Part shown: piece after piece, positions 1-64,000 of the stretch
Numbering within the stretch: the first letter of the stretch is position 1
Layout: each line of letters begins with the position of its first letter
Assembly (NCBI GenBank): GCA_049966395.1
Contig: JBMFUT010000001.1
Location: 1 to 64,000, forward strand
DNA: 64,000 bases
Direction: 5' to 3'
From: Candidatus Micrarchaeia archaeon
GTDB lineage: Archaea; Micrarchaeota; Micrarchaeia; Micrarchaeales; CABMGC01
Translations under genes and position numbers: made by a program
The notes under the pieces: model-generated
Databases searched by the model: none
Seen by the model: only the letters and a program-made list of their open reading frames with translations
Told to the model about the DNA's origin: nothing

Positions 1-73
1 GGTTCTTGGCTTCAAAGCAAGCTACAGCCTTGACGACGGAATAAGTGAGCTTCAAAAATACTATGGTGTATAA
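1..73 (+). CDS. 3' end of probable NAD-dependent epimerase/dehydratase (partial)
   Basis: Frame from base 2 reads VLGFKASYSLDDGISELQKYYGV*, resembling the C-terminal LGF/W-x-P/A-x-x-x-L-x-x-G-I motif of extended SDR sugar epimerases. Confidence 0.6.
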   Translation, partial: VLGFKASYSLDDGISELQKYYGV

Positions 74-184
74 TCATTCAAAGATGCGCTCATTTTTTAG
101 CTCTACTATGTTCTCAGCAAGCTTCCTAATACCTGTCTTTATGGGAGCGACTACAGATGCCCGCTGTTTAAAATTAGTGATGCA

Positions 185-628
185 ATGAATATGCTGGCGG
201 TTCTTGCTGTTGCTGCTGCGGTGCTGATATTTGCCGTAGCGCTCTATGCTGAATATGGCAACTCGCTTTCTGGATTTCCAATAGGAAGCATCGCGATAGC
301 AAACAAAGGCTGGAATGTGTATGTTGCCTCTACGCTGGCGCAGCAGGAAGAGGGCTATATGCACCAGTACAGCATCGGCAACTGCAATGGCAAAGGAAAC
401 TGCCTGGGAATGCTGTTCCTGATGAATGGCACGCAATACGTGTGCATGTGGATGCACAATACCCCTATGCAGCTTTACCAATACTGGATCGAAAACGGCA
501 GCATCGCCTATTCTTATAACGGCATTCCATTTAGCAACAGGATAGTTTGCCATTACGGCAATGCTGTGCTTGAAACCCAGAAATTATTTCCAATAGGAAC
601 AAGCGCTGAAATCGAAAATGCTACCTAG
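185..628 (+). CDS. hypothetical exported/membrane-anchored protein
   Basis: 147 aa ORF, hydrophobic N-terminal segment, GTGA SD-like motif upstream, several Cys; LFLMN..YVCMWMHNT..L pattern loosely recalls DUF192. Confidence 0.55.
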   Translation: MNMLAVLAVAAAVLIFAVALYAEYGNSLSGFPIGSIAIANKGWNVYVASTLAQQEEGYMHQYSIGNCNGKGNCLGMLFLMNGTQYVCMWMHNTPMQLYQYWIENGSIAYSYNGIPFSNRIVCHYGNAVLETQKLFPIGTSAEIENAT

Positions 629-1157
629 AAAAAACCAGGCAGTAATGCTGCGGCTCGACATCGGTTGACTTGACAAGCTTGAAGCCGCTGAATTGCCTCA
701 GATAGTCCTCCTCTGACATCTTTATGTTCTGGGGCGGTCCGAAATTCGAGTCCTTCTTCCAGTCTATAATAATGACGCTGCCTCCAGGCTTCAGTATCCT
801 TGATACTTCCGCCACTACTGCAGTCTTGTCTTCCATGTCGTGGAAGGAGTTTGCGAAGAAAGCAATGTCTACTGATCCAGAAGGTATGCTTGTCTTCTCG
901 GCGGACTCGTTGAGGAAAACCACGTTCTTTCCTTCAAGCTCCTTTCTCGCAATGCCGATCGCTTCGCTGCTGATCTCGACGCAGTACACCTTGTCGGCAT
1001 AGTTGGAAAGGTACTTCGAGTAGAACCCTGAGCCGCAGCCGATGTCAGCTATTGACGATACGTGATGCGTTATCAGCGATGAGAGCAGAGGCGTCGGGTT
1101 CTCCCTGTGCATGTTGAAGTGCCTTGCAGTCATGGCTCCGTGAAATTCTGGCACCAA
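621..1157 (-). CDS. class I SAM-dependent methyltransferase
   Basis: Motif I IADIGCGSG, VDIAFFANSFH, RILKPGG. Confidence 0.9.
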   Translation of the reverse strand: MVPEFHGAMTARHFNMHRENPTPLLSSLITHHVSSIADIGCGSGFYSKYLSNYADKVYCVEISSEAIGIARKELEGKNVVFLNESAEKTSIPSGSVDIAFFANSFHDMEDKTAVVAEVSRILKPGGSVIIIDWKKDSNFGPPQNIKMSEEDYLRQFSGFKLVKSTDVEPQHYCLVFSR

Positions 1158-1161
1158 AGAA

Positions 1162-3144
1162 TCACAGCAGCGCGAAAGTCATGAACACAGGAGCCAGCAG
1201 TATTGAGAGCGTGCTTATCACTTTTATCATTGAGTTGAGCGCCGGCCCTGCAGTGTCCTTCAGAGGGTCTCCAAGCGTGTCCCCTACTACAGCTGCCTTG
1301 TGGGTATCGCTTCCCTTGCCGCCGAAGTTTCCTGCTTCAACGTACTTCTTGGCGTTGTCCATCGCGGCTCCGCTATTTGCCATGAAGAGCGCAACAACGA
1401 AGCTTGCAGGTATCATGCCTACAAGAAGCCCTCCGAGCGCAGCCTTGCCAAGAATCAAACCTACTGCTATAGGAGTAACTATCGCTATGAGCTCAGGAAG
1501 CACTAGTGCCTTGAGAGCGTTGACTGTTGCTATGTCTACCGCCTTGGCGTAGTCCGGCTTGGCCTTGCCCTGCAGAAGGCCTTTTATTGTCTTGACCTGG
1601 CGCCGAACTTCCTCCACCATGAGGTTTGCGGCCCTTCCTACTGCTTCCATCAGGAATGAAGAGAAGAGGAAAGGAAGAAGCGCACCTATGAATATGCCGA
1701 CCGTGACGAAAGGATTCAAGGCGTCTATGACCTTAAGGCCTGTGGCGTTGGCAAAGGCGACGAAAAGTGCCGTCGCAGAGAGCGCCGCGCCGCCTATTGC
1801 AAAGCCTTTTGTCGTGGCTTTGGTGGTGTTGCCTATGGCATCAAGCTCGTCGGTTATCTTCCTGACGCGCTCTGGCAAGCCGCTCATCTCAGCTATGCCT
1901 CCTGCGTTGTCGGTTATGGGGCCGTATGAGTCTATAGTAAGAATCGTTGCTGTCAGCGAAAGCATGCCGGCCGCGGCAATTCCTATGCCGTAAAGCCCTG
2001 CTGCCATGTAGCTTATGAGTATTGCGACAGCGACTGAAACGACCGAAGGCCATGTGCTGCGCAGTCCAACTGCCAAGCCCATTATCACGTCAGTGCCTGC
2101 GCCGCCTGTGGCTGCGGTTGCAACCTTAATTACAGGGCGGCTCTTGTTGCCTGTAAAGTAGTCTGTTATCCAGAACAGCAGTATCGCCAATGCAAGTCCA
2201 GTTGCTACAGCAACGAAGTAGCCAACAGGAAGGCCCATGTGCAATGTTACCGCAAAGTCAAGCACCGCAGCTATTATTACAGATGAAAGAATGCCCTTGT
2301 ACAAAGCCCTTGTAGGGCTGCCGTCCTTGCCTATCCTCAGGAAAAGCATTGAGATAAGGCTGCTTATTATGCCCACGCCTGCAACGTAAAGAGGATATTT
2401 GAACTGCAGGATTGTGGCGCTGAGCCCAGCCGCTATGAGGAGCGCTGCAACAAGCGTAACAGCATAACTCTCGAATACGTCGGCTGCCATGCCTGCGCAA
2501 TCGCCGACATTATCGCCTACGTTGTCAGCTATGACTGCAGGGTTTCTAGGGTCGTCCTCTGGCAAGTTGAGCTCGGTCTTTCCCACCAGGTCTGCCCCTA
2601 CATCAGCGGCCTTGGTGTAGATTCCTCCGCCAACCCTCGCAAAAAGAGATATCAGAGAAGCACCGAAGCCGAAGCCTATGAGTATTGCGACCTTTGATAT
2701 TGTGAGGTACATTAGAAGCATGCTTATGCTTATGAGGCCGAAGCCCACAGCAGCGAATCCTGTGACAGCGCCGCCGATTATTGCCGTTGAGAAAGCCTCG
2801 TTTATGCCTTTCTCAGCGCTCTTTGCAGACCTTACGTTGGCCCTCACGGCGACATTCATGCCAAGGTACGCAGTAAGATAAGAGGCAATTGCCCCTACAG
2901 CGAAGGCCAGGTCTATTTCGAGGCCGTTCTTGATAAATGCGAATATTACCAGAAGCACGACTGCAAATATTGCTATTGTCTTGAGCTGCCTATTCAGGTA
3001 CGCTTCAGCTCCTTCCCTTATGGCTTTTGATATTGCTACCATCTTCTCGCTGCCCTCAGGCTTCCTGAGCGTTGTGTATGCGGCTGCAAACGAAGCCAAA
3101 AGAGCCAGTATCCCGGCGATTATAGTGTATATGTAAAATTCCAT
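1162..3144 (-). CDS. hppA: membrane-bound proton-translocating pyrophosphatase, K+-independent type
   Basis: GGGIYTKAADVGADLVGK, DNVGDNVGD, GDTLGDPLKDTAGP; GNTTKATTKG carries the Lys diagnostic of K+-independent enzymes. Confidence 0.97.
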   Translation of the reverse strand: MEFYIYTIIAGILALLASFAAAYTTLRKPEGSEKMVAISKAIREGAEAYLNRQLKTIAIFAVVLLVIFAFIKNGLEIDLAFAVGAIASYLTAYLGMNVAVRANVRSAKSAEKGINEAFSTAIIGGAVTGFAAVGFGLISISMLLMYLTISKVAILIGFGFGASLISLFARVGGGIYTKAADVGADLVGKTELNLPEDDPRNPAVIADNVGDNVGDCAGMAADVFESYAVTLVAALLIAAGLSATILQFKYPLYVAGVGIISSLISMLFLRIGKDGSPTRALYKGILSSVIIAAVLDFAVTLHMGLPVGYFVAVATGLALAILLFWITDYFTGNKSRPVIKVATAATGGAGTDVIMGLAVGLRSTWPSVVSVAVAILISYMAAGLYGIGIAAAGMLSLTATILTIDSYGPITDNAGGIAEMSGLPERVRKITDELDAIGNTTKATTKGFAIGGAALSATALFVAFANATGLKVIDALNPFVTVGIFIGALLPFLFSSFLMEAVGRAANLMVEEVRRQVKTIKGLLQGKAKPDYAKAVDIATVNALKALVLPELIAIVTPIAVGLILGKAALGGLLVGMIPASFVVALFMANSGAAMDNAKKYVEAGNFGGKGSDTHKAAVVGDTLGDPLKDTAGPALNSMIKVISTLSILLAPVFMTFALL

Positions 3145-3294
3145 TGTACCACACAGGATAGTTTTTATTTAAAAATTACCATTTATAAACTTTTTGTATA
3201 CAGGGGCTTTGGGCGTTTTTGCTGCTGCTCCGCCAACATTGGATTGCAGCAAGCGCGCAATTCTGCAAAGAGCGGAGCGCATTGTGCAATTAAC

Positions 3295-4761
3295 TTATGA
3301 AAGCATCTTGTTTATCTTCGGATACGCTTCGAGCGCCTTATCGTTCTCCAGCTGCTGATAGACCATGTACATTATGCCCACTGTAAGGAGAATGCCCATG
3401 CCTGTGCCCACTGCTCCGGTGAGGGTTGCGAGGGCGGCAAGGAGGCCTACGAAGACGCTGCCAAGCACGGTTATGGTAGAAATATATTTTGTGAGAAGGT
3501 TTTCGGTGATCCTTGGGTCGCGCCTGAAGCCTGGTATTTGCCATCCTATGTCCTGCAGCTGGTCTGCAATGTTCTTCGGGCTCTGCCCGGTCATCTCTAC
3601 CCAGAACTTTCCAAAAACTATGCAAAGAAGCACCAGTACAAGCGTGTATATCAGGACGTGCACCCACTCAGGCACCATTACTATTCCTCCCCAAGGGAGG
3701 TATAGCTGCGAGGCGTGAGTCGCGAGGTATACGAAATATGTGCTGTAGCCTCCTATGCCTCCGTATTGCGAAGCGTATGGCATCGGGAAACTAGGAGATA
3801 TCAGATAAACCAGCCCTCCCACGAGGTTGAGAGAGGATCCTGTTGCGGTCGGGGTAGCAGCATAAAGCGCTATGAACTTGGCCAGGTTTGCCATAGACCC
3901 GCCGACGTTGGCTATGAACCTGAACCACACTGTCAGGCTCATCTCGAATGAGGTCGCAAGTATGACTGGAAGCACGCTGACATACAGGAAAGGAATTGGC
4001 AGCCTTCCGCCGACTCCCCTGAACTGACTGAATGCGAGAGGAAGCTCCACTTTCATGTCGTAGGCGTAGATGCTTATTAGGAATACGAGTATGGCAAACA
4101 CCAATGGGCCGAAAGCCAGTATGGCATTAGGTATTGCAGACGCGCCTCCCGCGGCTATCGCGGAAGCAGCCTCTGGGAACAGTATGTTCACTGTGCCTCC
4201 TATGATGGCGTATGACACTCCCCCGGCTATGAAGAGGTTTATTCCGGAGGTTATGCCGAACTTTGTCATCATCTCGTCCATGTATATTATGATAATTGCT
4301 GCAAGCGCCAGCTGAAGCACCACTATGCCGAAGAAAGCCGGGCTTGAAAGAGGAACGTATCCAGTGGAAGTGAATATGTATGCTTCTACTACTGCAATAA
4401 TCATAGCAGAAAGCTTCTGAAGGCCTTGGAACCTGCCCTTCTGCTCGGGGTCGTTGAGATCAACATTTATTGCCTTAGAGCCTATGAGCAGCTGCAGTAT
4501 TATGCTTGCAAGAACTATAGGACCTATGCCTACAGTTATGAGGCTCCCTATCCTCGCTGCGAAGATTATGCTTATGAGCTGCATTATAGGCTGCTGCAGC
4601 GAGGCGGTGCTCACTCCGTATGCGGGTATGCTGAAGAGCAGGAAGTAGACGCTCATTATCACTGCAGTCCACTTCATCTTCTCCTTGAAGCTAAGCGGCA
4701 TATCAGGCTTCTTCACGCCAGGTATGAGCTTAAGCAGGGGATCTATCTTTTCCAAACCCAC
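3295..4761 (-). CDS. secY: preprotein translocase subunit SecY/Sec61-alpha
   Basis: GSLITVGIGPIV, SGINLFIAGG, QIPGFRRD, GTGMGILLTVGI; start chosen at GTG 4761 behind GGTG SD (ORF track 4770). Confidence 0.96.
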   Translation of the reverse strand: MGLEKIDPLLKLIPGVKKPDMPLSFKEKMKWTAVIMSVYFLLFSIPAYGVSTASLQQPIMQLISIIFAARIGSLITVGIGPIVLASIILQLLIGSKAINVDLNDPEQKGRFQGLQKLSAMIIAVVEAYIFTSTGYVPLSSPAFFGIVVLQLALAAIIIIYMDEMMTKFGITSGINLFIAGGVSYAIIGGTVNILFPEAASAIAAGGASAIPNAILAFGPLVFAILVFLISIYAYDMKVELPLAFSQFRGVGGRLPIPFLYVSVLPVILATSFEMSLTVWFRFIANVGGSMANLAKFIALYAATPTATGSSLNLVGGLVYLISPSFPMPYASQYGGIGGYSTYFVYLATHASQLYLPWGGIVMVPEWVHVLIYTLVLVLLCIVFGKFWVEMTGQSPKNIADQLQDIGWQIPGFRRDPRITENLLTKYISTITVLGSVFVGLLAALATLTGAVGTGMGILLTVGIMYMVYQQLENDKALEAYPKINKMLS

Positions 4762-4798
4762 AAGAAACACCGGATGCTAGTTAGTATTTGCCTGCAAC

Positions 4799-5884
4799 CT
4801 ATTTATTGCTTTTCCCTTTGCCTATGAGCATGCTCACGACATACCTGTTGTCGCGCGAGAGGCGCATTGAGAGCTTGGCGCTTGCATTGAACGCACCCTT
4901 CACGAAGCCCGCAAAGAGCGACGAGTATATTTTTACTATTGGTGCCATGGAGCTGATGGGGCTGTACACTATTTTTATTTCTGATGGCCTCTTGCCGCTC
5001 CTCAGCAGCTGCGCTTGCACTCCTATCGAAGAGGCAATTTTCCATATAGCGGCTTCGGCAGAAGAATTAGAAAGCGCGCCTATTCTTGCTATTTCCTTCC
5101 CCGCCATGTAGAATATTTTGGATATCTCGCCGGCGGCGCTGCCTGCCAGCGGCAGCATTGAGAGCACGCAATATGATTCGCTTGCGCTTTCCTGCCCGTT
5201 ATATATTGCTGAGGCTAGCGACGGCACCACCGATTCTGAGTCGTACTGGATAGGCTCCTCCTGGCCAACAGATGGCAAAGGCCTCGCGACAAACTGGCAG
5301 AAGGAATTGCCGTTGTAAACGCAGTGGGTTTCCTCAACATCTATAGGCATCCTGAGCGCAGACGATAAATACCCCGCTATCATTCCTGCTTCGTAAGCGT
5401 GTATCTTCTTTCCCATGTTCTGGGTCTTGCGCTGCGGCGTAGTTATTATCGCCCTGTCCTCAAATGGATAATACAACACTTTTCCCATTCCTGCCTTCTC
5501 GAGAAGCTCCAGCAAAGTGTCGGCGTCTTTTCCGCGCCTGTTGTAGATTATGCTGCCTGTCGAGAATCCTGACCTGTATGCCACGTTGCGCAGCTTTGGG
5601 GACGCGTTGTAAAGTATTTCCGGTATTATAGTCGCGCCACCGTTGACAATATTCTTGTCGTCTATTATTCTGGATGCGAGAATCTCCTCTATGTCGTTCA
5701 TTCCGCCGTAGGCAGGTTCCTCCGCAAAAGGCTTGTCACCTATATGGACGCTGCGCTTGCGCATGCCTTTCGGCATTGGCTTTGCTTTTCTTGCTTTAGG
5801 CTTCGCCGCGCTTGAATGTTTAAAACGAGCCTGCGATTTCCTGACATGCACATGATTCGCTCTGCCTTTCTGCCTGCCTGCCAT
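4799..5884 (-). CDS. V4R (4-vinyl reductase) domain protein with basic N-terminal tail
   Basis: HAYEAGMIAGYLS...VEETHCVYNGNSFCQF is a V4R signature; probable start ATG 5884. Confidence 0.8.
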   Translation of the reverse strand: MAGRQKGRANHVHVRKSQARFKHSSAAKPKARKAKPMPKGMRKRSVHIGDKPFAEEPAYGGMNDIEEILASRIIDDKNIVNGGATIIPEILYNASPKLRNVAYRSGFSTGSIIYNRRGKDADTLLELLEKAGMGKVLYYPFEDRAIITTPQRKTQNMGKKIHAYEAGMIAGYLSSALRMPIDVEETHCVYNGNSFCQFVARPLPSVGQEEPIQYDSESVVPSLASAIYNGQESASESYCVLSMLPLAGSAAGEISKIFYMAGKEIARIGALSNSSAEAAIWKIASSIGVQAQLLRSGKRPSEIKIVYSPISSMAPIVKIYSSLFAGFVKGAFNASAKLSMRLSRDNRYVVSMLIGKGKSNK

Positions 5885-5927
5885 CTGATCGCCAATAATA
5901 TAGGCATCAGATAAATACAAAAAGTTT

Positions 5928-6488
5928 TCACCGCTTTGCCTTGCCGCCCTCGGCCGCGGTGCCAGTGTCAAAGGTCATTTTTATCTTTGCGCGCTTCGGA
6001 TGGCGCATGCCTCCCGCGCTTCCAAGCGAATAGTACAATATGGCTAGGTTGAGCACGAAGAGCGCGGCAAGGAGGTATGCTTGGTATGCAGCTATGTAGG
6101 AGAGCATTGAGCTTACCTCAAGAGCGTTCAGTCCAAGCAGATATAGCATTGGCGCTATTATTGGCGATTCGCAGCCGCATGATATGAGGGCTGTGCCGGC
6201 AGCGCTTGCGAAAACGCTCCACCCTCCTGTAGCTACCGACCTGCTTACGTGCACAAGCTGCCTTATAGAATATATAGCCACTGCCAGAAGAACTGAGGAA
6301 GATATTATAAGGAGATAGACCATGAGCATCGGAGCCTGCACAAAAAGAATATGTTCAGTGCTTATGACAAACATGTAAAAGAAATAGTAGGCAATGGCAG
6401 CAATTGCTGTTGCTGCCCAGTAGAAGTATGAGCTGTATATTGTTTTTAGCACAGCCCACCTACCCAAATGAATGCTGCTATCTTCCAT
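5928..6488 (-). CDS. hypothetical integral membrane protein with CxC motif
   Basis: About four hydrophobic segments; SCGCESP within the third. Confidence 0.75.
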   Translation of the reverse strand: MEDSSIHLGRWAVLKTIYSSYFYWAATAIAAIAYYFFYMFVISTEHILFVQAPMLMVYLLIISSSVLLAVAIYSIRQLVHVSRSVATGGWSVFASAAGTALISCGCESPIIAPMLYLLGLNALEVSSMLSYIAAYQAYLLAALFVLNLAILYYSLGSAGGMRHPKRAKIKMTFDTGTAAEGGKAKR

Positions 6489-6492
6489 TGAT

Positions 6493-7599
6493 TCATGCGC
6501 CCTTCGCTTCTATCTGCTTTATTGCTGGCAGGGAGCAGACTGGGGCCGAGTTGTTTATGCTCTGGCACACCATGGCTACATAAAGGTCAGCCGCGGCGTA
6601 TTCAGACCAGCCGAACTGCGAGCTTGGATTTGAGAGCTGCTGTAAAATCTGATCATGGGTCATGTATGTCATCGGAAGGGATGACGCGCTTGTAGGCGTA
6701 GTGTTGCCAAGCACCACTGCGTCGGCTCCGCCCACGTTGTATTTGCCCCATATTGTGTAAGGGGTCCCCTGGAAATTGTTCAGCTGTATTATGTAGTTCA
6801 TCGCGTCAGAGTATACTTTGTTGCCGGCAGAGCTTATTTCTTGCTGCATTGTAGGGATTGGCTGAAGCGCAAAGCCTCCGGTTATTGGACCCGTATCTTC
6901 CAGCGCTATGAAATTTATGTACTTGCTATTGTAGAATGAACCCAAGTCGATCGTGCTTTGGTTGTAGTGCGCAGGCGCCCAGTATAGCGTTGGCAGGTCG
7001 GCATCGCCAAAGCTGCTGTATCCCTTGAAAAGCGCCGAGAAGTTGCCGAATCTCGAGAGCGCCATTGCCATCGCCCACCTGTTCTCGCTGCAGAACAGGC
7101 ATGTTATTGATCCAAGATAAATAACTGACGGCTTCCCATTGACCACGAACATTGGAACTGTAGTAGGGCTTGCGCCGACTTCGTCTGTAAGGGAACCGTT
7201 GAGGTACATCTCTCCCGCCTTCTCAAAATAGGAATTTGGCGCATTGTTTATTATTGCAAGTTCAGTGGCATTGAGCGGCTCGTTTATGTTTGTGAGCCTT
7301 GAGCCAAAAGGCTGCTGCGCGGTTATCACAGGATCTGAAGAAATGCTCATTGGCGGGGTTATCAGAGTGCCGTTTATGTTGTATCCAGAGAAGGTGGCGT
7401 TTGGAATTGTTGTTTGTACAGTTGTTGTTGCTGGCGCGACAGTTCTTGCGCCAAGAAGAGCATACATTGCCGCCACTACCGCTATTATGCCTATGAGCAA
7501 GGATGCGTATGTCACAATCTTCAGGGTCTTTACAGTAGACTCTAGGGTGTCTATTTCGTTGCCTTCTTTTTTAATCATTGCTTTTTCGTTCTCCATCAT
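6493..7599 (-). CDS. DUF929-family membrane-anchored thioredoxin-like protein
   Basis: One N-terminal TM helix, Thr-rich linker, YLGSITCLFCSENRWAMAMALSRFGNFS motif, GTP (cis-Pro-like); start refined to ATG 7599. Confidence 0.8.
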   Translation of the reverse strand: MMENEKAMIKKEGNEIDTLESTVKTLKIVTYASLLIGIIAVVAAMYALLGARTVAPATTTVQTTIPNATFSGYNINGTLITPPMSISSDPVITAQQPFGSRLTNINEPLNATELAIINNAPNSYFEKAGEMYLNGSLTDEVGASPTTVPMFVVNGKPSVIYLGSITCLFCSENRWAMAMALSRFGNFSALFKGYSSFGDADLPTLYWAPAHYNQSTIDLGSFYNSKYINFIALEDTGPITGGFALQPIPTMQQEISSAGNKVYSDAMNYIIQLNNFQGTPYTIWGKYNVGGADAVVLGNTTPTSASSLPMTYMTHDQILQQLSNPSSQFGWSEYAAADLYVAMVCQSINNSAPVCSLPAIKQIEAKGA

Positions 7600-7746
7600 T
7601 ACCACATAATGCAGCGGCGAAAGCAGTATTAATGCTGCTGGTCGCAATGCAAACAATATATAGTTTAAACACAATATATAAATAAATATAGTGGGGCGAT
7701 GCAGCAACAGTTGTATGAATCGCAAGAAGAGGTTTTGCTGGCGAAG

Positions 7747-8460
7747 ATGGCGGCAGATGCGCATCTGCACCTAGACTTGTTTGAAGATCCTGAAGCAACA
7801 GTCAGGGCAGCAAGGAATTCTGGAATAGGCATCCTTGTCTCTGCGGGAAGCGACTGGAAGAGCAACATAAGGAACGCGGAGCTTGCGCATGATGGCGTGT
7901 ACGCAGTGGTTGGCATAGATCCCGAGTTTGCGCTTGAAGATGAAATAGAAGTGCTGGAAAGGCTCGAGGGGCTTGTGAAGGGCAACAGTAACATTGTGGG
8001 GATAGGCGAGATAGGGCTTGATTACAAGAAGGCAGCGGATGCCGATCAGAAGGAAAGGCAGAAAAGGTTCTTCGAGAGGCAGTTGGAGATTGCGCAGGCT
8101 CTTGACTTGCCTGTCGTCATTCATGCGAGGAAGGCTCTTGGAGACGTCTTCGAAATACTCCCAAGCTACAAGACAAGGGCAATGTTTCACTACTTCGAAG
8201 GAGGTAGGGAAGAGGCGCTTGCTGCGGAAAAGCTCGGCGCAATAATATCCGTGCCTCCAATAGAATCCAAAAAGAGAATCGCGGCGGTAAGGGCCGTAGG
8301 CATAGGAAGCGTTGTTGCCGAAACAGATGCTCCGGTAGCAGGCAAGACGCCGACTGACGTGCTCAAGTCAATAGCGATGATTGCTGCCGCGACAGGAGTC
8401 ACTTACGAAGAGGCGGTCGCAATTACTACGGAGAACCTGATGCGCTTCTTCCGCATATGA
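7747..8460 (+). CDS. tatD: TatD family hydrolase/DNase
   Basis: DAHLHLD, GIGEIGLDY, LPVVIHAR, ETDAP; probable start ATG 7747. Confidence 0.92.
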   Translation: MAADAHLHLDLFEDPEATVRAARNSGIGILVSAGSDWKSNIRNAELAHDGVYAVVGIDPEFALEDEIEVLERLEGLVKGNSNIVGIGEIGLDYKKAADADQKERQKRFFERQLEIAQALDLPVVIHARKALGDVFEILPSYKTRAMFHYFEGGREEALAAEKLGAIISVPPIESKKRIAAVRAVGIGSVVAETDAPVAGKTPTDVLKSIAMIAAATGVTYEEAVAITTENLMRFFRI

Positions 8461-8766
8461 GAGGCTTGCAATGAAAAGCTCGTTTTGTTAGATATGTCAA
8501 AGATCCATTGACGATCTCGAAATACATTGCAAATTCCGCTGCAAACTGCGATGATAGATGGGCATGTCACTTCTGTAGCGACATGTGCGTAGGAGGCGAA
8601 AGCGTATGCGAAGGGGTTAAATACTTTTCAATATAATATCCTTATACCGTTGGGCAGACGGAAAATTGTGCTCGTCTAGGTTCATGCGGCGATGCGCGGC
8701 GGGAACACGGGCGAGGAGCCAGGTGCCATGAAAACATGCCGCCTGCGCGGCATGAATGAAGAACAA

Positions 8767-8854
8767 GGGCCCGTAGCTCAGCTTGGACAGAGCAGCAGCC
8801 TTCTAAGCTGACGGTCGCGGGTTCAAAAATATTTTGAAAATCCCGCCGGGCCCG
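8767..8854 (+). tRNA. tRNA-Arg(TCT) with 13-nt intron in the T-loop (59/60), intron 8828-8840
   Basis: Acceptor GGGCCCG/CGGGCCC, anticodon loop CTTCTAA, T-stem GCGGG/CCCGC enclosing 20 nt instead of 7; removal of 8828-8840 restores TTCAAAT. Confidence 0.93.
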
Positions 8855-8869
8855 CTATTAGGTGATCAT

Positions 8870-9136
8870 ATGGCTGAGAACAAAAATTTCGAGGAAACTA
8901 TTGCTCAGGTGAAGCAGCAGATAGAGACTCTGCTAAATGACAGCAGCGTGCCAAGGAATGTGAAGAATGCGCTTGGAGAGGCAAAGACGGCGCTTGACGG
9001 CAGCGAAAGCTATGCTTCTAGGGCGTCTAATGCGACATACAAGATAGACGAAGTGAGCAATGACATAAACCTTCCCCCTTATGCAAGAACAGTCATATGG
9101 AACATACTTAGCATGTTGGAATCAATAAAGGACTGA
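8870..9136 (+). CDS. UPF0147 family protein
   Basis: DSSVPRNVK...RAS.A...DEVSNDINLPPYARTVIWNILSMLE; GGTGA SD before ATG 8870. Confidence 0.9.
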   Translation: MAENKNFEETIAQVKQQIETLLNDSSVPRNVKNALGEAKTALDGSESYASRASNATYKIDEVSNDINLPPYARTVIWNILSMLESIKD

Positions 9137-9201
9137 AAGAAACTTCTTTTGCGGTTACGCTTTTATTTTTGCTAGAGTATAGCATTACTGCGGTAGGGGG
9201 C

Positions 9202-10740
9202 ATGGCTGCGTCTAACTCTTTGACTACTGAACTTGCTGGCAGACTGAATGGCATTGCCATAGTTAGCTCAGACATAACCGACGGCGACTTGGAAGGAAGG
9301 GACCTCGAGGCGCTGAGCGCGCGCATAATAAGCTTCTTCGACGGCAAGGTTGGGATAAGAATACTTGACAGGAAGACGCTGCTTGACATAATAGAGAAAC
9401 AGCAAGAAGAGAAGGCGCCAATGCCTGTTGAAGTTATAAGGCCTAGCGAATTCAAGCCGGAAGCAGAAGAACTCCCGCCTGACTTCAAGATAATCAAGAA
9501 GGAAGTAAGGACGAGCGGGAACAGCTCTGACGCTTTTGTTGGTTATTTCAAGGACAGATTCTCTGCGCTGAGGGATCTGCTAGAACGCGGAAGGAACGCG
9601 TCTTTGGGAGGCACGCTGCGAAGTCTTGAAAAGCTGAAGGACTACGCTAATGGAAAAGAGGTAAGCATAGTCGGCATGGTCTACGACAAGATAACTACAA
9701 AGAATGGGCACATACTGCTCACATTGGAAGACGAGAGCGGCAGCGCCAAGATTCTTTTCATAAGGTCGGAAACTCCAGAGCTTAAGGCGCTCTTCGAGAG
9801 CGCCGGTAGGATAGTGAACGACGACGTGATAGCCATAAGGGGAAAGATATCCGGGCCTTTTGTCATAGCAAACATGATACTGTGGCCAGACATCCCAATA
9901 CACGAGAGAAAAAAGAGCAGAGAGGATGCAGGCATAGCCTTCATATCAGACATACACGTAGGTAGCAGATTTTTCATAGAGAAGCAGTTCAACGCCTTCC
10001 TCGCATGGCTGAATGGCAGAGTAAACTACAAGAGGGAGATTGCCGGAAAGGTGAAGTACATAATCGCTAACGGCGATCTTGTCGACGGAATAGGGGTGTA
10101 TCCGAACCAGGAGAGGGAGCTAACTGTTGACGACATATACAAGCAGTATTCCATCCTATTCAACTTCCTTGAGGCGATACCTGAGTACATACAGGTGTTT
10201 GTGCTGCCTGGCAACCACGACGCCGTGAGGAGGGCGGAGCCGCAGCCGGAGCTGCCTAAGGAATTCTACAGCAGCTTGGGCAGCAACATACACCTCCTTG
10301 AGAACCCCGCATACCTTGACATTGCAGGGCAGACAATCCTTGCTTACCATGGCGCATCCCTTGATTCTGTGATAAGGCAGGTGCCAAACTGCAGCTATTC
10401 TAAACCAGAAATTGCGATGACCGAACTTCTTCGGCGCAGGCACCTTTCGCCAATATACGGCGGCAATATCATAGTGCCTTCTGACAAGGACGCGCTCGTC
10501 ATAGACAAGGTCCCAGACATTTTTCACGTGGGCCACATCCACAAGAACGGAAGCGCAGATTACCACGGCACCCTTCTTGTGAACAGCGGCACTTGGCAGG
10601 CCAGGACGTCGTTCCAAGTTAAGCAGGGGCATGTCCCTTCGCCGTGCCTGCTGCCCATATACCAGGCCAAGGAAGACAGGCTTGTCAACATAGACTTCAA
10701 CACCCTCACAGAAACAGTGGAGATTGAGGGCAACAGGTAG
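9202..10740 (+). CDS. polB: DNA polymerase D small (proofreading) subunit DP1
   Basis: OB fold plus calcineurin-like motifs ISDIHVGS, GDLVDGIGVYPNQ, PGNHD, HLSPIYG, GHIH, NSGTWQ. Confidence 0.96.
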   Translation: MAASNSLTTELAGRLNGIAIVSSDITDGDLEGRDLEALSARIISFFDGKVGIRILDRKTLLDIIEKQQEEKAPMPVEVIRPSEFKPEAEELPPDFKIIKKEVRTSGNSSDAFVGYFKDRFSALRDLLERGRNASLGGTLRSLEKLKDYANGKEVSIVGMVYDKITTKNGHILLTLEDESGSAKILFIRSETPELKALFESAGRIVNDDVIAIRGKISGPFVIANMILWPDIPIHERKKSREDAGIAFISDIHVGSRFFIEKQFNAFLAWLNGRVNYKREIAGKVKYIIANGDLVDGIGVYPNQERELTVDDIYKQYSILFNFLEAIPEYIQVFVLPGNHDAVRRAEPQPELPKEFYSSLGSNIHLLENPAYLDIAGQTILAYHGASLDSVIRQVPNCSYSKPEIAMTELLRRRHLSPIYGGNIIVPSDKDALVIDKVPDIFHVGHIHKNGSADYHGTLLVNSGTWQARTSFQVKQGHVPSPCLLPIYQAKEDRLVNIDFNTLTETVEIEGNR

Positions 10741-10745
10741 GGTTT

Positions 10746-13700
10746 ATGGACATAGAAGAATATTTCAACGCGCTTTCGAAGGGCTTCGACAGCGCATATG
10801 CAGTCGCAAGCAGTGCAAGGAAGCGCGGCTATGACCCAAAGGACTACGTGGAGATAAAACCAGCACCTGATCTGGCTAGCAGGGTTGAAGGAATAATAAA
10901 CATGCCTGGCCTTGCGGAGCTGATAAAGGGGGAGATGCACGGGCAATCGAGGAGCGAACTTGCTTTCAATGTAGTCAAGGTGCTGTGCAGCAACGAGAGG
11001 TTTTCTATCTATGAGGGCGTAAAAAGGGTTGAGCTTGCAGTCAGGGTCGGCCTCGCCATACTCACCGAAGGCATACTGGTAGCGCCTACAGAAGGCATAC
11101 AGAGCGTTAAGCTCATGAAGAACAGGGACAACTCAGATTATGTAGCAATAGAGTACGCTGGTCCAATAAGGGGAGCTGGAGGCACAGCAGCCGCGCTCTC
11201 TGTGGCCGTTGCTGATTACGCCAGGAGGTTTTTCGGCATTGGCGCCTACAAACCAACCGACGACGAGATAGAAAGATACGTGGAGGAAGTAGACTTGTAC
11301 GACACAAGGGTTGCGCACCTGCAATACAGGCCCCCTGACGACGATGTCAGGACAATAGTAAGGAACTGCCCTGTATGCATAGACGGGGTTGGTACTAGCG
11401 ATACAGAGCTCAACGTGCACCGCGACATGAAGAGAAGGGAGGCGGATGGCAGGGAAGTAAGGCTTACCAACAAGGTAAGGAGCGGAATGCCGCTCGTCTT
11501 GTGCGAGGGCATAGCTCAGAAGGCCAAGAAGCTGCTCAAGGAGGTGAAGGGCGCCGGGCTTGACTGGGGCTGGCTCAACGACGTCATAAAGATAGACAAG
11601 GTAAGCAAGAGCGAGGGCCAGGAGCGCGAGAGCGTCTTCCTTGAAGAGCTTGTCGCGGGGAGGCCTGTACTTTCTTATCCTAAGGCGCCGGGAGGCTTCA
11701 GGCTTAGATATGGAAGGAGCAGGTTCACGGGAATAGCAGCAAAGGGCTTCAGCCCCGCAACGATGGTGCTGGCAGACAAGTTCATTGCTGTAGGGACACA
11801 ACTAAAGGTTGAGCTGCCTGGCAAGGGATGCATAGCCATGCCGGTGGATTCGATAGAAGGGCCCTTCGTGAAGCTTAGATCTGGAGAGGCAATGAGGATA
11901 AACGACGCAGAGACTGCTGAACAACTTAAGGACGAGATTGAAGAGATAATATCGATGGGCGACGTGCTTATCACATACGGCGATTTCAAGAAGTCGAATA
12001 CCCTGCTCCAGCCTTCCAGTTATGTTGAAGAAATTTGGAATGCGCAGCTAGAAAAAGCTGGAGGGCAGGCTGTCGGCAATCCTAGTTTCGAGGATGCTTA
12101 CAGCATCTCTGCCAAATACGGCATACCGTTGCACCCCAAATTCCTTTACGAATTCCAGGAGGTAACAAAAGATGACGTCGAGGAGCTGGCAAAGGCTATA
12201 ATAAGAAATTCTAAAATCAGTTTTGCCGAGGGCAGCCAAGGCAAGCGCGTATTCGACATAGAGAGCATAAGCATTGCCGTAGACAGCAGGCTGAAAAGGG
12301 TCCTGGAGCTTATGTGCGTGCCTCACAAGTTCATAAACAGCATGGCAGTGATTCAAGGAGGCTACGCTCAAAGCCTTGTAGCTACGCTCGGCTTCGCTTC
12401 TGGGCCTGAGGGCGCACTTGACGTAAGCGAGCTTGCCATAGACAAGTATCCTACAAATCAGGAAGACGTGCTCTCGCTGCTCAACGGAGTGGCGCCGTTC
12501 AAGCTAATGAAAAGAAGCACTACTATAGGCGCCAGGATAGGAAGGCCTGAAAAGGCAAAGGAGAGGCTCATGAAGCCTGCGCCGAACCTTCTTTTCCCCG
12601 TGGGCAACTACGGCGGAAAGGAGAGGAACCTCACTAAGGCATACGCTGTGAATTCCAAAAAGCTGGGCAACCCCACAATAAAGGTTGAGATGGCAAGGTA
12701 CAAGTGCGAGAAGTGCAAGAGAATGCTTGACACCCCGTACTGCTACGATTGCGGAGTGCCTGCCAAGATAGAATACAAATGCTTGAACTGCGGGGCAGAG
12801 TCAGGAGGCGAAAAGTGCGAAAGGTGCGGGAGCGATACTGTAGCCTACGAGGAAAGGGAGGTAGACATAGTGAAGGCGCTGGCAAACGCAATGAAAAGGG
12901 TGGGCGTCGCAAGGCTTCCTAACACGCTCAAGGGCGTGAAAGGGCTTACAAACAGGAACAAGGTGGTGGAGCCTATAGAAAAGGGCATAATAAGGAGCAT
13001 GCACGAGGTTTACATATTTAAGGACGGCACTTCCCGCTTCGACGCCACAGATGCGCCAATAACACACTTCTACCCTGGCGAGATAGGCGTAAGCCTTGAG
13101 ACTCTAAGGTCTCTCGGCTACGACAAGGATTACCTAGGCAATGAGCTGAAGAGCGAAGAGCAGCTTGTTGAGCTGAGGCACCAGGACGTAATACTGAACA
13201 GGAGAGGGGCTGAATACCTGCTCAGGGTTGCAAAGGCTGTCGACGACATGCTTGAAAACTTCTACAATGTTGGGAGGTTTTACAACGCTTCCACTGTCAA
13301 CGACTTGATAGGCCAGCTTGTGATAACCCTATCGCCGCACACCTCTTGCGGAGTGCTGGGCCGCATCATAGGATTCACTGATGCCAATGTGGGGCTTGCC
13401 CACCCGTACATGATCACTGCCAGGAGGAGGAACTGCGACGGCGACGAGGATACCACTATGCTGCTGCTTGACGCGCTGGTGAACTTTTCAAGAGAATATC
13501 TCCCAGTAAGCACAGGCGGCACAATGGACGCGCCGCTGATACTGACGCTGCATGTGATGCCAGAGGAGGTAGACGACGAAGTGCACTCCATGGAGGTCGT
13601 ATACAGCTATCCTTTGGAGTTCTACGAAAAGAGCAACGAAAATTCTTCGCCTTCAGAAGCAAAAGTAGAGCTTGTGGGCGACAGGCTCGGCACAAACGCC

Positions 13701-14198
13701 TCGTTCCAGGGCTTGGGATTCACCCATGGAAGCAGCATGCTCGCAATAAAGAGCTCGCCTAAGAGAAGCGTCTATTCGACGCTAAACACAATGCAAGAAA
13801 AGGTTGAGCTCGAGTTTGACCTCGTTGACAAGATACACGCAGTAAACAAGAAGGATGTGGCTAAGAAACTCATAACAAGCCATTTCATACCCGATCTGAT
13901 AGGCAACCTGCATACTTTCTCAAGGCAGTCTTTCAGGTGCACAATATGCAATGCCAAGTACAGGAGGGTGCCGCTCATGGGCAGGTGCCCGAAGGATGGC
14001 GGCAGGCTGCTCCTAACAGTTTCTAAGGGCAGCATAGAGAAATACCTGGAGATGGCAATAGAAATAGCAAAGAGGTACGAGCTCGAAGCATACATGCAGC
14101 AGAGGCTGCAGCTCATAAAAGAAGAGATAAACTCGCTTTTTGGAAGCGAGGATGAAGAGGCGAAGACAGGGCAGTTTAACCTAGGAAGGTTTGTCTGA
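10746..14198 (+). CDS. polC: DNA polymerase D large subunit DP2
   Basis: YAGPIRGAGGT, GGFRLRYGRSR, RRRNCDGDED catalytic motif, Zn fingers, C-terminal PIP-like QFNLGRFV; no intein. Confidence 0.98.
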   Translation: MDIEEYFNALSKGFDSAYAVASSARKRGYDPKDYVEIKPAPDLASRVEGIINMPGLAELIKGEMHGQSRSELAFNVVKVLCSNERFSIYEGVKRVELAVRVGLAILTEGILVAPTEGIQSVKLMKNRDNSDYVAIEYAGPIRGAGGTAAALSVAVADYARRFFGIGAYKPTDDEIERYVEEVDLYDTRVAHLQYRPPDDDVRTIVRNCPVCIDGVGTSDTELNVHRDMKRREADGREVRLTNKVRSGMPLVLCEGIAQKAKKLLKEVKGAGLDWGWLNDVIKIDKVSKSEGQERESVFLEELVAGRPVLSYPKAPGGFRLRYGRSRFTGIAAKGFSPATMVLADKFIAVGTQLKVELPGKGCIAMPVDSIEGPFVKLRSGEAMRINDAETAEQLKDEIEEIISMGDVLITYGDFKKSNTLLQPSSYVEEIWNAQLEKAGGQAVGNPSFEDAYSISAKYGIPLHPKFLYEFQEVTKDDVEELAKAIIRNSKISFAEGSQGKRVFDIESISIAVDSRLKRVLELMCVPHKFINSMAVIQGGYAQSLVATLGFASGPEGALDVSELAIDKYPTNQEDVLSLLNGVAPFKLMKRSTTIGARIGRPEKAKERLMKPAPNLLFPVGNYGGKERNLTKAYAVNSKKLGNPTIKVEMARYKCEKCKRMLDTPYCYDCGVPAKIEYKCLNCGAESGGEKCERCGSDTVAYEEREVDIVKALANAMKRVGVARLPNTLKGVKGLTNRNKVVEPIEKGIIRSMHEVYIFKDGTSRFDATDAPITHFYPGEIGVSLETLRSLGYDKDYLGNELKSEEQLVELRHQDVILNRRGAEYLLRVAKAVDDMLENFYNVGRFYNASTVNDLIGQLVITLSPHTSCGVLGRIIGFTDANVGLAHPYMITARRRNCDGDEDTTMLLLDALVNFSREYLPVSTGGTMDAPLILTLHVMPEEVDDEVHSMEVVYSYPLEFYEKSNENSSPSEAKVELVGDRLGTNASFQGLGFTHGSSMLAIKSSPKRSVYSTLNTMQEKVELEFDLVDKIHAVNKKDVAKKLITSHFIPDLIGNLHTFSRQSFRCTICNAKYRRVPLMGRCPKDGGRLLLTVSKGSIEKYLEMAIEIAKRYELEAYMQQRLQLIKEEINSLFGSEDEEAKTGQFNLGRFV

Positions 14199-14687
14199 CT
14201 TGCCGAGAAGCTTCTTCCCAAGCTCCTCCCTTGCCTTAAGATCCGCCTGCACCTTTTCAAGGTCCTCCTTTGTCAGAGACCTGCTGATTATATACTGCAT
14301 GTAACCTATTGATATCTGGGCTATGTCAAGTATTATCGATTGCAGCTCTGAAGATTTTAGCACCAGCTCTTTTTCAGGCTTTATTATTTCGACTCCGGCC
14401 GGTATGAAGTTGAATGCAACGCCTATCAGCGCCCCGAGATCCTTGAAAAGGGTCGTTACCACTGCGTTGGTAGAGTATATGTTGTCTATCTTTATTGGTT
14501 CGTCTATGCTCCCGTAGCAGTATATTACCCCGGGGCTTTTGAGAAGCTTGTTGTTTATCATGTCGGCCATCAGCGGCTGCAAGTCATCCTCCTTTTCGCT
14601 GTGCATGTCAAAATAAAGCTTGGCAAGTATGCCTCCTCTTTTAATTGCGTTTTCTGTTATCTCTTCCATTTCTTTTTTTGCCATCAA
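14181..14687 (-). CDS. conserved hypothetical protein
   Basis: 168 aa ORF overlapping the hisS stop; genome-typical composition. Confidence 0.75.
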   Translation of the reverse strand: MMAKKEMEEITENAIKRGGILAKLYFDMHSEKEDDLQPLMADMINNKLLKSPGVIYCYGSIDEPIKIDNIYSTNAVVTTLFKDLGALIGVAFNFIPAGVEIIKPEKELVLKSSELQSIILDIAQISIGYMQYIISRSLTKEDLEKVQADLKAREELGKKLLGKSDKPS

Positions 14688-15985
14688 ATCAACTCTTTTG
14701 CGTCTTCTCCTGTGGCTTTTATGACTTCCGCGGCATCGTTGACTGTCAATGCCTCCTCCTTTCCTGTTAGCATGTCCTTGAGCTTCACCTTTCCTGACCC
14801 CTTTTCTATGTTGCCTACTATTATGACGAATCTTATCTTAAGCGCGTTGGCATATTCCAGCTGCTTTGATATCGACCTGCCCATCACTTCGAAATCGACA
14901 TTGAAGTTCATTGATCTCAGCGTGTTCGCAATGCCGAGGGCATAGTCGGCATTTTCATCGCCGATGTATGCCACGAAAACCTTTGAGTATGTGGCTATGC
15001 CGCCGCTGCCGCCTAGTATGTCGAGTATGCGTGAGATTCCCACCGTTATGCCTACTGCTGGGAGCGATCTCTTGGAATATATTCCAATCAGGTTGTCGTA
15101 CCTGCCGCCTCCGCATATGGATGGCAGTTGCTCTCCGTTTCTCTTTACTATGAACTCGAAGACTGAACCAGTATAGTAATCCAATCCCCTTGCCAGGGAT
15201 GGCTCCACTTTTATTTCGGCTGCTATGTTGTACAGCTTCAAAAGGGATATCAGCCTGCGCATATTTGCAATTTCTTCTTTTGATTTGGCTATTGACGCTT
15301 CTATCTTGTCAAGCTTTTCCTCATTGCTTCCTGGCATCCCGAGAAAGCCGAGAAGCTCGGCTGCCTTGCTCTGCGCTATGCCAAGGGATGCAAGCTCCGA
15401 TGAAACAAAATCCGCGCCGCGTTTCTGCAGCTTGTCTATGGCTCTTATGGCGGCAACGTGCTTTTCGCTTGGAAGGCCGAAGAATTCAAGTATCGCGTTC
15501 ATTATCTTTCTGCTGTTTATCTGTATTTGGTAATCGCTTAAGCCTAAAGATTCCAGGGCCGTGGCGGCAGCGGCGATTACTTCTGCGTCGCTTTCTATTG
15601 AAGTGCTCCCTACTATGTCAACATCAGCCTGTATGAATTCCCTGTGCCTCATTTTCTGCGGCTCGTCGCGCCTCCATATGCTGCCTATCTGGTAGCGCTT
15701 GAAAGGCAGAGGAAGATCCTTGTTCATTGCCATATACCTGGCGAGAGGCACAGTAAAGTCAAAGCGTAGGCCCTCGTCGCCGTCCTTGAGTAGAAATATT
15801 TCGCCTGTAGGCTCATCGCCGTATGCCTTTGCGTTGAGCGTTGCTGTGTTTTCTATCGAAGGCGTACTTATCGGGTAGAAACCGAACCTTCTGAATATCC
15901 CAGAAACAGTGCTGACCAGCTTCTCCATTAGCATTGCATCTGCTGGATCGAGGTCGTTTACGCCTCTCGGAAGAGATATTTCCAT
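14684..15985 (-). CDS. hisS: histidine--tRNA ligase
   Basis: LRFDFTVPLARY, WRRDEPQKMRHREFIQADVD, LARGLDYYTG, GGGRYDNL. Confidence 0.98.
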   Translation of the reverse strand: MEISLPRGVNDLDPADAMLMEKLVSTVSGIFRRFGFYPISTPSIENTATLNAKAYGDEPTGEIFLLKDGDEGLRFDFTVPLARYMAMNKDLPLPFKRYQIGSIWRRDEPQKMRHREFIQADVDIVGSTSIESDAEVIAAAATALESLGLSDYQIQINSRKIMNAILEFFGLPSEKHVAAIRAIDKLQKRGADFVSSELASLGIAQSKAAELLGFLGMPGSNEEKLDKIEASIAKSKEEIANMRRLISLLKLYNIAAEIKVEPSLARGLDYYTGSVFEFIVKRNGEQLPSICGGGRYDNLIGIYSKRSLPAVGITVGISRILDILGGSGGIATYSKVFVAYIGDENADYALGIANTLRSMNFNVDFEVMGRSISKQLEYANALKIRFVIIVGNIEKGSGKVKLKDMLTGKEEALTVNDAAEVIKATGEDAKELI

Positions 15986-16036
15986 GACTATTATTATAAT
16001 TAGAAAGGTTATTTAATTTTGACAGGTAGCGCAATG

Positions 16037-16354
16037 CTAGATGTTCTGGGAGAGCCACTTCTTCAACGTCTCCTTAGGAACTGCCCCGACCATTCCTGCC
16101 TTTGGTTTCCCGTCCTGGAAGATCATAGTAGTAGGGATGCTCATTATGCCGTATGTCGTGGCTATGTCTGGGTTTTCGTCGGTATTGACGCTCATGAATT
16201 TTGCCTTGCTAAATTCCTTTGATATCTCCTCTATTATTGGTGAGTAGAACCTGCATGGGCCGCACCATTCTGCCCAGAAGTCCACCACCACAGGCGTTTT
16301 TGAATTCAGGACTTTTTCCTCAAAATCGCTGCTTGATACTTCTTCTAGTGCCAT
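16037..16354 (-). CDS. trxA: thioredoxin
   Basis: VVDFWAEWCGPC, IMSIPT. Confidence 0.97.
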   Translation of the reverse strand: MALEEVSSSDFEEKVLNSKTPVVVDFWAEWCGPCRFYSPIIEEISKEFSKAKFMSVNTDENPDIATTYGIMSIPTTMIFQDGKPKAGMVGAVPKETLKKWLSQNI

Positions 16355-16666
16355 TAAAAAAACCTCACGAAATATAATTTTGCACTGCTAAGTTTTTATA
16401 TCTGTCGCAGTGCTGCGGTTAGCGTTCTAAATTTATTGCAATTGAAGCGCCGGGTGCAGCAAATACTTGCTTGTGATGTCGTCTGCCATTGGAAAACGGT
16501 CACGTCTTCGCATCGGCAAGCAGAGACTAACATGAAGAAATCCTTATGATGCAATTTGCAAAGGCGTATATATTTTTTCTTCAATACTGATTATATTTTG
16601 TTGACACTGGGAATTCCGCATCTTAATTGCGGAAGCTTTGAAATGCAATTCTAATATAATGATAGC

Positions 16667-18229
16667 ATGCATAATGGCGCAGCAGAATTTAATACAGGCA
16701 AGGCACAGTCGACCGGGGAGTATATTGCAGCATACGTATTGATAATAGTCGTGGCTGCCGTTGTCCTTGCAGTTTTGTTCAGCTCTGGAATTTTGAGCAA
16801 CAGGAGCAACGCGCACTCTGGCTGCACGCCAAATCCTGGCTTCTTGTGCAGCAACGCTGTGATTTCTGAATCTGGGATCCTCACTGTGACTGTGGGGCAG
16901 GAAATTGCTCCTGAGTTGAGCGATGTCGACGTGTATTTCGTGCCTGGCGGCGGCAACCTGAAGAACGCGGCTGTCACAAGCTTAGGAACATTGAATGAAG
17001 GGCAGAATGTTACAGTTAGATTGCAGCTTCCTTTTGGTTCCCCATATCCAAGCGCGTACACTTATGGCAATTCCATAGAGGGATATGTTTATATTGGCTT
17101 TACTGAGGAGCAAATTTCGCACACTGACGAGCTCGGATCCATCAGCACAATTGTTCAATCTAATGCTACGACAGCGCTTTCAGGCATGCCTACTAACGTG
17201 AGCGGCATATTGGCGTATGTTCCAATTACTATAAAGAATTCGCAAAACGCCACAGTTAATGGGCCTTTCCAGCAGGTTTTGCAGCTTCCAGAGTCCAGTT
17301 ACTCGAAATACATTGCTTACAACGGAACCTTTGCAAACTTCGAATTCTTCTATGCGAATGGAACAATAATACCTGCTTGGATTGAGAGCAACAGCAGCGG
17401 ATTGCTGACCATATGGCTCAAATTGGCCAAAGGCATGCCAGCTTCCAGCTCAGTCACAGCGTATCTTGGCTTTGCTTCAAAGACCACAAACTTGCTCTCA
17501 GGTGGCGGACCAATTGGCGAGGCGCCGCAGCTCAGTCCTTCCTATGCCGGATACGATGATGGAGCAGACGTTTTTCTGCACTATTTCAACATGCAAAAGG
17601 ATCCCGTATCTTCGTCATATCAAGGCAGGTTTGCGAAAACCGCTGCAATGGGGCCGCTTGGAAATTACCAGCCTGTGCTTGTGTGGAATGGCTCAAAGGG
17701 CAACGAAATCGCATTCATAAATTTGGCATCTCCCTTGCCTTCCAGTTTCATCGTTACCGGATGGATAAAGACAAATAAGAATCCGTGGGACATTGGGCTT
17801 GGTGCAGGATCCAATTCTGCAGGCAAATGGGATGGCTATTCTGCAGACCCAGGGGAAGGCAACAACACCAACTTCGCCATATGGGAAACTTCCGGCTCCA
17901 CTTGGAGTCGCGAAATCGCATCTGTGCCCTACAGGATGAATACGTCAAGATGGTATACCGTGGAGTTCCAGTATGTTTCTGGGGGAGCGATGACAGGATG
18001 GGTAGAGCCTTTTGAAAACACTCTGGACGCAAGTTCATCTTCTGAAAAAGTTGCGGCCACTGATAGAACATATACGTCTTTTGATGCTGTAGAGCTGACT
18101 CCTTATTCGACGGTTCCTTCTTACGTTACATACTGGGCGCTGATTACGGTTAGAGCCTACCCGCCAAACGGCGTGATGCCAAGCGTAAGCTTCGGCGCAT
18201 TGCAGAAGGTGTCTGCAAGCAGCATGTAG
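16667..18229 (+). CDS. pilin-like surface protein with class III signal peptide and DUF2341-like domain
   Basis: KAQSTGEY followed by a hydrophobic helix; YVPITIKNSQ...NFEFFYANGTIIPAWIES...IWLKL...GEAPQLS..Y..YDDG..VF; C-terminal RAYPPNGVMPSV. Confidence 0.8.
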   Translation: MHNGAAEFNTGKAQSTGEYIAAYVLIIVVAAVVLAVLFSSGILSNRSNAHSGCTPNPGFLCSNAVISESGILTVTVGQEIAPELSDVDVYFVPGGGNLKNAAVTSLGTLNEGQNVTVRLQLPFGSPYPSAYTYGNSIEGYVYIGFTEEQISHTDELGSISTIVQSNATTALSGMPTNVSGILAYVPITIKNSQNATVNGPFQQVLQLPESSYSKYIAYNGTFANFEFFYANGTIIPAWIESNSSGLLTIWLKLAKGMPASSSVTAYLGFASKTTNLLSGGGPIGEAPQLSPSYAGYDDGADVFLHYFNMQKDPVSSSYQGRFAKTAAMGPLGNYQPVLVWNGSKGNEIAFINLASPLPSSFIVTGWIKTNKNPWDIGLGAGSNSAGKWDGYSADPGEGNNTNFAIWETSGSTWSREIASVPYRMNTSRWYTVEFQYVSGGAMTGWVEPFENTLDASSSSEKVAATDRTYTSFDAVELTPYSTVPSYVTYWALITVRAYPPNGVMPSVSFGALQKVSASSM

Positions 18230-18311
18230 GCAGCGTAATTGCAAGCAATGGCAATTGCAGCGGTTTTTTGATGCCACAGCAAAAGCAATTTATAGATGAA
18301 CTGCGCAATCA

Positions 18312-18370
18312 GATCAGTGATGAATCTAAGATCTGAGGAAACAATGATGAAGATCTTGAGTTCTGAGGCG
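18312..18370 (+). ncRNA. box C/D methylation guide sRNA
   Basis: Box C GTGATGA 18317-18323, D' CTGA 18333-18336, C' ATGATGA 18344-18350, D CTGA 18363-18366; all four boxes match consensus, with 9- and 12-nt guides. Confidence 0.88.
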
Positions 18371-18375
18371 TTCCT

Positions 18376-18603
18376 ATGGCGAAGATATCCAAGCAGGCAG
18401 TTAAAGAGATAGTGAAAAGGTACGCAAAAATAAACATAACCGACGACGCGATAGAAGAAATGACAAAAATGCTTGAGACCGAGGCTAAGAGGATATCCAA
18501 TTTTGCAGTGAGCAACGCCAAAAAGGAAAAAAGGAACAAGATAACAAGGAAGGACATAATGGACTACGTGCTCAAGAATGCGGGAAGCTGGCATAGGAGG
18601 TAG
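18376..18603 (+). CDS. archaeal histone (HMf-like histone fold)
   Basis: ISKQAVKEIVK...ITDDA...A..A...KRNKITRKDI: histone-fold helices and R-x-x-I-x-x-x-D motif. Confidence 0.85.
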   Translation: MAKISKQAVKEIVKRYAKINITDDAIEEMTKMLETEAKRISNFAVSNAKKEKRNKITRKDIMDYVLKNAGSWHRR

Positions 18604-18612
18604 GAAGAGTCC

Positions 18613-19164
18613 ATGATAGATGTAGGCTCTAGCGGAGATGGAAGGTTCAAGACTGGCTATTACGTGAAAGACGGCATAAGCAGGTTCTCGCTTTTCGAAC
18701 ATACAGGAAAAGGCACTCTTGTCACGGATTTCAACGAGGACGGAGAGGTCCTTGAGCAGGACTTCGTAGCAGAGGGAGACGCGCTCAAGGTGATAGAAGA
18801 GAGGTTATCTGGCTACGGCTACAGCATAAGTAAGAGAGACAAGTACGAAGGAGTAAAAATCAATGCGGAGTGCCCTTTTTGCAAGGAGAAGAGCATTGTG
18901 AGGGAACTCGACAGCGAGGATATGAGCAAACTAGGCAGCGTGCCTGTGGTGCCGATCTTCGTGTGCACAAAGTGCAAGCGCAAGTTCTACTCTCTCACTG
19001 ACTCCTATTTGGAGAAGCTTGTCGAAGGAAAAAAGCAGCTTTTTTCTGATTCAGAATTGGGCGAGCTTGAGCTTAACAAAGGAAAATTTATCGATGAGCT
19101 TCAGGAATACATAATAAGAATTTTTGCTTCCAAAAGGATTACAAGAATTGTTGTCAAGCGGTGA
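18613..19164 (+). CDS. hypothetical protein with Zn-ribbon (CPFC...CTKC)
   Basis: 183 aa ORF with two CxxC pairs, tightly packed after the histone gene. Confidence 0.8.
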   Translation: MIDVGSSGDGRFKTGYYVKDGISRFSLFEHTGKGTLVTDFNEDGEVLEQDFVAEGDALKVIEERLSGYGYSISKRDKYEGVKINAECPFCKEKSIVRELDSEDMSKLGSVPVVPIFVCTKCKRKFYSLTDSYLEKLVEGKKQLFSDSELGELELNKGKFIDELQEYIIRIFASKRITRIVVKR

Positions 19165-19168
19165 AAAA

Positions 19169-19411
19169 ATGGATGATATTAGGCTGTCTTCGCTCTATGG
19201 CAAAAAGATAATAACTACTGGCGGCAAGAACGTCGGCGAGGTAAAGGACATACTGCTGGACTTGGAAAGCGGCGGCGTGTCGCACCTGCTCCTCATGAAA
19301 CTGGAACACATAGCCAAGAGCGAAAACATAAGGCAAGCTCTCGCTAAAAGCAGCGTGCTCTACAGCAAGGTCAAGAGCGTTTCAGCATCAATTATAGTAG
19401 GAGAGAACTAG
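19169..19411 (+). CDS. PRC-barrel domain protein
   Basis: LSSLYGKKIITTGGKNVGEVKDILLDLESG; GGTGA SD before ATG 19169. Confidence 0.88.
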   Translation: MDDIRLSSLYGKKIITTGGKNVGEVKDILLDLESGGVSHLLLMKLEHIAKSENIRQALAKSSVLYSKVKSVSASIIVGEN

Positions 19412-19539
19412 TCAGTAGAGAGCTCTTTCGCCAGAGCCGGGCGCTCCTTTGCAAGGACCCTGTAGCCGCAGTACGGGCATCTTATGACGCCCTCAAGCTG
19501 CTTTATTTTCTTCCCGCAATGCAGACACACGTATGCCAT
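19408..19539 (-). CDS. rpoP: DNA-directed RNA polymerase subunit P (Rpo12)
   Basis: Not in ORF track; manual translation MAYVCLHCGKKIKQLEGVIRCPYCGYRVLAKERPALAKELSTD (43 aa), at the expected position downstream of rpl37ae. Confidence 0.95.
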   Translation of the reverse strand: MAYVCLHCGKKIKQLEGVIRCPYCGYRVLAKERPALAKELSTD

Positions 19540-19543
19540 ATTA

Positions 19544-19903
19544 TCACTTCACGTTTTTCTTTACCCATTTTACAAGCTCCCTGTGCAGCATGGAGCCGCT
19601 TGTGTCTATTACCCTAAGCGTTATTGTGCCTTTGAAGGCATCGTCGTTTACTGAGATGAGCGGAATATAGTCTTCCATCTTGCAGAAGTGCAATTCTAGC
19701 CAGTGTATTCTTCCGTTGAGGTATTCCTTCACGACGTCGTCTGTCATTGGCAGGGATGAAAAGCTGAAGAGCAGCCCGTCGCACCAGTACAAGGGCATGT
19801 TGCCCGCAGGGGTGACGCGCTCCCTTATTAGGTCGTCCTTTTCCACCTTGACAACCTCGTGAAGCACTATTTCTTCTATTGGAGAGTAGGTTATTTTAAC
19901 CAT
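19544..19903 (-). CDS. hypothetical protein
   Basis: 119 aa ORF packed 4 nt from both neighbours in the operon. Confidence 0.8.
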   Translation of the reverse strand: MVKITYSPIEEIVLHEVVKVEKDDLIRERVTPAGNMPLYWCDGLLFSFSSLPMTDDVVKEYLNGRIHWLELHFCKMEDYIPLISVNDDAFKGTITLRVIDTSGSMLHRELVKWVKKNVK

Positions 19904-19907
19904 TTGC

Positions 19908-20144
19908 TCACTTCGCGCTCCTCCCGAGAAGCTTGTTCACTGTTTCCCCTGCTGAAGTCTTTGGTGTATATGCCCCTCCTGCGAAAGTCGCGCCGCAGTG
20001 GTTGCATTTCCATATGCCGGTGCTTATGCGTCTCACCGCAACCTTGCCGCAGACGTCGCACATGTATTTCGCGCGCTTTTGCGACTGCACTGCAAAGTAT
20101 CTCTTCCTGAGGCTTGCACCGTACCTTATGCTAGAGTTTGCCAT
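19908..20144 (-). CDS. rpl37ae: 50S ribosomal protein L37Ae (eL43)
   Basis: RYGASLRK, CDVCGK..VRRISTGIWKCNHCG..FAGGAY. Confidence 0.97.
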   Translation of the reverse strand: MANSSIRYGASLRKRYFAVQSQKRAKYMCDVCGKVAVRRISTGIWKCNHCGATFAGGAYTPKTSAGETVNKLLGRSAK

Positions 20145-20157
20145 TTGATTACCCGCG

Positions 20158-20943
20158 CTAATCTAATGTTCTGTCTATAATACTTTTTAACTCTTTCGAT
20201 TTTTCGAAAGAAATGTCAACGAGCTCCTCTATTGTCTTATAGGATATGGATCCGCTCAGGCCTTTCTGAATAGCCCTTATGTATTTGCCGTCTGTAGCTA
20301 TTGTGAGCCTCGAATCCATCACGTCTTCCTCGCCCTTGTTAGGGTCTAGCACCGTCTTTCCGTTTATCTTAGCGAAGGTGCAAGAAGTGACGGTGGAATT
20401 TGTTTTCAGCCTTTGAAGGGAACCCTCCCTGATTACCTTTTCATCCTCGTATTTCGGCATGCGCGCCGTGCGCAAGGCCGTGACTGCAGCAAGCGTTGCT
20501 GCATCGAAGAGATTGCCGTCGTAGTTCAACACATATATGTCTGTGAAAACAGACCATACCTTGTCTTCTCCTATGAAGAGGGACTTCATGTCGATTACTT
20601 CTCCTGCCCTTATGCCCCTGTCTACAACCCTTGCCAGCTCTATCGCTTCCGGGCTCGGAGGGCCTACATCGTAATCTGCAGACGCCAGTGGCAGCAGCTC
20701 GGCCGAAGTGACAAGATTCCCTTCCCCAGGCTTGTCGGGGAGAGGAGAATCCACGTCTATCTTCACTCCTGCTAGGACTTTTGTTCCTCCCAAGTCAACC
20801 TGGGCAGAGCCCTCTGCATTAGGTATTATACCTTTTTGTATAGTTATGGGCCGGTATTCGTACATTCCCCTTTCGCCGTCCCTGAATCCTTTGTTCAGCA
20901 GTTCCTTTATGTATTCCCCTTTTACCATATCTATTGCACGCAT
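20158..20943 (-). CDS. rrp42: exosome complex component Rrp42
   Basis: RNase PH fold; AEGSAQVDLGGT, ELARVVDRGIR, DGNLFDA. Confidence 0.96.
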   Translation of the reverse strand: MRAIDMVKGEYIKELLNKGFRDGERGMYEYRPITIQKGIIPNAEGSAQVDLGGTKVLAGVKIDVDSPLPDKPGEGNLVTSAELLPLASADYDVGPPSPEAIELARVVDRGIRAGEVIDMKSLFIGEDKVWSVFTDIYVLNYDGNLFDAATLAAVTALRTARMPKYEDEKVIREGSLQRLKTNSTVTSCTFAKINGKTVLDPNKGEEDVMDSRLTIATDGKYIRAIQKGLSGSISYKTIEELVDISFEKSKELKSIIDRTLD

Positions 20944-21690
20944 TTATTCACCCTTTCTGTACTTTTCTGTTATTTTTTCGTAGTCGCGCTTTAGCGCGTC
21001 CTTCTGCAGCTTCGATATTGTTGCTCCGGCGTCCTTAACCATTGCAAGAGCTTTTGAAAGCTCCTCCTTTGTAAGATTGCCATCCATCTGGAGCAGCAGC
21101 ACTTCGCCCGTCCTTGGGCTTATTGCGACAGGCACATCCGCGTCTGAATAGTTGTCCTCCAGCTTGTTCAGGTCTATTACAATGTTGTCGCCTATCTTCC
21201 CAGCAGAGACTGCGTATGGCAGATCACTCATCGGTATGCCTGCTGCGGCGAGGGCCACGGCTGCAGCCGTAATTCCTGCTGCTCTTGTTCCTCCGTCACT
21301 CTGCAGTACTTCTATGAATATGTCTATGCTGCACCCTGGAAACTTGTCCAGAAGTATGACGTTTTCGAACGCCTCCCTGGTGACTTTTGATATTTCTGTG
21401 GCTCTCCTGTTTGGCCCTGATCTTCCATGCTCTTCAAGCGATGAAAACGGAGCCATTGCGTACCTGCACTTCACTATCGCGCGCTCCGGATCTGCAACGT
21501 GTTTTGGGAGCGCTTCTTTTGGGCCGTAGACTGCTGCGAGTATTTTGTTGTTGCCCCATTCTATATATGCTGACCCCTCGGCATTCTTAAGGACGTTCGC
21601 CTCTATTTTTATCTTCCTGAGCTCGTCAAACGCCCTACCGTCGGTGCGCTTGCCGTTTATTATCAGCTGTGGTTTTTCTTCTACTTCCAT
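20944..21690 (-). CDS. rrp41: exosome complex exonuclease Rrp41
   Basis: RTDGR..DELR, GSAYIEWG, VYGPKE, EVLQSDGGTR. Confidence 0.97.
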   Translation of the reverse strand: MEVEEKPQLIINGKRTDGRAFDELRKIKIEANVLKNAEGSAYIEWGNNKILAAVYGPKEALPKHVADPERAIVKCRYAMAPFSSLEEHGRSGPNRRATEISKVTREAFENVILLDKFPGCSIDIFIEVLQSDGGTRAAGITAAAVALAAAGIPMSDLPYAVSAGKIGDNIVIDLNKLEDNYSDADVPVAISPRTGEVLLLQMDGNLTKEELSKALAMVKDAGATISKLQKDALKRDYEKITEKYRKGE

Positions 21691-22298
21691 TAAACAACCT
21701 TTTTTCCTTGTTTAAGCATCTCGGCTATCCTCTCGGTGAGGCCTTCCGTGTGCGCCTCTTCCACTATCCTCAATATGGCTTCGGTGGCCATTGCGACGTC
21801 GCCGCCCTTTATCCATATGCGGCCGTTCATCCCCACTATTATTGAGGAATTCGTTCCTTCTGTTATCTGCTTTATCATTGTGTTGCCCTTTCCTATAACT
21901 CGTGGAACTTTCGTAGGGGGAATGTCTATTATCTTGCCGCCATAAAGCTTCTTTGCGTACATTAGCATTACTGTCTTTGTCTCGTCAAGCTCCTTTACCT
22001 TTGCTTCCACGACGCTGCCTATTTGCAGCCTGCTAGAGACGAACCTCGCTATCAGCATTCCCTTGAAAGGCGAGTTCAGGTCTACCGAATATGAGTTGAG
22101 CCTGACCTCGTCAACAATGCCTATCACAGTGTCGCCGCGCCTGGCATTCCATGTGCCTTCCAGCGGTATCAGCGTCTTTTTCTCGTCGTCGTACAGGCCT
22201 AGTATGGCCGCATATGTCTTGTTGTCGTATATCAGTGCATTTTCCATGCTTATTGGTGCGTCTGCCAGTAAATCTCCCGGCACTACTATCTTGTTCAT
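21690..22298 (-). CDS. rrp4: exosome complex RNA-binding protein Rrp4
   Basis: IVVPGD, S1 domain, KH motif KVPRVIGKG, GMNGRIW, EAHTEGLTERI. Confidence 0.95.
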   Translation of the reverse strand: MNKIVVPGDLLADAPISMENALIYDNKTYAAILGLYDDEKKTLIPLEGTWNARRGDTVIGIVDEVRLNSYSVDLNSPFKGMLIARFVSSRLQIGSVVEAKVKELDETKTVMLMYAKKLYGGKIIDIPPTKVPRVIGKGNTMIKQITEGTNSSIIVGMNGRIWIKGGDVAMATEAILRIVEEAHTEGLTERIAEMLKQGKKVV

Positions 22299-22302
22299 GA
22301 AA

Positions 22303-23007
22303 TCATCTAGAAGAAGTTTCCAATATCTTTGTTATCGCATTGCCGTGCGTGAGCCCGTTCAGCTTGTCAAAAAATTCAGTCTGGAGCCCAGCGGGAAATT
22401 CCAGAGTGGCGTCAAGCGAGCCGTCGCCGAGCCATTTCTCGCTCTTGAGGCCGTACTGCTTGAGCAGGTTGTAGCACCTGTTTGCCGAATCTGGAGGTAT
22501 TGTCACTTCAATAGTAACGTTTGCAAACTTTATTGGCAGAATGAGCGAGAGCTTTTTCAGTATCGGCTCTATCTGCTCGTTCGCGTTCTTGAATGGATCT
22601 ATTGTTATGCGCGCCTCGTTCATGGCGTTCTCTATTCTCTGCGCGGGATGCGGCGCATTTGTTCGCGGATCTATTGCATTCCTCGCTATGGTGTTTATTA
22701 TCTGCCTCTTCTTTTCCTCCATGAGCTTGTTGCGCTGTTCCGTTGTTATAGGGACGTTGCCCTTCTTCAGTATAATGTCTACTATCTTTGCCAGGTCTGT
22801 AGTGTTGAAGGCTTTCTTCAGCTTTTCCTGGTTCTGGCGCTCGCCCTTGTTGGCGTCCTTGAAAACCTCGTCGGCTTCCAGCACCGAAAGGGGATCCGAC
22901 CTCTTTCCAGTAATGTACTCATAAGCAAGGTCAGAGTCTACCAGTATTTCGAAGTTTTCCCCGCTAACCGAATATTTTGCTATCACTGCTTTAGACATGC
23001 CACTCAT
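22303..23007 (-). CDS. sdo1: ribosome maturation factor SBDS/Sdo1
   Basis: GENFEILVD, VFKDANKG, ITTEQR, DPRTNAPHPAQRIENAM. Confidence 0.96.
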   Translation of the reverse strand: MSGMSKAVIAKYSVSGENFEILVDSDLAYEYITGKRSDPLSVLEADEVFKDANKGERQNQEKLKKAFNTTDLAKIVDIILKKGNVPITTEQRNKLMEEKKRQIINTIARNAIDPRTNAPHPAQRIENAMNEARITIDPFKNANEQIEPILKKLSLILPIKFANVTIEVTIPPDSANRCYNLLKQYGLKSEKWLGDGSLDATLEFPAGLQTEFFDKLNGLTHGNAITKILETSSR

Positions 23008-23013
23008 CAACAA

Positions 23014-23712
23014 TTAGATGTACTTTGATATCTCCTCAGCCGACAGGGAATAGTATCCGTTGTCCTCGTTTATGTAAGAGATATCTATATTTTCGTTAGA
23101 AAGCTTCCCCTCGTTTATCTTCTTTATTATCTTTGTGCCTAGCGCCATTGCGTCTTCTAGGCCTATGTTTTCCTTGTATTCCTTTACAAGTATCTCTGAG
23201 GCAACTTTCTTGCCCATTCCTATGGCGTCGGCTTTGTAGCCCAAGTATGATGCTCCAGGTTCTATTTCAAACAGACGCGGCTCCGAGTCAAACCCGCCGA
23301 GGAGTATAGAAACCGCGTAAGGCCTCATGCCCCCGTACTGGGTTGCTTGCATCATGTAACCTGAAATTTCCCTTGCCACGGCGCCTATAGACTTGACGTC
23401 GTTGTATATCAGCCTATGATTCTGCGCTATAGATCTTGCAATGTCTATAACGTGCAGGCCGTCGGACATCATTCCGCTGTATGTTGCACCTATATGCTGG
23501 TCCACCCTGAATATCTTTTGTATAGTGCTTGGAACTGCCAGCTCTTCTGTTATGTTCTTGTGGGCCACGAAAAGCACAAAATCCTTGCCTACAATGCCTA
23601 TTGAAGTGGCGCCCTTTCTTACCGCTTCCTTTGCGTATTCCACCTGGAAAAGCCTTCCGTCAGGGTTGAACATTACTCCTCTGTCATAAGCTTGTACGTT
23701 TGGGTACATCAT
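23014..23712 (-). CDS. psmA: proteasome subunit alpha
   Basis: YDRGVMFNPDGRLFQVEYAKEAV, GGMRPYAVS. Confidence 0.97.
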   Translation of the reverse strand: MMYPNVQAYDRGVMFNPDGRLFQVEYAKEAVRKGATSIGIVGKDFVLFVAHKNITEELAVPSTIQKIFRVDQHIGATYSGMMSDGLHVIDIARSIAQNHRLIYNDVKSIGAVAREISGYMMQATQYGGMRPYAVSILLGGFDSEPRLFEIEPGASYLGYKADAIGMGKKVASEILVKEYKENIGLEDAMALGTKIIKKINEGKLSNENIDISYINEDNGYYSLSAEEISKYI

Positions 23713-23897
23713 TTCACCGTTTATGGGTTATATTAGAATATAAGACACTATAAATATGCAGTGTATAATTATATATTTTTGCCTGCAGGTCTTGTAGAGA
23801 TCGTATTCTTCTGCGGATGGCCTCCTCCGTGCCCGGCCTGAAGGCCGCGGTTCTCTTGCGATAGGTTATAATATTTCTTGCTTTTGTATGTTTATAT

Positions 23898-24482
23898 ATG
23901 GAAAACAGCGATTTGGAGCAGCTGCAGAAGTACAGCAAGCTCTACCTTGAAATAATCATGCGATACAAGGACTACATAGAAGAAAATGAGCAGCTGTATG
24001 TTGCAGAGTTGCCAAAGCTTGTAACTCCTGACAACGATTCTGTTGTCGCGACGGTCAACAAGATAAAGAGCGGCTTCCCTATGTACAGTTTCGAGGAAAA
24101 TTTCAAGGACGCCATAAGAGCATCTTACGAATATGTAAATAGTGAAATTTCTACCATAGAAGTTCCTATACAGTTCTGGCTAACCCCAGAGGAAACTATA
24201 AGAATAGGAGCCGGGGATCTTTTTGACAAGGCCGTGCTGCTTTGCAGCATGCTCATTGCGCTCGGCAATCCTTCAACAAAAATAATTGTAATGATAGACG
24301 ACAGCGAAAGGCGTTTTGTAGTATATTCAGAGCTTCAGAACGGCCTGGTAGCCATAGATCTCTCGTCCGGCATCAGCGAATACGCCAGCAAGGAAGAGCT
24401 CATTGAAAAGCTTGGGATAGGCAAAGAGGAGGAGATGACGGCGTACGAGTTCAACGACAAGATGTACAGCAACCTTGCCTAG
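23898..24482 (+). CDS. transglutaminase-like (cysteine protease fold) protein, probably inactive
   Basis: FWLTPEETI...AGDLFDKAVLLCSMLIALG resembles W..P.ET....GDCEDxAxLLxS. Confidence 0.7.
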   Translation: MENSDLEQLQKYSKLYLEIIMRYKDYIEENEQLYVAELPKLVTPDNDSVVATVNKIKSGFPMYSFEENFKDAIRASYEYVNSEISTIEVPIQFWLTPEETIRIGAGDLFDKAVLLCSMLIALGNPSTKIIVMIDDSERRFVVYSELQNGLVAIDLSSGISEYASKEELIEKLGIGKEEEMTAYEFNDKMYSNLA

Positions 24483-24574
24483 CGACTTCTGAGCTCCCTC
24501 TTTAGCCTTGCCGCCTTCCTCTTCCTGTAGCTCTTGCCTACTTTTCTCTTTTTCTTGCTCACGTTTTTCTGCAT
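24479..24574 (-). CDS. putative 31-aa highly basic small protein
   Basis: Manual translation MQKNVSKKKRKVGKSYRKRKAARLKRELRSR; GTGA SD-like motif 4 nt upstream; stop overlaps the convergent gene's stop. Confidence 0.55.
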   Translation of the reverse strand: MQKNVSKKKRKVGKSYRKRKAARLKRELRSR

Positions 24575-24625
24575 GCAATCACTGCAATTTTAGCATTGCG
24601 TATTTGCCTGGCAAAATATATATGC

Positions 24626-24925
24626 TCATGCCCTTGATAGAAGAGCCTTTATTGTGCCTGACACTTTCGTAGTGCAAAGGCATGCCCTTGAGCCACCGAG
24701 GCTTCTTATGAAGGATGTTGCCAGGATTACCTGCCTTTCTGTATTCCTTCCGGTTTTTATTGCAAAAGAGTTTTCGGATACATTTATTATGCGCGGCCCA
24801 GCCTCTGCATACGCCTGAACGCCCATGAAGTCCAGGAGTTTTGAGCGCAGCTCCACGTAATCCTGTTCGGAAATTTTTTGCGGGGATTCTACCAGCACGT
24901 ATCTATTTTTCTTTTTAAGTATCAT
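24626..24925 (-). CDS. rnp2: ribonuclease P protein component Pop5/Rpp14
   Basis: KKKNRYVLVE...KVSGTIKAL. Confidence 0.85.
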   Translation of the reverse strand: MILKKKNRYVLVESPQKISEQDYVELRSKLLDFMGVQAYAEAGPRIINVSENSFAIKTGRNTERQVILATSFIRSLGGSRACLCTTKVSGTIKALLSRA

Positions 24926-25436
24926 ACAGCATCTCGCCCATTTCGTTAAGCATTCTTTTTGCGCCTTCTTCGCTGGCGCCTATGAGCTTGGCTATTTCGG
25001 CAAGCTGCGCGGAGGAATAAACATCGTATATTGATTGCGCAAGGGAGGCAATTGCGGTCTTGACGCCTATGTGTTCGGCGTTCCTGAATAGTTCCCTCGC
25101 CCTGCGGATTCTATGCGTTGCCTCTGCGCGGTCCTGCAGCACCACCTGCATTGGAGAGAATACGAGAAACTTGTCGTAGTCGCGGAGTTCGCTCATCAGC
25201 ATCTTCCTGATTGCAAGATCCTCGAAAACTACGCCTATTATGCCTTCCAGCCTCGCCGCTTTCGAAATCAGGCGCGAGTCGCTTGTGACAAGTATTCCCG
25301 GCGTTTCGCTGCCTGTGCCTTCTAATTTTCTTGCCACCGCTATTTCGCCTGGGCCGAAAATCCTCCTGAAGCCTAGCCTGGAAGTGAATTGGGCGTATGC
25401 GCCCAGGTCGGAGTTGACAAAATCAAAAAAATACAT
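24915..25436 (-). CDS. rnp3: ribonuclease P protein component Rpp30 (divergent)
   Basis: C-terminal IASLAQSIYDVYSSAQLAEIAKLIG pattern and conserved position next to pop5. Confidence 0.65.
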   Translation of the reverse strand: MYFFDFVNSDLGAYAQFTSRLGFRRIFGPGEIAVARKLEGTGSETPGILVTSDSRLISKAARLEGIIGVVFEDLAIRKMLMSELRDYDKFLVFSPMQVVLQDRAEATHRIRRARELFRNAEHIGVKTAIASLAQSIYDVYSSAQLAEIAKLIGASEEGAKRMLNEMGEMLYDT

Positions 25437-25440
25437 CGAA

Positions 25441-26670
25441 TCATTGCTTGCCCTCTGCCTCGCTTTCCTTCATTATGCTCTTTTCTACTGTTTCCTTTAT
25501 TCTTTCTGGCGAGTATGAAAGCTTTATGAGCTTGGTGTGCCCCCTTATGCCCTTGCCGGATTCGTATGTTGTTATGAGCCCCTGCATGTCCAGATCTGCT
25601 ATGTACTTCCTGTACCACCTTGAACTTTTCGCTTCTTTGTTCAGCGAGTTTGCTATTGCGGCGTACTTGCTATATATCTCGCCGCTGAACAGGTAGTTTT
25701 CATCATCGTCAGTGAGCTTCTTGTAGCGTCCTCCCTTGAGGGTCAGCAGCGCTATGGCGTATATGACTAGCTTCTGGTGCTCCGGCAGCGTGCTCACAAG
25801 CTCATATGCAACTTCTTCCTCCGCAGACTTAGAAGCTTCCTCCACCTCGGCCGCGGTTATTTTGGTAAGCGAGCGCTCCTCTGCAATCTCGCCGGCCTTC
25901 GAGAGTATTGTGAGTGCAAGCCTCGCGTCGCCGCTCTCCTTGGCAGCTATTGCTGCAGCAAGATTTATGGCGTCAGGTTCTACCACGCCAGGCTTAAATC
26001 CAAGGCTTACGCGCTGCTTAAGTATGGCAGTAAGCTCTGGCGAGTTGTAAGGAGGAAACACTATTTCTGTTTCGTAAAGAGTCGATATGCTTCTGGGGTC
26101 TAAGTTTTCCTTGAATGATATCTTGTTAGATATCCCTACTATTGTTATGCCTCCTGCCTTTATGTCGCTGTTGCCCCTTGTCAGTGTGTATATAAGGTCG
26201 TCAAGATCCTTCACTGTGTCTATTTCGTCAAGCACCGCTATGAATATCTTTCCGTCCTCTTCTATCCAGTTTATTATCTTCTCATATATGTCTACAATGC
26301 TGTAGCCTCTCTTTGCATAAGAGGGCAGGTGGTCGTTGATTATCTTGCTCAGCACCCTGTAGCGAGAGTTGTATATCCTGCAGTTTATGTACGATATTTT
26401 TGACTTTACTTCTTGTATTTCCTTTGCTTTGTCTATTACATAGCGTATACAGGAAGTCTTCCCAGTGCCTGTCTTACCGTATATGAACAGGTTGCGCCCG
26501 CGGCTGCCCTTGAATGCAGGCGTCAGGGCTTTTATTATGCTTTCTATCTGCTTCTCCCTGAAGAGCAGGTTGTCTGGTATGTAGTGAGGCGAAAGCACCT
26601 CCCTGTTGGCAAATATCTGCGACTCCTTGAGCAATCCTGAGAAATCACTGTTTGCCAAGCCAACCCCCAC
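25441..26670 (-). CDS. cdc6: Orc1/Cdc6 replication initiator
   Basis: LSPHYIPDNLLFRE, Walker A GKTGTGKT, Walker B VLDEID, FPPYN, GDARLA, C-terminal winged helix. Confidence 0.96.
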   Translation of the reverse strand: MGVGLANSDFSGLLKESQIFANREVLSPHYIPDNLLFREKQIESIIKALTPAFKGSRGRNLFIYGKTGTGKTSCIRYVIDKAKEIQEVKSKISYINCRIYNSRYRVLSKIINDHLPSYAKRGYSIVDIYEKIINWIEEDGKIFIAVLDEIDTVKDLDDLIYTLTRGNSDIKAGGITIVGISNKISFKENLDPRSISTLYETEIVFPPYNSPELTAILKQRVSLGFKPGVVEPDAINLAAAIAAKESGDARLALTILSKAGEIAEERSLTKITAAEVEEASKSAEEEVAYELVSTLPEHQKLVIYAIALLTLKGGRYKKLTDDDENYLFSGEIYSKYAAIANSLNKEAKSSRWYRKYIADLDMQGLITTYESGKGIRGHTKLIKLSYSPERIKETVEKSIMKESEAEGKQ

Positions 26671-27461
26671 TATACGTTACTAAATTTGCTAATGATATTT
26701 ATAAACTCTTCTTTGATTTCGTTGTCCTCCAATACTGGTACCTTTCCCTCGTCGCTAAATTTGCTGAACTTTTGATCGTTTTTTATGATGCCAAGGACAT
26801 CGCATCCCACCGCTTCCGCTACAGCTTTGGCAGCGCTGCCTGATCCGTCAGACATGTTTTCTATGACTCCGAGAACCGCCACGCTCAGCTTTTTCGCCAT
26901 CTTCCCAGAGCGTATTGTGTTTATTGACGCTATGCGCTGCGGCGTAGTGACAAGCAGTATGCCGTCAAGGTCTAGCAATTGCATTATTGTTAAGGGAGCG
27001 TCGCTAGTGCCAGGGGGAAGGTCTATGACAAGGTAGTCTAGGTCTCCCCATGCGGTGTTCTCGAAAAATTCTCCGAGCATTTTGTTTATTATAGGGCCGC
27101 GCCAGATTATCGGCTGCGTGGCGCTGTCGGCAAACATTGCTGTTGAAACGACTTTTACTCCGTGTTTTTCCATAGGTAGTATGGTGCCGCTCTGATTGGA
27201 GTGCTCTTCTATGCCAAGGAACAGAGCCATGTTTGGGCAATCTATGTCTGCATCAAGAAGGCCCACCTTGAACCCTTTAGATCTCAATGCATATGCTATG
27301 TTGACTGCGATTGTAGTCTTGCCGACTCCGCCCTTTGCGCTATATATTCCTATCTTGTGCTTTATGCTGGAAAGCTTCTGCTTAATGCGCTCTTTTTGCC
27401 TTATTACACCTGCAAAAGAGGGGTCTATTCTCTGCCCTTGCTGGGGCTGTTGTTCTGGCAT
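26670..27461 (-). CDS. Mrp/NBP35-family P-loop ATPase lacking the CxxC Fe-S motif
   Basis: SAKGGVGKTT, LLDADIDCP, IIWRGP, WGDLDYLVIDLPPGTSD, VTTPQ, IENMS. Confidence 0.9.
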   Translation of the reverse strand: MPEQQPQQGQRIDPSFAGVIRQKERIKQKLSSIKHKIGIYSAKGGVGKTTIAVNIAYALRSKGFKVGLLDADIDCPNMALFLGIEEHSNQSGTILPMEKHGVKVVSTAMFADSATQPIIWRGPIINKMLGEFFENTAWGDLDYLVIDLPPGTSDAPLTIMQLLDLDGILLVTTPQRIASINTIRSGKMAKKLSVAVLGVIENMSDGSGSAAKAVAEAVGCDVLGIIKNDQKFSKFSDEGKVPVLEDNEIKEEFINIISKFSNV

Positions 27462-27517
27462 GTAATCATGTGCTAGTATATAGTTAGTAAATTATATTTT
27501 TGTTTTGCTTTACATAT

Positions 27518-28201
27518 GTGGAGGTCTTCGTTGGTACTTCTGGATGGCTTTACGACTGGAACGAGAGGCAGAGCCTTGACTGGTACGTTGGCAATTCCGG
27601 ACTCAATGCCATAGAGCTCAACGCAAGCTTCTACAGGTTTCCTTTTCCAAACCAGGTAAAGGCGTGGAGCGAAAAAGGATCTTCTCTGCGATGGGTGATA
27701 AAGGTGAACAGGCTTGTCACTCACATACACATGCTAAACTATAAGGCTGGAGAGACTTACGAGAAGTTCATTGCGCTATTCAAGCCTCTTGACAAAATTG
27801 TGGATTTTTATCTGCTGCAGATGCCCCCGAACTTCTCGGCCAAAATGAGTGGAAGAGTTGAAGATTTCTCAAAAAGTTTCAACGGCAAGAAAATGGCATT
27901 TGAATTCAGGAACAGAAGCTGGTATGAGTACAACTTCGACAGGCTGAATATTGACGGCGCTGTTGTGTCTCCCGACTCGCCGGATGTGCAAGGCGCAGTG
28001 TGGATGAAGAACGGGACAATATACATGAGGTTCCACGGAAGGGGCTCTTGGTACTCATACAAATACAGCGATAGGGAACTTGACGAAACTGCAAAAAAAT
28101 GCGCTGCGCTATCGCCAAGGCGCCTGTACGCATTCTTCAACAACGATCACAACATGTTAAGAAATGCGAGGCGCTTTCAAAGCGCTGCCATGGGTCGCTA
28201 G
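27518..28201 (+). CDS. DUF72 family protein
   Basis: VFVGTSGWLY, AIELNASFYRFP, LLQMPP, FEFRN.SW, YMRFHG, YAFFNND; probable GTG start 27518. Confidence 0.93.
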   Translation: MEVFVGTSGWLYDWNERQSLDWYVGNSGLNAIELNASFYRFPFPNQVKAWSEKGSSLRWVIKVNRLVTHIHMLNYKAGETYEKFIALFKPLDKIVDFYLLQMPPNFSAKMSGRVEDFSKSFNGKKMAFEFRNRSWYEYNFDRLNIDGAVVSPDSPDVQGAVWMKNGTIYMRFHGRGSWYSYKYSDRELDETAKKCAALSPRRLYAFFNNDHNMLRNARRFQSAAMGR

Positions 28202-28279
28202 CCAGGCGTTATGGCCTTAAGACCACGGATAAGTTCTTATAGTTAATTATGCTTATGCTTAATTTGAAATGGTGATTTT

Positions 28280-28648
28280 ATGAACATCAGCGAACTCAAG
28301 GCAGGCGCAAGAAACGTAACTTTAGAGGCGCGAGTAGTAGAGAAGGACGATCCAAGGGAAGTCGTAACTAAATATGGAAAGAGGCTAAATGTTGCAAACA
28401 TAACGCTAAAGGATGACACCGGCAGCATTGTAATGTCGCTGTGGGGCAACGATATAGACCTTGTCAGCGTTGGAGACAAGATAAGGGTAACAAACGGCTA
28501 TGTAACTGAATTCAGAGGGACTCCGCAGCTTTCGGCTGGCAAGTTCGGCAAGCTTGAAGTAATAGAACGTTCCGGCAAATCCGACGAGCTTGGAGACACT
28601 GAAGGAATAGAGTCAAGTTCTTCTGACGAGGACCCTGATGCAGAATGA
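28280..28648 (+). CDS. ssb: single-stranded DNA-binding protein (single OB fold, acidic tail)
   Basis: LKDDTGSIVMSLW, VGDKIRVTNGYVTEFRG; acidic C-terminus; GGTGA SD. Confidence 0.9.
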   Translation: MNISELKAGARNVTLEARVVEKDDPREVVTKYGKRLNVANITLKDDTGSIVMSLWGNDIDLVSVGDKIRVTNGYVTEFRGTPQLSAGKFGKLEVIERSGKSDELGDTEGIESSSSDEDPDAE

Positions 28649-29920
28649 TCAGAAGTCCACTTTTATTTTTTCCCCTACTTTAGGCGCGTATGCTTTGTAG
28701 CCTTCCAGCTCCAGCGATGACGCCAGGCTTGCAGTGCTTTCGGGGGCACCGTGCACGCAAATGACTGTTTCCGGACTGCTTTTCTTTATGTAAGTATACA
28801 AATCCTCCTTGCCGGCATGGGCGGAGAAATCGTAGAACGCCACGGGATTTTTGACCTTGAATTTCTTGTTGTCTATTATTATCGGCTTCCCGTCTAGCAA
28901 GAGCCTGCCGTTTGTTCCGGGAATCTGGTAGCCTGTGAGGAATATCTTTGAATTTTGGTTGAGCATTGTTATGTAAGACACTGCCGGGCCTCCGTTGAGC
29001 ATTCCCGCAGTGGTGACTATTATCGACGGGTTCTTAAGTATGCTTTTCCTCTGCGACTTGCTTTCCACCCACCTGGCATTCCTGAGCGCGCTGAGAAGAA
29101 GGTCCTTGTGCCTAGTGAAGTGCGGATAGTTTAGCACTATTTCTGTCGCCTTCTGTGCCATGCCATCCAGATATGTGTATTCTATTAGCCCGTGCTTGTA
29201 AAGCATTGCAAGAATTTCCTGCGCCCTGCCAACCGCGAAGGCAGGAAGCAGAGCCGAGCCTCCGTTGTCAAGCACTGTCTTTATGTCCTCTATGAACTGT
29301 TTTATCAGTTGCTCCCTGTCAGGGTGCTCCCTTGTAGCATATGTAGATTCCGTTATGAGTATATCTGATTTTATTATTTCGGCACTGCTTTGAAGCAGCT
29401 GGGGTGAGAGTTTGAAGTCGCCGGTGTAGAGTATGCGCCTGTCGTTGCGCTTGTTTTCTACAAGGGTCATGGCGCTGCCTGTTATGTGGCCTGCATCGTG
29501 TAGCGTTATAGCATAGTTGCCAACGGCTATTTTGGAGCCGTACGGCTGGGCGTTGTAGTTTCGCTTGAATGACTCCAGTTGCTTTTTGAAGAAGTATTGC
29601 TTCTGCTTGTTTCGCACTGCAAGCTTAATAGAGTCCTCTATGAGGAGGCTGGAAAGCTCGAGTGTAGGTGCAGTACCTATTGTTACTGGGGGTGTGCCAA
29701 AGTAGAGGGAAGGCACGAAGCCGCTGTGGTCGAGATGCGCATGGCTAAGCACGAAAGCATTGACTCCTTTTGCCTGCATTGGTACTTCTACGGTGCCGTC
29801 TATCTTGATGCCGTAATCCATCAGTATGTTCTCTTCTCCTTTCAGAAAAATAGCGGAGCGGCCGACTTCGCTGGCTCCTCCCAAAAAGTCTATTTCCAAT
29901 ATATCATCTGTGCTTTGCAA
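28649..29920 (-). CDS. beta-CASP metallo-beta-lactamase ribonuclease (aCPSF2-like)
   Basis: FLGGASEVGRS, SHAHLDHSG, AGHITGS, YTGDF, ESTY, FSAHA, VHG; start may be TTG 29899. Confidence 0.93.
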   Translation of the reverse strand: MQSTDDILEIDFLGGASEVGRSAIFLKGEENILMDYGIKIDGTVEVPMQAKGVNAFVLSHAHLDHSGFVPSLYFGTPPVTIGTAPTLELSSLLIEDSIKLAVRNKQKQYFFKKQLESFKRNYNAQPYGSKIAVGNYAITLHDAGHITGSAMTLVENKRNDRRILYTGDFKLSPQLLQSSAEIIKSDILITESTYATREHPDREQLIKQFIEDIKTVLDNGGSALLPAFAVGRAQEILAMLYKHGLIEYTYLDGMAQKATEIVLNYPHFTRHKDLLLSALRNARWVESKSQRKSILKNPSIIVTTAGMLNGGPAVSYITMLNQNSKIFLTGYQIPGTNGRLLLDGKPIIIDNKKFKVKNPVAFYDFSAHAGKEDLYTYIKKSSPETVICVHGAPESTASLASSLELEGYKAYAPKVGEKIKVDF

Positions 29921-29981
29921 TTACGATTAAGCATTGGCAAAGAAACTTTATAATTATTTCTTTCTCATATCTATTGATTCG

Positions 29982-30644
29982 ATGGCAGCCGAAGAAGTTA
30001 ATTTCCTTGACCTCGAGTGTCTTTTGAAAATAGGTCCAGACATGGTGCTGGAGAAACTCGGCAGCGCCATAAACGCCAGCTTTTTCGATGCATCCAACAT
30101 AGCGGGATCGCTAAAGCAGAAGGGGCTCATAGATTTCACTGCCAATTATCCGGGGCCTAACGGTATTGTAGTGACGGATGAAGGCAAGAAGTTCATAGAC
30201 GAGGCGAACCTGAAAAGCACGGAGCCCTTCGACAATCTGGACAACGAAATAATAGTCCAGCTTTCCGGAGGCAAGCGCTTGCCTAATGAGCTGTCTGCCG
30301 GGCTCAACATCAGACCTAAGGATCTTGCGCTAAGGCTCTACAAGCTAACCAAGCAAGAGTACGTAAGCGCCCAGCTCAGGAACGGCACTGTGGAGTTGAT
30401 GCTTACGGAAAAGGGATTTCTCCAGGCAAAAAGCGCGCCACAAGCAAAACAAGCTCAGCCTCAGCAGGCTGCGGCTCCGGCAGCGACTCCTCAGGAACAG
30501 AACGAATCAAAGCAAGTGCAGGAAATGGCCAAGGAGCTTGAAAAATTGCCAAGGAAGAAAAGCAATACTACTGCGATGGTAATAACAGTGGTCGTGCTTG
30601 TAGTCATACTGGTAGCTGTTCTTTATTACAAGCATTTCATATAG
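29982..30644 (+). CDS. tandem winged-helix-like protein with C-terminal membrane anchor
   Basis: Two wHTH-like repeats ending VVTDEGKKF and MLTEKGFL, Q/A/P-rich linker, terminal TM VITVVVLVVILVAVLYY. Confidence 0.75.
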   Translation: MAAEEVNFLDLECLLKIGPDMVLEKLGSAINASFFDASNIAGSLKQKGLIDFTANYPGPNGIVVTDEGKKFIDEANLKSTEPFDNLDNEIIVQLSGGKRLPNELSAGLNIRPKDLALRLYKLTKQEYVSAQLRNGTVELMLTEKGFLQAKSAPQAKQAQPQQAAAPAATPQEQNESKQVQEMAKELEKLPRKKSNTTAMVITVVVLVVILVAVLYYKHFI

Positions 30645-30651
30645 TGTTGCA

Positions 30652-31278
30652 ATGCCACTTTTGGATTACATAGAAGCTGCGGCGCTGCTGAACAAATACG
30701 GCATAAGGAGCATAGACAGCAGCTATGTCGAAAGCGCAGAAGACGCGGTCCGCTTTGCCGGAGGAAGGAGGATAGTTCTCAAGCTTATATCAAACAAGGC
30801 GCTGCACAAAAGCAAGGCGGGGCTTGTAAAGCTTGACCTCGGCTCTGAAGATGAAATAAGGAAAGCATTCGATGCACTATCAAAAAAAGGGGAAACGCTC
30901 AAGCCATACAAAATCATTGCGCAGGAAATGGCAAAGCAGGGAGTCGAGATAATAATAGGCAGCAATGTTGACAAGCAGTTCGGCAAGATGCTGCTCCTCG
31001 GCTTGGGAGGCATATATGTTGAAACTTTCAAGGATTTCTCGCTCAGGGTATGCCCAATAAGCAGCTACGATGCAGAGAGCATGATAGACCAGCTCAAATC
31101 GAAGGATATTGTAACCTATTCTGGCAAGGCAAAGGGCATGCTGAAAAGGCTGCTGCTGAGCATGTCCAGGTTCGTCGAAGACAACGATTTTGACGAGATA
31201 GACCTCAATCCTGTAATAATAAGGGAAGACGGCTATGACCTTGTTGACATAAGAATTTTGAAAGGAGAGAAGGTGTGA
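30652..31278 (+). CDS. acdB: acetate--CoA ligase (ADP-forming), beta subunit (ATP-grasp)
   Basis: LHKSKAGLVKL, EIIIG...DKQFG, GLGGIYVE, EIDLNP. Confidence 0.92.
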   Translation: MPLLDYIEAAALLNKYGIRSIDSSYVESAEDAVRFAGGRRIVLKLISNKALHKSKAGLVKLDLGSEDEIRKAFDALSKKGETLKPYKIIAQEMAKQGVEIIIGSNVDKQFGKMLLLGLGGIYVETFKDFSLRVCPISSYDAESMIDQLKSKDIVTYSGKAKGMLKRLLLSMSRFVEDNDFDEIDLNPVIIREDGYDLVDIRILKGEKV

Positions 31279-32675
31279 AAGTGCTGCCCAAAACAAAAAA
31301 TAATCTCAAATACGCGTTTGCGCCAAAGAGCGTTGCGGTCATAGGCGCGTCTAGGGACCCTGGGAAGGTTGGCCACGTAATACTGCAAAACTACATCGAC
31401 GAAGGTTACTCTGGGAAGATATATCCTGTCAACAAGAACGCGGACAGTGTAATGGGGCTAAAGTCATACAAAAGCATCCTTGACATAAAAAAGAGGATAG
31501 ATCTGGCAGTTATAGCTGTGCCTGCGCCGGTTGTTCCTTCAGTGCTGGAGGAGTGCGGCAAGGCAGGAGCTAGGAGCGCTGTTGTTGTGAGCGGCGGCTT
31601 CGCAGAAGTGGGCAACACCGAATTGCAGGAGGAAATAGTAAGGATAGCGCAGAAGTACAACATCGCAATGATAGGCCCGAACTGCCTTGGCATAGTAGAC
31701 CCGCGCTCTAGGGTAGACACGCTCTTTCTTCCGACTTACAAGCTGAGCAAGCCCAAGATAGGCGGGGTTAGTTTTGTTGCGCAGAGCGGAGCGGTTGGTA
31801 GCGTAGTGCTTGACATGATAGCAAAGGAGGGCTTCGGCATATCCAAGTTCATATCCTACGGCAACGCAGCATACGTTGACGAGGTAGACATTTTGGAATA
31901 CCTGATGCGCGACAAGGACACCAAAGTAATAGTGATGTACATAGAGGGCGTTAATCGCGGCAGGGATTTTATAGAGATAGCAAAGAGGATAACTAAGGTC
32001 AAGCCGGTTGTGATAATAAAAGGAGGGATGACAGCGGCCGGAGGAGTTGCGGCGCACTCGCACACCGCCGCAATTGCAGGAAGCTCTGAGGCATATGACG
32101 CGGTGTTCAGGCAGTTCGGCTTTTCAAAGGCGGCAGACCTTAGCGAGCTCTTGCACTTTGCAAAAATATTCGACTCGGAGCCGATGCCAAATGGAAACAA
32201 GATTGCAGTAATAACAAATGGAGGGGGCATGGGCGTCCTCACTACCGACGAAATTTACATCAGCGGCCTTGCGCTCGGGGAATTTGCAGATAACACCAAA
32301 AAAAGCCTTAGGAAAGTGATGCCTCAGATAGTGAATATAAGAAACCCCCTAGACTTGGCCGGGGATGCCGATGCAGAAAGATATGGAAAGGCTTTGGAAA
32401 TTGTGACCAAGGACCCAAACATCGATATGATAATTGTCATCATCCTGTTTCAGACTCCTGGAGCCGATTCCTCTGTTGCAGAAAAGGTCATAGCCTACAA
32501 GGAAATAAGTGACAAGCCTATGATTGTTATAAGCGTTGGAACCGACTACACGCAGATGCACAAGACAATGATGGAAAGCGCCGGGCTCCCTGTTTATGAT
32601 TCCCCTGCCGCAGCTGCGAGATCGCTTTCTGAGCTGCTCAAGTATGCAAATTACCTCAAAAGAATCGAGGACTAG
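31275..32675 (+). CDS. acdA: acetate--CoA ligase (ADP-forming), alpha subunit
   Basis: PKSVAVIGAS, IGPNCLG, QSGA, SYGN, SHT phospho-His motif, TNGGG.GV, NPLDL.GDA. Confidence 0.95.
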   Translation: MKVLPKTKNNLKYAFAPKSVAVIGASRDPGKVGHVILQNYIDEGYSGKIYPVNKNADSVMGLKSYKSILDIKKRIDLAVIAVPAPVVPSVLEECGKAGARSAVVVSGGFAEVGNTELQEEIVRIAQKYNIAMIGPNCLGIVDPRSRVDTLFLPTYKLSKPKIGGVSFVAQSGAVGSVVLDMIAKEGFGISKFISYGNAAYVDEVDILEYLMRDKDTKVIVMYIEGVNRGRDFIEIAKRITKVKPVVIIKGGMTAAGGVAAHSHTAAIAGSSEAYDAVFRQFGFSKAADLSELLHFAKIFDSEPMPNGNKIAVITNGGGMGVLTTDEIYISGLALGEFADNTKKSLRKVMPQIVNIRNPLDLAGDADAERYGKALEIVTKDPNIDMIIVIILFQTPGADSSVAEKVIAYKEISDKPMIVISVGTDYTQMHKTMMESAGLPVYDSPAAAARSLSELLKYANYLKRIED

Positions 32676-33883
32676 CCCTGCTGTATTCCAAGCAGTTCTG
32701 AAATGGCTTTCTTTACAGTTTCGTTCTTTTCCCCAGAAGAGAGTATCTCGAAAAGAGCCGCAGGGCTTATGCGCAGGTCGTAACCGCTGTTCTTGATGCT
32801 TTCTACAAGTATGCCTAGGCCAAGGTCCTTTACAGGTATGTTATCCATGCTGCCGGTGCGCAGGCCTTCTATATTCCTTATGAGTTCGGTATCTTCAACT
32901 CCGGTCCTGTTTATCTCTATGTATGCTTCCTGCGAGTGGTTCTTTATTATCTCGTTGAAGTGCATGTCTGACTGGGTAAAGCCTTCCTTTATGGTGCCGC
33001 TCAGTGTGATCCTTATTACGGGATTTGTTCCCTGTTTCGCGCTTTTTTTGATGCCGTCTTCTATTGCGGAATTTATTTCCTCAGGGCTCTTTCCCGTCAC
33101 GTCTATATCTACATTGAAGAATGGGCGCGCGTTTATCTTGACAAAATTGTAGGTGCTGTTCGAGGTGTCGAAAATGAAAAAGCCCTTTTCCGTCTCTTCC
33201 TTTCTCAGCTGTGTGAGAACTGTGCTGCCTGGTATAAGAAGCGGCTTCCCGTGGGCTTTTGTCTCGACCCTGCTGTGTATATGGCCGTCGACATACAAAT
33301 CGAAACCTTCTGGAAGCTCGTCGAGCTTGAGGAAATCTTTGTTAAACTGCATAAGCTCGTATATAGACTGATGGAACATGAAGACATTGAAAACCCCTGG
33401 CACGGGTTTGGGGTCTAGCCTGCGCAGCTCTTCCAGCAGCTTGTCCTCTGCTATGCCACCGATACCGGATATTGCCACGCGCTCGCCGCTTTTTTCTATT
33501 ACCGCGGTGGACTCGCTTACGTTTACGAGAAGCCCAGCAAGATTCAGAAGCTCGACTGCGTCTTCTTCTTCTACAGAACGGCGCTCGTGAGTTCCAGGTA
33601 TGGCAATTATAGGCAAGTCAGTGTATGTTTTGCGCTTTGGGTTTTTTGTGTCGAAAGAAACAAGCTTTGCTTTCCAATTTGCACTCTTAAGCCCCCTGAA
33701 AATGTTTACTGCCTGTGCAATAACTTCTGGCTTTGGAGTTCTGTTGTCGAATATGTCGCCCGGTATGACAAGTGCGTCTGCCATCGAAGCCGCGCTTTGC
33801 AGAGCTTCTGATGCCTGCTTGTAAGCGTCGTCAAAGAATCTTTCGTAACCTAAATGGAAATCTGACAATATTGCAAGCTTCAT
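32672..33883 (-). CDS. mre11: DNA double-strand break repair nuclease Mre11
   Basis: ILSDFHLG, PGDIFD, PGTHE, MFHQ, DGHIH, PGS; start ATG 33883. Confidence 0.88.
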   Translation of the reverse strand: MKLAILSDFHLGYERFFDDAYKQASEALQSAASMADALVIPGDIFDNRTPKPEVIAQAVNIFRGLKSANWKAKLVSFDTKNPKRKTYTDLPIIAIPGTHERRSVEEEDAVELLNLAGLLVNVSESTAVIEKSGERVAISGIGGIAEDKLLEELRRLDPKPVPGVFNVFMFHQSIYELMQFNKDFLKLDELPEGFDLYVDGHIHSRVETKAHGKPLLIPGSTVLTQLRKEETEKGFFIFDTSNSTYNFVKINARPFFNVDIDVTGKSPEEINSAIEDGIKKSAKQGTNPVIRITLSGTIKEGFTQSDMHFNEIIKNHSQEAYIEINRTGVEDTELIRNIEGLRTGSMDNIPVKDLGLGILVESIKNSGYDLRISPAALFEILSSGEKNETVKKAISELLGIQQG

Positions 33884-33919
33884 ACTACGACCACGCGGTT
33901 GCAAGCCGCAGTTTTAATT

Positions 33920-34001
33920 TGCGGCCGGCGGGAATCGGACCCGCGTATCAAGCTTGGGAAGCTTACACTTGTTTTGTATCCTCCCACTAGATTACGACCG
34001 C
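33920..34001 (-). tRNA. tRNA-Gly(CCC) with 11-nt intron in the anticodon stem (29/30), intron 33963-33973
   Basis: Reverse complement GCGGTCG...ATACAA[AACAAGTGTAA]GC-TTCCCAA-GCTTG...GCGGG-TCCGATT-CCCGC-CGGCCGC-A; intron removal gives a perfect CAAGC/GCTTG stem and 71 nt. Confidence 0.92.
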
Positions 34002-34020
34002 ATCTTTTTCAGCGTAAGCA

Positions 34021-34791
34021 CTACCTTATGTAAGTGAAGTTTTCTTTGCTTGGCTGCTGCCCCTGCGATTCCGCTGCTTCCTCGAAGGCTTTTACCATTT
34101 TCTCGGTCTCTTTTTTAATCTTGTCAAGATTTTCTGAATTCACTTTTATGTCCAGCAGCTTTGAAACCACTCCCAGCACTGCCTTTGCAGAGTTTGCATC
34201 TACGTCAAGCATTCCAGTCTCGCCCATTATGCATGCGGCGTCTATCTTGTATTTTTTGGCGAACGTCACTATGAGCCCGGCGGAGCCCCATATCATCCCG
34301 GTTATCTGGCCGAAAAGCACGCCGTTTTTGCTTAGTTCGTCGCGAAGCTTGTCGCTCCATGTGACGCCGAATACCTTAGGATTGCTGACATATTGGTTGG
34401 AGGTGTTGGACCCTCCTATGGTAAATATTTTCTTGCCTTTCAGGAGCTTGAAAAATCTCACTATCTTTTCGTTTATTTCATACTGCCCTTCTGGAGCCAG
34501 AGCCTGCGCATCGCCCGTAAGTATTATCATGTCGCTAGCATCTTTTGATTTCGAAGGATTTTTCCAATAGTAGAACCTGTTGCTGGGCATGCGCACGCCG
34601 CCGCTCTTTAGCATGAACACCTGGTGGGGGAAATGCGGCGAGTAGAGCGTCGCGAACTTTTTGGCGCCTAGCGACTTCTTGATGCTTTCCGCTACAAGAC
34701 TCCCTACATTGCCTATTCCTGGCAGGCCGACTATTAGTATGGGGTTGCGCGGTTTTATTTTCTTGTTATAGTATATTTTCGTCTTTTCCAT
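34021..34791 (-). CDS. PAC2-family proteasome assembly chaperone
   Basis: ILIVGLPGIGNVG, LYSPHFPHQV, GDAQ, IWGSAGL, CIMGET. Confidence 0.92.
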   Translation of the reverse strand: MEKTKIYYNKKIKPRNPILIVGLPGIGNVGSLVAESIKKSLGAKKFATLYSPHFPHQVFMLKSGGVRMPSNRFYYWKNPSKSKDASDMIILTGDAQALAPEGQYEINEKIVRFFKLLKGKKIFTIGGSNTSNQYVSNPKVFGVTWSDKLRDELSKNGVLFGQITGMIWGSAGLIVTFAKKYKIDAACIMGETGMLDVDANSAKAVLGVVSKLLDIKVNSENLDKIKKETEKMVKAFEEAAESQGQQPSKENFTYIR

Positions 34792-35553
34792 CTAATCCTT
34801 CTCCTTTTTAAGTGTAAAACCGTCTTGTTTGAAATACTTCCCCAGAATCTTTTCCGCTTCTTTTATTTTTTCCTCTGCAATGAAATAGTCCTTTGCCTCT
34901 GACGAAATCCTATAATGGGGCGCGCTCATGTAGTTTACTTTAAGGCCCATTCCTTCTATCTCCAAGAACGCTTTCTTTATTGTTTCTATGTTCGCGGCGC
35001 GCGGAGTGTTTAGCTCGACCACATATGTGACTTCGTATATCTTTGGCTTGATGTTCTTTTTAATAGCATCAACGAATTCTGTCTTGAAGTTGCTGTCGAT
35101 TGACAAAGAGTTGATTATAGAAGGGTCTTCCATTACCGAGTCTATCGCTTCTGTAAACGTGTTGAAGTGCTTTGACAGCTCCTGCCTTATCTGCTGCTCT
35201 TGAGATTCTGTCTTTGTTGATGCCAGCACTTGCTTGAACAACGCCTCGTACCTTTTTTCCATGTTGTAGGCATTCAGCTTGTCTTTATACTCCTTCTCGT
35301 TTACTTTCTTTATTGATACATCAATTGCCCTCTTTTCCTTGTCTACGTATATTACTTTGGCGACTTCCGTCTTGCCCTCCTTTAGGAATTCGTGTATGTT
35401 TTTTATCCATCCCGAAGCGACTTCCTTTATAGGCAAATATGCTTCTTCGTTTCCGTACTCTATAATGTTGCAGTAGGCGCCGAACGGCATTATCTTTTTT
35501 ACCTTTATTATTACTTTTTCGCCAACTTCCGGAAGCGCTTTTGGGACTATCAT
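34792..35553 (-). CDS. eif2a: translation initiation factor 2 subunit alpha
   Basis: LPEVGE, S1 domain EVASGWIKNI, IDVSIKKV, SAPHYRI. Confidence 0.95.
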   Translation of the reverse strand: MIVPKALPEVGEKVIIKVKKIMPFGAYCNIIEYGNEEAYLPIKEVASGWIKNIHEFLKEGKTEVAKVIYVDKEKRAIDVSIKKVNEKEYKDKLNAYNMEKRYEALFKQVLASTKTESQEQQIRQELSKHFNTFTEAIDSVMEDPSIINSLSIDSNFKTEFVDAIKKNIKPKIYEVTYVVELNTPRAANIETIKKAFLEIEGMGLKVNYMSAPHYRISSEAKDYFIAEEKIKEAEKILGKYFKQDGFTLKKEKD

Positions 35554-35560
35554 GCAGCCT

Positions 35561-35842
35561 TTACCTCTTTATTTCTATTTTCTTTTTCGTTCTTTTGCCC
35601 ACGACCCGCTCTATTGTCTTGTGGCATACGCTGCATTCCAACAGTATCTTCTGCTTCTTTCCCAATTTCTTAGGATGTATTTTCGGCTCGACGCTTCCTA
35701 CGTATCCTTTTATTGCCCTGTTGTGCCTTCTTTTACCTACATTGAGCCATCTCTCCGGCTTTTTGGAGTATACTTTCACAGTATGCAGCGTGTGCTTGTT
35801 GCAATACGGGCAATATGCCATTATCTCTTTTTCTATCTTCAT
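35561..35842 (-). CDS. rpl44e: 50S ribosomal protein L44e (eL42)
   Basis: YCPYCNKHTLH, K...K..ILLECSVC. Confidence 0.95.
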   Translation of the reverse strand: MKIEKEIMAYCPYCNKHTLHTVKVYSKKPERWLNVGKRRHNRAIKGYVGSVEPKIHPKKLGKKQKILLECSVCHKTIERVVGKRTKKKIEIKR

Positions 35843-35852
35843 GCCATCATGC

Positions 35853-36341
35853 TCATATTATTTCACAAAGCTTGTTGTTTAGCAGAAAGTCAAGTTCGTT
35901 CTTGTCAGAAACTTCTACTATTTGATTTTTGCTGAAAGGCCCTATCTTTCCGCCTGTTTGAATGACCACTTCCGGTATGTCTGCGACTATTCGCACTTTC
36001 AAATTCTTTGAGCCTTGGGGGTTGCTTATGTTGCTTATCTGCTTTTTTATTTCTGAGTAAAGCAGATCTTCCTCTTCGGGTACGCTTGACGGCAGTTTTT
36101 TGCTGTATGCCAAATATATCAGGATCTTTTGTATCCTCTTTTCGCGGATTTCCGAAAGCAGTTTTTTGAAATTTTCAATCTGCTTGGCTTTAGTTTCGCT
36201 GTTTTCACCAGAAGACTCCTTTTCAATATATTCCTCAGTCTTCTTATAAAAGTCTTTCGCAAGAGGAAGAAGTTCCCCAGTCTTGCGCTCTTCCGCAAGT
36301 TTGGAAAATAGTATGTCAACAGAAAGATCTTCTTGCATCAA
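35853..36341 (-). CDS. GINS complex subunit (Gins15/51-like)
   Basis: LLPLAKDFY, R..KI..LA, EE..LY, C-terminal B domain VRIVADIPE...GGKIGPF; conserved position upstream of rpl44e. Confidence 0.8.
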   Translation of the reverse strand: MMQEDLSVDILFSKLAEERKTGELLPLAKDFYKKTEEYIEKESSGENSETKAKQIENFKKLLSEIREKRIQKILIYLAYSKKLPSSVPEEEDLLYSEIKKQISNISNPQGSKNLKVRIVADIPEVVIQTGGKIGPFSKNQIVEVSDKNELDFLLNNKLCEII

Positions 36342-36353
36342 ATCATCTGATGG

Positions 36354-36483
36354 GAGGGTATGTTTCCACTATTCATGTTGTTTTTATTATATTATATACT
36401 TCTATGAGAATTATGGATATGTATATAATGGCACAAAATTTAATAACGTGACGAAAAAGGATAAATAGTGGAACTGAACCCTC
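36354..36483. repeat. imperfect inverted repeat flanking an AT-rich spacer
   Basis: GAGGGT-n4-TTCCACTATT (36354-36373) versus AATAGTGGAA-n4-ACCCTC (36464-36483). Confidence 0.7.
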
Positions 36484-36485
36484 AT

Positions 36486-36560
36486 TAGCGAGGGATGGAT
36501 TTGAACCACCGTTCTCCGGGTTATGAGCCCGGCGGGCACTCCAGACTACCCTACCTCGCT
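36486..36560 (-). tRNA. initiator tRNA-Met(CAT)
   Basis: AGCGAGG acceptor with A1:U72, anticodon arm CCGGG-CTCATAA-CCCGG with three consecutive G-C pairs, T-loop TTCAAAT. Confidence 0.95.
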
Positions 36561-36585
36561 ATGCATTATAATTAGCAATACAAGA

Positions 36586-37269
36586 TTATAAACTTTCTTT
36601 TTCGCCTAAAATCAGTCTTTCCGCTTCTTCCTTGTCTATTCTTTTCATCATGCGACCGCATTCGCACTTGAAATTCATTTCTTCGGCGGTCCAAAAAGGA
36701 AATATTGTCTTGTTTTCTTCAAAACACTTCTCACATACAAAAAAGTCGTTGCAGTTTTCAGGCAACGAATAATCATTGTTTTCCTCATTTACCTTGTATA
36801 CAAACCCTCTAAGTTTTTCTGGATCTATATACCATCTAAAGGTAAGCCATCCATTATTAGCTTTGTCGGATTCGTATCTTGCCACCCCGATAGTGTTCAG
36901 AGAATTAAGCATCCTTCTGACTTCGTTTATTTTTATGTTCGTCTTGGCCGCAATAGATTCGTCAGTCTGATAATCGGCGAGAAGTTTTATTATGTCCTCT
37001 CCTTTTTTGCCGACGTTTTTTGCAATATAGTCTGAAAACTTGGAATCAGAAATCGCCTCGTTTATCGCGGCGAGCCTTGCAATGCTGAAAGCTGCCTTGG
37101 TTGACGCAATCTTCTTGTTTCTGTTTGCATTCCTCGTTGCATGGGCTTTGGCAGCAGCTTTGGCATGCTTGATTGCATGAACAGTATGCGCCTTTGGCTT
37201 GCCATAACTCTTCTTGGCAGTTGTATTTTTGTGAGGAAGTGCGTGTTTGTTTGACTTTTTAATCTTCAT
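36586..37269 (-). CDS. tfe: transcription factor E (TFE alpha) with basic N-terminal extension
   Basis: TDESIA...INEVRRML..L, GWLTFRW, FFVCEKC...AEEMNFKCECG. Confidence 0.88.
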   Translation of the reverse strand: MKIKKSNKHALPHKNTTAKKSYGKPKAHTVHAIKHAKAAAKAHATRNANRNKKIASTKAAFSIARLAAINEAISDSKFSDYIAKNVGKKGEDIIKLLADYQTDESIAAKTNIKINEVRRMLNSLNTIGVARYESDKANNGWLTFRWYIDPEKLRGFVYKVNEENNDYSLPENCNDFFVCEKCFEENKTIFPFWTAEEMNFKCECGRMMKRIDKEEAERLILGEKESL

Positions 37270-37429
37270 TTAATCATCTTGCGGCCGGGCAACACAAGAG
37301 TATTATGCCTCTTTTAATATTTAAGGTTTATGATTTGTTGCAAAAACGCAAACCCGTGTTAGGATTTTGCATCGTCCTGTTCTCTATGCAACCTCGCAAC
37401 ACAACCGCCGTGCAAAGTAAGTGCATAGG

Positions 37430-37504
37430 CGGGCCCGGTGGGATTTGGACCCACGACTTACTGGTTAAGAGCCAGTCACTCTGACCAAACTGAGTTACGG
37501 ACCC
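37430..37504 (-). tRNA. tRNA-Lys(CTT)
   Basis: GGGTCCG/CGGGCCC acceptor, anticodon arm ACTGG-CTCTTAA-CCAGT, T arm GTGGG-TCCAAAT-CCCAC. Confidence 0.95.
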
Positions 37505-37585
37505 ACGCAATCTATTATTGCATCTCTGCTTTATAAATCTTTTACCTCCTCGCAGTTCGCTGCAACGCTCGCACGCTGTCTTATG

Positions 37586-38914
37586 CTATTTTGTGCTACC
37601 TCTTACGAACTTCTCGATCATGACGTCAAACTCTTTGCCTATTGGCTGAAGTTCATAGCTTACCTGCGCAACTGGCTTGTCAACCTCCATTATGCGGCTT
37701 AAATTAGTCGGAGTTGCCGAAACAACGCTGTCGCAGTCGGCACTGTTTATCACCGCCTTTAGCTCCGAAATCTGCTTCTCGTTGTAGCCCAGTGCCGGCA
37801 GCACGTTGCCAAGTTGCTTAAAGTTTTCATAGGCTTTCTTTATACTCCCAATGGCGTATTTCCTAGGGTCTATTATCTCCTTTGCGCCGTAGTTTTTGGC
37901 GGCTACTGTTGCGGCGCCGAACTTCATACCTCCGTGCGTTACAGTGGGTCCGTCCTCTACTACAAGCACACGCTTGCCAGTTATCAGGCTCGGATTGTCA
38001 ACGCTTATGACAGAGTTTGCAAGCACCACAAAAGCATCGCTATTTATTTTTGACAGATTTTCCTTCAGCTGCGAAACCTCCATTTCAGAAGCCGAATTTA
38101 CTTTGTTTATGAGCAGCACGTTCGCCATCCTTGCCACAGTCTCTCCCGGATAGTACGTCAGTTCGTTGCCGACCCTCAAAGGATCAGCTACAGTTATAAG
38201 CAGGTCGGGCCTTATGAAAGGGGCGTCGTTGTTTCCGCCGTCCCATATTATTATATCGGCTTCTTCCTCCGCCTTTTCCAATATTCTGGCGTAGTCTACT
38301 CCAGAGTAAACAACGGTTTTATTTCTGATATGAGGTTCGTAGTCCTCGCGTTCCTCTATAGTGCACTCGTACTTGTCAAGATCCTTCAGAGATGCGAAAC
38401 GCTGCACCGCCTGCTTTTTCAAATCCCCGTAAGGCATAGGATGCCTTATTACAACCGGCGTTTTGCCACTTTTCTTTATTAGAGCCGCGACATACCTTGA
38501 GGTCTGGCTCTTGCCGCTTCCTGTCCTGACAGCGCACACCGCAATTACCGGCTTCTTCGACTTGAGCATCGTGTTGCTCGGGGAAACGAGCCAAAAATCC
38601 GCGCCATTAGCATTTGCAATGCTTGCCTTGTGCATCACTTCAACGTCTGGAAGGTCGCTGTATGCCTGTACGCAGGCATCTACATTAAATTTCTTTATGA
38701 GTGCAGGCATCTCAGATTCGTCGTGTATTTCTATCCCTTTGGGGTAAAGCTTGCCCGCAAGTTCCTTTGGATAGGTCCTTTTTGAAATGTAAGGTATTTG
38801 GTTGGCTGTGAAACCTACAACGTCATAGCCTTCGTTGTCCCTGAAGAGCATGTTGAAATCGTGGAAATCTCTGCCCGCGGCGCCGAGTATAAGAATACGC
38901 TTTTTTCCACCCAT
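37586..38914 (-). CDS. arcE: COG2403 P-loop protein, probable arginine synthetase ArcE
   Basis: ILGAAGRDFHDFN, ANQIP, AVRTGSGKSQTSR, RHPMPYG, CTIEEREDYEPH, WDGGNND, VEDGPTVTHGGM. Confidence 0.8.
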   Translation of the reverse strand: MGGKKRILILGAAGRDFHDFNMLFRDNEGYDVVGFTANQIPYISKRTYPKELAGKLYPKGIEIHDESEMPALIKKFNVDACVQAYSDLPDVEVMHKASIANANGADFWLVSPSNTMLKSKKPVIAVCAVRTGSGKSQTSRYVAALIKKSGKTPVVIRHPMPYGDLKKQAVQRFASLKDLDKYECTIEEREDYEPHIRNKTVVYSGVDYARILEKAEEEADIIIWDGGNNDAPFIRPDLLITVADPLRVGNELTYYPGETVARMANVLLINKVNSASEMEVSQLKENLSKINSDAFVVLANSVISVDNPSLITGKRVLVVEDGPTVTHGGMKFGAATVAAKNYGAKEIIDPRKYAIGSIKKAYENFKQLGNVLPALGYNEKQISELKAVINSADCDSVVSATPTNLSRIMEVDKPVAQVSYELQPIGKEFDVMIEKFVRGSTK

Positions 38915-39037
38915 TTAATCACAATTAATTTAACATGCAAAACTATAATAAATTGATTAATGTGTCGTCGTAAAACGACGCAGATAAGGTTTATAGTATT
39001 TAACTTGCCATAAGATAGCAGACCAGCACTGATATAA

Positions 39038-40954
39038 ATGGAAAATCAGAACGACGAGTATAACGCATCAAAAATAGTTGTGCTAGAAGGCACGCAGGGC
39101 ATAAGGAAAAGGCCCGCAATGTACATCGGCTCTACCGGCGTGCAAGGGGTAGTGCATCTGCTGATCGAAATAATAGACAATGCAATAGACGAATCCCTGG
39201 CTGGCTATTGCAAGAACATATCAGTTTCGCTTCTCCAAGAAGATAGCGGAGACATTGCAGAAGTGAGCGACGACGGGCGGGGAATACCTGTAGACATAAT
39301 GCCAAAGTACAACAAGCCTGCACTAGAAGTCATAATGACTTCGTTGCATTCAGGCGCCAAATTCGACAATAACACATACAAAATCTCTGGTGGCCTGCAC
39401 GGCGTTGGCCTTACGGTTGTCAATGCCCTTTCAGAGTACATGGAGGTGACGGTCAAGAAAGGGGGCAACATTTACAGGCAAAAATTCAGCCGCGGCCAGC
39501 CAGTTTCGCAGATGGAAATCATAGGTAATACGGATCAGCATGGCACAACGATAAGATTCAAGCCGGATCCGGAAATATTTCCTGACCCAAGGTTTGATTC
39601 TGAGCAGATAAAGGCAAAGCTCGAGTACGCCAGCTTCCTTAATCCAGGCATAAGGATAAAATTCAGCGACGAGCGTTTCCCGCAAAAAGAAACTAAGGAA
39701 TACTATTCTGAGCAAGGCATACCTGAACTAATAATGCAATTAAACAAGGACAAGCAGCCGCTTACCAATGTCATATACGCAAAAAAACAGCAGGACTCGA
39801 TGCAAATAGAGTTTGCCCTTCAGTATAACAACGGCTATGATGAAAAGGTGCTCTCTTTCGTCAACGATGTCAGGACAACAGAAGGAGGCACTCACGAAGT
39901 TGGCTTCCGCTCCGCGCTCAGCAGGGCCATAATAAACTATGCATCTGAGTCAAAGAACGGCAAGGACAGCGACGAAATAAAGCTTACTGGGGACGATGTG
40001 AGAGAAGGCTTGACTGCTGTGATAAGCCTCCTGATGCAGAGCCCAGAATTCGAAGGCCAAACAAAGGAAAAGCTTGGCAATACAAAGGTGAAGAGCGCAG
40101 TAGAGAGTGCTGTTTATGCCATAATCTCAAGATACTTGGAAGAGCACCCGTCTGACGCAAAAGCCATAGTCGGAAAGGTGCAGAGCGCCGCAATAGCGAG
40201 GGAAAGTGCCAGAAAGGCAAAGGAGCTTGCGAGAAAGAAGAGCATATTCGAAACCGCAGTGCTGCCCGGGAAGCTAGCAGACTGCGTTGAAAGCGATCCA
40301 GAAAAATCTGAAATATTCATAGTGGAAGGCGAAAGCGCAGGTGGCTCTAGCAAGCAAGGAAGGGACAAAAATTTCCAGGCCATACTTCCGCTTAGGGGCA
40401 AGATACTAAACGTTGAAAAGGCGACCGATGAGAAGATATTCAGTAACGCCGAAATACACACAATGGTTGCTGCATTCGGCACCGGGATAAAGGAAACTTT
40501 CAATCCGGAGGCTGTGCGCTACAAAAAAATAATAATAATGACCGATGCCGACGTAGACGGCAGCCACATAAAGACCCTGCTGCTTACGTTCTTCTACCGC
40601 TACATGAAGAAGCTGGTTGAGCTTGGCTATGTTTACATAGCGCAGCCGCCGCTGTACAAGATATCAAAAGGCAAGGAGCAGCGATACTGCTATACTGATG
40701 ATGAGCTTGCGGCGGCGATGAAGGAGCTTGGCTCCGACGCGGCGGTGCAGCGCTACAAAGGTCTCGGAGAAATGAATCCAGAGCAGTTGTGGCAGACCAC
40801 GATGGACCCGGAAAGGCGCATACTAAAGCAGGTTACAATAAAGGATGCCGAAAAGGCTGACAGGTTACTAACAATCCTCATGGGCATAGACGTTTCTGAA
40901 AGGAGAAAGTTCATAGAAGAGCACTCTAAAGAGGTAAGATTTTTAGATCTGTGA
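39038..40954 (+). CDS. gyrB: DNA gyrase subunit B
   Basis: IRKRPAMYIGS, DDGRGIP, SGGLHGVG, VEGESAGG, PLRGK, MTDADVDG, RYKGLGEM. Confidence 0.98.
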   Translation: MENQNDEYNASKIVVLEGTQGIRKRPAMYIGSTGVQGVVHLLIEIIDNAIDESLAGYCKNISVSLLQEDSGDIAEVSDDGRGIPVDIMPKYNKPALEVIMTSLHSGAKFDNNTYKISGGLHGVGLTVVNALSEYMEVTVKKGGNIYRQKFSRGQPVSQMEIIGNTDQHGTTIRFKPDPEIFPDPRFDSEQIKAKLEYASFLNPGIRIKFSDERFPQKETKEYYSEQGIPELIMQLNKDKQPLTNVIYAKKQQDSMQIEFALQYNNGYDEKVLSFVNDVRTTEGGTHEVGFRSALSRAIINYASESKNGKDSDEIKLTGDDVREGLTAVISLLMQSPEFEGQTKEKLGNTKVKSAVESAVYAIISRYLEEHPSDAKAIVGKVQSAAIARESARKAKELARKKSIFETAVLPGKLADCVESDPEKSEIFIVEGESAGGSSKQGRDKNFQAILPLRGKILNVEKATDEKIFSNAEIHTMVAAFGTGIKETFNPEAVRYKKIIIMTDADVDGSHIKTLLLTFFYRYMKKLVELGYVYIAQPPLYKISKGKEQRYCYTDDELAAAMKELGSDAAVQRYKGLGEMNPEQLWQTTMDPERRILKQVTIKDAEKADRLLTILMGIDVSERRKFIEEHSKEVRFLDL

Positions 40955-40958
40955 TAAA

Positions 40959-43367
40959 ATGCGCATACTCCCAACGCTGCTAGAAGACGAAATGCAGTTG
41001 AGCTACCTAGACTACGCCATGAGCGTAATAATAGGGAGGGCAATACCTGATGCTCAGGACGGCCTTAAGCCTGCGCAGAGGAGAATCCTCTACGCCATGT
41101 ACAACATAAATAACACGCACGACCAGCCAACAAAAAAGAGCGCGAGGATAGTGGGAGAAGTTATAGGCAAATTCCATCCGCACGGAGACACCGCCGTATA
41201 CGAGGCGCTCGTAAGAATGGCGCAGGACTTTTCGATGAACCACACTTTTGTGGAAGGCCAGGGAAACTTCGGTTCCATAGACGGAGATCCGCCCGCAGCC
41301 ATGCGTTACACAGAAGTTAGGCTTACCCGGCTGGCAGAAGAGATGCTTGCCGACATAGAAAAGGAAGTGGTTGATTTCGTACCCAACTTCGACAACACCG
41401 AAAAGGAGCCGGTGCTTCTCCCAGCAAAACTGCCTAACCTGCTTGTAAACGGAGCTTCTGGCATTGCAGTAGGAGTTGCAACAAGCATACCCCCTCACAA
41501 TCTTGGCGAGGTGTGCGATGCGGTTGTATATGCAATAGACCATCCGGACTACACTCCTGACGATCTGCTCGGAATAATAAAAGGGCCTGACTTCCCTACC
41601 GGAGGCATTGCGCTCATGAGCGAATCCTCTTTTGCCGGATACAGGCACGGCCGCGGAAGAGTTACTATAAAAGCGCTTGCGGAAATAAACGACAGCGACA
41701 TAATAATAACAGAAATCCCTTATGGAGTTAACAAGTCCACGCTCATAGAGGAAATGGCGAACCTCGCGAGGGAGAAAAAAATAAACGGGATAAGCGACAT
41801 ACGCGACGAGAGCGGCAAGGAGGGAATAAGGATAAGGATAAAGCTGAAGAATTCAAACGGCGAGCAGGTGCTGAACTTCCTGTTCAAGCACACGCAGCTC
41901 ATGGTGACTTTTCCAATAATAAACCTGGCAGTAGTGGGCAACACGCTTAAAAACTTCAACATTTCGCAGTTTATTGCCACTTTCATAAACCACAGGAGGA
42001 ACGTGATAAGGAGGCGCACAGAGCACGACTTGGCAGCCGCCAAGGAGCGCACCCACATACTAGAAGGGCTGCTGGTTGCGATAGAGAACATAGACGGCGT
42101 GATAAAAATAATAAAGGGCAGCAGCGAGATCGCTAGCGCAAGGCAAGCGCTTGTTTCCTCTTACAATATAACCGAGAAGCAGGCAAACGCGATACTGGAC
42201 ATGAAGCTAGGCAGGCTGACAAGTCTCGAGCGCGGAGCCATAACTTCTGAAAAAGCAGAGCTGGACAAGAAAATTGCATACTATGGGGAAATACTTTCAG
42301 ATCAGAACAAAATAGACGGCATAATAAAGGAAGAAACGCAGGAAATAAGAAAGAAGTACGGGAGGGCGAGAAGGACACGCATAGAGGTCACATCAGAAGA
42401 GCCTGGAGACATAGAAGATGAGGAAACAATACCTAACGAAAAGACAATAATAGTATTCACAAACACCGGCTACATAAAGAGAATGAGCCCCGCCAACTAC
42501 AAGGAACAGATGCGTGGCGGCAGAGGAGTAGTAGCAATAAACCTCAAGGAGGGTGACTATACAAAGCAGATACTGCGCTGCTACACCAAAGAGACGCTCT
42601 TGTGCATAACAGACAAGGGCAACGCTTACTGGATGAAAGCATACATGGTACCCGAAGGGTCGAGGTACTCCGAGGGCAAGGCGATAGTAAACATGCTCAA
42701 CCTAAAGGACGAGCGCGTGATATACATATCTAACGTAAGCGACTTTTCCACATCTAAAATATTGTTCTTGACCAGGAAGGGTACAATAAAGAAAGTCGAC
42801 GCAGTGCGCTTCTCAAGGCCGAGATCAACAGGCATACGCGCCATATCGATAGGGGAAAACGATTCGGTTGCCGACATACGCATATACAACCAAGCGAAAT
42901 ACATATTTGTGGCCACAAGAGGCGGGAAGATAATAAAGTTCGAGGAGAATACCCTAAGGTCTGTGGGAAGATCTGCGATGGGCGTCAGGGGAATAAGACT
43001 GAGGGAAGGAGACGAAGCCATAAACGTGATAACCTCAAACGACGAAGGCAGCATACTTTCAATAACGCAAAACGGATACGGAAAGCTCACACCGGTGAGC
43101 AAATACAGGACCCAGCGTCGTGGAGGCAAGGGCGTGATAAACCTCAAGGTGAGCCAAAAAACAGGCAGCGTCGCAAAGGTACTTGTGGCAGCCGGTAACG
43201 AAAGTGCAACACTAATAAACTCGAAGGGCATTGCAATAACTTTCGAGGTTGAATCTATACGCACAACAGGCAGGGCGGCAAGCGGAGTAAGGCTCATGCG
43301 CCTTCCGGAAGGAGCCAAAGTGGTAGACGCGATGCTGGAGGAAAAGGGAGTAGCAGACGCAAGCTGA
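40959..43367 (+). CDS. gyrA: DNA gyrase subunit A
   Basis: [22 protein letters not shown] catalytic Tyr, GyrA box QMRGGRG, beta-pinwheel C-terminal repeats. Confidence 0.98.
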
Positions 43368-46139
43368 TTATTCTGCGTCAGCCCAGAATTTCCTGGTGCG
43401 TATGAATGATTTCTGCGCGTTTATCAAATCCAGCAGAAAAAGCCTGTAGTCTTTCCTAACGAACTTGAGAATGCGCGCCGCAGTGGAAAGCCCTATGCCA
43501 TAAGTCGACAAAGCAAAAAGCGCGCGCTTGCCGTATGCTGCCACAAGATCTGCGCCCATAAGCATCTCGCCGCGCATCTTCTGCTCCTCCTTTCCAAGCG
43601 TTTTATGGTTCTTCATCTTTGCCATCAAGTCAGAATATTTTTCCTCGTAGACTGTCACCATCGGGCTGCCGCACACAGGGCACGTTATATTTTCATGCTC
43701 CCCTATCTCGCCAATCTTCTTGCCGAATACGAAGCCGCAGTAGGTGCAAAGCATTTCGACGTTCTTGTTCTCAGTCTCTTCTGCAAACTGCTTTATTTCT
43801 GCGTCAGTGGGCAGCAGAGGCAGCATAAGCTCTTTGTAGTAGTATGAAGATTTGAGTATCTCCTCTGTGAGCGGAGATCCGGCGTCCCTGAAAATTTTAA
43901 TATTGATGCTGCCTTCCCTCAGCATCTTCTGAAAAGCTGAAACTGTGCCAATGTCTAGGTAGTTTTTGTAAAGATCCCTAAGCGTCTCTTTTTCTATGGG
44001 CGTGCCTTTGTAGAATGCCGCCAGTCTGGCAACAGTGCTCTTTTTCAGCATCGCCTTCTTGCTTGCCACTCCAAAAAGCTTCAGCACGTGGATAAACTTG
44101 TACTTGAAAAGCTCCGAATTGGAAAGGAAGGCGCTGACCATGCTGCCCTCCAGATCTATGCTCTTGAAAGCTTCAAACGCCCTGAAAATATCGGGTCTTC
44201 TATTAGCTTGGCTGTAATCTATTATGACGGAATACGGAGTTGACTTGACATTTATGCCAGATGCGCTCGATGCGAGTATGCCCCCAAGGACCCTTCCGAG
44301 CAGCTCGTTTGCCATTTTTCCTAGCGCGGCGTAAACTACAGCGTAATTATCTGTCTCCTCGATGCAAACGGAATCGTTTGACGGCACGAAGAACTTCTCC
44401 TGGCCGTAGAGTAGGGCGCGCACATCCTCGGCCGCGCCCTTGTCCATCACGCTTTCAAGAGTCTTGATGCGCTTGCTGTCAAGAAGCTCAAAGACCTTGT
44501 TTGCCACAGTGTAAGAAACAGGGATGTCCTCCCCCTCCCACTCTGGTATGGCCGCTTCGAAGTCGAAGCTAGGCTCTACGTAAATGCTGTCTTTGTCAAT
44601 GCTTACCACCTTCCATGGCAGTCCTTTTATTATGAACACGCCGCCCTCTTCGATGTTGCTGGAGACGAATCTCTCGTCAAGGGTGGATATTATCCTTCCG
44701 CCAACGGCCCCTTTTACGAAGAATCTTGAGGAATCAGGAATAACACTTATATTCTCTATGAAGTAGTTGCGTGTCTTTCCTGTGGCGCCTATGTATCCTT
44801 TTTCTATTCTTATCATCCTCAGTGCTGCGGCAAACTCCACAATACCTTTGAAATCCTCAATTCTGAGCCTCGAATAAGGCGCAGCCCCCTTAAATATGCC
44901 ATATGCTTCTTCTACGCTTATCCTCTTACGCTCTAGCGCCATGCCGCACAGTTGGTTCACTAGGACGTCGGCCGCCAGCTCCTCTATTCCCCTTTCCTCG
45001 AGCTTTTTCTCTGACGCCAGGATGCACAACGCCGCAGATTCTATTGCGTCTATTGAGCTCGCCACAACTATCTTCCCCTTTGACACCTTTCCTATGGAGT
45101 GCCCGCTTCTTCCAACCCGCTGCACAAGCCTGGTAACCTGCCTTGGAGATGCGTACTGTATTACAAGGTCAACGTTGCCGACGTCAATCCCAAGCTCTAG
45201 CGAGCTTGTTGCCGCAATTGCCTTTATTTTGCCCTCCTTGAACTGGTCCTCTATTTTTATCCTTTCTTCCCTGTCAAGAGAGCCGTGGTGTATGCCAATG
45301 CCTCCGAAAGGGGTGACTTTGTCTATGTAGACAAGCTTGCTTCCTATCGATTCCACCACGCTTCTGGTGTTCGCAAAAAATATTGTAGATTTGTTATCCT
45401 TTATCATCTGGGCTATTCTTTCAAGCCTTGCAATAGCCGCGCCGTCAAGTTTAAACAAATCCTTGAGCCCTTTCACGCTGTTGGCAGGCGTCTTCGGCAT
45501 TTCGACCTCTATCTGCATTTGCTTCGCGGAATTTGCGTCTACTATCTCGCATTTCCTATCGCCGCACAGGAACCTCGCGACAGTTTTTGCGTTGCCTATT
45601 GTCGCGCTTATGCCAACCCTCTGGAATTCCCCCGAAATCTTTGCGATTCTTTCTAGTGCCACTGCAAGCTGCGCCCCGCGCTTGTTGAAGTAAAGTTCGT
45701 GTATCTCGTCTACAATGACAAACTTCAGATTAGACAAGGCTCCGCGGAGCCTGCCAGAAAGCAGTATGCTCTGCAGGCTTTCAGGAGTTGTTATCATTAC
45801 TTGTGGCGGGGAGACGCTCTGCCTTGCCCTCTCTTTTCTTGTAGTATCCCCGTGCCTGACCTCTATAGTTATGCCGAGATTTTTGCCCATTTCAGAAAGT
45901 CTCTTGAGCAGATCCCTGTTGAGTGCCCTGAGCGGCGTTACATATATGCAAGATATGCTGCTCATGCCTTCTTGCTTTATCCTGTTCAATATGGGCAGCA
46001 ACCCAGCTTCAGTCTTGCCTGTGCCTGTAGGCGCAACTATTATGCAGTTTGCGCCGCTCTCCACTACTGGAAAAGCCTTTTCCTGGACTTCTGTAAAAGA
46101 AGGGAATTTTTCCAAGAAAAGCTTGTAGGCATCAGTCAA
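43368..46139 (-). CDS. lhr: Lhr-family SF2 helicase with C-terminal Zn finger
   Basis: APTGTGKT, TPLRALNRD, TTPESL, DEIH, SAT, HHGSL, SSLELGIDVG, QRVGRSGH; CTYC/CPVC. Confidence 0.94.
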   Translation of the reverse strand: MTDAYKLFLEKFPSFTEVQEKAFPVVESGANCIIVAPTGTGKTEAGLLPILNRIKQEGMSSISCIYVTPLRALNRDLLKRLSEMGKNLGITIEVRHGDTTRKERARQSVSPPQVMITTPESLQSILLSGRLRGALSNLKFVIVDEIHELYFNKRGAQLAVALERIAKISGEFQRVGISATIGNAKTVARFLCGDRKCEIVDANSAKQMQIEVEMPKTPANSVKGLKDLFKLDGAAIARLERIAQMIKDNKSTIFFANTRSVVESIGSKLVYIDKVTPFGGIGIHHGSLDREERIKIEDQFKEGKIKAIAATSSLELGIDVGNVDLVIQYASPRQVTRLVQRVGRSGHSIGKVSKGKIVVASSIDAIESAALCILASEKKLEERGIEELAADVLVNQLCGMALERKRISVEEAYGIFKGAAPYSRLRIEDFKGIVEFAAALRMIRIEKGYIGATGKTRNYFIENISVIPDSSRFFVKGAVGGRIISTLDERFVSSNIEEGGVFIIKGLPWKVVSIDKDSIYVEPSFDFEAAIPEWEGEDIPVSYTVANKVFELLDSKRIKTLESVMDKGAAEDVRALLYGQEKFFVPSNDSVCIEETDNYAVVYAALGKMANELLGRVLGGILASSASGINVKSTPYSVIIDYSQANRRPDIFRAFEAFKSIDLEGSMVSAFLSNSELFKYKFIHVLKLFGVASKKAMLKKSTVARLAAFYKGTPIEKETLRDLYKNYLDIGTVSAFQKMLREGSINIKIFRDAGSPLTEEILKSSYYYKELMLPLLPTDAEIKQFAEETENKNVEMLCTYCGFVFGKKIGEIGEHENITCPVCGSPMVTVYEEKYSDLMAKMKNHKTLGKEEQKMRGEMLMGADLVAAYGKRALFALSTYGIGLSTAARILKFVRKDYRLFLLDLINAQKSFIRTRKFWADAE

Positions 46140-46143
46140 CCTA

Positions 46144-47775
46144 TCACGATGGGCTTAGGCCATTGATTACAGCCGTGCCGAATGCATGCTCGACGCTTCC
46201 GTTGTAGGTGTAATTCAGTGAAAGGGTAAGGTACAAGTCAAGAGGGAAGCCGCTAAGCTTGGAGCTGCCTTCGTAGCATGGTATTGTGAAATTGGCCGTT
46301 TCCCCAGGCTGCAAGGTGGCATTAAGCTGCGCATATCTGCCCTGCTGCTGGAAGTAACAAGAGGCGCTTTTCAGCTCTGCTGCTCCTTTCATGCTGTTGG
46401 TTATCCCTATTGTAAGGTTGCTGTATGCAAGCACCGGATTGCTGCATCCAATGCTGGAGTTGGCGAAGCTGCAGTAGCTTGAAAATGGCGAGGTAAAACT
46501 CATAGAATGCCCCTTTAGCCCTAGCATCGAGAGCAGGCGTATGTTGCTCGGTATGCTGTACATTATCCTAGATGTGTTGGCGAAAGAGATTACGCTGGCG
46601 TTGTAGCCGCCTATTATCTCGGTCGTTCTAACAAGAGAAACGCTGCCGAGGCTGCCATTTAGCGGAAACACGTACGCGCTGCAGTAGTTGGTGTTGTTTG
46701 CAGAGCTTATAATGCCTATGCATTTTGGCGTGTTTGAGGGCACCAGGTTTGAGATGCTTGCCATGGCGACAGTGCTAGCATTAAGCAAAAGCACGGTTGC
46801 ATAAGACGTGTTTTCTATCCTCGAGGTTTCAAAGTAGCTAAGCTGCTCGTAGCTGCTGTTGTAAGAGTTTCTCAGCAGCGCCTCGCTCTCTGAGACAGAC
46901 GGGTAGCTACTGTTGTAAGAGGCGCCCAATATGTCTGTGCAGCTTGCGTTGCCGTAATAAGAGAGCGTCTTTAACCATCCTCCAGAGTACCAGCTGCACA
47001 AGGTTCCTTTGCCTCCAAGCTTCACTACTGTTATATTTGTGTTTCCTATTGCGGCATGAGTGGCATTCATCCCGCTGGCGTTTGCCGCGATGCCTATTAT
47101 TGACGGGCTAAGGAATCCCCTTAACCACAGCGAGTATGCTTCACTGCCGTTTTGATAAGAAGCGTCAGCGACAGAGACATTCCTTATGTAGCTAGAGGTT
47201 ATGTTTATGAGCCTTGAGATCAGCGCGGCGCTCTGCACATTTGCGCCTATGCCGTAGGCACTCCTTATGTATTCGGCAGTCATGAGGCCAGCGGCGCTGC
47301 CCTGCGCGCTTGAAAAGTTGGCCGCGCCCGGAGGAATGACAGCATATGGCCTTGCAGCTTCAGGTTCTTCAACGAATATGCGTATTGTAGATTTGGCGCT
47401 GTTCCTGTTCTGCACATTGTATACCTTGCCCAAATCTGCAACCGCCGAGATGTTGTAGGCTCCGCTGCCCTCAGGCGTGAAGTTATAATATATTGTAGCC
47501 TCTTTGCCAGGTGGCATTGTGACAAGATATACAGAGCTGAGGTTGCCGTTTACGAGTATGCTTATGCTCAAGTTCCTGAATGCCGCGCTCCCGACGTTGC
47601 TTACGTTCACTGGCAGCCGCACCTCGCTGAATGGGTAAACGCTTCCAAAGGAAGATTGATTTGCAGAAAACGAAACAGACACTCCTATTGCAGGCTGGTA
47701 ATAATACCTGAAGTAAATGGCAGCAGCTGCCACGGCTATGAAAAACATGGCCCAGAAGTAAAACTCTTTTTTCAT
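46144..47775 (-). CDS. membrane-anchored surface glycoprotein (CARDB-like Ig domain)
   Basis: N-terminal TM, VNVSNVG...GAYNISAVAD, many N-x-S/T sequons, paired Cys. Confidence 0.8.
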   Translation of the reverse strand: MKKEFYFWAMFFIAVAAAAIYFRYYYQPAIGVSVSFSANQSSFGSVYPFSEVRLPVNVSNVGSAAFRNLSISILVNGNLSSVYLVTMPPGKEATIYYNFTPEGSGAYNISAVADLGKVYNVQNRNSAKSTIRIFVEEPEAARPYAVIPPGAANFSSAQGSAAGLMTAEYIRSAYGIGANVQSAALISRLINITSSYIRNVSVADASYQNGSEAYSLWLRGFLSPSIIGIAANASGMNATHAAIGNTNITVVKLGGKGTLCSWYSGGWLKTLSYYGNASCTDILGASYNSSYPSVSESEALLRNSYNSSYEQLSYFETSRIENTSYATVLLLNASTVAMASISNLVPSNTPKCIGIISSANNTNYCSAYVFPLNGSLGSVSLVRTTEIIGGYNASVISFANTSRIMYSIPSNIRLLSMLGLKGHSMSFTSPFSSYCSFANSSIGCSNPVLAYSNLTIGITNSMKGAAELKSASCYFQQQGRYAQLNATLQPGETANFTIPCYEGSSKLSGFPLDLYLTLSLNYTYNGSVEHAFGTAVINGLSPS

Positions 47776-47790
47776 CAGAACACCGTCGTT

Positions 47791-48255
47791 TCAGTAGCTT
47801 TTGCTCTTCAAGTGATTTATAGCTTCCCCTATCTTCGCTGCGATATCCTTGTACTCTGCCTCGAACAGGCTTCTGGCCCAAACGCCGGCGTCGTACCTAT
47901 CCCCAATGCTCGGTGGCTTGAAATAGAATTTTCCCTCCTTGTTTTCTATTATGCCCATGTTCTTCAGCCTGAGCAAGTGATACCTTAGCGTTTTCTCGTT
48001 TATTGGCTCCCAGTTGCTGTCTATGTAGCCCTTAAGTTCTTCCGCACTGGGGTCAACCTTATTTATGAACTGGAAATTTATGAGCGCGTCGAGCACAGCC
48101 ACAGCGCTGAGCCTCGATTCCCCTGGATTTATCACTCCGAGCGTAAGCGCAAGCCATCTGACTATGGACCTTTTTGTCTCAAGGACCTCGCCAGTGAGCC
48201 TGAGGTTCCTGAGCGTTATTTCTTTTTCTATGAGCGCAGACTCGTTGAGCTCCGC
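47791..48255 (-). CDS. winged-helix DNA-binding protein; true start upstream of the ORF-track GTG
   Basis: EKTLRYHLLRLKNMGII HTH; frame stays open and protein-like for 40 codons upstream of 48135, up to a GGTGA SD. Confidence 0.75.
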   Translation of the reverse strand, partial: AELNESALIEKEITLRNLRLTGEVLETKRSIVRWLALTLGVINPGESRLSAVAVLDALINFQFINKVDPSAEELKGYIDSNWEPINEKTLRYHLLRLKNMGIIENKEGKFYFKPPSIGDRYDAGVWARSLFEAEYKDIAAKIGEAINHLKSKSY

Positions 48256-48510
48256 GGAATCACCAATACAAAGTGCAAGTCAAATTGAATCAGAGCCTAG
48301 CAGCATTATTGCGCCTTAGACTGCGCGCAACACCAGCAGCTGCGAGAGCGGCCCTATTATGCGTTTTTTGCCTGCATATATTTTTATATTGCATTGCCCA
48401 TATACTTATAAAATTGTTTAGCCCGCCATAGCCCTTCGATTGGAATAGAATTCGCTCAAAGAACAGGCAACCGCTTGATTTGTTTGTTGCGCAATGCTGC
48501 AGGCGAATGG

Positions 48511-48726
48511 ATGCCGAAATACTACAAAGTTTACGATTCAAAAAACACGGTGTACGTGACATTTGACGACAGTGGCGCGGTGATAATAAAAGACGAATCA
48601 GGAAAGAAGGTATTTCTGTCGAAGAAGCAGGCAGACCTTATGAAATTCAGCATAGAGAGCCTTTTCAAGAACCTTTTCGAAAATCACGACGCCGAAGTTC
48701 ATGTTGAAGAAATAAAAGAGGTATGA
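48511..48726 (+). CDS. small hypothetical protein
   Basis: MPKYYKVYDS... 71 aa, overlaps the prefoldin start (ATGA). Confidence 0.7.
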   Translation: MPKYYKVYDSKNTVYVTFDDSGAVIIKDESGKKVFLSKKQADLMKFSIESLFKNLFENHDAEVHVEEIKEV

Positions 48727-49067
48727 TTATGCCAGAACAACCTACAACGGGCCAGGATGCGGAGAAGCTAATCAAGGACTACCAGCTGTTGCAAGAACAG
48801 CTGCGCATAGCTGCCATGCAGGCAGACCAACTCAAGCTGCAGCAGGGCGAGCTCGCAACAGCAGAAGCAGAGGTAAGCAAAGCAACGGGCAAGGTGTACG
48901 TGACAATCGGCGGCATTATAGTAGAATCTGACAAGGAAGCCGCGCTTAAGAACATATCGGAGCGCAAGGAAAACAACGAAATAAGACTGCAGTCTGTAAA
49001 CAAGCAGATAGCTGAGCTAAGGTCAAGGGAAAAGCAGCTGAGAGACAAGATATCCCAACTGAAGTGA
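48723..49067 (+). CDS. pfdB: prefoldin subunit beta
   Basis: Coiled coil - KVYVTIGGIIVE hairpin - coiled coil. Confidence 0.9.
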   Translation: MIMPEQPTTGQDAEKLIKDYQLLQEQLRIAAMQADQLKLQQGELATAEAEVSKATGKVYVTIGGIIVESDKEAALKNISERKENNEIRLQSVNKQIAELRSREKQLRDKISQLK

Positions 49068-49073
49068 AAGTCC

Positions 49074-50066
49074 ATGCCAAGCGTAGATTTTGAATACGTT
49101 TACAATTTCATAAAATCTAACTCTGGCAGGAAATTCCTCATAACTTTTCACTCTATAGGAGACAGGGATGGGGTTGGCGCGGCAATTGCTCTCTCAAAAT
49201 ACCTCACCAACTCCGTAGTTGCAACTCCTGATTACATAACAAGCAATGCAAAGCACATGCTGGAACATGCTGGGTACTCAAAAGAGATTCGCTCAGTGTA
49301 TCCGGAGGACGCGGAGATAATAATAGTGCTTGACACCAACAATTTCAAGTCTTTGGGCGGCTTCGCCAGCACCATAATAAATTCCGGAAAGCAGGTGCTC
49401 TTCATAGATCATCATCTGCTCTCTACAGGCCTAGAGCGAGACGCCATAATTTACAGCGACGAGAACTTCAATTCAACTTCCAGCATAGTTTACGAGCTGC
49501 TAAAGAGGCTCGGCCTGCCAATAGACAAGGAATCGGCAATCCTTCTCTTGAACGGAATAATATCAGACTCTGCCGACTTCCAGAACGCCACGCCGCAGAC
49601 TTTCAGGCAGGTAGCCGATCTGCTGGACACGGCAAGGATGGAATATACAGACATACTAAGCTACTTTCACGAGAAAGTTCCACTTGCAAATAGGTATTCA
49701 TTGATAAACGACATATTCGCCTCAAATGCAGAGATAGTCGGAGGCTACATAATCATCTATGGCAGGTCCAACATACATGCCAATATCGCGGCAGACATGG
49801 CGCTGAGGCTTGGCGCAGACGCTTCACTCTTCTGGCTGATAAACGAAAAGGAGGTATCGATATCAGCAAGGCTCAGACCTCCGCTTGACAGGAAGCTTTC
49901 GCTTCATCTGGGCAAGGTGATGCAGGATGCCTCCGAGATAATAGGAGGCAACGGCGGGGGGCATCCGTGCGCAGCAGGAGCATACGGCCCGGAGAAGGAA
50001 AGGGCACCTGACGCAATAGGCAAGATACTAGGAGAAATAAAATACAAATTTGCCGAAGGAAGGTAG
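49074..50066 (+). CDS. DHH/DHHA1 family phosphoesterase
   Basis: HSIGDRDG, VLDT, FIDHH, GIISDS, GGGHPCAAG. Confidence 0.92.
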   Translation: MPSVDFEYVYNFIKSNSGRKFLITFHSIGDRDGVGAAIALSKYLTNSVVATPDYITSNAKHMLEHAGYSKEIRSVYPEDAEIIIVLDTNNFKSLGGFASTIINSGKQVLFIDHHLLSTGLERDAIIYSDENFNSTSSIVYELLKRLGLPIDKESAILLLNGIISDSADFQNATPQTFRQVADLLDTARMEYTDILSYFHEKVPLANRYSLINDIFASNAEIVGGYIIIYGRSNIHANIAADMALRLGADASLFWLINEKEVSISARLRPPLDRKLSLHLGKVMQDASEIIGGNGGGHPCAAGAYGPEKERAPDAIGKILGEIKYKFAEGR

Positions 50067-50077
50067 TCTCTAAGCAG

Positions 50078-50788
50078 TCAGACCCCTGCCAGAAGCGCAA
50101 TGGCAACCCCTACAATCGCGCCTGCCAGTGCGCACATAAAGTTGGAAGTGTACTTGTTGCCAATTCCCTTCTCCTCGAAATACCCTAGAAAAGAGTCAGC
50201 GATGTTGCCTATAATTCCAGATACAAATATTATTGCCGCAAACGCGACATATGAAAGAATGCCGTGAGAAAGGAAGAAAGCCATGCATCCTATAAGCGCA
50301 GCCCCGACAGCGCTTGCAAATGTTCCCAAAACAGTTACTCCGCCAGAAGTCCCCTTTTCCACGCGCCTCAGCGAGATGAGTGAAATCGGGAAGCCGTCGA
50401 GCACCCCTATCTCGCTTGCGAACTTGTCTGCAGTTATCGCAGCTACGCTAGAAAAGTAAGCTATGCCTATGAGTACCGACGGGGCGAAGTGGTGCGCTGC
50501 ATTTATGCCGAAAAGCACAGCTATGGCCATGGGCACCAGGCCGTTTGCGAATACATTCTTGTAGCTTCTCGTCTTCTCGTACAAGCCGAGCTTCCTTTTC
50601 TTGGTAATGCCTACGTTTGTCACTATTGCAGAGAGGAAAAGGAACCAGAAGAGCATGCCGAAGGCAAGCAGGCCGAAGCTACCTCCGAAGACAAGCATTA
50701 CAGCGCCTATGGCGACCCCGGCTTCTATGCCCTTTATGTCAAGCGTCAGAAACGGCACACAACCATCCATTTTTTTGGAATATTCCAC
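50078..50788 (-). CDS. DUF92/TMEM19 family membrane protein
   Basis: RSYKNVFANG, ADKFASEIG, GTSGGVTVLG, DSFLG. Confidence 0.92.
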   Translation of the reverse strand: MEYSKKMDGCVPFLTLDIKGIEAGVAIGAVMLVFGGSFGLLAFGMLFWFLFLSAIVTNVGITKKRKLGLYEKTRSYKNVFANGLVPMAIAVLFGINAAHHFAPSVLIGIAYFSSVAAITADKFASEIGVLDGFPISLISLRRVEKGTSGGVTVLGTFASAVGAALIGCMAFFLSHGILSYVAFAAIIFVSGIIGNIADSFLGYFEEKGIGNKYTSNFMCALAGAIVGVAIALLAGV

Positions 50789-51005
50789 TAATTAGAAAGA
50801 CTTTTAAATCTTACATTTTATATAATATCACGGGTTCTCTACTGTAGGAAGGGTAAACTGGTCGCCTTGCCAGCACATGTGAATGTGCTGGCCTCTTCCT
50901 TTTAGCAACTTTGCATCATCAGCTTACGCTTTGCCCAACGCTATTTAATGCCAGATAACTATTTATTGGTTGCCACTATGCATACTGGATTTGCATCTGG
51001 CCTGG

Positions 51006-52304
51006 CTAAATTTTCGATAGGTCTACGCCCCTGGTTTCCTTCGAAAGCAGCGCCGATGCGAGTATGAATAGCTCTCCTATTATTATGAAGAGCCCCCACC
51101 ACGCGAAGAAGGTGCTGGCCGCAAAGCCTACCACGAGGAGCAAGATCGCCGTGCTCCAGTTGCCTATTATGAATCCTCCGTTGAAGCCTAATCCTACACC
51201 GCTGCTCCTTACAGACGTAGGAAACTTTTCGCTTAGGAACGACGGAATTACCCCGTATATGCCTGTGGTAATGAACGCCAGTACGCTAGCGAAAAGCAGC
51301 GCCCCGTAGAATCCGAGCGCGTGCGTCATTATTAGATAGGTCAGAGGCACTGCAAATATTATGCCGATTACAGAGTAGAGTATCATCATAGCCCTCCTGC
51401 CTATCATTTCGCTAACCCCTCCGGAAGTCATATACCCAAGCAGCGAGACTAGTATAGCTATTATCACTACATATATGTAGTCTGGGAAGCTCATGAAGCC
51501 GTGCACAGAAAGAACAGTAGGATAGAATCCCAAAGTGAGCCCATACACCCACGCTATGCCTGTCATCGCCAGTATGCCGGTCATTACACCGAAGGCATTC
51601 TTTCTGCTCTTGAAAAGCTCCGAAAGCGGAGCTCTTGCTATCTTTTTCCTCTTGTAAAGATCGGACCAAAGCGCAGATTCTGGCATCATAACCCTTATTA
51701 TCAATCCTATTACCACAGGGATTATGCCTATCCAGAACATCCATCTCCAGCCGCTAGCGGCAAAGCTCGCTCCGGGGAAAACAAAATGCAGTCCCAGGAA
51801 AAGCAGCGCTGCAAGTGTATATCCTACAGGATAGCCGCTTTGTATTGCGGCGCCCCATATCCCTCTTCTGTTGTTCTTTACCGATTCCATCAGTATGGCG
51901 GAGCTGTTGCCGTATTCCCCGCCGGCAAATACCCCTGTTATTATCCTGAACAGGAAAAGCAGTATTGGCGCAGCTATGCCTATGGCCGCGAAAGTCGGAA
52001 GAAAACCAGTAAAGAATATTATCAAGCCCAATCCAAGCAGCGTTATTACCATTGCCTTCTTTCTTCCTATCTTGTCTCCAACTCTTCCGAATATCGCGCC
52101 GCCCACAGGCCTGAATATGAAAGTTGTGGTGTAGATGCTCCACGTGCCTACAATCGCAAGCCCGAAGTTGGCTGGGAAAAAGATAGATGCAAGCACCGGC
52201 ACAAGAAGAAACATCATGCTCAAATCGAAGGCATCCATTATCCATCCTGCCATTGCGCCAGGATATACTGACCACGGGTTGGTCTTCTTATAAGAGGAAT
52301 CCAT
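51006..52304 (-). CDS. MFS transporter (carboxylate/metabolite:H+ symporter-like)
   Basis: WIMDAFD, FRPVGGAIFGRVGDKIGRK, GGEY, PES, EKFPTSVRSSG; about 12 TM. Confidence 0.94.
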   Translation of the reverse strand: MDSSYKKTNPWSVYPGAMAGWIMDAFDLSMMFLLVPVLASIFFPANFGLAIVGTWSIYTTTFIFRPVGGAIFGRVGDKIGRKKAMVITLLGLGLIIFFTGFLPTFAAIGIAAPILLFLFRIITGVFAGGEYGNSSAILMESVKNNRRGIWGAAIQSGYPVGYTLAALLFLGLHFVFPGASFAASGWRWMFWIGIIPVVIGLIIRVMMPESALWSDLYKRKKIARAPLSELFKSRKNAFGVMTGILAMTGIAWVYGLTLGFYPTVLSVHGFMSFPDYIYVVIIAILVSLLGYMTSGGVSEMIGRRAMMILYSVIGIIFAVPLTYLIMTHALGFYGALLFASVLAFITTGIYGVIPSFLSEKFPTSVRSSGVGLGFNGGFIIGNWSTAILLLVVGFAASTFFAWWGLFIIIGELFILASALLSKETRGVDLSKI

Positions 52305-52486
52305 CTCACCACTAAATGCTCTTCGAATGAAAGAAATAAAAATTTATCAGTAATACAATTGCCTGCGAATTTTCAATTCTTATTTCATGCAAAAATGGCA
52401 ACTGCGCGCAAATGCTGGATTTGTGTAATACAAAATTTGCATAAAAGATAAATTAGTGCCTTTTCATCAATTTTGTAGTGGTAAAG

Positions 52487-55180
52487 ATGGATGCCAAAGA
52501 AATAGAGAAAACAAAAGAGAGTCTGCGCTCAACGCTTTCGATAGGAGGCAAGCAGATAAGCTACTACTCGATAAAAAAACTTGCCAGCGCAGGCCTTGGC
52601 GATGCAAGCCGCCTGCCTTTTTCACTAAAAGTAATCCTAGAATCGCTGATTAGAAATCTCGACGGTGTTACAATAACAGAAGAAGACCTGAAAAACGTAA
52701 TCGAATGGGATCCAAAGAATCCAAAAGATGTCGACATACCATTCAAGGTTTCTAGGGTGCTTATGCAGGATTTTACCGGCGTTCCGGCAATTGTTGACTT
52801 GGCGGCAATGAGGGAATATGTTTCGAAGAAAGGCGCCAATGCCGAAATAGTGAAGCCGCAGATACCAACCGACCTGGTTATAGACCATTCTGTACAGGTG
52901 GACGCTTTCGATTCGCCAGATGCGCTTTACATAAACCAGCAGAAGGAGTCCGAGAGGAATTCCGAGCGATACAAGCTCCTGAAATGGGCGAGTCAGTCAT
53001 TCGACAACTTCAGGGTTTTTCCACCGTCAGCAGGGATATGTCACCAGCTCAACATAGAGTACATAGCGACATGCGTGACGATGAGGAAGAATGGAAATGT
53101 ATACGAGGCGTTTCCAGACACGCTAGTAGGCACCGATTCCCACACAACAATGATAAATGCGCTTGGCGTTGTGGGTTTCGGAGTCGGCGGAATAGAAGCA
53201 GATGCAGCGCTGATGGGGGAGCCAATATCCATAGCAATGCCAAAGGTGCTCGGAGTGCGCCTTACCGGTAGGCTTCCAAGCGGAGCTACAGCTACGGACT
53301 TTGCCCTCAGCCTTACCCGCGTGCTAAGGGAAAAGGGCGTAGTCAACATGTTCGTGGAATTTTTTGGCGAGGGCCTTGCTTCGCTCTCGCTGCCTGACAG
53401 GGCTACTCTATCTAACATGTGCCCCGAATATGGCGCGACAGTCGCAATATTTCCGGTCGACGAAGAAACGCTGAGGTACATGCGAATGACTGGAAGGAGC
53501 GCTGAGAGCGTGGACCTTGTGAGGGAATACTACAATGCGCAGGGGATGTTCGGCAGCAACGTAAATGCCGACTACAGCGATACTATCGAGGTCGATCTTT
53601 CGAAGATAGTTCCAAGCGTTTCTGGCCCATCGCAGCCAAAGCAGCAGATGCCCCTCGGCGCAATAAAAGAAGAATTCCTGAAATATCTGGCATCTGGCAG
53701 CAGCCAGGGTTCAGCATTGAAATCTGCAACTATAAGCTATCAGGACGGCGCAAAAGAGGTTCTTTCAGACGGCGACGTGGTAATATCATCGATAACGAGC
53801 TGCACAAACACAAGCAATCCATACGTGATGATAGCTGCTGGGCTGCTTGCCAAGAAGGCGGTTGAAAAGGGGCTTAGGGTCAACACGAGGAAAGTCAAAA
53901 CAAGCATGGGCTTGGGCTCCAGGGTGGTTACGCGCTATTTGGAGAAGGCCGGTCTGCTAGAGCCTCTCGCAAAGTTAGGTTACAGCATTGTAGGGTACGG
54001 CTGCCTTACTTGCATAGGAAACAGCGGGCCCCTCATAGAGAAGCAGAGCGAAGCAATAAACAGCAACGGCCTGAGTGTGGCATCTGTTCTCTCTGGCAAC
54101 AGGAATTTCGAGGGCAGGATACATGTAGACGTCAAGGCTAACTACCTGATGTCTCCTCCGCTTGTTGTCGCGTTCGGAATAGCCGGCACAGTGTTGAAGG
54201 ATCTTACAAAGGAACCTCTGGCAATTAATGCAAACGGCGAGGAAGTATACCTGAGCGACATATACCCCACAAAAGAAGAGGTAAATGAAGTTATAGAGCG
54301 CGTAGTCAGCGAAGACCTGTTTGCGGAAGAATACGGCAGCAACATATTCAAAGTCAACCCATACTGGAACAGCCTTTCAAGCCCCTCTGGAAAAATGTAC
54401 GAATGGGATGACAACAGCACATACATAAGGCAACCTCCATTTTTCGGCAATCCTGTAAGCTCAGGCAGCATAGAGAATGCAAGGGTGCTGGCGGTGTTCG
54501 GCGACTCAATATCGACAGACCACATCTCCCCAGCTGGAGAAATATCTCCTTCCAGCCCAGCCGGCAAGTACCTGTTGCAGCACGGAGTAAAGGAGGAGGA
54601 TTTCAATACCTACGGATCGAGGAGAGGCAACCACGAGGTGATGATGAGGGGAACATTCGCCAATTCCAGGATAGTAAACCTCATGCTCGGCGGCGAGATC
54701 GGCGGCCTCACAATACACTATCCATCTGGAGAAAAGATGACAATATTCGATGCCGCCATGAGATATAAAGACGAGGGCGTGCCACTTGTGGTAATAGCAG
54801 GAGCAGAATACGGCTCCGGCAGCTCAAGGGACTGGGCTGCAAAAGGCCCCATGCTCCTTGGAGTGAAAGCCGTGATAGCAAAAAGTTTCGAGAGAATACA
54901 CCGCAGCAACCTTATCGGAATGGGCATAATTCCTCTTCAGTTTGCGCAAGGCGAAGATTTCAAAACGCTTGCCATCGATTTATCCAAAACAATAACCATA
55001 GAAGTGCCTGAAGAGCTGTCCCCTAGGGCAACAGTAGCGATGAAATATTACAAGAAAGGGTCTAATGAAGAGTCAGTGGCATACCTAAAATGCAGGATAG
55101 ACACGAACGCAGAGGTCGAGCATTACAAATCCGGCGGAATACTAAACTACGTAGCCAAAAAGATGCTCAGCGCAATCTAG
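52487..55180 (+). CDS. acnA: aconitate hydratase A
   Basis: RVLMQDFTGVPA, VIDHSVQVD, GTDSHT, ITSCTNTSNP, GYGCLTCIGNSG, STDHISPAG, GSGSSRDWAAKG. Confidence 0.97.
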   Translation: MDAKEIEKTKESLRSTLSIGGKQISYYSIKKLASAGLGDASRLPFSLKVILESLIRNLDGVTITEEDLKNVIEWDPKNPKDVDIPFKVSRVLMQDFTGVPAIVDLAAMREYVSKKGANAEIVKPQIPTDLVIDHSVQVDAFDSPDALYINQQKESERNSERYKLLKWASQSFDNFRVFPPSAGICHQLNIEYIATCVTMRKNGNVYEAFPDTLVGTDSHTTMINALGVVGFGVGGIEADAALMGEPISIAMPKVLGVRLTGRLPSGATATDFALSLTRVLREKGVVNMFVEFFGEGLASLSLPDRATLSNMCPEYGATVAIFPVDEETLRYMRMTGRSAESVDLVREYYNAQGMFGSNVNADYSDTIEVDLSKIVPSVSGPSQPKQQMPLGAIKEEFLKYLASGSSQGSALKSATISYQDGAKEVLSDGDVVISSITSCTNTSNPYVMIAAGLLAKKAVEKGLRVNTRKVKTSMGLGSRVVTRYLEKAGLLEPLAKLGYSIVGYGCLTCIGNSGPLIEKQSEAINSNGLSVASVLSGNRNFEGRIHVDVKANYLMSPPLVVAFGIAGTVLKDLTKEPLAINANGEEVYLSDIYPTKEEVNEVIERVVSEDLFAEEYGSNIFKVNPYWNSLSSPSGKMYEWDDNSTYIRQPPFFGNPVSSGSIENARVLAVFGDSISTDHISPAGEISPSSPAGKYLLQHGVKEEDFNTYGSRRGNHEVMMRGTFANSRIVNLMLGGEIGGLTIHYPSGEKMTIFDAAMRYKDEGVPLVVIAGAEYGSGSSRDWAAKGPMLLGVKAVIAKSFERIHRSNLIGMGIIPLQFAQGEDFKTLAIDLSKTITIEVPEELSPRATVAMKYYKKGSNEESVAYLKCRIDTNAEVEHYKSGGILNYVAKKMLSAI

Positions 55181-55184
55181 CCAT

Positions 55185-56372
55185 TCAGGTCCTGGATACT
55201 ATAATGCCTATTACCTCGTCGGCAAATTCCCTAGTGCCCAAGGCTTCGCTGCCAAAATACCTTGCTATGTCTTTTGTCACTTTCCTTTGCTCTATCGCCT
55301 TAGCTATTGCGCTTTCAATGATGTTGCTTGCTTCAGTCCACCCCATATATTCAAGCATCATCTCTCCTCCTCTTATCAAGCCCATGGGATTTGCCACGTT
55401 CAATCCTGCATACTTGTCCGCGGTTCCGTGAACAGCTTCAAAAACTCCGCCATTGTCGCCTACGTTTGCTCCTCCTAGGACGCCAATGTCTCCTATCAGC
55501 GCCCCAGCCGCATCCGATATGTAATCTCCATTGAGGTTAGGCGCAAGAATTACATCATAGCTCTCAGGCCTAGTTATTATCTGCTGGAACATGTTGTCGG
55601 CTATCCTGTCGTTTATCAGTATTTTGCCTTCTGCTTTATCTGCACCTCCAGCGAGTTCTTCCTCTCTGATGAATTTTCCACTGTATTCGCGCTCAGCTAC
55701 ATCGTATGCCCACTCCCTGAAGGCGCCCTCAGTGTACTTCATTATGTTGCCCTTGTGCATTATGGTTACGGAACGCCTCTTGTTTTTTATGGCGTAATTG
55801 AAAGCAGCTCTTGCAATCCTCTCCGTTTTAGCCTTTCCAATTGTTTTTATTCCTATGCCGGCATCGTCGTCCACTCCTATCTTGAATTGCTCCCTCAAAA
55901 ATTCTCTAATCTCTCCGGCTTCCTTGCTGTCATAAGGCCACTCTATTCCAGTATAAAGATCGTCTGTGTTCTCCCTTATTATCACCATGTCGACCTTCTC
56001 CGGGTTCTTGATGGGGCTTTCTAGGCCTTTTATGTATTTTACCGGGCGTATGTTAGCATATAGATCTAGCAGCAATCTCATTCGCACATTTATGGATTTG
56101 AAGCCCTTGCCAACCGGAGTCTCAAGCGGCCCCTTGAGCATAATGCGGTACTTCTTGAGCGCCTCCTCAGTCTCCTTAGGAAACCTGTCCCCGAATTCCT
56201 TTTCCGCGTCTCTTCCAGCCGGAACGCTCATCCACGAAATCTTCTTTCTGCCACCATATGCCTCCTCAACTGCGGCGTCTATTATCCTTACAGTTGCTTC
56301 AGTTATCTCAGGCCCTATGCCGTCTCCGTCTACCCTAAGGACTGTCGGTTTTGCTTCATCTTCGAATGTCAT
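55185..56372 (-). CDS. icd: NADP-dependent isocitrate dehydrogenase
   Basis: GDGIGPEI, KGPLETPVG.G.KSINV, RENTDDLY.GIEW, HKGNIMKYTEGAF, NLNGDYISD, EAVHGTA. Confidence 0.96.
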   Translation of the reverse strand: MTFEDEAKPTVLRVDGDGIGPEITEATVRIIDAAVEEAYGGRKKISWMSVPAGRDAEKEFGDRFPKETEEALKKYRIMLKGPLETPVGKGFKSINVRMRLLLDLYANIRPVKYIKGLESPIKNPEKVDMVIIRENTDDLYTGIEWPYDSKEAGEIREFLREQFKIGVDDDAGIGIKTIGKAKTERIARAAFNYAIKNKRRSVTIMHKGNIMKYTEGAFREWAYDVAEREYSGKFIREEELAGGADKAEGKILINDRIADNMFQQIITRPESYDVILAPNLNGDYISDAAGALIGDIGVLGGANVGDNGGVFEAVHGTADKYAGLNVANPMGLIRGGEMMLEYMGWTEASNIIESAIAKAIEQRKVTKDIARYFGSEALGTREFADEVIGIIVSRT

Positions 56373-56645
56373 ACAATCGCCAGCTGCGAATTAAATGCAT
56401 AAAAATAAACAGGCAGATATAAAAACATGATATCATATCTTGTTGACTTTTCCAACAAAAGAGAACTTGCACGTCCAATTTGTTTAAATTCAAATTGCCC
56501 TCCGCGCTCATTTCAATCCCACTATTGAAATAATGGCTTTCTGCGAAGCATTCTGCAAAATGCGTGTTTGTATTCGGATTTGGAATTTCGAAGGGCCATG
56601 GAAGGGTTATTATTTTTTTACTTCTATGTTAAATACGTTGGGGGC

Positions 56646-57596
56646 ATGGCAAAAGAAAAATCAATAAAGGAACTGGAGGACTTGCCTGGAATAGGCGCTG
56701 CTACAGCTGAAAAGCTGAAGGCTTCTGGTTACGACAGCATAGAGAAGATAGCTGTGGCTGCCCCGCACGAACTTGCAGAGATAGCCGACATGAGCGTAGA
56801 TGCGGCAAAGAAGGCAATAGACGCGGCAAAGGAAGCCACTACTGTGAATTATGAAACAGCAGACCAGGTATACGATACAAGGAAGGCGCTTGGCCGCATA
56901 TCGACAGGCGCGAAATCCCTCGATGAACTTCTTGGAGGCGGCGTGGAATCTAACGGCATAACCGAGGTTTACGGGAAGTTCGCTTCCGGGAAGACCCAGC
57001 TTGGGTTTCAATTAAGCGTTAACGTGCAGAAGCCGCTGGGTAGCGGAGGCCTTGGCGGCGGCGTGCTGTTTGTAGATACAGAAAGCACATTCAGGCCCGA
57101 AAGGATAGAAGCGATAGCCAAGGCACAGTCTATGAATTCAAAGGAAGTGCTCGACAACATTTTTGTCGTTAAGGCAACCACAACAGAGCAGCAGATTCTG
57201 ACAATAGAGCGCGCTGACAAGCTTGTCAAGGAGAAGAACATAAAGCTGATTGTGATAGACTCGCTCATAGCTCTTTTCAGGGCAGAGTTCATAGGAAGGG
57301 GTGCGCTAGGCGAAAGGCAGCAGAAGCTCAACATGCACATACACAAGCTTCTCAATCTTGCCGAGAAGAACAATCTTGCGGTTTATGTTACCAACCAGGT
57401 AATGGACAACCCAGCCATACTTTTTGGCGATCCAACTACGCCGGTTGGAGGCAACATAATAGCACACGCCGCAACGACAAGGCTGTACATAAGAAAGGGC
57501 AAGGAGGACAAGCGCATAGTGAGACTGGTGGATTCGCCTAACATGCCCGAGGGCGAATGCGTGATAAAAATAACCCCAGAAGGCATAAAAGACTGA
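56646..57596 (+). CDS. radA: DNA repair and recombination protein RadA
   Basis: LEDLPGIG HhH, GKFASGKTQ, DTESTFRPER, FRAEFIGRG.L.ERQQKL, GGNIIAH; start ATG 56646. Confidence 0.97.
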   Translation: MAKEKSIKELEDLPGIGAATAEKLKASGYDSIEKIAVAAPHELAEIADMSVDAAKKAIDAAKEATTVNYETADQVYDTRKALGRISTGAKSLDELLGGGVESNGITEVYGKFASGKTQLGFQLSVNVQKPLGSGGLGGGVLFVDTESTFRPERIEAIAKAQSMNSKEVLDNIFVVKATTTEQQILTIERADKLVKEKNIKLIVIDSLIALFRAEFIGRGALGERQQKLNMHIHKLLNLAEKNNLAVYVTNQVMDNPAILFGDPTTPVGGNIIAHAATTRLYIRKGKEDKRIVRLVDSPNMPEGECVIKITPEGIKD

Positions 57597-57600
57597 TGAC

Positions 57601-58371
57601 ATGCTTTTCCTAGTGGGCGTTGGCCTAGAAGAAGGAGACATCTCTTCAAGAGCGGCAATTGCACTGAAGGGCTGCTCAGAAATTATGCTTGACAGGTACA
57701 CAAGTGTGATATCAGACAGCTACATATCATTTTTGGAAGGAATATCAGGAAAGCCAATTCAAATGCTAAAAAGGCAAGACCTCGAAGAGAATGTATCAAA
57801 GACAGTAGGGCGCGCCAAGGAAAGCGACATAGCAATCCTCGTTCCAGGCGATCCCCTTGTTGCTACCACTCACCACCTCATAATAGACACCGCGCACTCG
57901 ATGGGAGTAAAATGCAGGGTAATGCATTCCTCTTCCATATTTTCTGCGGCTATAGGAGAAAGCTGTCTGGACATATACAAGTTTGGTCCGACTACCACAA
58001 TACCCTTCTGGTATGAAAACTACAAGCCCACCTCTTTCGCTGACGTGATTCTTAAGAATCTTTCTAATGGCGAGCACACGCTGGTTCTGGTAGACATCGA
58101 CCCTTCTAAGGGCAAGACAATGGGTCTAGAAGAAGCGCTGTCCCTGCTTGGCAAGGCCTGGTCTAAAACGACAGAAAAGGATTTTGCCAATGAAAATATC
58201 ATGGCCCTTGGGAACGTGGGCAAGGAAGGCCAAAAGATATACTACGGGACAGCTTCAGAAATTGCCGCCGCTGCAAAGGAATTCGAGGGCATGGCGATTT
58301 CAATAATAGTTCCTGCATCGCTCAGCTTCGCCGAGGAAGAAAGCCTTAAGAAATTTGAAATGCACAAATAG
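57601..58371 (+). CDS. dph5: diphthine synthase
   Basis: MLFLVGVGL, GDPLVATTH, YKFGPTTTIPF, HTLVLVD. Confidence 0.94.
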   Translation: MLFLVGVGLEEGDISSRAAIALKGCSEIMLDRYTSVISDSYISFLEGISGKPIQMLKRQDLEENVSKTVGRAKESDIAILVPGDPLVATTHHLIIDTAHSMGVKCRVMHSSSIFSAAIGESCLDIYKFGPTTTIPFWYENYKPTSFADVILKNLSNGEHTLVLVDIDPSKGKTMGLEEALSLLGKAWSKTTEKDFANENIMALGNVGKEGQKIYYGTASEIAAAAKEFEGMAISIIVPASLSFAEEESLKKFEMHK

Positions 58372-58386
58372 CAATAGGGTGTTTTA

Positions 58387-58917
58387 ACGAGGTGCACTCG
58401 CGGCGAATTTTTGGTGCTCATTGCGATGTCGGTGCTCGGCATAATCTCTTCTCTTCTTGTGATATACGAGCTTGACGTGGTGCACACTCTCCCTCCTTTC
58501 TGCATAGAAGGTAGTGCCTCCTCAGGCATAACTATAAACTGCGCCAAGGTCCTGCTGAGCCAGTACTCGCAGCTGCACATAGGCCCGCTGTCGATTTCCG
58601 TTGACATGCTCGCCGCAATATGGTTCATAATAAACATATTTCTTGTTGTGATGGTAACTTCAGGCAGCATAAAATACGCACGGCCGCTTTTCAACGTATT
58701 ATTCATGTGGAGATTTTTCGGCCTGATTGTCGTGCCATACATGGTTTATCTAGAACTTTTTGTGGTTAAGTCGATATGTATATACTGCACTGTAATGCAC
58801 GTCGCGATAATAATAGACTTCATAATAATAACATATCTTCTGTTTTCAAAAACATCAAAGATACGCGCATGCATAATCCAGGATGCTCCAAACGCCAAGG
58901 CAACAAACTATAAATAA
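58387..58917 (+). CDS. vitamin K epoxide reductase (VKOR) family disulfide-formation protein
   Basis: FC...INCAKVLLSQYS loop cysteines, YLELFVVKSICIYCT..H active-site CxxC; start uncertain (ACG 58387 or TTG 58411). Confidence 0.92.
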   Translation, partial: TRCTRGEFLVLIAMSVLGIISSLLVIYELDVVHTLPPFCIEGSASSGITINCAKVLLSQYSQLHIGPLSISVDMLAAIWFIINIFLVVMVTSGSIKYARPLFNVLFMWRFFGLIVVPYMVYLELFVVKSICIYCTVMHVAIIIDFIIITYLLFSKTSKIRACIIQDAPNAKATNYK

Positions 58918-58962
58918 TTGTCTAACAGATATATCAACAAGGCAACCACAAGGGGAGATCCC

Positions 58963-59376
58963 ATGAAAATATTGAACCTTTTCGGGAAGAAGGAAGTGAG
59001 CGACGAAATAACAAAGCGAATGCCCTACTTGATAGTTACAGAATTCGTTCCGTACAAGCTTCACGCCAACAGGAGAAGCAGCGCGACATTGCTGCTTAAG
59101 CTGAAAAATCTATCCTCAGAACCTCTCCTCACTTCTGCGGTAATAGAAGTGCCAAAGCAGATAAGCTTTGACGAGACTGGAATTACCAAAACTAAAGAAG
59201 TAAGGCTCGGCGAACTGGCCCCCAACGAGGAGGCGCTTTCCAAAGTCGACATATTCAGCGATGCAGGAACAGATGCGGGCGAATACACTGTGACTGTGAC
59301 TGCGATGGCGCACTACAGGGACTATGGGCATGTGATAAACGGAATGAGAAAGAGGACTACAATATCCGCGGTATAG
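58963..59376 (+). CDS. hypothetical protein, Ig-like beta sandwich
   Basis: L.LKN...LG.LAPNE...GEYTVTVTA pattern; GGGGAG SD before ATG 58963. Confidence 0.75.
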   Translation: MKILNLFGKKEVSDEITKRMPYLIVTEFVPYKLHANRRSSATLLLKLKNLSSEPLLTSAVIEVPKQISFDETGITKTKEVRLGELAPNEEALSKVDIFSDAGTDAGEYTVTVTAMAHYRDYGHVINGMRKRTTISAV

Positions 59377-59688
59377 CTACTGCGACGGAACATCTGCGCT
59401 TTTCTGTGCAAGAATGTTTACTACATTGGCAATTTCATTGGCTACAGCGTCGCCTTTTTCGGTAAGTTTAACAACCTTGATTTTTCCGTGTTTCTCGTAA
59501 GAGACTATTCCCTGCTGTTCGCAAGCCTTTATGAAATTGCTAGTGTGCACATAAGTCACATTTGCCACTTTTGCAAGGTCCGCAATGTGCCACTCCTGGT
59601 TCTTGTCCTTTAGTGCAATGATTATCTTAGCCTGCTTTCCCTTGAGAATAAGGCCGCCTCCAACCTCTTCTGCGCCGCCTTCTTTCAT
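59377..59688 (-). CDS. winged-helix (MarR-like) transcriptional regulator
   Basis: IADLAK..NVTYVH.S..I...EQQGIV..EKHGKIKVVKLTEKG. Confidence 0.88.
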   Translation of the reverse strand: MKEGGAEEVGGGLILKGKQAKIIIALKDKNQEWHIADLAKVANVTYVHTSNFIKACEQQGIVSYEKHGKIKVVKLTEKGDAVANEIANVVNILAQKSADVPSQ

Positions 59689-59799
59689 TCAAACCACTGG
59701 CATGACTGTATAATGCAAGTAAAAGTTTACTGTAAACATATATAAATATAAAGCGTGCATACTAATAATAAGAGAATCTAAATTGTAGATGGTGGCAAC

Positions 59800-60051
59800 A
59801 TGGTGAAATATATACCTGCAGAGCAGCTTGTTGGGAAGGAGGTCATAACTAGCGACGGCTATGATCTTGGCAAGTTTATCGATGCTGACATAAATGAAGT
59901 CAGCGGAAAGCTGACAGCATTGATACTCGAGCCAAACGTTGACAGCGCATTCGTGAACAAACTGGACGTGAAGGACGGGAAACTGAAGTTGTCTTATTCT
60001 GCGGTAATGGCTGTGAACGACTATATTGTGGTTGACAGGAAATCGATGTAA
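59800..60051 (+). CDS. PRC-barrel domain protein
   Basis: AEQLVGKEVITSDGYDLGKFID...V.AV.DYIVV. Confidence 0.9.
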   Translation: MVKYIPAEQLVGKEVITSDGYDLGKFIDADINEVSGKLTALILEPNVDSAFVNKLDVKDGKLKLSYSAVMAVNDYIVVDRKSM

Positions 60052-60067
60052 AATGTCGGTGATTTAA

Positions 60068-60763
60068 ATTATAGTCGCTGGCGGCGATGAAGCTGGTCGC
60101 GGAGCTGTCATTGGACCTCTTGTCGTAAGTCTTGTCAGCATAAAGAATGGCTATTCAAAGAGGCTTTCGACAATAGGAGTTAGAGACTCAAAAATGCTCA
60201 GCAGAAAAAAGAGGGAATACCTGTACGACGAGATATACGCCCTTGCTGACGACGTTCAGACAAAAATAATAACTCCAGAAGAGATAAACAAGGCAATGGC
60301 AAGCGGAATTTCGCTTAACGAGCTGGAGGCAATGCACTTTGCAAAGCTCATAGATGCCACAAAAGCCGATATAAAGTCTGTTTTCCTGGACTCCCCAGAT
60401 GTCATAGCCGAGCGTTTCGGCGTGAGAATAAGCCTCCTTTCTTCCAAGAACCTTGCTGTAAAGGGAACAAAGAGGCCAATACAAAAAAGCCCTATAAAGC
60501 TCATCTCTGAGCATAAGGCGGATTCAAGATATCCTGTGGTATCGGCAGCAAGCATAATAGCAAAAGTGACAAGGGATAGGGAGATAGACAAGCTTGCTCG
60601 CAAGCTGAATATCAATATTGGCTCTGGCTACCCTTCCGATTCTGAAACAGTCGACGCCATAAGGGCGAATCTGTCGACCAGCAAGCTGCAACCCCACATC
60701 AGGGTCTACTGGAAGACTCTCGAAGGAATAAGGCAGCTTAAAATGTCAGAGTTCGTAAGGTGA
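60068..60763 (+). CDS. rnhB: ribonuclease HII (non-canonical ATT/ATA start)
   Basis: IIVAGGDEAGRGAVIGP at 60068-60118 in frame with VRDSK.L, EHKAD..YPVVSAASIIAKVTRD, GSGYPSD and the C-terminal PIP box QLKMSEF. Confidence 0.95.
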   Translation: MIVAGGDEAGRGAVIGPLVVSLVSIKNGYSKRLSTIGVRDSKMLSRKKREYLYDEIYALADDVQTKIITPEEINKAMASGISLNELEAMHFAKLIDATKADIKSVFLDSPDVIAERFGVRISLLSSKNLAVKGTKRPIQKSPIKLISEHKADSRYPVVSAASIIAKVTRDREIDKLARKLNINIGSGYPSDSETVDAIRANLSTSKLQPHIRVYWKTLEGIRQLKMSEFVR

Positions 60764-60870
60764 ATATTTATTAATGCAATGCGGAATTGTATCTAATGCT
60801 AAAAACTTTTAATTTTGATAAAATAACGTATTCTTGCGGTGAAGTTTCGCGCAGCACGGTTTAAATACAT

Positions 60871-60918
60871 ATACTACTTATTGTATTTCCGGCTTCTCTG
60901 AAATACGATATATTGTGT
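60871..60918 (+). promoter_or_regulatory. tandem NrdR boxes
   Basis: ATACTACTTATTGTAT (60871-60886) and ATACGATATATTGTGT (60903-60918), 32 bp apart, resembling consensus acaCwAtATaTwGtgt, just downstream of TATA-like TTTAAATA (60860-60867). Confidence 0.8.
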
Positions 60919-60923
60919 ATAAT

Positions 60924-61397
60924 ATGCGCTGCCCATATTGCATGTCTGAAAATACCAGCGTCATAGATACAAGGTACGTAGTGGATGACAACAGCGTGAG
61001 AAGGAGGCGCATATGCAACAACTGCAACAAGCGCTTCACAACATATGAGAAAATAAGCCTATCCGACATTACGGTCATAAAGAAGGATTCAACGAGGGAA
61101 AGCTTCGACAGGAGCAAGGTCCTTGCCGGAATAATGAAAGCGTGCGAGAAAAGGCCGATAAGCAGGGAAAAAATGGAAAGCATAGCCAACAAGGTAGAGC
61201 AGCGAATAAGGCGAAGCGGAAGCAAAGAGATAAAGTCGTCAAAAATAGGGGACATGGTCATAAAAGAACTCCTAAAGGTCGACCCAATAGCATACATACG
61301 CTTCGCAAGCGTTTACAAGAATTTCGATTCCGTAGAGGATTTCAACGAAATTGTGAAAATGCTTAAGTCTGCGAGGAACAAGAGGGTGCGGAAATGA
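60924..61397 (+). CDS. nrdR: transcriptional repressor NrdR
   Basis: MRCPYC, VIDTR, RRRRICNNCNKRFTTYE, ATP-cone VIKKD..RESFDRSK, AYIRFASVY. Confidence 0.97.
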   Translation: MRCPYCMSENTSVIDTRYVVDDNSVRRRRICNNCNKRFTTYEKISLSDITVIKKDSTRESFDRSKVLAGIMKACEKRPISREKMESIANKVEQRIRRSGSKEIKSSKIGDMVIKELLKVDPIAYIRFASVYKNFDSVEDFNEIVKMLKSARNKRVRK

Positions 61398-63682
61398 AAA
61401 TATCCAATGTTGTTAAGAGAGATGGGAGCATAGTACCTTTTGACAAGACAAAAATAACAGTAGCAATATCAAAGGCGATGCGCGAGGTTTACGACGGCTC
61501 GCTCACCGACGACGAAATCAAAAGCAAATCTGAGGAATATTCAAACGACGTATACAAGAAACTTGAAGAATTGGGAACTGACCAGCCTACAGTGGAGCAG
61601 ATACAGGATACAGTCGAACAGGCGCTGATGGAGAAGGAGCCGAAAGTTGCAAAGGCCTACATAATATATAGAAACAAAAGGTCCGAACTCAGGGCTTACA
61701 AGGAGTCTCTTGGCATAGAGGACGATCTCAAACTGCCGCTCAATTCTTTGATAGTGCTTGCTGCAAGATACCTGCTTAGGGATGAGCAGCGGCGCATAAT
61801 AGAAACGCCTAAGGCGCTTTTCGAGCGCGTTTCAAAAGCCATAGCCTCGGCAGAGTACAACTACGGCGCAGACGACAAAAAGGTAGAGGAGATTGCAACG
61901 TCGTTCTACGACGCGATGACGAACTTCGATTTCATGCCAAACAGCCCTACATTGATGAATGCAGGAACGTCTCTTGGCCAGCTGAGTGCCTGTTTCGTGC
62001 TGCCGGTAGGGGACTCCATAGAAGAAATATTCGACGCCGTCAAATGGACCGCCATAATACACAAATCCGGCGGAGGCACAGGATTTTCATTCTCGCGGCT
62101 CAGGCCATCTGGCGATGTCGTAAAGCAGACAGGAGGAATAGCGTCAGGGCCAATATCTTTCATGAAAGTTTTCGACGCCGCGACAGAAGAGATAAAGCAG
62201 GGAGGCAAGCGCAGGGGCGCCAACATGGGCATACTTCGCGTAGACCATCCTGACATACTGAATTTCATAGTGGCAAAGGAAAAGGAAGGCGTCCTTAGCA
62301 ACTTCAATATATCCGTTGCAATAACCGACCAATTCATGCAGGCGCTTGAGAGCGGCTCCAACTACAACATAATCAGCCCAAGAACAAAGAAACCAATAGG
62401 GCAGCTCAGCGCAAGGGCGGTTTGGAATCTAATTGTCACAATGGCATGGAGGACCGGAGACCCCGGTGTCGTGTTCATAGACAGGATGAACTCCACGCTG
62501 TCCAATCCTGTGCCTTCCTTCGGCCCAATAGAATCTACGAATCCGTGCGGCGAGCAGCCTTTGTATCCATTCGACTCGTGCAATCTTGGGTCAATAAACC
62601 TCGCGAGGATGCTCAAAGGCAAAAACGACCACTACGAGATAGACTGGGAAAAGTTGAAGAGAATAACTAGGCTTGGCACTCGCTTCCTTGATGATGTCAT
62701 AGACGTTAACCGTTACCCTCTGCCTCAGGTTGAAAAAACCACGAAGGCGATAAGGCGTATAGGTCTTGGAGTGATGGGCTGGGCAGACATGCTCATAAAG
62801 CTCGGCATACCTTACGACTCAAACGAGGCGCTTCTGCTGGCTGAGAAGGTAATGAAATTCATAACGACAGAAGCGCGGAAGATGTCAGAGGAGCTTGCCG
62901 AAGAGCGTGGACCTTTCCCAGAATTCGAGAAAAGCATATGGTACAAGTTTGGAAGCAAGCCGCTGAGAAATTCGACTGTTACAACAATCGCACCGACAGG
63001 CACCATAAGCATAATCGCAGGTGGCACGTCGCAGAGCATAGAGCCAATGTTCTCCGTTGCATATATTAGAAACGTAGAATCAAGCCTTGGCTCCAATCTT
63101 GTGGAAGTTAACAACACCTTCGAGGAGTTTGCAATAAAGTACGGCTTTTACACCGATGCGCTCATAAGAAAGATTGCAGGCAAAACCTCCATACAGGATG
63201 TAGAAGAAATACCAAAGGAAATAAGAAGGCTCTTCGTGACGGCGCACGACATAAAGCCAGAATGGCACGTGAAGATGCAGGCCGCATTCCAGAAGTATGT
63301 GGACAATGCAGTGTCTAAAACAATAAACTTCCCAAGCAGTGCAACCCCCCAGGAAGTCGAAGACGCATACATGCTGGCATACAAGACAGGATGCAAGGGC
63401 ATAACGATATACAGGGATAAAAGCAAGAGCGTCCAGGTGCTTACGGAGCTAAAGGTATCTGGCGTCAAGGAGGCGTCATCCAGACTTTCTCAGGCAGCAG
63501 CAGAACACATGAGAGACACTTCTATAATAGCGAGCACAACAATGAACGAGCTCAAGGAGGAAGCAAAGGATTTCGAGATAGAAGAATATTCTGAGATGCG
63601 CTGCCCAGAGTGCGGTTCCGTAATGATAGCGGGCGAGGGATGCGCCACGTGCCCAGTGTGCGGCTACAGTAAGTGCTCGTAG
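61394..63682 (+). CDS. nrdJ: adenosylcobalamin-dependent (class II) ribonucleotide reductase with N-terminal ATP cone
   Basis: VVKRDG ATP cone, PNSPTLMNAG, LSACFV, TNPCGEQPL, SCNLGSINL, TIAPTGT, C-terminal CPEC...CATCPVCGYSKC; no beta subunit nearby. Confidence 0.93.
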   Translation: MKISNVVKRDGSIVPFDKTKITVAISKAMREVYDGSLTDDEIKSKSEEYSNDVYKKLEELGTDQPTVEQIQDTVEQALMEKEPKVAKAYIIYRNKRSELRAYKESLGIEDDLKLPLNSLIVLAARYLLRDEQRRIIETPKALFERVSKAIASAEYNYGADDKKVEEIATSFYDAMTNFDFMPNSPTLMNAGTSLGQLSACFVLPVGDSIEEIFDAVKWTAIIHKSGGGTGFSFSRLRPSGDVVKQTGGIASGPISFMKVFDAATEEIKQGGKRRGANMGILRVDHPDILNFIVAKEKEGVLSNFNISVAITDQFMQALESGSNYNIISPRTKKPIGQLSARAVWNLIVTMAWRTGDPGVVFIDRMNSTLSNPVPSFGPIESTNPCGEQPLYPFDSCNLGSINLARMLKGKNDHYEIDWEKLKRITRLGTRFLDDVIDVNRYPLPQVEKTTKAIRRIGLGVMGWADMLIKLGIPYDSNEALLLAEKVMKFITTEARKMSEELAEERGPFPEFEKSIWYKFGSKPLRNSTVTTIAPTGTISIIAGGTSQSIEPMFSVAYIRNVESSLGSNLVEVNNTFEEFAIKYGFYTDALIRKIAGKTSIQDVEEIPKEIRRLFVTAHDIKPEWHVKMQAAFQKYVDNAVSKTINFPSSATPQEVEDAYMLAYKTGCKGITIYRDKSKSVQVLTELKVSGVKEASSRLSQAAAEHMRDTSIIASTTMNELKEEAKDFEIEEYSEMRCPECGSVMIAGEGCATCPVCGYSKCS

Positions 63683-63684
63683 CC

Positions 63685-64000
63685 CTACTTGGTAACGACA
63701 TTGCAGGAATCTTTCTCAACTATCATTTCCTTCTCCGTTTGGGCAACCATTCCCTTGCTGCTTTCGATCAGCACTGGGAATGACTCTATATTTTCAATTC
63801 TTGCCATTTCATTTAGCGCTGCCTTTACCTTGAATTCAGAGCCAAACTTGCTGCTAAGCCACCTGAGCGCAAAAGGATAGGTTGAAAAGTTCTCATCTAT
63901 GAATCCCGCAACTTCCCTGGAATCTTGAGATCTGAGCTGCGCGGGCCCAAGTTTCCTGAATATCTGCACGTAGTCCCCATCGCTCACGTAGCCTTTGCCT
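63685..64000 (-). CDS. map: type II methionine aminopeptidase, C-terminal part (partial)
   Basis: F.TYPFA.RWL insert-domain pattern and FPVLIE...GMVAQ.E..MIV. Confidence 0.85.
   Translation of the reverse strand, partial: GKGYVSDGDYVQIFRKLGPAQLRSQDSREVAGFIDENFSTYPFALRWLSSKFGSEFKVKAALNEMARIENIESFPVLIESSKGMVAQTEKEMIVEKDSCNVVTK

Follow-up and report, generated by a model that had tools for sequence, protein, structure and literature searches.

The question raised by this locus is where translation of an archaeal RNase HII gene (rnhB) begins when its active-site motif lies upstream of the canonical start codons of its frame. The window, by which we mean the whole 64,000-nucleotide stretch analysed, belongs to a Micrarchaeota (DPANN) genome, that of a very small symbiotic archaeon; the assembly comprises 693,655 bases and is 89% complete. 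A first-pass annotation had placed the DEAGRG motif ahead of the first ATG, GTG or TTG of the frame, and this is how the letters read: the motif occupies 60086–60103 (+) and the first canonical codon, an ATG at 60194–60196 (+), is codon 43. The acidic residues of the motif, D7 and E8, read directly and aligned with PDB chains, are those that we take to be metal ligands, their known role in type 2 RNases H. A start at 60194 would drop both DEAGRG and GVRDSK, and Pfam positions 1–40 are missing from that form; the truncated 189-aa call that results is present in NCBI, JGI/IMG and ENA.

After the stop codon of the preceding gene the strand reads ATG TCG GTG ATT TAA, then ATT ATA GTC GCT GGC GGC GAT GAA. 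The TAA (60065–60067, +; read directly) is in frame and shuts out upstream starts, as had been claimed; the ATG at 60053 and the GTG at 60059, omitted from the first-pass annotation, open only a four-codon mini-ORF (60053–60067, +; M-S-V-I-stop), which is in frame with rnhB, overlaps the Shine–Dalgarno (SD) site and abuts the ATT. Between this TAA and codon 43 there are zero ATG, GTG or TTG codons. The SD site is GGTGAT (60058–60063, +; GGTGA at 60058–60062); the 16S 3' end of this genome is complementary to GAGGTGAT, and the GGTGAT:16S duplex amounts to −9.3 kcal/mol. Two codons come into question as the start: ATT (60068–60070, +), which we propose and which occupies the position equivalent to Met, six codons ahead of the catalytic Asp, and ATA (60071–60073, +), the second codon. 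The latter is the start of NCBI record P0004 (230 aa), so that one automatic annotation already implies a non-canonical rnhB start. The spacing from the first G of GGTG is 10 for ATT and 13 for ATA; among the ATG genes of this genome it is 9 in 81, 10 in 18 and 13 in 6, i.e. 9/10 is modal and 10 is the second commonest value.

Counted from the ATT, rnhB (60068–60763, +) has 231 codons plus stop and is intact. Its product scores 191 bits against the archaeal RNase HII profile TIGR00729 (cut-off 123.3), covering profile positions 1–206 of 207, and matches RNase HII chains of the PDB (1uax, 1io2, 1eke, 1i39) over its whole length from residue 3, with E-values down to 2e-37. D7, E8, D108 and D152, presumably the four active-site acidic residues of RNase HII, are all present and aligned with the PDB chains; D108 and D152 do not vary among the 90 rows compared, DEAGRG being invariant there by construction since the rows were picked by it. 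The enzyme looks ordinary by sequence, its start codon being the only difference from archaeal RNase HII. The possibility of a pseudogene, which had been named as an outcome that would overturn a non-canonical start, finds no support in the gene itself: it is the single match in its genome, has no internal stop, and its residues 2–42, just those upstream of the first ATG, are better conserved than the rest of the product (69% against 54% identity to 89 relatives), with 13–16 synonymous differences to four near relatives in their coding sequence.

An assembly error would be the other trivial explanation. This is a metagenome assembly, and contigs from three DNA runs of one sample leave 59899–60111 uncovered; two other contigs (19,034 and 2235 bases) are also called from the codon-43 Met, which suggests indirectly that they carry no upstream ATG. 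An exact-pattern scan of metagenome contigs gave 0 matches, an uninformative result. The same pattern recurs in 75 independently assembled genomes (see below), and we regard either an error or a pseudogene as extremely improbable.

Upstream of rnhB lies an 83-aa PRC-barrel gene (59800–60051, +) that starts with ATG preceded by GGTGG and that is probably the first gene of a transcript including rnhB, the two being presumably co-transcribed. It matches Pfam PF05239 (25.4 bits, cut-off 21.2) and PRC-barrel chains of the PDB (8qzo, E = 1.5e-5; 8onw, E = 1.3e-4); we label it CdpB-like, tentatively, from the PRC domain match. It adjoins rnhB on the upstream side in 84 of the 90 genomes of the order, and its start is ATG in 59/59 placed loci. 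PRC barrels are involved in archaeal cell division, and RNA-processing genes are their frequent neighbours (bioRxiv 10.1101/2023.03.28.534520); rnhB is absent from the neighbours of this kind named in the part of that preprint available to us. A winged-helix gene (PF13463; 59377–59688, −) is divergent from the PRC–rnhB pair. Downstream, at 60915–63682 (+), follow nrdR (TIGR00244, above cut-off) and, judged by eye, an apparent class II ribonucleotide reductase, so that a gene for rNMP repair adjoins genes for dNTP supply. A promoter and terminator scan, which is sigma-70 based, gave counts at chance level.

Comparison of rnhB start codons among related genomes had been suggested as a check and was carried out. 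The gene was found in 59 of 61 genomes of relatives (its own included) and in 151/151 genomes of the phylum, and the start codon was read in all 90 distinct matches of the order Micrarchaeales. Six codons ahead of the catalytic Asp (codon −6) stands ATA in 32, ATT in 22, ATC in 21 and ATG in 10; the remaining five carry GTG, GTT, GTA, TCA and CAA, one each. Thus 75 of the 90 have ATA, ATT or ATC (ATH) at this codon. There is no ATG, GTG or TTG from codon −5 back to the in-frame stop in 43 of these 75, and in 13 more the sole canonical codon is the GTG inside the SD; in 7, including the locus studied here, a stop lies one or two codons ahead of the ATH. GGTG is found at spacing 9 in 40 ATH loci and at 10 in 27, which implies that the GTG of the SD comes into frame only by accident of spacing. 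The GGTGA ahead of ATT-ATA had been remarked on before; the letters are as described, and the arrangement is above chance since GGTG stands exactly 9 or 10 bases before ATH in 67/75 loci. An SD is present in 70/75 ATH loci compared with 3/10 ATG loci, and its median duplex energy is −8.35 kcal/mol in the former against −4.9 kcal/mol in the latter (80-row subset). The idea that ATG arises where the PRC-barrel gene is no longer next to rnhB was not borne out, as the two adjoin in 72/75 ATH loci and in 12/15 non-ATH loci. The rnhB locus accordingly displays an ATH codon at the Met-equivalent position, a strong SD and conservation of both, as would be expected of an SD-led AUH start.

Outside the order the picture changes. 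In a sample of 32 of the 80 genomes from other orders of the phylum, an SD-led ATA occurs in 5 loci (four of family f7, with a long SD, and one of f15) and a canonical start within 16 codons in 27. In three outgroup phyla, centred on genomes titled Iainarchaeum, Woesearchaeota and Thermoplasmatota, a canonical rnhB start lies within 25 codons in 30/30, 20/20 and 28/29 scored loci (78/79); left out before these counts were 10 of 30 loci of one phylum (G174), in which the motif pattern was unmatched, and one fragment of another (G173). The commonest outgroup start is ATG at the same −6 codon. The earlier proposal of non-canonical initiation is strongly supported by conservation over 90 genomes and by the ATG that 10 of these, like most outgroup genes, carry at precisely this codon, and it is very probable, as far as sequence comparison can tell, that rnhB is actually initiated at a non-AUG codon.

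As to which of the two codons serves, use of ATA 60071, alone or together with ATT, would yield a 230-aa protein. This is the NCBI call; other orders of the phylum often carry Met at codon −5, an Ile codon occupies −5 too in 66 of the 75 ATH loci, and a spacing of 13 is in use by six ATG genes of this genome. Nine ATH loci lack ATH at −5, however, the 10 loci of the order that reverted to ATG all have it at −6, and the spacing of 9/10, which covers 99 ATG genes, fits codon −6 in 67/75 loci. We consider such a start, alone or shared, improbable. On account of the spacing (10 rather than 13) and of the nine loci without Ile at the second codon, ATT is likely to be the start in preference to ATA.

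A different view would be that the ATH is an ordinary Ile codon, with the protein arising by read-through of the TAA from ATG 60053, by frameshifting or fusion with the PRC-barrel gene, or through ribosomes that reinitiate once the mini-ORF has been translated. The ATG is indeed in frame, the mini-ORF stop abuts the ATT, the PRC stop usually lies within about 30 bases of the rnhB start, and the set of codons at −6 (ATH plus one GTT and one GTA) resembles Ile/Val. Nevertheless, the mini-ORF is not conserved, as no more than 17 of the 67 loci examined have any ATG in the PRC–rnhB spacer, and the distance to the upstream stop is spread over all three frames (18, 27 and 20 of 65 loci). Internal Ile codons of these genes are 78% ATA (1493/1912) compared with 41% (29/70) at codon −6, a difference that tells against ordinary Ile only in part as codon −4 also departs from the internal bias (29/61), and the outgroups carry Met at this codon. 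Taken together, these data make this family of explanations very improbable, although reinitiation after the mini-ORF may help the proposed ATT start at this locus.

A hairpin is predicted at 60055–60082 (+), in which the SD is paired with codons 3–5 and the ATT sits in the loop (−14.9 kcal/mol). An SD-hiding hairpin as a feature of the family was considered and rejected: the fold is predicted to be more stable here than in synonymous controls (−8.3 kcal/mol), yet the structure is not conserved. SD pairing over 70 ATH loci was 0.48 against 0.44 in controls, and 0.41 in 98 ATG genes.

Relaxed start-codon selection had been offered as one cause of the unusual start, and the 723 predicted genes were scanned for near-cognate codons that follow strong SDs. 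Where GGTGA precedes the codon at spacing 9/10, the codon is near-cognate in 13 cases and another non-start codon in 25, compared with 16–18 and 77–82, respectively, at control spacings; this corresponds to roughly 8 real near-cognate starts, or around 1% of genes. A DNA ligase gene (C21:9775, +) has CTG here and is canonical in 28/28 relatives; a KaiC-like ATPase gene (C3:47934, −) has ACG and 28 of 29 relatives, paralogues included, are canonical; a protein disulfide oxidoreductase gene (C22:8104, −) has ATA, with 14/15 relatives canonical and one ATA. The genes for ATP synthase subunit C (C10:19687, −; ATA), an RpiB-like protein (C22:11998, −; CTG) and an unnamed product (C33:3409, −; ACG) each have ATG at the same codon in the closest of five genomes. 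In the window itself, a conserved 154-aa gene (47791–48255, −) has GCG at the codon equivalent to Met, preceded by GGTGAT with a spacing of 9, and no canonical start until codon 41; its relatives have ATG, GTG or TTG in 28 of 29 and ACG in one, its product has no Pfam or NCBIfam match, and the GCG may be a true start, or may have arisen by recent mutation or through an error of assembly. As these genes had been chosen for being odd in this genome, only the loci of relatives can be used as controls.

One further gene behaves more like rnhB. The gene for an HVO_2753-like zinc-finger protein (PF07754; C22:4143–4310, +; L140:443–610) starts with ATA behind GGTGAT. Among the 30 of 41 matches that were read in the order, SD-led ATA or ATC occurs in 14 loci and a canonical start, often with a decayed SD, in 16, whereas in one outgroup phylum (G172) all 22 scored loci are canonical (8/30 and 2/10 loci were left out before counting). 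By sequence it appears to be a second recurrent non-AUG gene. Start choice is somewhat relaxed in this genome, with about nine other near-cognate starts, and part of what is seen may be due to this; conservation across the order is confined to rnhB and, to a lesser degree, this zinc-finger gene.

These observations bear on the most serious competitor of our interpretation, in which initiation at the ATT is real but unselected: any AUN start would do behind a strong SD, little RNase HII would be needed, and the third base would drift near neutrality. In its favour, six checkable genes among the about nine with near-cognate starts (ligase, ATP synthase C, RpiB-like, KaiC-like, the C33 gene and the window gene ending at 48255) have a canonical start in relatives, either at the corresponding codon or at an adjacent one, and this genome evidently tolerates sporadic ATA, CTG, ACG and perhaps GCG starts. 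Against it, the control genes do not drift likewise in the relatives.

The third base of the start codon was examined on a quick IQ-TREE tree, with 80 rows counted and 36 of 116 excluded (30 from other orders, L058, L059 and four with other codons). The ATG rows are nested among ATH rows, and AUG has been regained about six times within the order. The third base requires 31 changes, not far from the median of 37 at 26 four-fold sites, as drift would predict; 26 changes are needed among A, T and C alone and only 6 between G and non-G, while the median of the latter at the four-fold sites is 14.5 and 0/26 sites have 6 or fewer, as drift would not. A share of G as low as that at the start third base (10/80, 0.125), or lower, occurs at 3 of the 26 four-fold sites, and avoidance of AUG is for this reason moderate, not absolute. 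Only 3 of 73 SD-bearing ATN loci combine ATG with a retained SD; moreover, were AUG with SD decay harmless, synonymous saturation should have moved most lineages there. The association of SD loss with AUG has a Mann–Whitney P of 8e-5, a value that ignores kinship, and, reduced to 4 independent pairs, is non-significant (sign test, median P = 0.25). On balance these patterns suggest that AUG is moderately selected against where a strong SD precedes it, a conclusion that we hold to be somewhat better than even, and unselected drift seems to us unlikely, though it is to be taken seriously. In the portions of the literature retrieved, no paper was found on harm from excess archaeal RNase HII.

The initiation machinery was inspected for signs of a general loss of fidelity. 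A gene for aIF1 was found in 60 of 61 genomes; its start codon is ATG in all 30 loci read, so that no loop of the infC type is seen in these loci. Loop 1 of aIF1, whose residues R31, Y32 and K34 have been tested (PMC6237735), keeps basic, aromatic and basic residues at these positions in the alignment. Its Gly, seen in M. jannaschii and other solved archaeal chains, is replaced in 49/49 sequences read of families f1 and f3 (including L119:1429–1734, on C15). Loss of this Gly was rejected as the cause of the rnhB starts: two f7 genomes in which rnhB starts with ATA retain the Gly, and genomes of f4, f8 and f9, families with canonical rnhB starts, have lost it too. The initiator tRNA gene (36485–36561, −) looks normal, with A1:U72, three G-C pairs and a CAU anticodon. 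Taken from aIF1 and this tRNA, general fidelity loss is not indicated. ARAGORN detected no more than 25 tRNA genes, with the initiator as the sole tRNA for Met and Ile tRNAs missing, which probably reflects incompleteness of the assembly. About 75% of the Ile codons of the genome are ATA.

We consider it reasonably probable that rnhB is made full-length from the SD-led ATT at 60068 and that this weak codon holds RNase HII well below the level of the PRC-barrel protein. GGTGAT would place the 30S subunit on the rnhB mRNA, and the ordinary initiator tRNA (CAU) would pair with the AU of AUU, leaving the third position mismatched; the product would begin Met-Ile-Val-Ala-Gly-Gly-Asp-Glu. Sulfolobus aIF1 discriminates against non-canonical starts (as cited in PMC6237735 and PMC8211752), and aIF1 might let only part of the AUU initiation attempts through. 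From the same mRNA, the AUG-started PRC-barrel protein would then be translated more than the AUU-started rnhB; it is from such considerations that we infer a reduced output of rnhB and its regulation, and the regulatory low-efficiency start offered earlier may likewise hold in part. The ancestral state in Micrarchaeales may have been a strong SD followed by AUA, AUU or AUC, and, as the SD has mostly disappeared where AUG was regained, output would be moderate either way. Once fixed, the three codons could interconvert by single changes; the set would stay narrow because CUG or ACG would presumably have to be reached through AUG or through a non-start.

A broader proposal, which we regard as rather improbable, is that rnhB and the HVO_2753-like zinc-finger gene are linked through their AUH starts in a small regulon of Micrarchaeales that operates at the level of translation. 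If it were true, output would rise as aIF1 proofreading slackens (e.g. with growth state or host attachment), the supply of a ribonucleotide-repair enzyme would be tied to the translation state in a reduced genome, and the two genes would be an archaeal counterpart of IF3-sensitive genes.

Whatever its cause, rnhB offers a clear example from nature of a core gene in archaea that very probably has a non-AUG codon as its sole start and has kept it across an order. The series running from AUH with SD to AUG mostly without SD makes the roles of aIF1 and of the SD in archaeal start stringency testable. There is also a practical side: gene callers cut off the active-site motif (the 189-aa records) or add false N-termini from the GTG of the SD, and RNase HII can therefore be misjudged as broken in these genomes. 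In the literature searched, no report was found of a non-AUG rnhB or of Micrarchaeota start codons; SD-led AUH starts are a kind known in bacteria, of which an archaeal member was not found in print.

Among the bacterial cases, E. coli infC starts at AUU. The start of E. coli pcnB is likewise AUU (title cited within PMC13009471), and S. aureus has SD-led starts at infC (AUA), cvfC1 (AUU), ccpN (AUA) and citZ (AUA), where AUU and AUA behind extended SDs yield about 10–30% of AUG output (PMC13009471). Like infC, pcnB and ccpN, the rnhB of Micrarchaeales combines a third-position mismatch with a strong, properly spaced SD, is conserved, and is a housekeeping gene plausibly held down. Unlike the bacterial AUU/AUA genes, it is served by archaeal machinery (aIF1/aIF2, no IF3) and encodes a DNA-repair nuclease, its codon wanders among AUA, AUU and AUC across the order and trades off against the SD, and no autoregulatory loop of the infC kind is seen for it.

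Within archaea, the ten bases before the rnhB ATT are those that precede the AUG of the P. abyssi aEF1A model mRNA (PMC6237735). Ribosome profiling of Haloferax volcanii found about 30% of putative alternative start sites to be near-cognate (PMC7261190); these sites resemble rnhB in placing archaeal ribosomes at near-cognate codons, but they are alternatives, set aside as possible false positives, and in the text at our disposal none is described as the sole conserved start of a core gene. Finally, in the survey of Belinky et al. (PMC5622118), as far as its available text goes, non-AUG starts of the GUG and UUG type go with stronger SDs, and switches from AUG to AUU account for 1 of 61,358 cases. 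The compensation by the SD is alike in both settings, whereas AUH is, in the rnhB of Micrarchaeales, the majority state of one gene.
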